Below, one piece after another: positions 1 through 29,479 of a stretch of DNA of 29,479 nt. Made by a program: the position numbers and the translations under genes. Numbering within the stretch: position 1 is the stretch's first letter; the number at the start of each line of letters is the position of its first letter. Origin of the DNA: a virus (Duplodnaviria > Caudoviricetes); IMG/VR virus record IMGVR_UViG_3300012942_000107, positions 1 through 29,479 of that record; one strand, written 5' to 3'. Under the pieces are notes generated by a model. That model was not told where the DNA came from and searched no databases. It saw only the letters and a program-made list of their open reading frames with translations.

Positions 1-61
1 CGGCGATGTCCGCCTCGATCAGTTCGGCGACACGGGCGCGCCAATCGCAACGGAGGGCCAC

Positions 62-622
62 ATGAACGCGCAGATGCCGATCGTCATGGACGAGCAATTC
101 ACGCTCGGCCTCGATCTTCCGGAGACGCTGAGCTTCGACGAATGGGCGGCGCTGGGCCGGAAACTCTGCATGGGCGCTCGGGTGGTGAACTGGTTGATCG
201 GTGATTGGTTGATCGCGGGCTCCGAACGCTACGGAGAGAGGGCGCGCGAGGAGGCAAACGCCATCTTCCGCGCCGATGTCGAGCGCTTCGGACCGATCGT
301 GGATGTCTGCCGCCGCTTCCCGGAGCCGAAGCGCCACCTTGCCCTCACCTTCGCCCACCACGCCGCCGTAATGGCGGTCACGGATGACGAGCAAGCTGAG
401 GCGCTGCTCGGCGAAGCGGAGCGTGACAGGATGACGGCGGCGGCGCTCAAGGCCCAAGTCCGCATCGTCACGAACCGCCAGCCCTGCATGATCGAGGATG
501 ACGACCCGGACGACACGGCGATGCGGAGGATCGCGCAGGCATGGAACAACGCGAGCCGGGCGGCGCGAGAGGCGTTCCTGGAGCTCGCGCAGGAATCGCA
601 CATGGGGGTGATCGACCTATGA
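62..622 (+). CDS. LmbU-like putative transcriptional regulator
   Basis: 186 aa; GGAGG at -9; N-terminal LP..LSFDEW..LG...NWLIGDW....RYG and later L(T/S)F.HH pattern recall the LmbU family; lies just upstream of the packaging genes. Confidence 0.5.
   Translation: MNAQMPIVMDEQFTLGLDLPETLSFDEWAALGRKLCMGARVVNWLIGDWLIAGSERYGERAREEANAIFRADVERFGPIVDVCRRFPEPKRHLALTFAHHAAVMAVTDDEQAEALLGEAERDRMTAAALKAQVRIVTNRQPCMIEDDDPDDTAMRRIAQAWNNASRAAREAFLELAQESHMGVIDL
363..397 (+). promoter_or_regulatory. Putative late promoter copy inside the first CDS (CCGCCGTAAT ... CAAGCT)
   Basis: CCGTAA 366-371, 20-nt spacer, CAAGCT 392-397; same geometry as the intergenic copies; would drive the terminase operon. Confidence 0.55.
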
Positions 623-801
623 CCGTCAACATCGAGGAGTTCCGCGACGTGTTCCTCCGCCGGGGCTGGCGGGGGATCGAACGGAATTACGGATCATCCT
701 CGGCCGTGCTGATGCAGCTCATCGCCAAGGCCGGCGGTCCAGCGCTGCTTGCCGAGCGGGCGCGCGTGCAGCGCTGCGGGCGGAAGGCGGGGGCACGGTG
801 A
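619..801 (+). CDS. Hypothetical protein (60 aa)
   Basis: ATGA overlap with the upstream stop and GTGA overlap with the next gene (translational coupling). Confidence 0.6.
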   Translation: MTVNIEEFRDVFLRRGWRGIERNYGSSSAVLMQLIAKAGGPALLAERARVQRCGRKAGAR

Positions 802-1409
802 CACGACCGATGCCGCCTGACGATATTCTCCAGCCCATGCCGGCGAAGTTCATTCCCGCCGACGATTTGCGAGAATGGATGATCGACACCTTCATCGCCG
901 AGGATGCCCCGCTCGCCAACCCGGATCACTTCCACCTCGCCCATGCCGAGCTGGGCGTGCTCTGGACCAATGCGCCGAACGGCAAGCATATGCGCACGAT
1001 CATCGGGCAGGCGGAGATCATGCCCCCGATGGCTATGGGGAATTGGCCCCGCGCCCGGGTGATGCAGCAGATCGAGGAATGGTTCGGCACCGTGCCGGAT
1101 TTCCTGATCACGTTCTTCGCGCCGGTTGCCGCCGCTATGGACGACGTGTCGTTCTGCGCGCTGGTCGAGCATGAGCTTTACCACTGTGGGCAGGAGAAGG
1201 ACCAATACGGAGCGCCGAAGTTCACGCAGGACGGCCGCCCCAAGTTCGGGATGCGCGGGCACGACGTGGAGGAATTCACCGGCGTCGTCGCTCGATACGG
1301 GCCTAGCCTCGATGTTGCGGAGATGGTCGAGGCGGCGAACGCGAAACCGTTGATCGGGCGGGCGACGGTCGAGGGCGTGTGCGGCACTTGTATGCGTCGT
1401 GCGGCGTGA
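798..1409 (+). CDS. Putative phage metallopeptidase
   Basis: HELYH (HExxH) plus HDVEEF..VV.RYG, typical of the phage metallopeptidase family found next to terS. Confidence 0.85.
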   Translation: MTRPMPPDDILQPMPAKFIPADDLREWMIDTFIAEDAPLANPDHFHLAHAELGVLWTNAPNGKHMRTIIGQAEIMPPMAMGNWPRARVMQQIEEWFGTVPDFLITFFAPVAAAMDDVSFCALVEHELYHCGQEKDQYGAPKFTQDGRPKFGMRGHDVEEFTGVVARYGPSLDVAEMVEAANAKPLIGRATVEGVCGTCMRRAA

Positions 1410-1423
1410 CGAGGGCTTGACCA

Positions 1424-1891
1424 GTGGGAAAAGGCAACAACACGCTGCCGGACGAAATTAAGTCGTTCATCATCAACGCGGTAGCGGCGTTCGACACGCC
1501 GACGCAGGTAGTGGCAGCCGTAAAGGAGGAGTTCGGACGCGAGATCACGCGCCAGCTTGTCCAGTGCTATGACCCGAGCACCTACAACGGCCGCAACCTG
1601 TCGCAGAAGTGGCGGGTGGAGTTCGACAAGGCGCGCAAGGCCTTCCTCGACGACTGCACCGCCATCCCGATCGCCAACCGCGCAACCCGAATCCGTGCGC
1701 TCAACCGCATGGCCGTGAAGGCTGAGACGATGCGCAATTTCGCGCTCGCTGCGCAGCTTCACAAGCAGGCCGCCGAGGAAATGGGGAACGCCTACACGAA
1801 CCGCCGCGAGGTGACGGGCAAGGACGGGAAAGACCTGCCCGCCGGCGGTAGCGTCGCGATCTTCGCGTTGCCGGATAATGGGAGGGGTTGA
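1424..1891 (+). CDS. terS: Terminase small subunit (DUF2280-like)
   Basis: IK.FI...A.FDTP.QV..AVKEEFG, YDP, IPIANRA.R, A.E.G..YTN and E.TGKDG motifs; upstream of terL. Confidence 0.8.
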   Translation: MGKGNNTLPDEIKSFIINAVAAFDTPTQVVAAVKEEFGREITRQLVQCYDPSTYNGRNLSQKWRVEFDKARKAFLDDCTAIPIANRATRIRALNRMAVKAETMRNFALAAQLHKQAAEEMGNAYTNRREVTGKDGKDLPAGGSVAIFALPDNGRG

Positions 1892-2271
1892 TGCCTTGCT
1901 ATGTCGTCAAGATGAAGCCGCCGAGCGTCGAGGAATGGCGGACGTGGGTCCAGATGGGATACCTTGGATCATACGAACGATACGAGGCCACTGTGCGCGA
2001 GCGCGGGCCGGCGACAATGCACATCAAAGGCGACCTTGGCCCGCACTGCACCGAATGCCTCGCGCCGGGGGAAAACCTCTGCGACTATCCCGTTGGCGAC
2101 GGCAAGACATGCGATCGGTCGCTTTGTGATGAGCATGCGAAAGGCGTAGCCGCTGACACCCATTACTGCCGAGATCATTGGCTGATGTGGATGGACTATC
2201 TCGCGAGCGAGCGTGGCTACGAGGTTTTGCGCAACGTCACGCCGCTTGGGATCGTCGCAAAGCCAGAATGA
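1888..2271 (+). CDS. Hypothetical Cys/His-rich protein
   Basis: 127 aa with CxxC, LCD, TCD..LC..H and YC..H; overlaps both neighbours by 4 nt. Confidence 0.65.
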   Translation: MMPCYVVKMKPPSVEEWRTWVQMGYLGSYERYEATVRERGPATMHIKGDLGPHCTECLAPGENLCDYPVGDGKTCDRSLCDEHAKGVAADTHYCRDHWLMWMDYLASERGYEVLRNVTPLGIVAKPE

Positions 2272-3668
2272 ACGCCCCCGCGCGCATCCAACCCGAGATC
2301 GTCCCCGGCCAAACGATCACGCCGCAGCCAGGACCGCAATCGCAATTCCTCGCCAGTCCGGCCGACATCGCGATCTACGGAGGCAGCGCGGGCGGCGGCA
2401 AGACTTGGGCGCTGTTGCTCGAAGACTTGCGGCACATCGGGAACCCCGACTTCGGATCGGTCACGTTCCGCCGCTCCACCGTCCAAATCCGCAACGAGGG
2501 CGGTCTGTGGGACGAAAGTATGAACCTCTACCCGCTCGCCGGGGCAGAGCCGAAAGAGCACGTTCTGACGTGGAAATGGCCGAACGGTGCCACGTCGAGC
2601 TTCGCGCATCTGGAGCACGACAAGACCCGGCTTCACTGGCAGGGTTCGCAAATCCCGCTCATCAAATTCGATGAGCTGACGCATTTCACGCCAACACAGT
2701 TCTGGTACATGGTCAGCCGAAATCGCTCGATGTGCGGCGTGCGCCCGTATATCCGCGCGACGTGCAACCCCGATGCCGATAGCTGGGTCGCCGAGCTTAT
2801 CGCGTGGTGGATCGATCAGGACACCGGCCTACCAATTCCCGAGCGATCCGGTGTGCTGCGCTGGTTCGTCCGTGTCGGCGAGGAATTGAAGTGGGGGAAT
2901 TCGCCCGAGGAACTGGCGATCTACCTCATGCCCGATGGTACTCCGATTCCACCGAAGTCGCTGACGTTCATCCCGGCCAAACTGACCGACAACAGGGCGC
3001 TGATGGCGGCCGACCCCGGCTATATGGCGTCGCTGCTCGCTCTGCCGTCGGTCGAGCGCGAACGGCTGCTCGGCGGCAACTGGAAGATCAGGCCAGCGGC
3101 GGGGCTGTATTTCCAGCGTTCGTGGTGTCGCGTCGTCGATGCGGTGCCGGCGGGGACTGTCTTCGGCGTCGGTTACGATCTCGCCGCCACGCCGCCGTCT
3201 GCCGACAATCCCGACCCGGATTATACCAGCCGGACCAAGATCGGTCGCATGCCCGACGGCCGGTATATCGTTGTGCACAACAACAGCATTCAGGAAGGCC
3301 CGTTTGGCGTCGAACGCTTCATCAAGAACAACGCATCTCAGGATGGCAAGTCGGTTGAAATCTCGCTTCCGCAAGACCCAGGGCAGGCCGGCAAGAGCCA
3401 GGTCAAATCGCTGATCCTCATGCTGTCGGGCTATACCGTCCGGTCATCCACTGAGACGGGCGACAAGGTGACGCGGTTCGGCCCGTTCTCGGCGCAGTGC
3501 GAGGCTGGGAATGTGGACGTGTTGCGCGGTGATTGGAATGATCGCTGGTTCACAAACCTCGAAGGCTTCCCGACCGCGAGGCATGACGACGATGCTGACA
3601 GCGCGTCGCGGGCGTTCGCCGTGGTCGCAATCGATCGTGGATATGCCTACAACCCGGACGCCTTCTGA
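2268..3668 (+). CDS. terL: Terminase large subunit
   Basis: Walker A YGGSAGGGKT, Walker B FDELTHF, ATCNP coupling motif, RNase H-like C-terminus (YDLA ... HDDDAD); start taken at the ATGA overlap at 2268. Confidence 0.95.
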   Translation: MNAPARIQPEIVPGQTITPQPGPQSQFLASPADIAIYGGSAGGGKTWALLLEDLRHIGNPDFGSVTFRRSTVQIRNEGGLWDESMNLYPLAGAEPKEHVLTWKWPNGATSSFAHLEHDKTRLHWQGSQIPLIKFDELTHFTPTQFWYMVSRNRSMCGVRPYIRATCNPDADSWVAELIAWWIDQDTGLPIPERSGVLRWFVRVGEELKWGNSPEELAIYLMPDGTPIPPKSLTFIPAKLTDNRALMAADPGYMASLLALPSVERERLLGGNWKIRPAAGLYFQRSWCRVVDAVPAGTVFGVGYDLAATPPSADNPDPDYTSRTKIGRMPDGRYIVVHNNSIQEGPFGVERFIKNNASQDGKSVEISLPQDPGQAGKSQVKSLILMLSGYTVRSSTETGDKVTRFGPFSAQCEAGNVDVLRGDWNDRWFTNLEGFPTARHDDDADSASRAFAVVAIDRGYAYNPDAF

Positions 3669-3669
3669 T

Positions 3670-3704
3670 CCGCCGTAATCGCCACGCCTCGCCGTCGCCA
3701 TCAT
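3670..3704 (+). promoter_or_regulatory. Putative late promoter, leaderless portal mRNA
   Basis: CCGCCGTAATC 3670-3680, CATCAT 3699-3704, ATG 7 nt later, no SD. Confidence 0.75.
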
Positions 3705-3711
3705 CGCGCGC

Positions 3712-6417
3712 ATGGGCGTCGTGCGAAACCTATTCGATGGGCTGACGAACGCCCTCTCCGGCCTCGGCGGCAGTCACGATCCGCGTAGCTACAACCGTTA
3801 TTTCGTCATTCCGAAGACCGACCCCGAGATCGATGCGGCCTATCGCGGCTCGTGGGTCATGCGGAAGATCATCGACAAGCCCGCGACCGAGATGGTGCGG
3901 GAGTGGCGCGACTGGCAAGCGGACAGTGGCGATATTGAAAAGCTGGAGGCCGAGGAAAAGCGGCTCGATCTGCGCAACAAGGTTCGCCGCGCCGAGATGC
4001 TACGTGGCCTGGGCGGCGCTGGCATGGTGCTGTGGACCGACGATTCCGACCAATCGCAGCCGCTGAAACCTGAAAGCATCCAGACCGGCGGCCTGAAGGT
4101 TATCCACGTCTGGCATCGCAGCCGCTTCCAGCTCGGCGACATGATCGAGGACTGGCGCGATCCGTGGTTCGGTCATCCGAGCTATTACGAGGTTCAGCTT
4201 CAAGGGCAGGCCGGTAGCCGCGCGGTTCGTTTCCACCCGTCCCGCGTCGTCGCCTTCCGTGCCGATCCGGTCGCCGAAATCGTCGGCGCGGGATGGGCGG
4301 ATTGCTTTTGGGGGCAGAGCAAGGTCGAAACTGTGCTATCCGCCGTCGAGAACGTGGACACGGCGGAGGCCGGATTCGCGGCGCTCATCAAGGATGCGCG
4401 CAACCGACGGTTGTACGTCCCGAAGCTGACTGAGCAATTCGCAACCGAGGAGGGCGAGAAGCGATTCACGCGTCGCGCGACCGCGTTGGCGATGGGCGAA
4501 TCCACGCTCGGCATCACGTTTCTTGACGCCGGCACCGCGACCGGTTCGGATGGCAAGGCGACGGGCGGCGAGAAGCTGGAAGACCGCCAGATGGTCTGGA
4601 CAGGCATACCGGACATCAAGTCGAGCTATTGGAACGCTGCCGCTGCCGCTGCCGACATGCCAGCGACCGTGCTGTGGGGCGTCTCGCCGCAGGGGATGAA
4701 CGCTACCGGACAGTCCGATATCGAACTGTGGCACAAAACCATTCGCGGCCGGCAAGACCTCGACCTCCGCCCGTGCATGACGCAGATCGACGCAGCGCTT
4801 ATCCCGTCCGCGCTCGGCAAGGTCGATGATACGATCTGGTATGAGTGGGCTCCGCTCTCGACGCAGAGCGAGAAGGACGAGGCCAACACCTTCTTCCTGT
4901 TCATGCAGGCGGCGGAGAAGCTGCAAGCCACCGGCGCGATTCCCGACATCGCGTTCGAGAAGGCGTTGCAGAACACGATGGAGGAGCGGGGCTGGCTTCC
5001 CGGTATCGGCGATGCGCTCGCCGAGATGCCGGAAGACGAGCGCTTCCCCAGCCTCGCCGCGCCCGATCCGAGCGAGGGCGATCCCAGTGCGCTCGGCTTC
5101 GATCCCAGCATGGAAGGAGGTGATCCGTTTATCTCGCCGTCGCCGGGGCAGTCCATGGAAGCGGCTCCCCGGCGACGCGCCGCCAATGACATGCGCTTCA
5201 CCGATGCGGAGCCGCGCACACTCTATGTGCAGCGCAAGCTGCTCAACGCCGCCGATTTCATCCGCTGGGCGAAGGCGCAGGGGTTCGACACCATGACGCC
5301 GGCCGCCGAGTTGCATGTCACCATCGCTTACAGCCGCACGCCGCTCGATTGGATGAAGATCGGGCAGGATTGGTCCAGCGACGCCAGCGGCAATCTCACT
5401 GTTCCGGCGGGTGGTCCGCGCATCGTTCAGCGGCTCGGCGACAAGGGCGCGGTTGTGCTGCTGTTCGGATCGAACGATCTGGCGTGGCGGCACAAGGCGA
5501 TCCTCGAAGCGGGCGCATCGTTCGACTTCGACGAATATCAGCCCCACGTCACGATCACCTATGCCGCCCCGGCCGATTTCGATCTGGCGAAAGTCCAACC
5601 CTACACGGGGCCGCTCAAGTTCGGGCCGGAGCTGTTCAGCGAGGTTGACGAGGATTGGGTGCCCAAGGTTGTCGAGGACGGATTCTCCTTTGCGGATATC
5701 GGCGGTCACGGCGGCAACCCGAACCATGATCCGCACAATGGGCAGTTCACCAGCGGGCCGGGTGGCTCTTTGGCCCATGACTTGGAAGAACTTTTGTCGG
5801 GCAACATCAAGTCGAACCCAAAGACTATTGCTCGAAAACTTCGGGCCAAGGGCTATGATGTTGCCAGCGATCATCCTGAGATCGCGAAGGCGGTCAAAGC
5901 GCAGCACGAACGGATCGACGCCGGGCATCGACGCCTTGCCGAACGTCTCGCCAGCCCTGAGCACAGGGCAAAAATCGCGGAATTAACGAAGCGGCGTGAG
6001 GCAGAAGCAACTGCGCGGGCAGAACCGTATGAGAAAGCCCCGATGATGCAGCATTTCTCGCCGAAGGAGCGAGCTGAGATTATCGACCATGCACGCGCTG
6101 GCAGAGAAGATTATGCCGAAGCATATGCAAGGCTCGCCACGGTCGGGGCTATTGCGAAGCAAGCCAAATCCGATGGTTGGACTATTCGCCACGTTTCGAA
6201 GGAAGGGTCGCGCGCGACATCGCGATACCTTGTTCACCCAAACGGTAATGAAGTCCGGGTTTCTGACCACTTCATTCCAAGCACCCCAAAGCGGGAAGCC
6301 GGATACCGTGGCAAGTGGGCTGGCGAGCTTGTGGTTGGCCGCGAATGGCGCTCGCAGTCGCTCAAAGACTATATGGATGAACTTCAAAGCATAGCAACCG
6401 AGACGAACGAGGATTGA
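3712..6417 (+). CDS. Portal protein (DUF1073-like) fused to an Acb1-like 2H phosphoesterase and an unknown C-terminal domain
   Basis: aa 1-~440 portal-like (Y..SW..RKIID.PA.EM.REW, FHPSRV, P.T.L.G.SP.GMNATG); aa ~499-650 with two HxT motifs (LHVTIAYS, YQPHVTITY); extra ~240 aa after that. Confidence 0.85.
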   Translation: MGVVRNLFDGLTNALSGLGGSHDPRSYNRYFVIPKTDPEIDAAYRGSWVMRKIIDKPATEMVREWRDWQADSGDIEKLEAEEKRLDLRNKVRRAEMLRGLGGAGMVLWTDDSDQSQPLKPESIQTGGLKVIHVWHRSRFQLGDMIEDWRDPWFGHPSYYEVQLQGQAGSRAVRFHPSRVVAFRADPVAEIVGAGWADCFWGQSKVETVLSAVENVDTAEAGFAALIKDARNRRLYVPKLTEQFATEEGEKRFTRRATALAMGESTLGITFLDAGTATGSDGKATGGEKLEDRQMVWTGIPDIKSSYWNAAAAAADMPATVLWGVSPQGMNATGQSDIELWHKTIRGRQDLDLRPCMTQIDAALIPSALGKVDDTIWYEWAPLSTQSEKDEANTFFLFMQAAEKLQATGAIPDIAFEKALQNTMEERGWLPGIGDALAEMPEDERFPSLAAPDPSEGDPSALGFDPSMEGGDPFISPSPGQSMEAAPRRRAANDMRFTDAEPRTLYVQRKLLNAADFIRWAKAQGFDTMTPAAELHVTIAYSRTPLDWMKIGQDWSSDASGNLTVPAGGPRIVQRLGDKGAVVLLFGSNDLAWRHKAILEAGASFDFDEYQPHVTITYAAPADFDLAKVQPYTGPLKFGPELFSEVDEDWVPKVVEDGFSFADIGGHGGNPNHDPHNGQFTSGPGGSLAHDLEELLSGNIKSNPKTIARKLRAKGYDVASDHPEIAKAVKAQHERIDAGHRRLAERLASPEHRAKIAELTKRREAEATARAEPYEKAPMMQHFSPKERAEIIDHARAGREDYAEAYARLATVGAIAKQAKSDGWTIRHVSKEGSRATSRYLVHPNGNEVRVSDHFIPSTPKREAGYRGKWAGELVVGREWRSQSLKDYMDELQSIATETNED

Positions 6418-6441
6418 CGCCGCCCGGCTTGCGCCTACCCT
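6414..6441 (+). promoter_or_regulatory. Sigma70-like promoter for the recombinase (leaderless)
   Basis: TTGACG 6414-6419, 16 nt, TACCCT 6436-6441, ATG 6 nt later. Confidence 0.5.
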
Positions 6442-6447
6442 CGCCCC

Positions 6448-7356
6448 ATGCGCTGCGCAATCTACACCCGCAAATCCTCCGACGAAGCGCCGGACAGCAA
6501 TCTCAGCTCAATCGAGACGCAGCGCGCGCTGTGCGAAACCTTCATCGCCAGTCAGGCCGCCGAGGGCTGGATGGCGCTGCCCGATCGCTATGACGATCTC
6601 GGTTACAGCGGCGGCACGATAGAGCGCCCGGCGCTCGCTCGCCTTCTCGACGACATCGCCGCCGGGCTGATCGACACGGTGGTGGTCTACAAGATCGACC
6701 GGCTCTCGCGCTCGCTCAGGGATTTCGTGAACCTGATCGACCTGTTCGACAAGGCAGGCGTCTCGTTCCTCTCCACCACACAGCAGTTCAGCACGACGAG
6801 CAGCATGGGCCGCCTCACCCTCAATATCCTGCTCACCTTCGCGCAATTCGAGCGCGAAATGGCGGGCGAGCGCACCCGCGATTGGGTGGCCGGAGCCCGG
6901 AAGCGCGGCATCTGGACGAGCGGGCCGCCGCCCTTCGGCTATATGCGCCGGGATGGGCGGCTCGCGCCTCACCCGGAGCGCGCGGAGGTGGTCCGCTGGG
7001 TGTTCCGCCGCCTGCCTCGCGCCAAATGCTTCGGGACGGTCGCGCATGAGTTGAACGCGGCCGGTCATCGCAATCGTTTCGGCCGGACATTCGACGGCCG
7101 CACCGTCAAGACCATGATCGAGAACCGGGTCTATCTCGGCGAGATGAGGCATCGAGGCGAGCATATTCCCGGCACGCACGAGCCGCTGGTCACGTCTGCG
7201 ATGTGGCGGAGCGCGCAGAAGGCGGTCGCGGAAATCCGGGCCGGAAGATATGGGCAGATGGGAGCGTGGCAGAGAAGTCGGAAGATTGCCGCCCCGGTTG
7301 GGCTGGTGGAGCCCGATAAGAGATCGCGGTCTTCCGGGGCGGCAGCGCAACCGTAA
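6448..7356 (+). CDS. Serine recombinase (resolvase catalytic domain plus recombinase domain)
   Basis: YTRKS catalytic Ser, D.GYSG...ERPAL, VYKIDRLSR, FAQFERE, PFGY, N.VYLG, HEPLV; no C-terminal zinc ribbon or coiled coil. Confidence 0.92.
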   Translation: MRCAIYTRKSSDEAPDSNLSSIETQRALCETFIASQAAEGWMALPDRYDDLGYSGGTIERPALARLLDDIAAGLIDTVVVYKIDRLSRSLRDFVNLIDLFDKAGVSFLSTTQQFSTTSSMGRLTLNILLTFAQFEREMAGERTRDWVAGARKRGIWTSGPPPFGYMRRDGRLAPHPERAEVVRWVFRRLPRAKCFGTVAHELNAAGHRNRFGRTFDGRTVKTMIENRVYLGEMRHRGEHIPGTHEPLVTSAMWRSAQKAVAEIRAGRYGQMGAWQRSRKIAAPVGLVEPDKRSRSSGAAAQP

Positions 7357-7381
7357 TACATTGCCCGAGCAGAGGCAAGAT
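7351..7381 (+). promoter_or_regulatory. Putative late promoter, leaderless minor-head mRNA
   Basis: CCGTAAT overlapping the recombinase stop, 19 nt, CAAGAT, ATG 6 nt later. Confidence 0.6.
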
Positions 7382-7387
7382 TCCGCC

Positions 7388-8251
7388 ATGCCTTTCGATC
7401 CGCTCCCGCCCCGCGCCCGCTACAACCTCGCCGCGCTCGTCAAGGCCCAGCGCCCTGGCGCGCGCAAGCGTTCGATCATTCTCCGCCCGATCGAACCGAC
7501 ACAGGCGCTCGCGTCCGATCTCTATCGCGCCTGCTATCGCCCGCTCATCGCGAAGATCGAGGCGACGATGCCGGCGATCCTCTCGGCTTACTCGTCCGCG
7601 CTCACGGTCCGCGACGGGTTCGCCGACGCCAGCGATCCGCAGAGCGTCACCAACTCGCTCGGCGACGATCTGCGCAACATGGTGCTGGCGCTGATCCCGG
7701 CGCTGCGCCTGTGGACCGCGCGAACCGAGAAATGGCACCGCGCGAAATGGCGATCGGCCGTGCTGTCCGCGTCCGGCGTCGATCTGGATACGATGCTGAT
7801 CGGCTCGCCCCAGCCCGCATCGGTGCAGGATACGATCAACTGGAACGTGGCGCTGATCCGCTACGTGGGCGATCAGGCCCGCGCGCGCATATCGAGCGCG
7901 GTGTTCGCGGCGCTTCATGCCCGCAAGCCGGCCGCCGATCTGGCGAAGGACCTGCGCGGCATCGTCGGCATGTCGCGGCGGCGGTCTTTGCTCATCGCCA
8001 GCGATCAACTCGGCAAGCTGTCGTCGGCGCTCGATCGGGAGCGGATGGCCGAGGCGGGAATCAGTGAGTTCAAATATCGGCATTCGGGCAAGCTGCATCC
8101 GCGCAAGTGGCACCGGGCGCGCGATGGGAAGCTCTACGATCTCAAGACTGGCAAGGAAATCGGTGGCGATGACGCGATCGCGGCGGACGATATGCCGGGA
8201 ATCCCGCCATATTGCGGGTGTCGGAAGCAAGCTGTCGTGCGGTTCACCTAA
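7388..8251 (+). CDS. Minor head / head morphogenesis protein (MuF, SPP1 gp7-like)
   Basis: R..LIA.DQ..KL, R..H..RDGK.Y and C-terminal PG.PPYCGC; follows the portal. Confidence 0.85.
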   Translation: MPFDPLPPRARYNLAALVKAQRPGARKRSIILRPIEPTQALASDLYRACYRPLIAKIEATMPAILSAYSSALTVRDGFADASDPQSVTNSLGDDLRNMVLALIPALRLWTARTEKWHRAKWRSAVLSASGVDLDTMLIGSPQPASVQDTINWNVALIRYVGDQARARISSAVFAALHARKPAADLAKDLRGIVGMSRRRSLLIASDQLGKLSSALDRERMAEAGISEFKYRHSGKLHPRKWHRARDGKLYDLKTGKEIGGDDAIAADDMPGIPPYCGCRKQAVVRFT

Positions 8252-8267
8252 TACCCGTCCTCGCCTT

Positions 8268-8444
8268 TCACACCGGGTGCGCGACCTTCACCGGGACTAC
8301 ATCGCCACAATATTGACAATAGCGGATAGCGTGGGGGAGCCGGGCAGGAGCAAATATGTTCCCCAAGCCCTTCTTCCCACACGAAGGGCAAATTCCACGC
8401 GGGGAAGCGCTGCGAGTTTGCATGCCGGGGCGGCGGACGGCCAT
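8268..8444 (-). CDS. Small zinc-ribbon-like protein (58 aa, not in ORF track)
   Basis: Hand translation MAVRRPGMQTRSASPRGICPSCGKKGLG...RYCQYCGDVVPVKVAHPV; two CxxC pairs; starts 1 nt after the upstream stop. Confidence 0.55.
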   Translation of the reverse strand: MAVRRPGMQTRSASPRGICPSCGKKGLGNIFAPARLPHAIRYCQYCGDVVPVKVAHPV

Positions 8445-8445
8445 G

Positions 8446-8631
8446 TCAGCGGCCCTCCGCGCCCATAGCGATTAGGATGCGACGCGCCCAATTTCGCCCC
8501 GCTTCGGACACCGTCCCCCAGCGTCCCGCCAGGACGCCGCTCATATAATCAATGGTGTTGGCGCGCTCTTGACCGGTTTGCCCAACATAACGGGCGATCG
8601 TCCGAGCTTCCATTTCCTTCACCGTTGTCAT
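8446..8631 (-). CDS. Hypothetical protein (61 aa)
   Basis: GGAGG SD 8 nt before ATG at 8631; divergent from the RHH gene. Confidence 0.6.
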   Translation of the reverse strand: MTTVKEMEARTIARYVGQTGQERANTIDYMSGVLAGRWGTVSEAGRNWARRILIAMGAEGR

Positions 8632-8649
8632 GTGGCTTGCCTCCGTAGT

Positions 8650-8740
8650 TGGTATCACCTATATAGATGGTATCAGCTACTAGCGCAATAGGTGGTATCA
8701 ACAAAATGCGGGGATCGACTCAATTTGTGGTATCGGATAC
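8650..8740. promoter_or_regulatory. TGGTATCA direct repeats, probable operator array
   Basis: TGGTATCA at 8650, 8668 and 8693, TGGTATCG at 8728 within the palindrome GTATC-G-GATAC; AT-rich divergent intergenic region. Confidence 0.65.
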
Positions 8741-8750
8741 GCCCCCGCCT

Positions 8751-8909
8751 GTGGGACGCCCGAGGATCAATCACGAAAAGACGATGGCCCGCTTCGGCGA
8801 TGGCACGCTCGATCGTATCAAGGCCGTGCTGGCACCGCGCGAGAAGCAATCTGATTTTATCCGCGAGGCAGTCGAGCGCGAGCTAGAACGACGGGAGAGC
8901 GGGAAGTGA
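8751..8909 (+). CDS. Ribbon-helix-helix DNA-binding protein
   Basis: GRPR...T.ARF....L.RI..VL...E.QSDFIREAVERELERRE; start uncertain (GTG 8751 or ATG 8706). Confidence 0.7.
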   Translation: MGRPRINHEKTMARFGDGTLDRIKAVLAPREKQSDFIREAVERELERRESGK

Positions 8910-9205
8910 GCGAGATGATCGAGCGGGTGGCGCGCACCTTTTATGAGTGCACGAATGGCGCATTTATCCCAGATTGCGCTGCGCCGAACGATCCGCCCGT
9001 ATTCGTCCCGGCATCTTGGGATAGCGCCGACGTCCGGGATCGCGATCATCATCTGGCGAACGCTCGGGCCGTCCTCACCGCCATGCGCGAGCCGACTACC
9101 TCGATGATCGACGCCATGTATGACGAATATCAGAACGGCGGCAAAGGCTCGCTGAGGGATGATTGGATTGAGGCGATCGACGCGGCGCTGGAGGAGGGGC
9201 GGTGA
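8906..9205 (+). CDS. Hypothetical phage protein
   Basis: MIERVAR...ARAVL.AMREPT..M...W..AIDAAL pattern common in alphaproteobacterial phages; GTGA coupling. Confidence 0.7.
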   Translation: MSEMIERVARTFYECTNGAFIPDCAAPNDPPVFVPASWDSADVRDRDHHLANARAVLTAMREPTTSMIDAMYDEYQNGGKGSLRDDWIEAIDAALEEGR

Positions 9206-9288
9206 GAAACTGGACCGCGCCATTGCAGCGATCCGAGATCATCGCGCTGGTTGCTATCACCATCTCGATCTTTGTTATCCTGCGATAA
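9202..9288 (+). CDS. Small hydrophobic peptide (28 aa)
   Basis: GGAGG SD, GTGA overlap; MRNWTAPLQRSEIIALVAITISIFVILR, one TM helix. Confidence 0.45.
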   Translation: MRNWTAPLQRSEIIALVAITISIFVILR

Positions 9289-9293
9289 TAACC

Positions 9294-9328
9294 CCGCCGT
9301 AATCCCCTCTCGCGCCGGCCCATATCGT
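9294..9328 (+). promoter_or_regulatory. Putative late promoter, leaderless DUF2213 mRNA
   Basis: CCGCCGTAATC 9294-9304, TATCGT 9323-9328, ATG 7 nt later. Confidence 0.75.
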
Positions 9329-9335
9329 CCGGCGC

Positions 9336-10469
9336 ATGTATTTCGCGGACCACCTCGTCTTGGACGCGCCACGCCGCACCGCGGACGGCTATATGGCGGT
9401 TCGCGCTCGCGCCGCCCGAACTGGCGTCTACCAATACACAGGCCGCGAGGTTGATCCCGACAACACCCATGGCCTGCGCGATCAGGCCAGCGTCAATGTG
9501 CTCCGCGACGAGAACACCGTTTTCGATCAGCGCTCGGCGCACAGCTTCATCGGCAAGCCGATCACGGACGATCATCCGCGTGAGGGTGTGAACGCCGGCA
9601 ACTGGCGCGATCACGCGCGCGGCGTCGTCATGGGGGCGATGCGCGACGGCGACCACCTCGCCTTCGACCTGCTGCTCACCGACGCCGCGACGATCGCCAA
9701 GGTCGATGCGGGTAAGGTCGAACTGAGCAATGGCTACCAGTCGGGGCTGGAATTCGGCGACTTTAAGGCCGCCGATGGTACGGCCTGTCAGGCGCGCCAG
9801 ACCAACATCGGCGGCAATCACGTCGCGATCGTGGATCGCGGCCGCGCCGGCCCGACTTGCCGCATCGCCGACGCCGCGCCGTGCGACGCCGCTCCTCGCG
9901 CCTTTCTCGACAGCCTCACCACGAAGGAGAAGCCCGTGAAGACCATGCTCATCGACGGGCTCACCGTCGATATCGCCAACGCCGACACGGCGGAAGCGAC
10001 CATCAAGACGCTGCTCGCCCAGCGCGACTCTGCGAACGCGAAGATCGCCGATGCGGAAAAGAGCGCCGAAACGCTCACCGCCGATAAGGCGAAGCTGGAA
10101 GCGGAGGTCGCCACGCTCAAGAAGGCGGTGGCGGACGCCAAGCCCACCCCGGCCCAGCTTCTCGACGCGGCCAAGTCGTTCGCGCTCACCCGCGACAAGG
10201 CCAAGGCGCTCGGCGTCGCGATCACGGACAGCATGGACGAGCCCGCGATCAAGCGCGCGGTCATCGACGCGCGCATGGGCGATGAGGCCAAGGACTGGAC
10301 CGACGATCAGGTCGCCGCCTCGTTCGCGCTGATCGCCAAGGACGCCAAACCGGCCGCGCCGAGCGGCACGCCGATCCAGCTCGGCGATGCCCGCGCCAGC
10401 GCCGCCTCCGCCCGCGCAACCTGGCTCGCCGCCAAGGAAAACGCGCACCGTTCCGCGCAGAGCGCCTAA
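9336..10469 (+). CDS. DUF2213 prohead protease/scaffold protein
   Basis: ARTGVY.Y, GKPITDDHP, ELS.GY, NHVAIVDRGRAG..CRI.D, then an Ala/Lys coiled-coil scaffold. Confidence 0.88.
   Translation: MYFADHLVLDAPRRTADGYMAVRARAARTGVYQYTGREVDPDNTHGLRDQASVNVLRDENTVFDQRSAHSFIGKPITDDHPREGVNAGNWRDHARGVVMGAMRDGDHLAFDLLLTDAATIAKVDAGKVELSNGYQSGLEFGDFKAADGTACQARQTNIGGNHVAIVDRGRAGPTCRIADAAPCDAAPRAFLDSLTTKEKPVKTMLIDGLTVDIANADTAEATIKTLLAQRDSANAKIADAEKSAETLTADKAKLEAEVATLKKAVADAKPTPAQLLDAAKSFALTRDKAKALGVAITDSMDEPAIKRAVIDARMGDEAKDWTDDQVAASFALIAKDAKPAAPSGTPIQLGDARASAASARATWLAAKENAHRSAQSA
9936..10469 (+). CDS. Nested in-frame scaffolding protein (internal start)
   Basis: AAGGAG then in-frame GTG at 9936, exactly at the protease/coiled-coil boundary. 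Confidence 0.55.
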   Translation: MKTMLIDGLTVDIANADTAEATIKTLLAQRDSANAKIADAEKSAETLTADKAKLEAEVATLKKAVADAKPTPAQLLDAAKSFALTRDKAKALGVAITDSMDEPAIKRAVIDARMGDEAKDWTDDQVAASFALIAKDAKPAAPSGTPIQLGDARASAASARATWLAAKENAHRSAQSA

Positions 10470-10481
10470 GGAGCACCGACC

Positions 10482-10931
10482 ATGGCCGTTCTTCAGAGCA
10501 ATTTTTCCGAGGACATCGCCCCCGGTTATCCGGGCATGGACGCCGATGGCGAGCTGTCCAACATCATCAGCGGCACGCTGGAAGGCTCGACCGCCTGCGC
10601 GTTCGGCCGCCCCGTATACGCCGGAACCGCCGATCGCGGCGTCTCGCTGACCGTTTCGGCCGATTTGCGCGGCTTCGCGCTGGCGCACGCCGGCAACGTC
10701 GTCACCGCGACGCGCGCCGCCGACACCTACGCGCCGGGCGATACGCTGCCGATCAAGAACCGGGGCAAGATTTGGGTCACCTCGACCACGGCCGCCGCCA
10801 AGGACGATCCGGTCTACGTCACGGCCGCCGGCGCGATCACCAATGTCGCCACCGGCAACACGGCCGCCAGCGGCTGGGTTTTCGACGACACCATCGCCGC
10901 TGCGGGCCTTGTCCGCATCGTGCGCCGCTAA
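10482..10931 (+). CDS. Head decoration (cement) protein
   Basis: 149 aa, AAGGAG SD, FGRPV and G.IWV...D.VYV motifs; between scaffold and capsid. Confidence 0.75.
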   Translation: MAVLQSNFSEDIAPGYPGMDADGELSNIISGTLEGSTACAFGRPVYAGTADRGVSLTVSADLRGFALAHAGNVVTATRAADTYAPGDTLPIKNRGKIWVTSTTAAAKDDPVYVTAAGAITNVATGNTAASGWVFDDTIAAAGLVRIVRR

Positions 10932-10941
10932 GGGGGCTGCA

Positions 10942-11952
10942 ATGACCAAGCCGATTTTCTTCGACTCCGTTCAGGCGGCAGTCTCGCATATCGTCGCGCA
11001 GGGCGGCGGTTGCCCCGCTTTCGCCGACGCGATCCGTGGCGTCGATCTCAATGACGCGCAGCAGGTCAACGCCTTTCTGACGCCGCAACTGCTCAATATC
11101 GAGCAGGGCGTTTACATGGTGAAGTATCCGCTCGCGGATTACGCCGAGTTCATGCCGGTCGATACGCAGGGTTCGATCTGGACGGCGGGCTCGCTGTTCT
11201 ACTCGGGCGACATCGCGGGAAAGCCGGAATGGTTCGACGTGGCGGCGGACGACATGCCCTATGCCGACGTGAGCCGGGCGCAGTTCCTTCAGGAGAACTG
11301 GATCGCCGCGATCGGCTACAAGTGGAACCGGTTCGATCTGGAACGCGGCCAGCAGCTCGGCATCAATGTCATCGCCGACAAGGCCAACGCGGCAACCACT
11401 TCCGCCGAGCGCTTCATCCACAAGACGGCCATGACGGGCGACGGGCTCAAGTTCTCGACGGGTTTTGTCAACAACCCGCTCGCCACTACCGTCACCGCCT
11501 CAGGAGCGATCACGGCGACTTCGGATGCGGTTGCCGATGTCGGCCTCATCAACACCGCGCTCAACTCGGTCGAGACGAACACGCTCGAAACCTATCGGGC
11601 GGATACGCTGGCGCTGCCGCGCACCACGTTCAACATTTTAGCCTCCAAGCCGATGCCGAACACCAGCGTCTCGGTTCTGAACTATCTGCGTTCCAATTCG
11701 GTCGTGGGTAACATCACGATTAAACCGACCCGCCATCTCGAAACGGCCGGCGCATCGGGCACCAAGCGCATGGTGGCCTATGCCAACACCAACGAGGTGC
11801 ATCGCTTCCACCTTCCCGGCGGCGGCCATCAGTTGTTCAACACCAATCCCTACCAGAAGGGGCCGTTCTCGTGGGAGGTGCCGGGCCTCATGTCGATCGG
11901 CGGCTACGAGAACCGCATCCCGAAAGCGATCACCTTCACGGACGGAGTGTGA
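10942..11952 (+). CDS. Major capsid protein (DUF2184-like, HK97 fold)
   Basis: 336 aa; FL..QL..IE..VY, D.G..EW, GY.W...DL, GF.NNP, P.AI...DG end; position in the head module. Confidence 0.85.
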   Translation: MTKPIFFDSVQAAVSHIVAQGGGCPAFADAIRGVDLNDAQQVNAFLTPQLLNIEQGVYMVKYPLADYAEFMPVDTQGSIWTAGSLFYSGDIAGKPEWFDVAADDMPYADVSRAQFLQENWIAAIGYKWNRFDLERGQQLGINVIADKANAATTSAERFIHKTAMTGDGLKFSTGFVNNPLATTVTASGAITATSDAVADVGLINTALNSVETNTLETYRADTLALPRTTFNILASKPMPNTSVSVLNYLRSNSVVGNITIKPTRHLETAGASGTKRMVAYANTNEVHRFHLPGGGHQLFNTNPYQKGPFSWEVPGLMSIGGYENRIPKAITFTDGV

Positions 11953-11955
11953 GAC

Positions 11956-12132
11956 ATGGCGAAGTTCACGAACACGCACCCCGGCGCGCGCGGCATCCTG
12001 ATGAAGAACGGCGAGCATAAGATCGTCGATCCCGGCCAGACGATCGAGATCGACGAGAAGGAGGTCGTCAGCGTCGCCGATGGCGTCGAGAAGGGCGACA
12101 AGCCCGCCAAGGACGCCGACAAGCCCGCTTGA
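11956..12132 (+). CDS. Small head-associated protein (58 aa)
   Basis: GGAG SD; MAKFTNTHPGARGI...VDPGQTIEI; directly after the capsid gene. Confidence 0.65.
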   Translation: MAKFTNTHPGARGILMKNGEHKIVDPGQTIEIDEKEVVSVADGVEKGDKPAKDADKPA

Positions 12133-12160
12133 ATCCCCTGGGCGACACCAGCCGCCACCT

Positions 12161-12186
12161 CGGGCCGGGCCTTCGGGTTCGGCCCG
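12161..12186 (+). terminator. cUUCGg-capped hairpin ending the capsid operon
   Basis: CGGGCCGGGCC-TTCG-GGTTCGGCCCG, 11-bp stem with two G-U pairs; weak U tail; between convergent genes. Confidence 0.6.
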
Positions 12187-12193
12187 CTTCGTC

Positions 12194-12206
12194 TCCGCCG
12201 TAATCG
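12194..12206 (+). repeat. Left copy of a 13-bp inverted repeat TCCGCCGTAATCG (orphan late motif)
   Basis: Exact reverse complement of 13911-13923; no YANNNT box at the usual spacing and no sense gene downstream. Confidence 0.7.
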
Positions 12207-12213
12207 GGCGGGG

Positions 12214-12642
12214 CTATATCGTGACGCAGCGGATGCGGAAACTCTGGATCGTGTGAAAAATCTTCGACTCGTGTGGGTCTTGAACAAGACGCGGCCCTGT
12301 CCATTGGAATCGGGCCTTACCACCGGGGATCACTGCAACCTTCCTGTCTAATGCCCCCGCTATAGCCGCCCCGATTTGACCGGCGTGGTTATCGGCGGAA
12401 ATGGAAGGCTGAATTTCGTTCGCAAAGCCGTGAATCGCTAGCGTCACCTCTAGCCCATCGAGGCAGCTCGCGCGCATCGGAACACCGCTTGGTGGCCCCA
12501 TACGGATGAAGGGATAGGGCGGCACCGCTGGTGTCCATTGCGTAAAGATACGCGCCTTCGGCACCAGCGCGGTCACGCCCGCATCGGCCTTGAGCAACTT
12601 CAGCGCGGCGTTGCGGACAGCCAGGGTGGAATCAATCGCCAT
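12214..12642 (-). CDS. Tail terminator protein (DUF3168-like)
   Basis: L..L.ADA.V.ALV...RI......P.YPFI..G; last gene of the neck module. Confidence 0.8.
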   Translation of the reverse strand: MAIDSTLAVRNAALKLLKADAGVTALVPKARIFTQWTPAVPPYPFIRMGPPSGVPMRASCLDGLEVTLAIHGFANEIQPSISADNHAGQIGAAIAGALDRKVAVIPGGKARFQWTGPRLVQDPHESKIFHTIQSFRIRCVTI

Positions 12643-13057
12643 CGCGTCCTCCGCGCTTGATCTCGATCCGCACCGCGTCGCCTACCAGCTTCACGGCCTC
12701 CGCACGCCTCTTCGCGACGGCCGGGGCCATGTAGGGGCGCGGGGCCATTTTCGACGTGCCGTATTCCAAGGCGCTGGCATAACGAGCATTGGAGGACACT
12801 TCGACAAGCAGGGGCTCGACAAGTACCGTCTCGATATTGTTCGCCAGCACGCCTGTGTCGTTGTTCGGCGGCTCGCCGGGAAGGGATGCGACGTGCCCCT
12901 TGCCGGATACCGATCCTTCCGTGATCGAGATTTGCGCTTCCGTCTGGATCATGTTGCCGGCGGCGAAGAGGGCGCGGCTTATCCGGTCGGCCATGCCGCC
13001 GCCGCCAAGGCCACCGATCCGCTTCGTGGCGGCTTTTCGGCCCGTGATCTTAGGCAC
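12632..13057 (-). CDS. HK97 gp10-like tail completion protein
   Basis: HVAS.PGEPP..DTG.L, ARYA..LEYGTSKMAPRPYM.PA; start uncertain (GTG 13057 or ATG 13075). Confidence 0.85.
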   Translation of the reverse strand: MPKITGRKAATKRIGGLGGGGMADRISRALFAAGNMIQTEAQISITEGSVSGKGHVASLPGEPPNNDTGVLANNIETVLVEPLLVEVSSNARYASALEYGTSKMAPRPYMAPAVAKRRAEAVKLVGDAVRIEIKRGGRDGD

Positions 13058-13430
13058 GCCGCCCCCGCCCGACATAACCTACCCCCGCCGGATCGCGCTC
13101 GATCGACGTGACCGCCCATATCCCCGCGAACGGTCCCTCCGTCACCTTGACGGACGCATCGGTATCGAGCAAGCCCGAGAAGCTGGCGGCGAGGATGATG
13201 AACCGCACGTCGCCGTCCGCGAAGCCGTCGCTCTGGCGCATTGCTTCGGTGGCTTGGTCGATGGAAACTCGACACGCACGCTCGGTGGGAGGCGAGCCCG
13301 GAACCCAATTCCCGTTATCGTCATAATAGCCGGGATTATCTTGCGAGGCGATCGCGCCCGCGAAGAAGGGCGCGCCGAACGCGGCGGCGGCCATATCGGC
13401 GAGGCCGAGGAAGGCGCTGGGCAAATCCAT
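13050..13430 (-). CDS. Head closure / head-tail joining protein
   Basis: 126 aa beta-rich, ends RDPAG.GY..RGR; TGATG overlap with the adaptor gene; position. Confidence 0.65.
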   Translation of the reverse strand: MDLPSAFLGLADMAAAAFGAPFFAGAIASQDNPGYYDDNGNWVPGSPPTERACRVSIDQATEAMRQSDGFADGDVRFIILAASFSGLLDTDASVKVTEGPFAGIWAVTSIERDPAGVGYVGRGRRA

Positions 13431-13882
13431 CAACAATTCCAGGGCGGCAGCGGCCCGGCATAGCCGTTGAAGCCGCACGACGCGGGAATGCAGCCCGGCG
13501 AGGTCGTGCCCATCCCGCTCTTGTTCCGGCGTAGCAGGGCAAGATAGTCCTGCCCATATACGGTGGATTCCCACCCGCCGTCGATGGCTTTCTTTACCGC
13601 TTCATCGGAGAATTGTGCCGCAAACGAGCCCGACCGGAACTGCGTCACGCCGGTCGATGTCATGCCTGCCGTATCGGCACCAGCGATGCCCGAAACGCCC
13701 GCACGGAGCATATTATGTGCGGCGGCGGCCAATTTGGCAGGGGCGTAATCGGTATCCGACCATGATTGATCCACAAACCGCGCGCTGTCGTCGATCCAAT
13801 ACTGGACAGTCGCCGTATCCACGTCCGAGAAGGCTGGATATCGGGCCTTCATATCGTCAGGCGATGGATCGCTATAGGCCAT
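13430..13882 (-). CDS. Head-tail adaptor (DUF4054-like)
   Basis: ARYPAFS.V....VQYW, AAH.M, T.YGQ.YL.L; start chosen from the leaderless promoter geometry. Confidence 0.8.
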   Translation of the reverse strand: MAYSDPSPDDMKARYPAFSDVDTATVQYWIDDSARFVDQSWSDTDYAPAKLAAAAHNMLRAGVSGIAGADTAGMTSTGVTQFRSGSFAAQFSDEAVKKAIDGGWESTVYGQDYLALLRRNKSGMGTTSPGCIPASCGFNGYAGPLPPWNC

Positions 13883-13888
13883 CATCAA

Positions 13889-13923
13889 AGCCTATGCGCG
13901 AGCCGTCGTGCGATTACGGCGGA
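13889..13923 (-). promoter_or_regulatory. Putative late promoter for the inverted neck module
   Basis: Minus strand TCCGCCGTAATCG, 19 nt after CCGTAA comes TAGGCT, ATG 6 nt later. Confidence 0.75.
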
Positions 13924-13924
13924 C

Positions 13925-13954
13925 AAAAAGAAGGGCGGCCGATAACGACCGCCC
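13925..13954 (-). terminator. Intrinsic terminator closing the repeat array
   Basis: Minus strand GGGCGGTCG-TTAT-CGGCCGCCC-TTCTTTTT. Confidence 0.85.
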
Positions 13955-13960
13955 TCCCGA

Positions 13961-14125
13961 GCCTGCCCAGCCCTGACTCGCCTCAGCGCGCCAAGCCCGG
14001 CCGTGCCGCGCCTCGCCTTGCCAAGCCCAGCCTAGCCTGCCACGCCTCGCCTATCCTCGCCGCGCCATACCTCTCCTGACCTTGCCGTGCCGCGCCTCGC
14101 CGCGCCCGACCTAGCCTTGCCTGCC
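13961..14125 (-). ncRNA. GGY-NN pentamer array, putative guide RNA precursor with two units
   Basis: Minus strand: GGCA, 16 pentamers (14121-14042), GGCA, 14 pentamers (14037-13968), GGCA-GGC; 26 of 30 triplets are GGC/GGT with a variable dinucleotide; starts 14 nt after a stop codon and ends before a terminator. Confidence 0.8.
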
Positions 14126-14139
14126 ATGTTTCGGCCCCT

Positions 14140-14622
14140 TTATTCGGCGGGACGAGCCTGTTCGATCAACGCGAAAATCTTCGCGAGTTCGGCCAGCTCT
14201 GCGTAGCGACGATGCCACGCCTCCAATTCGGCCCAAGCCTGTGCGACGACTTGGGCGCGAAGCTCTTCATCCGATAGCGCATGTTGGAGGCTGGTATAGC
14301 TCCTGTCTTCATCGCGCTTCACCGAAACGAACGCCCGGATGGGAGCGGACGAGCCGTCCTGCTTCTCCATCACCACGTCGATATGGCGGATGAGGTGCAT
14401 TGCCTGCGTCTTCCGGTGTTCTTCGGCCGCCTTGGCGTCGTCCCACTCGAATACGTTATGAAGTGGCGCGTCTCCCGGCCGGGACGCCTCAACAACGTCA
14501 TACGCCTCCAGCCGACCGTTGTGGAACGTGCGAATGCGCTCCAATTCCTCTCCGACGATCTGCGCATCAATGCCGCCCGGAGCGACATTCCCTTTCCATT
14601 GGTAGACCATCCCCATCATCAT
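14140..14622 (-). CDS. Partner protein of the Cas7-like gene (160 aa, helical)
   Basis: ATGA coupling to the RAMP gene; VVE.SR...APLH..FEWDD..AAE.HR..QA..LIR motif; function unknown. Confidence 0.75.
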   Translation of the reverse strand: MMMGMVYQWKGNVAPGGIDAQIVGEELERIRTFHNGRLEAYDVVEASRPGDAPLHNVFEWDDAKAAEEHRKTQAMHLIRHIDVVMEKQDGSSAPIRAFVSVKRDEDRSYTSLQHALSDEELRAQVVAQAWAELEAWHRRYAELAELAKIFALIEQARPAE

Positions 14623-15209
14623 GCCTCCTCGCTGGAGCCGACATGGAAGCGGCCATAGCTGCCGTTCTTTTCCGGCCGCCATTCGCCGATGCCGACGCCA
14701 AAACCAGCCGTGTTGAGCAGGTTCGCGATCTGCTCGGCTGACATCACGGCCGCGTTGAACTTGATCGTCGCCGGGATGCGCCATTCCGGGAACTCGGGAC
14801 GATAGCGAATGTCCGCCGTCCCCATCCCAACGCGCACCATGTCCTCGCGTGGTCGGGGCTCGCCGATAACCTCCAACATCTCGGCGTCGATATGGAACGC
14901 GCCACGCGCCATCGTCATCTTCGCATCCACGAAGCGGCAAGCCGATACCATAGCCGCCTTAACGCCGATTGCCGGGAAACCGTAAGCGCCGGATTCGGTG
15001 CGGTAGAAGCAGGCTTCGTAATCGGCCTCGGGGTCTTTCGCCTCTCTCGCCTTGGCCGCCTTCTTCATCTGCTTGTCCAGCATCTGGCGCTTGGCCTTCT
15101 CACTCCATGCATGGACGATCAGCGGGCTATCGCCCACCAGCATGAACGTAATGGTCTGGATGTTGAGCGGCGGCAATTCGATCGTCGCCGATGATTTCGA
15201 AACTGGCAT
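14619..15209 (-). CDS. Solo Cas7/RAMP-like RNA-binding protein (196 aa)
   Basis: AGGAGG SD; N-terminal strand LVGDSPLIVH, FPAIGVKAAM (RAMP IP.S..KG equivalent), thumb REDMVRVGMGTADIRYRPEF, C-terminal Gly loop GFGVGIGEWRPEKNGSYGRF.V; no other cas genes in the window. Confidence 0.75.
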   Translation of the reverse strand: MPVSKSSATIELPPLNIQTITFMLVGDSPLIVHAWSEKAKRQMLDKQMKKAAKAREAKDPEADYEACFYRTESGAYGFPAIGVKAAMVSACRFVDAKMTMARGAFHIDAEMLEVIGEPRPREDMVRVGMGTADIRYRPEFPEWRIPATIKFNAAVMSAEQIANLLNTAGFGVGIGEWRPEKNGSYGRFHVGSSEEA

Positions 15210-15276
15210 TGGATTCCTCCTGTTTAGGGAAAGCATTTTCACCGATGGGGGCTACATGACTAGGGACAATCTGGCG

Positions 15277-15663
15277 TCAGTGCGCGGCGAGGCGGCGCAG
15301 ATCGGCGATGATCCGGCCGATATGCCCCTCGCCGGATTCGTCCCCATATTCCTTGAGGTAGATTTCCAGCTTCTCGATTGCAGCGGCGCTGTCCGGCGCA
15401 GGCACCGCCATAAGATCATCGACCGATTGCACGGCCCTGCGGACATGGAGCTTATTGTCTGCATCCATGCGGGCGTAATCCGGATCGCCGGGCACGGCCG
15501 TATTGAATGGATGCGCGTCCAGTTCGGCCCATGCCTGATGATAGCAAGCCTTCGCGGCTGTCCAGTTGTCCCGGTTCGCGAGGGCTGGAATGGCGGGGAG
15601 CGTCAGCAACGGAGCCGCCGCCATTGCGCCAAGCACGCCGCGACGGGTGGTGTTCGTGTCCAT
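15277..15663 (-). CDS. Hypothetical protein with twin-arginine-like N-terminus
   Basis: MDTNTTRRGVLGAMAAAPLL; PAPD..A...KL and I.ADLRRL motifs; TGATG coupling. Confidence 0.7.
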   Translation of the reverse strand: MDTNTTRRGVLGAMAAAPLLTLPAIPALANRDNWTAAKACYHQAWAELDAHPFNTAVPGDPDYARMDADNKLHVRRAVQSVDDLMAVPAPDSAAAIEKLEIYLKEYGDESGEGHIGRIIADLRRLAAH

Positions 15664-15974
15664 CACGCCGCCTCCCGATATTCGATATGGCCGAGCAGCG
15701 CGCCTTCGCCATCGAAGATGGACCTTTCGATCCGCTTGCGCTCGTCGATCGCGCACCAGAGGAGACGCCAAATCTTGTGAACGTCATGCCGGATCGGCCA
15801 CGACTGCTCGCGCGCAGTTTCCTCCACGCCTTCGCAGAGATCGGCGACCGTCTCCAACAGCACTTCGAGGTTGGACATGGCCGCCTGGGCTTCGAGGATG
15901 AAGCCTTGCACCTCCTCATAGGGGAAGGCGCTCAGATAGACCGTGGTTTTCGGGGCGGGCTGTTGGATCGGCAT
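15663..15974 (-). CDS. Hypothetical protein (103 aa)
   Basis: GGAGG SD, TGATG coupling at both ends. Confidence 0.65.
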   Translation of the reverse strand: MPIQQPAPKTTVYLSAFPYEEVQGFILEAQAAMSNLEVLLETVADLCEGVEETAREQSWPIRHDVHKIWRLLWCAIDERKRIERSIFDGEGALLGHIEYREAA

Positions 15975-16150
15975 CACAGCCTCCCCTCGGCGCGCTTCTC
16001 GGCCCAGCCGAGCGCGAAGATCGTGTTCCACGCCCGGATATGGACCGGGTTGCTATAATCGAACGGGACGACGCCCGGCGCGAACGGCGGCGGATCGCGG
16101 CCGTTGTCATTGGCAGCGCGGGGCGGAAACGGTATGACGTTCGAAGCCAT
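15974..16150 (-). CDS. Hypothetical protein (58 aa, not in ORF track)
   Basis: GGAG SD; MASNVIPFPPRAANDNG...NPVHIRAWNTIFALG; first gene of the leftward island operon. Confidence 0.6.
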   Translation of the reverse strand: MASNVIPFPPRAANDNGRDPPPFAPGVVPFDYSNPVHIRAWNTIFALGWAEKRAEGRL

Positions 16151-16218
16151 GATCGATCTCCAAGGGATCGGTTGCGGTCAGGGCCGGGCGGGTGTTGGTA
16201 GCGCCCGTTCGGCCTGTC

Positions 16219-16262
16219 CTACGTATGCTCCGTATTGCCTACGGTGTCAACGGGTGCTACGT
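16219..16262. promoter_or_regulatory. Divergent promoter/operator region of the island
   Basis: TTGACA on the minus strand at 16245-16250; five CTACG-like hexamers at 16219, 16228, 16239, 16248 and 16257. Confidence 0.55.
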
Positions 16263-16269
16263 AGAAAAT

Positions 16270-16419
16270 ATGAGCAGCGATCCCATGAAGCGATTTGAGA
16301 TGCTCGCGCCTCCCGCATGGATCGCGCGCGTGGACGAATGGCGTCGCCAGCAACCGGACCTGCCTTCTCGCGCCGAAGCGATCCGCCGCCTGGTCGAGAA
16401 AGGGCTTGATCGGGAGTGA
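16270..16419 (+). CDS. CopG/RHH-like repressor (49 aa)
   Basis: RFEM......ARVDEWRR.Q.DLPSRAEAIRRLVE.GL. Confidence 0.8.
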   Translation: MSSDPMKRFEMLAPPAWIARVDEWRRQQPDLPSRAEAIRRLVEKGLDRE

Positions 16420-16634
16420 ATCGCAAGCAAAAGGCCGCCGCCAAAGGGCGGAACGAAGTCAGGAAGCTGCTTGCCGGGGTTGTCAGCAATGGCGGCTTTG
16501 GCTTGATCGTCTGGGGTGCGGCGGCCATCTACAGGCGCTCACCCGGCGTATCCTACGTTCTATGGATCGGGGTGGGCGTCATGCTCGTTATGGTTTCGTG
16601 CGCGATCGTGCGCTATATAGAGCCGGAGGAGTGA
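16416..16634 (+). CDS. Small membrane protein (2 TM)
   Basis: GTGA coupling; two hydrophobic segments. Confidence 0.55.
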   Translation: MNRKQKAAAKGRNEVRKLLAGVVSNGGFGLIVWGAAAIYRRSPGVSYVLWIGVGVMLVMVSCAIVRYIEPEE

Positions 16635-16638
16635 ACGG

Positions 16639-16755
16639 ATGAACCTCTATCAGAACCTTCCCCCGGTGATCGCACTGGCTCTCGCGCTGGCGGCATGGGG
16701 TGCCGTGGCGCTGCAATCCCGCGCGGCAAAGAAGCATGTCCACGATCGGGATTGA
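16639..16755 (+). CDS. Small membrane peptide (38 aa)
   Basis: GGAG SD; MNLYQNLPPVIALALALAAWGAVALQSRAAKKHVHDRD. Confidence 0.45.
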   Translation: MNLYQNLPPVIALALALAAWGAVALQSRAAKKHVHDRD

Positions 16756-16957
16756 TCCTCGCTTATACGAGGTTCGGATCGCGCCACATGATCTCGGCTA
16801 CATCGCCGTCGTCCCCGAACTGCCGGGCTGCATGTCCGATGGTGAAACGCCCGAGGAGGCGCTTGCGAACGGATATGACGCGGCCGGTGCGTGGATCGAG
16901 GCGGCGCGCGAGATGGGTCGTGAAGTTCCTACTCCGATGCGTCGCGCCTACGCCTGA
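16736..16957 (+). CDS. hicB: HicB-family antitoxin domain (orphan)
   Basis: GYIAVVPELPGCMSDGETPEEALAN..DA...WIE......R.VP.P. Confidence 0.85.
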   Translation: MSTIGIDPRLYEVRIAPHDLGYIAVVPELPGCMSDGETPEEALANGYDAAGAWIEAAREMGREVPTPMRRAYA

Positions 16958-17016
16958 CCGGGATTGATTCCCGCCCTCTCTGACGCGTAGGCTCGCCCTC
17001 TCAATGGGAGGAGCCA

Positions 17017-17316
17017 ATGATTCTGCTCGCGGCGATGTTGGCGGCTTCGGCAAATTATGATGCCGCGATCATCGCCGAGGCGAAGACGAGCATCGCTAAC
17101 GAATTGCTCGATCCGCAGGCAGCGCAGTTTCGCGGCATCCATGTCGTCCCCGGTGCCAACGGCGGCAGGAAGGTTTGCGGCGAGGTGAACGGCAAGAACA
17201 GCTATGGTGGCTATGTTGGCTTCCGTGGCTTTGCTTACGAAGGCGCATATCACACCGGAGCGATCAAAAATCCGGATGAGATCACGATTTATGAAACAAT
17301 GGCGAAGGGGTGCTAA
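17017..17316 (+). CDS. Secreted/periplasmic moron protein
   Basis: GGAGG SD, signal-like N-terminus, L.DP..AQFR and VCGEVNGKNSYGGYVGF motifs, terminal Cys. Confidence 0.7.
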   Translation: MILLAAMLAASANYDAAIIAEAKTSIANELLDPQAAQFRGIHVVPGANGGRKVCGEVNGKNSYGGYVGFRGFAYEGAYHTGAIKNPDEITIYETMAKGC

Positions 17317-17588
17317 GCCTTTTCGCCTCCATCCCCCTCCCGCATCTTCCGCTCGATCATCCTGGTCCGCGCCACCATCTCGCGACGCCGCCGATCGGCT
17401 GGCGCGTCGGCCGTTCGCCTCACCATCTCGCCCATATCCGGTAGCAGGCGCACGTTCATGGCGAGCACTTCGGATTCGGTATCGCCGGTAAGATCGGCGG
17501 CGATGCCCTCGATCGCCTCGCGCGACAGCACGCCATCGGCATAGAGCCGCTCGATCAGCGACAGGAGGAGGACGCGATCCGCCGACAT
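17313..17588 (-). CDS. Hypothetical protein (91 aa)
   Basis: Fills the gap; TAGGCT box 8 nt before ATG; convergent stop overlap. Confidence 0.5.
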   Translation of the reverse strand: MSADRVLLLSLIERLYADGVLSREAIEGIAADLTGDTESEVLAMNVRLLPDMGEMVRRTADAPADRRRREMVARTRMIERKMREGDGGEKA

Positions 17589-17627
17589 TCGGACGCAGCC
17601 TAGCCCAAGCGCAGGCGAGATGCACGC

Positions 17628-17662
17628 CCGCCGTAATCGGGGCTTCGGCCCGGCCCTACCCT
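17628..17662 (+). promoter_or_regulatory. Putative late promoter for the tail operon
   Basis: CCGCCGTAATC 17628-17638, TACCCT 17657-17662, short leader with GGAG. Confidence 0.75.
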
Positions 17663-17690
17663 CCCGGCAAATCATCGCCGGGAGCGCGCA

Positions 17691-18128
17691 ATGTCGGAGC
17701 CCAACACGATCGAGTTCGGCGTCCTCAAGATGGGCGATGGAGCCGATCCCGAAGGCTTCACGTCGATTTGCGGCCTGAATACGACCGGCTTCAACCGCAC
17801 CGTCGAAAGCACCGATCGCTACATCCGTGATTGCACCGCGCCCGCCACTCCGCCCAACCGGCGCGTCAAGGTGACGGGGCGGAAGTGGGATTTGACCGGC
17901 TCAGGCTATTTCAACATGGGTCAGCAGGCCGACATCGAAGCCGCGATCGGCGTCAAAAAGAGTTGGCAGTTCGTCGTCATGGATGACGACGGCACCACGC
18001 CGCTCGGCACATGGGCGGGGTCGGGCGTGATGACGGCCGCGAACATCGCCACCAGCGAAAACGATCTCGGCACGCTGGAACTGACGATCGCCTCCGATGG
18101 CGCATGGACCTACACGGCGGCGAGCTGA
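17691..18128 (+). CDS. Major tail tube protein
   Basis: GDGA.PE.F..ICG, DC..P, ..GSG, ..I.SDG....T; first gene of the tail module. Confidence 0.88.
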   Translation: MSEPNTIEFGVLKMGDGADPEGFTSICGLNTTGFNRTVESTDRYIRDCTAPATPPNRRVKVTGRKWDLTGSGYFNMGQQADIEAAIGVKKSWQFVVMDDDGTTPLGTWAGSGVMTAANIATSENDLGTLELTIASDGAWTYTAAS

Positions 18129-18601
18129 TGCCCCTCACCGAAATCGAGCTTCCTTTCGGCGACGGCGATTATCTCTTCGCGCTGAAACTGCCCCAGCTCG
18201 AAGAATTGCAGGAAAGGCGCGGGACCGGAATCTTCCGCATCTACGGCCGCGTGCTGGCGGGCCGGGCAGTGCTGCCGACCGGCGAGGCGATCGGGTTCGC
18301 CGAACAGGGAGAGGCCTTCGCCGAGGACATTTACGAGACGATCCGGCTCGCGCTGATCGGCGGCGGGCGCGGCCTTGTGGACGGCAAGGAGGTGGCAGTC
18401 TCTCCGCTCACCGCGCGCAAGCTGGTGGAGCGCTACGCCCACCCGGCTCCGCTGAGCGAGGTATGGACCATCGCCGCCGCGATCCTGGCGGTGAAGATCA
18501 AGGGATACGACCCCGGCCCAAAAGCCGAGCCGGCCCAGGAGCCGGCAAAGCCCACAGGCAAAGGATCAGCGAAGGGTTCGACCCGGAAGACGCGATCGTA
18601 A
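18128..18601 (+). CDS. Tail assembly chaperone (GTA-gp10-like)
   Basis: FGDG.Y.F.L....LEELQ, ETIRL.LIGGG, A..LV.RY; between tube and tape measure. Confidence 0.8.
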   Translation: MPLTEIELPFGDGDYLFALKLPQLEELQERRGTGIFRIYGRVLAGRAVLPTGEAIGFAEQGEAFAEDIYETIRLALIGGGRGLVDGKEVAVSPLTARKLVERYAHPAPLSEVWTIAAAILAVKIKGYDPGPKAEPAQEPAKPTGKGSAKGSTRKTRS

Positions 18602-18762
18602 ACTGCGGCGCGATGGGGATCCCCTACGCGGAGCAGACGTGGTGGAGCTACACGGCGTCTCTTTGGGAGCATAACGACCGGCTGAGAGAGCGCGACAAGC
18701 CGGACCTGCCCGATCCCGAGAAAGCGCGGCGCGCGATGCTGGCGGCGGAAGGCCATTGCTGA
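18517..18762 (+). other. -1 programmed frameshift site (C CCA AAA) and chaperone extension
   Basis: X XXY YYZ heptamer at 18517-18523 in the correct phase; the -1 frame stays open to TGA 18762, which overlaps the TMP ATG. Confidence 0.7.
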
Positions 18763-20858
18763 TGGTGGATGATGCGAACCGGGTTGTCGTCCAGCTTATC
18801 GGAGACACCTCCGATCTGACGGGCAAATCGAACGCGGCGGCGCGATCTTTCGACCGTTCGATGTCCACGATCGAGGCGGCCGCGAGCCGCGCGGAAGGGG
18901 CCATCCGCACCTCTCATCACAGCATGGCGGAGTCCGCCAACGGCGCGGCTGGCGCGCAGATGATCCTGAACTCGGTGATCCGCCGCACGACCGATCAAAT
19001 CGCGGCCGGCGCTCCGGTGGCGACGATTTTTGCGGAACATATCGGCGCATTGGCTGAAGCGGCCGAGTTCGCGGGAGGATCACTAGGGGGCGTCGGCGCA
19101 TTTTTGGCGGGACCGTGGGGCATTGCGCTTTCGGCTGCGGCGTCGGTCGCGGCCATTCTGGCGCAGCGGTTATTTGAAACCGGGGACGCCGCACACGAGG
19201 CCGATGATGGGCTCAAGGCATTCCAGCACCGTCAGGCTGACATCGGATCGTTCATCGACGCGACAACCGGCAAACTGATCCACCAGAACGAGGTGCTGGT
19301 CCAAAATGCCATGCTGACGCGCGGAGAAAGCATCAGGAAAAATAGTCAGCATATCGTAGATTTGCGCGACAAGGCGTTCGGGGCGGTGAGTAAGGCATCT
19401 GTCACGGGCGAACGATTCACGGCAGAGCGCCAGCCCGGCGAGAAAACCTTCGACGTTGATCTGGTGAACGCCATATCGGGCGCTAACGGCAGCGTTATCC
19501 GCCTCAATAAGAATATGACGGAACTGGCGAAGCGCCGTCCCGACCTAAAGGGTCTAGCCGATCAGGTTAACAACCTTGCCGCCCAAGCGGCGAGTAGCGC
19601 CGAGGCCTCCGCCAAGGCGCGCGGCGAGATGGTGGAGCTCCAAACCGCTGTTCGGGGCGGCACGGTTTTGACGGCTGGCCTCGTCGAGCAACAGGTTCAC
19701 CTCGCCACGGCGCGCACCGCCGTTGCCAGGGCGCAGGAGCATCTCAACGAGGTCGAGAGGCGCGGTCGTGAAATCGATCGCATGAATGCCGGAGACGAGA
19801 AGAACAGGGCGCTGGAGCAGTTCCGTCGCGATCTCACCGACGCCACAATAGCCGTCCAGCAAGCCCAGGACGCTCAGAAATCTGCGGCCGAAACCCATCG
19901 GGAGCATGCTCGCGCTGCGCGTGAAAGCGCAAAGGCGATACGGGATAACGCGAAGGAAGAGCGCGAGCTTGAATCTTCGCTCAGGAGCTTACGGGCTGAA
20001 CTCGATCCACTGAGTTCAGCTTGGGAACATTATCTCTCCACACTCGATCAAATCGCCAAATTGCAGGCATCAGGCAAACTTGATGCCGCAACCGCAGGTC
20101 AATATCGGCGGGCCGCCGTCAAGAAAGAAATCGAAACAAACATCGCCGATACCAATAAGGAAGATAAAGCCGCGCGCGATAATGCTTTCAAGGATATCTA
20201 TGGCGGCCCGAGCTTGTATGTTGGCGCGCCCGACAAGCTCCCCACCCGTGAATCCGAAGATGCGGTGCGAAACTCGATCCTCGGCGATCCGAAGGTCATC
20301 AGCGAGCAGCAGCGCCAGATTCAATCGCTCGCCAATTTCTATGAGCGCGCCTTCGAGGGCGGCACGCACGGGATTTGGGATGCGTTCAAGCGCGACGGGG
20401 AACGCGCCGTCGCCTACGCGCTGGCGAAGTTCACCCTGACGCAAGCGGGCAGCCTGTTCGGCAAGAAGGGCGCGTCCTCCGGCGGCGGGATTTCGTCCTT
20501 TCTTGGCGATATCGCGATGGCCTTCGGTCGCGCCTCGGGCGGCTATGTGGGGCCGGGCAGCCTCCACCGCGTCAACGAGGGCAGCGGCGGCGTCGAGCTG
20601 CTGAAAATGGGCAGTCAGGGCGGGAAGATCATCCCGCTGGGAGAGACGAAAGCGGCGTCTCGTGGTGGTGGCGTCACGGTGCTTCAAAGCATCAATGTGG
20701 ATTCCAGAGGGGCGGTGATGAACGATGAGTTCGCGAGCCTCATCCTCACGCGCGCCGGGCAGCACGCGCAACAGATCAGCGCGGCCTACAGCGGTGTTGC
20801 CGTCCGCGCCGCTCCCGGCGCTGTGCAGCGGACGCAGACGCTCGGCACGCCGCCGTAA
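18762..20858 (+). CDS. Tape measure protein
   Basis: About 700 aa, Ala-rich helical; FL.GPWG, RA.GG.V..G....VNE...EL C-terminal motif. Confidence 0.9.
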   Translation: MVDDANRVVVQLIGDTSDLTGKSNAAARSFDRSMSTIEAAASRAEGAIRTSHHSMAESANGAAGAQMILNSVIRRTTDQIAAGAPVATIFAEHIGALAEAAEFAGGSLGGVGAFLAGPWGIALSAAASVAAILAQRLFETGDAAHEADDGLKAFQHRQADIGSFIDATTGKLIHQNEVLVQNAMLTRGESIRKNSQHIVDLRDKAFGAVSKASVTGERFTAERQPGEKTFDVDLVNAISGANGSVIRLNKNMTELAKRRPDLKGLADQVNNLAAQAASSAEASAKARGEMVELQTAVRGGTVLTAGLVEQQVHLATARTAVARAQEHLNEVERRGREIDRMNAGDEKNRALEQFRRDLTDATIAVQQAQDAQKSAAETHREHARAARESAKAIRDNAKEERELESSLRSLRAELDPLSSAWEHYLSTLDQIAKLQASGKLDAATAGQYRRAAVKKEIETNIADTNKEDKAARDNAFKDIYGGPSLYVGAPDKLPTRESEDAVRNSILGDPKVISEQQRQIQSLANFYERAFEGGTHGIWDAFKRDGERAVAYALAKFTLTQAGSLFGKKGASSGGGISSFLGDIAMAFGRASGGYVGPGSLHRVNEGSGGVELLKMGSQGGKIIPLGETKAASRGGGVTVLQSINVDSRGAVMNDEFASLILTRAGQHAQQISAAYSGVAVRAAPGAVQRTQTLGTPP

Positions 20859-20884
20859 TCGCCGAATGGGCGCGGTCATAGCGT
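20850..20884 (+). promoter_or_regulatory. Putative late promoter, leaderless tail-tip mRNA
   Basis: CCGCCGTAATC overlapping the TMP stop, TAGCGT 20879-20884, ATG 6 nt later. Confidence 0.75.
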
Positions 20885-20890
20885 CGCTGC

Positions 20891-21604
20891 ATGTCCGGCC
20901 TGCGCACCCTTCATTTGTGCCAATTCAACTTCGCCGATCAGGACATCACCGTTGTCGGATCGGAAATCACCGCCGGTCCCTCGCTTTCCGGGATCGAAGA
21001 GCCGATCGCGACGGACGGCGGCGGCTTCTGGCAAGCCGCTTTCAGCAACGCGGACTTCGGCGGACCCGACGATGACGATCGCGCCGCGACGCTGGCGTGG
21101 CGGGCGATCAATGCGGGGCTGAGCGGCGGCCAGCGCGCGATCGTGCGCTTCTGCGACAGGTTGCATCAGCCGGTATTGGATCGTGCGACAGTGCCGCATA
21201 GCGACGGCACGCCGTTCAGCGACGACAGCGAATATGTCTCGCCAGGCTCATCCGCCACCGTGCTTGCGGTCGTAAACGGCGAGGCGGACGGGCTCAACGC
21301 CACGATCATAGACATATCGCTCGCTTCCGAACGGCCGCTGATCGGCGGTGAGAGGTTCACGCACGTCCATGCCATCTGGCTTGACCGCTGCTACGAGATC
21401 AGCGCGATCGAGCCGCTGGACACGGGGCTTCGGATCACGTTCCAGCCGCCGATCCGGGGCGGCATCGCGGCGGGCGATCCGCTCGACTTCGGCGATCCGC
21501 GCTGCGTCATGCGCCGCGCATCCCAGCCGACGAACGCGCTCAATCTCGGCCGCTTCTCCTCCGCCTCGATCACCTTCGTCGAAGACATGAGGCCGCCGGC
21601 ATGA
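20891..21604 (+). CDS. Distal tail protein-like
   Basis: Follows TMP; GGG.W, HSDGTPFSD, F.PP.R, F..PRC.M, F.E motifs. Confidence 0.65.
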   Translation: MSGLRTLHLCQFNFADQDITVVGSEITAGPSLSGIEEPIATDGGGFWQAAFSNADFGGPDDDDRAATLAWRAINAGLSGGQRAIVRFCDRLHQPVLDRATVPHSDGTPFSDDSEYVSPGSSATVLAVVNGEADGLNATIIDISLASERPLIGGERFTHVHAIWLDRCYEISAIEPLDTGLRITFQPPIRGGIAAGDPLDFGDPRCVMRRASQPTNALNLGRFSSASITFVEDMRPPA

Positions 21605-22152
21605 AAGAGAGCTGGCTTGTCCGGATCGACAGCGATCCTCCGGCGCGCATCGCCGCCACGGTCAACCCGCGCCGCATTCCGGCCGATCATGTCGAAAGCG
21701 AGGACGGGGCGCTCTATCTCGGCGGCGCAGCGCTACTCAATATCCCCGAATTGCAGGCGCTCATCAACGACATCGCCGACAGGATCAGCATCACCATCTC
21801 CGGCGTCTCCGCGGCCGCGATGGCGATGGCGGTGGAGGAAAGCCCCGCCATCAAGGGCTGCGACCTCCATATCGGCCGCGTCTCTTTCGATGATGCGTGG
21901 CAGGTCGAATCCGTCACCTGGCTTCGCACATACCGCATCGACAAGATCACCACCGATCGCGGGCAGGGCCAGAACGGCGCGACGCGGACGATCACGCTTT
22001 CGCTGGGCAGCGACAACACCGGACGGTCGAGCGCGCCCAACGCCTTCTTCACCGCGGTGGATCAGGCTCGGCGCTCGCCGACCGACAAGTTCTTCGATCA
22101 TGTCGCCAATATGCAGAACGCGGCGCGGCGCTTCGGGCTGCGGGACGATTGA
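21601..22152 (+). CDS. Tail tip/hub protein
   Basis: YLG.A.L, DQ..RSP.D.FFD motifs; coupled position. Confidence 0.6.
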   Translation: MKESWLVRIDSDPPARIAATVNPRRIPADHVESEDGALYLGGAALLNIPELQALINDIADRISITISGVSAAAMAMAVEESPAIKGCDLHIGRVSFDDAWQVESVTWLRTYRIDKITTDRGQGQNGATRTITLSLGSDNTGRSSAPNAFFTAVDQARRSPTDKFFDHVANMQNAARRFGLRDD

Positions 22153-22523
22153 TGCGGGTCGGGGATTTCCTTCTCGCGCAGGCGTCGAACCGTGCGCCGT
22201 GGAATTGCAGCACGCTCGCCGCCGACTGGTGCATGGCGCTCGGCCATCCCGACTTCGCCGAGGAATGGCGCGAGGTGACGGACGAGGCCGAATGCGCCGC
22301 CGTCGCTGCGGATGGACTCGTTCCGCTGTGGGATATCGGGATCTGCGACGCGCTGCCAGTGGTGGAAGGCGAGCTTGAGGCGGGCGATATCGCGGTGGTC
22401 TCGGCGCACGGTATGGAGGCGGGCGCGATCTGGACGGGCGAGCGTTGGGCGATGCGGTTGCCGCGCGGCATCCTGTGCGCCGCGCCGGATGCGGTCTCCG
22501 TCGCCAAGGCGTGGCGGCCGTGA
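22152..22523 (+). CDS. Tail assembly protein, NlpC/P60-like (DUF6950-like)
   Basis: WNC...AADW, GDIAVV, GAI..G.RW, AWR end. Confidence 0.65.
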   Translation: MRVGDFLLAQASNRAPWNCSTLAADWCMALGHPDFAEEWREVTDEAECAAVAADGLVPLWDIGICDALPVVEGELEAGDIAVVSAHGMEAGAIWTGERWAMRLPRGILCAAPDAVSVAKAWRP

Positions 22524-25366
22524 AGACGCTGGGCAAGATCGTCGAAGGCATCGGCATCGCGGCGCTGGCGGCAACGGCGGTTTTGACCGGCGTGGGCGTC
22601 GTGGTGGGCGGTCTCACGCTCGGGGCCGCCTTCTCCGCCGCGACAGGCGCGATCGGAGCGGGGCTTGGCGTCTCCGCCGGTTTGGTTGCCGACGCCGCGC
22701 TGGTTGGTATCGCGTCTGTCTTTTCGCTGCTGCAATCGACCCCCAAGCCCAAGAGCCCCGAAACCGCCGTCAAGGTCACGAACCCGCCGCGCGTCATGTC
22801 GCTGGGCGAACGGCGGCTCTATGGCGCGTATGTCTGCTACCAGACCGATCCGAACAGCGGCAAGGCGGTGGACGTTTACGCGATCCATGACTGTCCCGTC
22901 GCGCCGATCGACAGCATCAGCGGCATGTATCTCGGCGACGATCGCGTCATCAATGAGAGCGGCGGCGACGGCCCCGGCACGGTCGCTAAGCTGCCCGATG
23001 GCACCTACGACAACGACAAGGTGCAGATCGACTACCGGCTGGGGCAGCGCACCGAGACGGCCTACAGCGAAGCCATCGCGACCTTGCCGGGCTCGTGGGA
23101 CGCCTCGCATCGCGGCGATGGCGTATGCTCCGGCATGGTCATCTGGGGGCCGGTGCTCGCCAAGAACTACTCGAAAATCTATCCTAAGGGCCAGCCCTCG
23201 CTCAGCCTCGTAGGCCGCTGGTCGAAGGTCTACGACTGGCGCGACGAAAGCCAGAGCCTCACCGATCCGTTGACATGGAAGTGGAACGACAACGCCTGTC
23301 TCGGCTACGTCTTCTACAAGCTGGTGGTGGAGGGCCGCCGCCCGACCTTGCCGTTCGATGATTCCGGCTTCGCCGCCCAGCTCGCGACGATCCTGCAAAA
23401 CAAGTGGGATACGCTGTTCGCACCGACGCTCGATTATTGGACCGCCGCCGCCGACGATTGCGACAGCGCCATTCCGATCACGGCGATGCGGACGCTGACC
23501 ACGATCAAGACCGACAATGGCGACCGTACCATCCATGTGCAGGACACGACCGGGCTGGCGGTGGGCGTCTCCGTCTCCATGACCGCGCTCGACGATCTGA
23601 CGCACACCGAAACCAATACGGTCGAATCGATCAGTGGGCGCACCGTCGTTCTGTCGAACGGGCTTACCTACAAGCACCCGGCGGGCTCGCTGCTGACATG
23701 GCAGTCCACAGAGGATCATCCGCTCACCGAAAAGCGCTATCGCACCTGCGCGACGTGGGAGATGACGACGCCGCACAAGGCCAATCTCGCGACGATCCTC
23801 GCCTGTTTCGACGGCTGGGTCAGTGACCGCGAGGACGGGGCGCTGGTCTGCTACTCGGGCCGCTACTATGCCCCCACCATCACGATCGGGCCGGATCAGA
23901 TCGTCCAGCACAGCTTCGACGACGGCATAGACGATGAGAACGCGGTCAACGAGCTCGTTCTCACCACCGTCAGCGCGGTGCATCATTGGGCGACACCGGA
24001 ATGCGAGGCGTGGCGCGACGAGGATGATATCGACGCGCGCGGCCGGGTCGCTTCGCAGCCGCTCGAATTGCAGGTGCCGAGCTATACGCAGGGCCGCCGG
24101 CTCGCCAAGCGCACGATGGCCCGGCTCATGGCCCCGAAGCGCGGCACCGTCACCACCAATCCCGGCGGCCGGATCGCGATCGGGCAACGCTATATCACGC
24201 TGCGCATCATCGAGGGCGGCGCGACGTGGTATGACGGCCCGGCCGAGATCACCGCCTTGAAGCATACCCAGACCGGTATCGCCTTCACCTGGGTTGCCGC
24301 CGATCCGAACGTGGACGCGTGGAATCCCGCGACCGAAGAGGGGATGCCCGCGCCAATCGGCAACACCGCCGTCGCCGCCGCGCTCGCCATGCCGACGATC
24401 AGCTCCGCGCTGCCCGACTTCTCGGCGGTGAGCGAGGACGGCACGGGAGTCCGCATCGCGATCACCGCCACCGGACCGGACAGGGACGATCTGACCTGGT
24501 ATGCGCGCTGGCGGGTTCAGGGTTCGTCGGCATGGAACGAGGCCGAGTATGCCGATGCTGACCCCGGCGCGTCGGTTGCGCTCAGCACCGGCTTCGTGCC
24601 CGCGCAGGCGATGATCGAGGTCGCCGTGGCCTACAAGGTGAGCGACGGCCGCGTGTCCGACTGGTCCGATCCGCCTGCCGTGGTCAACACCGCCACCGAT
24701 CAGACGCCGCCCGATGACGCCACGGTTCCGACGCTGGTGTCCTGGACCGACAGCCTCAATCTCCAGCTCGCCGGCAACATCGCGCGCGCCGCGACCTATC
24801 GCTGGACCTTCTATGAGACGGACGGGACCACCGTCATCGTCACGCACTCCACGCCGGATCGCAGTATCAATTACGCGGCTTCGCAGGCCCGGATCGACGG
24901 GGTGCGCCGCGCCTATGTCGTCGGGGTCGCGGGCGTGAACAGCGCTGGGGTTGGCGTGGAAGCGAAAACCGCCGTTCTGAGCAAGGACGCGCCTGCCGCC
25001 GTCACCTCGCCTGCGATTACCGGGGGGGACACGACGGCGGTGGCGACCTGCGATGAGACGCCTGGCGCGAGCGGTTATGTGGTGTTCTATGGTGACGCGA
25101 CAGGCTTCGATCCCACGACGACGGGCGGCGTCGTCACTTCCGGTCTGCCCAGCATCTCCATCTTCGGGCTGGACGCCGGAACATATTATGGGCGCGTCGC
25201 CGCCTATGACGAATGGACCGCGAACCCGGCCTATCTCAGCCTATCCGATGAAATCCCCTTCACGATCACGGTAGGCGGCGGCTCGACCCCTTCCGGCGGT
25301 GGCGGCGGTGGCGGTGGCTATACCGGCGGCGGCGGCGGCGGAGGGGGTCACTACAACATCCCCTGA
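22520..25366 (+). CDS. Tail tip / host-specificity protein (gpJ-like) with FN3-like repeats
   Basis: 948 aa; W...HRGDG, V.DWRD, EKRY, QGRRLAK; C-terminal beta-sandwich repeats and Gly-rich tail. Confidence 0.85.
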   Translation: MKTLGKIVEGIGIAALAATAVLTGVGVVVGGLTLGAAFSAATGAIGAGLGVSAGLVADAALVGIASVFSLLQSTPKPKSPETAVKVTNPPRVMSLGERRLYGAYVCYQTDPNSGKAVDVYAIHDCPVAPIDSISGMYLGDDRVINESGGDGPGTVAKLPDGTYDNDKVQIDYRLGQRTETAYSEAIATLPGSWDASHRGDGVCSGMVIWGPVLAKNYSKIYPKGQPSLSLVGRWSKVYDWRDESQSLTDPLTWKWNDNACLGYVFYKLVVEGRRPTLPFDDSGFAAQLATILQNKWDTLFAPTLDYWTAAADDCDSAIPITAMRTLTTIKTDNGDRTIHVQDTTGLAVGVSVSMTALDDLTHTETNTVESISGRTVVLSNGLTYKHPAGSLLTWQSTEDHPLTEKRYRTCATWEMTTPHKANLATILACFDGWVSDREDGALVCYSGRYYAPTITIGPDQIVQHSFDDGIDDENAVNELVLTTVSAVHHWATPECEAWRDEDDIDARGRVASQPLELQVPSYTQGRRLAKRTMARLMAPKRGTVTTNPGGRIAIGQRYITLRIIEGGATWYDGPAEITALKHTQTGIAFTWVAADPNVDAWNPATEEGMPAPIGNTAVAAALAMPTISSALPDFSAVSEDGTGVRIAITATGPDRDDLTWYARWRVQGSSAWNEAEYADADPGASVALSTGFVPAQAMIEVAVAYKVSDGRVSDWSDPPAVVNTATDQTPPDDATVPTLVSWTDSLNLQLAGNIARAATYRWTFYETDGTTVIVTHSTPDRSINYAASQARIDGVRRAYVVGVAGVNSAGVGVEAKTAVLSKDAPAAVTSPAITGGDTTAVATCDETPGASGYVVFYGDATGFDPTTTGGVVTSGLPSISIFGLDAGTYYGRVAAYDEWTANPAYLSLSDEIPFTITVGGGSTPSGGGGGGGGYTGGGGGGGGHYNIP

Positions 25367-25367
25367 G

Positions 25368-25402
25368 CCGCCGTAATCGGAGAAGGCCCTGAACCATAGG
25401 CT
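25368..25402 (+). promoter_or_regulatory. Putative late promoter for spike and lysis genes
   Basis: CCGCCGTAATC 25368-25378, TAGGCT 25397-25402, leader with GGAG. Confidence 0.75.
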
Positions 25403-25427
25403 TTGCCCGTTTCAACGGGAGCCGGTC

Positions 25428-26948
25428 ATGGGCGAAATCACGGATGACGCCAACGAAGTTTATCGCGATTTCAATACGGACGGCGTGCCTTCGTCCGGTG
25501 CCCACGACCCCGAAAAGCCCGATATCAGGTCGCTGTTTTCCAAGATCGATATTGTCGTCGCCGCATCAGCAGCCGGCATCGCGATTGTGGCGACCACGGC
25601 CGACCGAGATACATTCTACACTGACGCCGATAACCAGTCGAAGCTGGTCTACGTCAACAACAACAACGGCACGGCCGATGACGCGGCCAATGGTGTCTAC
25701 GAATATGTTGGCGGCGCTCCCCGGATCGCGACGGGTTTCTATCAGGGAGTCGCTGCTGTCGTGCAGCCTCTGGTGGACGAGGCTGAGGCGTGGGCGCAAT
25801 CCGATGCCAATCCCGACCCCGAAGATTCCGGCAGCAAATCGGCCAAGACCCTTGCCGCCGAAGCGGCGGCGAGCGCGGAAGTGCTGGGGGGCGTCTTCAC
25901 CTTCGCCAATGATTACGACTTCCCTGGATTCTTCACCGGGGACGGCAGGATTTGGCTGTATGCCGATCCGGTTTCCGGGGAGGTGGATTTTCTGCCGAGC
26001 GGCCAGCTCAAGGCCCGGATATTGGGAACCACCTCCGTCGTCACGGCCCTGCCGAAAACCGATTTCAGTCGCCTCTATATGTGGGGCGACAGCCGAACCG
26101 AAGGCGCGGGCGACGCCACGCCGAACACATTCCCGTATTTCGCCATCGCGGCTCTGCCTTTGGTAGCAGTGCACGGCAAGAGCGCCGATAACCTCGGACG
26201 CAGCGGGCAACTCTCCGCTGAGATCGTCGCCCGGCAAGGCGGCCTCCCGCCGATCTTGACCGTCGCCGATGACACAATCCCTGCGAGTGGCGCGGTGGCC
26301 GTCACCAGCCGGAGCGTGGACATCTTCAAATATGGCGGCTCCGTCAACGGATCGGCCACCTTCAACAGTCAGACCGGATATCTCGCTGGCATCCACGGCA
26401 CCTATGCGAACGATGGTGCGGGTAATCACAGCTTCACGCGCACCGACGCTGGATTGGCTACTCCAGTTCCGATCGGGTCGGTGTTCACCCCAGATATCGC
26501 CGTAGCCGCCGCAAACGCGGTCAACTTCCTTTGCGCCGGCACCAACGACCCCTATGCCTCGCAAACCGATATCGTGTTCAATACTCTGGCGGCGCGCCAA
26601 TATACCGAAGCGAACGGCGGCCTCATGATGGTCGCTGGAGTTATCGGCCGCCAGCGCGGCTCGGCCAGCGACACCAATCAGAGCGATATTGTTCTGCTCA
26701 ATCAGATGCTGAAGGCCGCGCATGGCCGCTATTATCTCGATTTCCTGACGCCACCCACAGCGGCCGAGATGGCGGCGGTCGGGTACTCCCCGACCAGCAC
26801 GGACACCGCCGACATTGCAGCGGGCTACTGGCCGACCGGCCTTTACGACGCCGCCAATGATTACGTCCATTTCCAGCAACTCGGCCAGAAGATTCAGGTC
26901 AGCCGGATGGTGGCGATGTTCAACAACCTCAAAGCGGGAGCGGCCTAA
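25428..26948 (+). CDS. Tail spike/fibre with SGNH (GDSL-like) esterase domain
   Basis: Blocks WGDS, NLGRSG, AGTND and DYVH; N-terminal virion anchor RDF.TDGVPSSG...P.K.DIR. Confidence 0.75.
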   Translation: MGEITDDANEVYRDFNTDGVPSSGAHDPEKPDIRSLFSKIDIVVAASAAGIAIVATTADRDTFYTDADNQSKLVYVNNNNGTADDAANGVYEYVGGAPRIATGFYQGVAAVVQPLVDEAEAWAQSDANPDPEDSGSKSAKTLAAEAAASAEVLGGVFTFANDYDFPGFFTGDGRIWLYADPVSGEVDFLPSGQLKARILGTTSVVTALPKTDFSRLYMWGDSRTEGAGDATPNTFPYFAIAALPLVAVHGKSADNLGRSGQLSAEIVARQGGLPPILTVADDTIPASGAVAVTSRSVDIFKYGGSVNGSATFNSQTGYLAGIHGTYANDGAGNHSFTRTDAGLATPVPIGSVFTPDIAVAAANAVNFLCAGTNDPYASQTDIVFNTLAARQYTEANGGLMMVAGVIGRQRGSASDTNQSDIVLLNQMLKAAHGRYYLDFLTPPTAAEMAAVGYSPTSTDTADIAAGYWPTGLYDAANDYVHFQQLGQKIQVSRMVAMFNNLKAGAA

Positions 26949-27712
26949 TGTCCGAGGTCATTGCGATAGGATATGACCCGACCGGCCTCGTTTCCCCGGT
27001 CTTTCCGCTGACCGATCCGGCGATGACATATGATCACGATGCCCTCTACCGGTTCTACACCTATACGGACGGCAACCGCGTGGTCGGCGACACGCTGGCC
27101 AACGGCGTCATCGGACACACGCCCGCGACGGTAACATCTGTCGGAGGGGCCGGACACATGGCGATTGGTCCGGTCACAAAGGGAGCTTTGTGGGGATCGG
27201 GAAGCCAGGCGATCAGCCTGCCTTCCTCCTTCGATCTTCTGGACGCCGACGATGATGAGGAGGTCGTGATCACGGTCGGCTTCAGCATCGCGACGATTCC
27301 AGCCAGCGGAGTTTACGCGATTGCCGGCAAGTGGACGAGCACAGCAGTTGTGCAATGGGGCCTGTTCGTCAATGCGGGCAAGATATGGCCAACCTTTACC
27401 GGCCTTGTCACCACCAATATTATTCCATCGCCTCTCAACGGCACGTCATATCTCATCACCCTGCACTTCAGAAGGGTGGTCAACGGAGCCCGCCAAGTCA
27501 ACATATGGGTGGATGACGCCTTGGTTGCGAACTACACTTTCGTTCCAGGCAGCGGCGGCGCGAACGCTCCGGTTGTCGGTCTCAATGGCAGCATTGCTGC
27601 CCCGACTGGCCTGACGGTGCACGAAGCGCAGGTGTTCACGCCGCCGGCGGGCTACGATCCGAGCGCGTGGATCGCCGCCGAGCGGGCGAAGCTGACGGCC
27701 GATGTGGGGTAG
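26948..27712 (+). CDS. Concanavalin A/LamG-like beta-sandwich protein
   Basis: Beta-rich, IAGKW, W.LFV, IWVD; TAATG coupling to the spike gene. Confidence 0.5.
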   Translation: MSEVIAIGYDPTGLVSPVFPLTDPAMTYDHDALYRFYTYTDGNRVVGDTLANGVIGHTPATVTSVGGAGHMAIGPVTKGALWGSGSQAISLPSSFDLLDADDDEEVVITVGFSIATIPASGVYAIAGKWTSTAVVQWGLFVNAGKIWPTFTGLVTTNIIPSPLNGTSYLITLHFRRVVNGARQVNIWVDDALVANYTFVPGSGGANAPVVGLNGSIAAPTGLTVHEAQVFTPPAGYDPSAWIAAERAKLTADVG

Positions 27713-27716
27713 CCCC

Positions 27717-27794
27717 ATGACCGGCTACATCCTCGTCCTCGCCCTCCTCGCCAGCGTGGCGGTGGTGTGCCTCATGCTGGGGCGGCGGACGTGA
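27717..27794 (+). CDS. Tiny membrane peptide (25 aa)
   Basis: MTGYILVLALLASVAVVCLMLGRRT; fills the gap before the lysis genes. Confidence 0.35.
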   Translation: MTGYILVLALLASVAVVCLMLGRRT

Positions 27795-27809
27795 CGGGGG
27801 AGTGTTCAT

Positions 27810-28151
27810 GTGGCTGATGTGTCGATGCTCGCCGGGCCGTTCGGAGGGCTCATGGCCGGGATGTGGGGAGCCGGGGCCATGATGGGCTATGGCTTCGCGC
27901 ATCGCACGCTGAGCAAGGAAATCAGCGGCCTGCGCGCCAAGATGGACCTGAACGAAGAGAAGTGCCGGCACGAGATCGACACGCTGCGCGCCGAGCATAA
28001 GACGGAGATCGGCGGCTTGGTCGGACGGCTGCGCGAGATTGAGAATCTGTATTTCTACGGGGTCCAGCGCCAGCTCGGGCAGGTGCGGGAATCGACCGCG
28101 CACCTGATCGACAGGGGGCGCATCGTGCCGCCGGTGGAGGAAGGGGAATGA
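27810..28151 (+). CDS. Membrane-anchored coiled-coil protein (holin/antiholin-like)
   Basis: N-terminal hydrophobic helix then coiled coil; ATGA overlap with the endolysin. Confidence 0.5.
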   Translation: MADVSMLAGPFGGLMAGMWGAGAMMGYGFAHRTLSKEISGLRAKMDLNEEKCRHEIDTLRAEHKTEIGGLVGRLREIENLYFYGVQRQLGQVRESTAHLIDRGRIVPPVEEGE

Positions 28152-28693
28152 TCCCCGATATCGACGCCTTGATCGCCCGCGAAGGCGACTACAGCGACAA
28201 CCCGGCTGATCGCGGCGGCGCGACCAACTTCGGCATTACGGAGCAAGTGGCGCGCGCCTACGGTTATCAGGGCGACATGCGCGCTTTGCCTCGCGCCACG
28301 GCGGTTGCGATCTACCGCCAGCGTTACTGGACCGGCCCGCATTTCGATCAGGTGGGGATGATCGTGCCCGAACTGGCCGCGGAGATGTTCGATTGCGGCG
28401 TCAATATGGGCGTGGCGGCCGCTGGACGGTTCCTACAGCGCGCTCTGAACGTGCTGAACCGGGGCGCGGTCGATTATCCCGACGTGCCCGCAGACGGCGC
28501 TGTGGGGCCCCTCACGATCGCGGCGCTGCAGGGCTATCGCGCGCATCGCTCGGATGCGGAAGGCGCGGCGGTGCTGCTGTGGCTTGTCCGCGCGCTTCGC
28601 GCGGGGCGCTATGTCGAGATCGCGGAGGGGAGCCCTTCGCAAGAGGCGTTTGAGTATGGATGGATCGCCCGAATGGTGAGGCTGGCGGCATGA
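28148..28693 (+). CDS. Endolysin, glycoside hydrolase family 108 with peptidoglycan-binding domain
   Basis: REGDYSDNPADRGGATNFGIT, Y..RYW, FD.GVNMG, LQRALN, DG.VGP.T, F.YGW..R. Confidence 0.93.
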   Translation: MIPDIDALIAREGDYSDNPADRGGATNFGITEQVARAYGYQGDMRALPRATAVAIYRQRYWTGPHFDQVGMIVPELAAEMFDCGVNMGVAAAGRFLQRALNVLNRGAVDYPDVPADGAVGPLTIAALQGYRAHRSDAEGAAVLLWLVRALRAGRYVEIAEGSPSQEAFEYGWIARMVRLAA

Positions 28694-29088
28694 GCGCGCC
28701 TCGCATCTCGTGGAAGCATCTCGGCGTCTTCCTCTGCATCTACACCGCGCTCGGGTTCGTGGCGTGGCTTATCCATATCCTGTCGCGGCCATCCTACTGG
28801 TGCGGCGTGATCGTCGGCGCGGGCAAGGCGGCGGGGGTCAAACCGCTCGTGCAGGACTGCTCGCCGATCCTGCTCGCCCTGATCGACAAGCTGGGTTCCA
28901 TCGCGCTCGTGCTGGTGGGCTCGGCGGCGATCGGCATCCTTGTATGGGTCGTGATCGCCCTCGGGGCCACGCTCAGCTTCAAGGCCGGTGGTGGAGGTGT
29001 GGAAGGCGACGTGCATGGGCCTGTGCCCGTCCGCGTCGAGCAACCGGCAGACAAGCCTGTTCCGGTATCGCAGGAGACCAAGCCATGA
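28690..29088 (+). CDS. Holin-like membrane protein
   Basis: Two to three hydrophobic helices; coupled between the endolysin and the spanin-like gene. Confidence 0.5.
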   Translation: MSAPRISWKHLGVFLCIYTALGFVAWLIHILSRPSYWCGVIVGAGKAAGVKPLVQDCSPILLALIDKLGSIALVLVGSAAIGILVWVVIALGATLSFKAGGGGVEGDVHGPVPVRVEQPADKPVPVSQETKP

Positions 29089-29479
29089 CCCTCGCCGCCA
29101 TCTGGGCGCTGATACGCGGCCCGCTCCTCAAAGCCGCGCCGTGGTTGATCGGCGCGCTGCTGATCGTCGCCAGTTATCTCTACGCCTACGAGCATGGCCG
29201 ATCGGTACAGAAGGCGAAGGACGCCGCCACCATCTCCGCCCTGCAAGCCGCCGTCGCCCAATCCACCGCCAACGTCGCCACGCTGAAGAAGGCGATCGAT
29301 GCGCAGAATGCCGACAGCCTCGCCCGCGCCGCCGCTTTCAACGCCGCACAGGCGCAGGACGCGCAGGACGTGGCCGCCGCGAACGCGCGCTGGGAATCGA
29401 GCGAGAAGTCTCGCGCCAAGCTGGCGGACCTCGCCGCGCATGGGATGAGCGGGTGCAAGGCTTCGGCGGAATTGCTGAA
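29085..29479 (+). CDS. Inner-membrane spanin (Rz-like), truncated by the window end
   Basis: AGGAG SD, ATGA overlap, N-terminal TM then Ala-rich coiled coil, open to the window end. Confidence 0.65.
   Translation, partial: MTLAAIWALIRGPLLKAAPWLIGALLIVASYLYAYEHGRSVQKAKDAATISALQAAVAQSTANVATLKKAIDAQNADSLARAAAFNAAQAQDAQDVAAANARWESSEKSRAKLADLAAHGMSGCKASAELL

Follow-up and report, generated by a model that had tools for sequence, protein, structure and literature searches.

A phage VIPR guide that matches orthologues of the head-tail adaptor gene beside its own cassette

Introduction

In the VIPR system, as the VIPR preprints describe it, the protein Vipr polymerises on the GGY triplets of a guide RNA, the NN dinucleotides pair with DNA in which each third base is passed over, and binding represses transcription on either strand. 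The published rule (10.64898/2026.04.26.720920) places the one-base skip at the wobble position of codons and sets a bar of 80% for a match. The type II form is reported from Escherichia phage SUSP1 and a Pseudomonas fulva prophage clade (10.64898/2026.04.26.720920; 10.64898/2026.04.26.720927). The pairing code, the wobble phase, staggered arrays, guides against vipr and lower scores for self than for non-self are already known.

The window analysed here, a stretch of 29,479 nucleotides from a tailed phage (Caudoviricetes; IMG/VR record IMGVR_UViG_3300012942_000107), contains a GGY/NN repeat next to a gene of the head-tail connector. A first-pass annotation, made from the sequence alone, had proposed that the second unit of this repeat is a guide against the orthologue of that gene in a relative, that it skips wobble positions, and that the resident copy is mismatched enough to escape. 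Why would a phage carry a guide that resembles a virion gene of its own, and which DNA does this guide fit best?

Results

A staggered array of two guides lies beside vipr and an accessory gene

The vipr gene (14619..15209, minus strand; alternative start GTG at 15242) encodes a RAMP protein of 196 amino acids (phrog_4652). Its predicted model (pLDDT 88.9) had Cas7/Csm3 folds as top structural matches, with a TM of about 0.5; a fold predicted from the single sequence was set aside (pLDDT 37.7). Vipr aligned with phiSUSP1 by tblastn (25.5% over 93%, E 4e-5) and, across 65 C-terminal columns, with SUSP1 Vipr by hhalign (98% probability, E 1.6e-13). In fold and alignment Vipr is thus a stand-alone RAMP with the RRM core, thumb and G-loop of VIPR proteins. 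Residues of the thumb and the G-loop are aligned as well, R137, E176, W177 and R178 here corresponding to R138, D177, W178 and R179 of SUSP1, and the phiSUSP1 numbering agrees with the residues named in the structure preprint (10.64898/2026.04.26.720927). A vap-like accessory gene on the same strand (14140..14619) encodes 159 amino acids without a Pfam domain (phrog_15946, listed as of unknown function). A homologue of this gene is present at 70 of 80 related vipr loci, and an atlas search with the protein returned unnamed viral clusters only. In family searches, Vipr and the accessory protein were assigned to no nuclease family, such as GIY-YIG or HNH, and to no Pfam family or named PHROG. 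Among the 30 ORFs of the window that were scanned, none belonged to a cas family; the two genes of a minimal locus, vipr and the accessory gene, are both there.

The array lies on the minus strand and begins with guide 1, a GGCA head followed by 16 GGY/NN units (14042..14125; units 14121-14042). Guide 2 has the same head and 14 units (13968..14041; units 14037-13968). A third GGCA head, a remnant unit and a terminator-like hairpin of 13 bp close the array (13929..13967, minus strand); the hairpin had a z of -4.9, and 0 of 200 shuffles folded equally well. Five of the 30 fixed triplets deviate from GGY (three GGA, one GCT and one GTC). The NN strings given for both units by the first-pass annotation were confirmed when the minus strand was re-read from 14125. 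Guide arrays were found in most related vipr loci, and the array would be transcribed together with vipr and vap. On the grounds of the homology and fold of Vipr, the accessory gene and the staggered two-guide GGYNN array, the locus is therefore assigned to VIPR.

The locus shares with SUSP1 VIPR a Vipr homologue, a two-gene operon, 9-16 GGY/NN repeats, the one-base skip, the wobble phase, targets in other phages and an own copy that scores below 80%. It differs in its staggered array, in 4-nt GGCA heads and in having a single hairpin at the end of the array where SUSP1 has a tail behind every guide; the accessory protein gave no alignment with the gene after SUSP1 vipr. A structured tail per guide and Vap1, which mark type II (SUSP1-like) systems, are absent here. 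The array is instead like the published staggered vrRNA arrays (10.64898/2026.04.26.720920, legend of fig. S18), in which the register shifts by one base between guides and each new guide begins where the previous one ends. Elsewhere among related loci, staggered arrays of about 30 guides were seen in L031 (5317-7860) and L030, the close clade having typically 1-4, and in L025 one vipr locus is surrounded by two arrays on opposite strands, at 2146-2209 and roughly 1.9 kb from there. Mycobacterium and Gordonia phage records (H21-H47 and H111-H135) hold homologues of both Vipr (40-47%) and the accessory protein.

Upstream of vipr, the region 15277..16419 contains three small ORFs on the minus strand; divergent from these, on the plus strand, is a small repressor-like gene (16192-16419; phrog_4738, transcriptional repressor, E 2.5e-5). 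Eight of the 19 closest loci have homologues of these genes ahead of vipr, and the ORFs and the repressor-like gene are likely part of the inserted cassette.

The neck module and the VIPR cassette (12214-17675) are on the minus strand, and the terminase, portal, capsid and tail genes are on the plus strand. One sequencing-run contig covers 11890-18500 without a difference from the window. No inverted repeats were found at the edges of the 12214-17675 block. A serine recombinase/invertase-like gene lies between the portal and head morphogenesis genes (6448-7356) and is a possible cause of the inversion. In the portal gene (3712-6417), the portal protein is joined with an Acb1 anti-CBASS domain (PF23474, E 1.3e-38) and a 250-aa tail of unknown kind, and a HicB-like antitoxin gene is located at 16700-16957.

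A motif, CGCCGTAATCG, precedes the adaptor gene (13911..13921, minus strand). With at most one mismatch it occurs 12 times in the window, against a mean of 1.6 and a maximum of 6 in shuffles. Copies at 3671, 9295, 12196, 13921, 17629, 20851 and 25369 include those placed about 25-60 bases before the portal, protease, adaptor, major tail, distal tail and fibre genes, and an orphan copy (12196) that faces the inverted block. The motif was also present in 14 of 244 loci. By its placement, CGCCGTAATCG is likely a late promoter or operator.

Guide 2 resembles the adaptor gene next to the array

The first gene after the array (13430..13885, minus strand, 456 nt) encodes a DUF4054 head-tail adaptor-like protein (PF13262, E 6.5e-20; phrog_302), the adaptor label coming from an 'adaptor protein' annotation in one phage record. 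The rest of the neck module (12214..13430, minus strand) consists of a 126-aa gene, head closure by position, an HK97-gp10-like neck gene and a tail terminator. Scanned with a one-base skip over the whole window, guide 2 had its best site at 13801-13760 on the minus strand (the resident site, 13760..13801), with 19/28 bases and 7/14 dinucleotides matched. This site is in phase with the codons of the DUF4054 gene (YWIDDSARFVDQSW), and 8/14 residues are compatible; all three counts are exactly those of the first-pass annotation. In the window as a whole, 50 of 1000 shuffled-NN guides reached at least 19 (p 0.05), and within the 456-nt adaptor gene 7 of 5000 did so (p 0.0014). The own-gene match had been called marginal by itself, on a hand estimate of about 0.1 such matches by chance, and the window-wide shuffles bear this out.

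Guide 2 fits adaptor orthologues at the same position

In a homologue search made with the resident adaptor and blind to the guide, the family consensus at the guide 2 site was YWLTDAxRFVDQSW. When 123 of these proteins were scored, compatibility with guide 2 averaged 9.4/14, with 12 for the best and 8 for the resident protein, whereas 300 shuffled guides averaged 4.7/14 against adaptor proteins and reached at most 9. The residues of guide 2 that are rarer in the family all occur naturally: N at position 4 (in L090 and L116), T at position 7 (in L093) and A at position 10 (in 3 of 122 proteins).

At the DNA level, sites were collected by degenerate DNA scans (6, 7 and 23 loci) and by alignment searches (22 loci; 8 of 401 genomes). 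Of the 42 aligned rows, six were set aside (the resident and five with gaps at the site), and the other 36 are distinct non-self sites without gaps. The scores were 25, 24, 24, six at 23, and so on down to 14 of 28; nine of the 36 passed the 80% bar, against 68% for the resident. The best site (25/28) is in a prophage of a Sphingomonas phyllosphaerae MAG (L093), and those at 24/28 are in L090 and L116. These top matches were drawn with degenerate patterns in which 18 bases of the guide were kept constant, and among the 30 sites that were also recovered by alignment there were one at 25 (the genome on which the draw was centred), three at 23 and the remainder at 21 or lower. The comparison of the best of many non-self sites with a single self copy is also biased upward. 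All of the best sites occupy the same position in DUF4054 orthologues, with the one-base skip in the wobble phase. In the seven dinucleotides at the 3' end, 13/14 bases were matched in eight of the nine top sites, compared with 10/14 in the resident.

The proposal that guide 2 fits a relative's adaptor orthologue while skipping wobble positions is thus borne out by sites of 25, 24 and 24 at the identical position where the resident has 19. Of the gap sizes 0-3, the one-base skip gave the best matches, at the DUF4054 locus, and it alone exceeded the shuffles: skips of 0, 2 and 3 reached at most 19/28, and 200 shuffled guides at most 21, in 425 kb, and 25 shuffles of guide 2 across 1.67 Mb reached at most 22. 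Third codon positions are the least conserved at the adaptor site (0.67, compared with 0.85 and 0.85 for the other two).

Across all sites searched there was no perfect target of guide 2, the best being 25/28. At position 3 of the guide, 32 of 36 orthologues have CT, which would form a G-U wobble; at position 10, 35 of 36 have GT, which is mismatched. An exact scan of viral contigs with the last nine dinucleotides found nothing, as did a single-protein locus search using the adaptor. An exact match of the first nine dinucleotides, in two contigs and one unrelated gene, came to 21/28 overall and was taken as chance. Loose-pattern matches outside adaptor genes (19-21/28, several with in-frame stops) were left uncounted. 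Within 401 Sphingomonas genomes, the adaptor site of L093, the genome at the centre of the draw, was the only one with three mismatches or fewer, and a reversed-pattern control gave 0. By a hand estimate, chance alone would yield about one match of 25/28 across all GTDB; the weight of this match therefore rests on its falling in the gene that had been named beforehand. A chance resemblance could draw on the self match, which alone has a p of 0.05, and on the unrelated gene that reaches 21/28, but the guide-blind protein test, the skip and shuffle controls and the scores of orthologue sites make such a coincidence very improbable.

No vipr gene was found in the 13 adaptor-bearing genomes and records searched (5 + 8). 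The best-matching records lack vipr, and the genes that surround their adaptor follow the same order; before the adaptor, the L090 record has only one short inserted gene and the L093 record has other genes. From the named genomes that hold adaptor orthologues, we infer a sphingomonad host for the phage.

The lower score of the resident copy is shared by its subclade

The claim that the resident copy is mismatched enough to escape held in one respect, its lower score (68% compared with at least 80%); selection for escape at the site was not supported. The eight members of the subclade of the resident score 19-21/28, and the two best sites (L090 and L093) form a separate, well-supported pair. 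The resident departs from conserved residues at 3 of 10 positions inside the site and at 4 of 38 outside (p 0.15), although its change from Ala to Ser at the site is rare (1 of 122 homologues). Because the whole subclade scores 19-21 and departures are not enriched at the site, specific escape is not established as selected. A trend for the guide to avoid close kin was also dropped: identity to the resident was no predictor of the guide score (rho 0.31, p 0.07; above 40% identity, rho 0.13, p 0.49).

Guide 1 has no target above shuffles

The same kind of pattern search had been proposed for the first unit; when it was run, no target exceeded the shuffles. Two exact scans of viral contigs with guide 1 gave 0 and 0, and its best score across 40 phage records was 22/32, below the shuffles. 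A match in one of the 401 Sphingomonas genomes (3 mismatches in 24, 23/32 overall) was at shuffle level. The best self match, in frame in the portal gene, was 20/32 (p 0.59) and was ascribed to chance.

In close relatives, guides fit genes that flank the cassette

We compared 46 guides from 23 VIPR records, namely the window, 18 records with vipr 70-90% identical and four with about 50%, with 40 phage records, some whole and some partial, that total 1.67 Mb, using 25 shuffles per guide. Guides were parsed heuristically, and some units were missed. A non-self match above all 25 shuffles was found for 11 of the 46 guides; that of L065 was dropped, the gene being non-orthologous. Of the remaining ten, three match vipr and seven match virion genes. 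In the eight cases in which the orthologous site of the carrier was visible (two L021 guides were left out at record ends), this site lay 175-3987 bases from the array and scored below the non-self site.

A significant self-similar site was found for 14 of the 46 guides (binomial p 3e-8). Such sites cluster near the array (Fisher p 3.4e-5), which the 32 non-significant guides do not (p 0.31). Proximity persisted when the worst guide per record over 20 kb was taken (9 records; p 3.4e-4) and when the window and the vipr case were left out (p 0.005). The gene that is matched tracks the insertion site: the adaptor in the window, the neck gene in L015 and the tape measure in L010, L018 and L023. 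Further flank matches concern the gene after the tape measure in L009 (222 aa), a likely tail-tube gene in L012 and a head morphogenesis gene in L058; in L009, L012, L018 and L023 the genes were labelled by their position or by resemblance to L022. Two L018 guides are antisense to the tape measure, yet all coding cases, these included, are in the wobble phase.

This neighbour pattern was noticed after the fact in the close clade. In a second sample that was fixed in advance (87 guides, 23 distant records), five guides had a significant self-similar site, which is the chance level (p 0.44), and four of these five sites lie within 3.6 kb of the array (p 0.013). Since the distant sample is at chance level, the pattern is supported in the close clade only: there, guides fit orthologues of genes that lie 0.2-4 kb from the cassette carrying the guide.

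Two other accounts of this pattern were weighed. Under ordinary competition between phages, guides would match conserved virion genes without any linkage, and cassettes would merely happen to sit among such genes. All targets other than vipr are indeed late genes, tape-measure genes are long, and the distant sample has no excess of self-similar guides. However, proximity persisted under the strictest null, a 20-kb late region (p 0.034), and short genes (the adaptor, the neck gene and the 222-aa gene of L009) are matched precisely where they form the structural flank of the cassette. We consider competition without linkage possible, at rather low confidence. Alternatively, guides may be written from the DNA beside the cassette at insertion or recombination, guide 2 having since decayed, which is compatible with silencing of rivals. 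The proximity pattern and the two transition differences of guide 2 from nearly all orthologues would accord with such a footprint, but the wobble phase in all coding cases, including the two antisense L018 guides, points to selection on function. Guide 2 also fits the subclade of the resident less well than the L090/L093 pair and was therefore not copied from a recent ancestor of the resident. In the passages searched of the VIPR preprints (10.64898/2026.04.26.720920, 10.64898/2026.10.15.759431), no mechanism of guide acquisition is given. We regard this footprint or relic as rather unlikely.

Guides against vipr and matches to self

The vipr gene of the window is itself a target of relatives. 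A site at 14814..14846 (minus strand) is matched 22/22 by an L022 guide and 16/16 by an L010 guide, and another at 14997..15023 (minus strand) is matched 17/18 by an L063 guide. The L022 guide scored only 16/22 against the vipr of L022, compared with 22/22 for non-self. In the carriers of anti-vipr guides, vipr is most altered at the site (four residues in L022 and two in L010, against 0-1 in other close relatives). Guides aimed at relatives' vipr and vrRNA, with self scores below non-self scores, are described in SUSP1-family phages (10.64898/2026.10.15.759431), and the guides of L010, L022 and L063 likewise target VIPR parts of relatives. The main text of that preprint concerns Enterobacteriaceae phages and satellites, and no cassette-flanking structural targets were found there, unlike in the close clade here.

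An L010 guide matches the tape-measure gene of its own phage at 18/20 (7118-7171 and 8403), and no non-self match was better. Other self matches of at least 80% are those of L009 (20/24) and L023 (21/26). With self matches of 80-90% in relatives, self-regulation is therefore still conceivable in those relatives. For the window, such a reading would have guide 2 bind its own neighbour weakly, to dampen late genes or transcription that runs on from the cassette, the fit to relatives being a by-product of conservation. It would explain why the resident site is the best in the window. Against it, the resident match of 68% is below the published bar, the other orthologues are matched better by guide 2 (mean 20.7) than by the resident site itself (mean 18.8), and the carriers of anti-vipr guides deviate from the consensus that their own guide matches perfectly. 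Moreover, 10.64898/2026.04.26.720920 reports no self hits of at least 80% in the clades that it tested. We therefore give self-regulation by guide 2 little credence.

Discussion

The GGY/NN repeat forms the guide array of a VIPR system, in which guide 2 probably directs Vipr to silence the neck genes of rival phages while sparing those of its own phage. In the rival, guide 2 would find its site on the template strand of the first neck-module gene, some 85 bases after the start of that gene. Vipr bound there would block expression of the adaptor, closure, neck and terminator genes during co-infection or superinfection. Linkage of a guide to a poorly matching allele would give rise to the bias toward neighbouring genes. 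A guide against a gene that the carrier needs is safe only while it is joined to an allele with a poor match; flank-directed guides would therefore be the ones that survive recombination. Guides surviving in this way would favour inheritance of the cassette together with its flank, by silencing and not by cutting. The cassette thus likely silences rivals' versions of neighbouring genes, and it would spread like a selfish element.

In a wider and more tentative reading, the clade would be an RNA-guided, nuclease-free phage gene drive: the cassette would settle between virion genes, acquire guides against rivals' vipr and against their alleles of whichever gene flanks it, and, by silencing these in mixed infection, drive inheritance of itself with its flank. 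The bias toward flanking genes recalls the free-standing homing endonucleases of T4 (SegE/uvsW, SegF/gene 56 and SegG/gene 32), which are associated with intronless homing and marker exclusion and whose cognate sites fall within neighbouring genes at distances of hundreds to thousands of bases (PMC2988022). As with these, the cassette is intergenic and the target is in a neighbouring conserved gene of relatives that lack the element. The T4 enzymes, however, recognise DNA by protein, cut it and spread by repair of the break (PMC2988022), whereas here recognition would be by RNA and no nuclease family was found.

SUSP1-type VIPR is reported to target satellites and lysogeny regulators, in contrast to the virion genes flanking the cassette here. 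In the main texts of 10.64898/2026.04.26.720920, 10.64898/2026.04.26.720927 and 10.64898/2026.10.15.759431, guides against orthologues of cassette-flanking virion genes were not found; the figures, data files S1-S4 or tables of 10.64898/2026.04.26.720920 may list such targets. The word 'homing' does not occur in the main text of 10.64898/2026.04.26.720920 or 10.64898/2026.10.15.759431, and the passages there with 'adjacent' or 'neighbo' are not about targets.

What is added here is a selection logic in which targets track the position of the cassette, as with homing endonucleases, by silencing and not by cutting. Natural trios of guide, target and self copy (25, 24 and 19/28 here; 22 compared with 16/22 in L022) measure mismatch tolerance and discrimination between self and non-self, and isolated actinophages with homologues of Vipr and the accessory protein (Saal, Brocalys and UmaThurman) are possible cultured test systems. 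The neighbour pattern is a testable lead on the origin of vrRNA guides, and, if the clade does act as a drive, the local origin of its targets may expose how VIPR guides are acquired.
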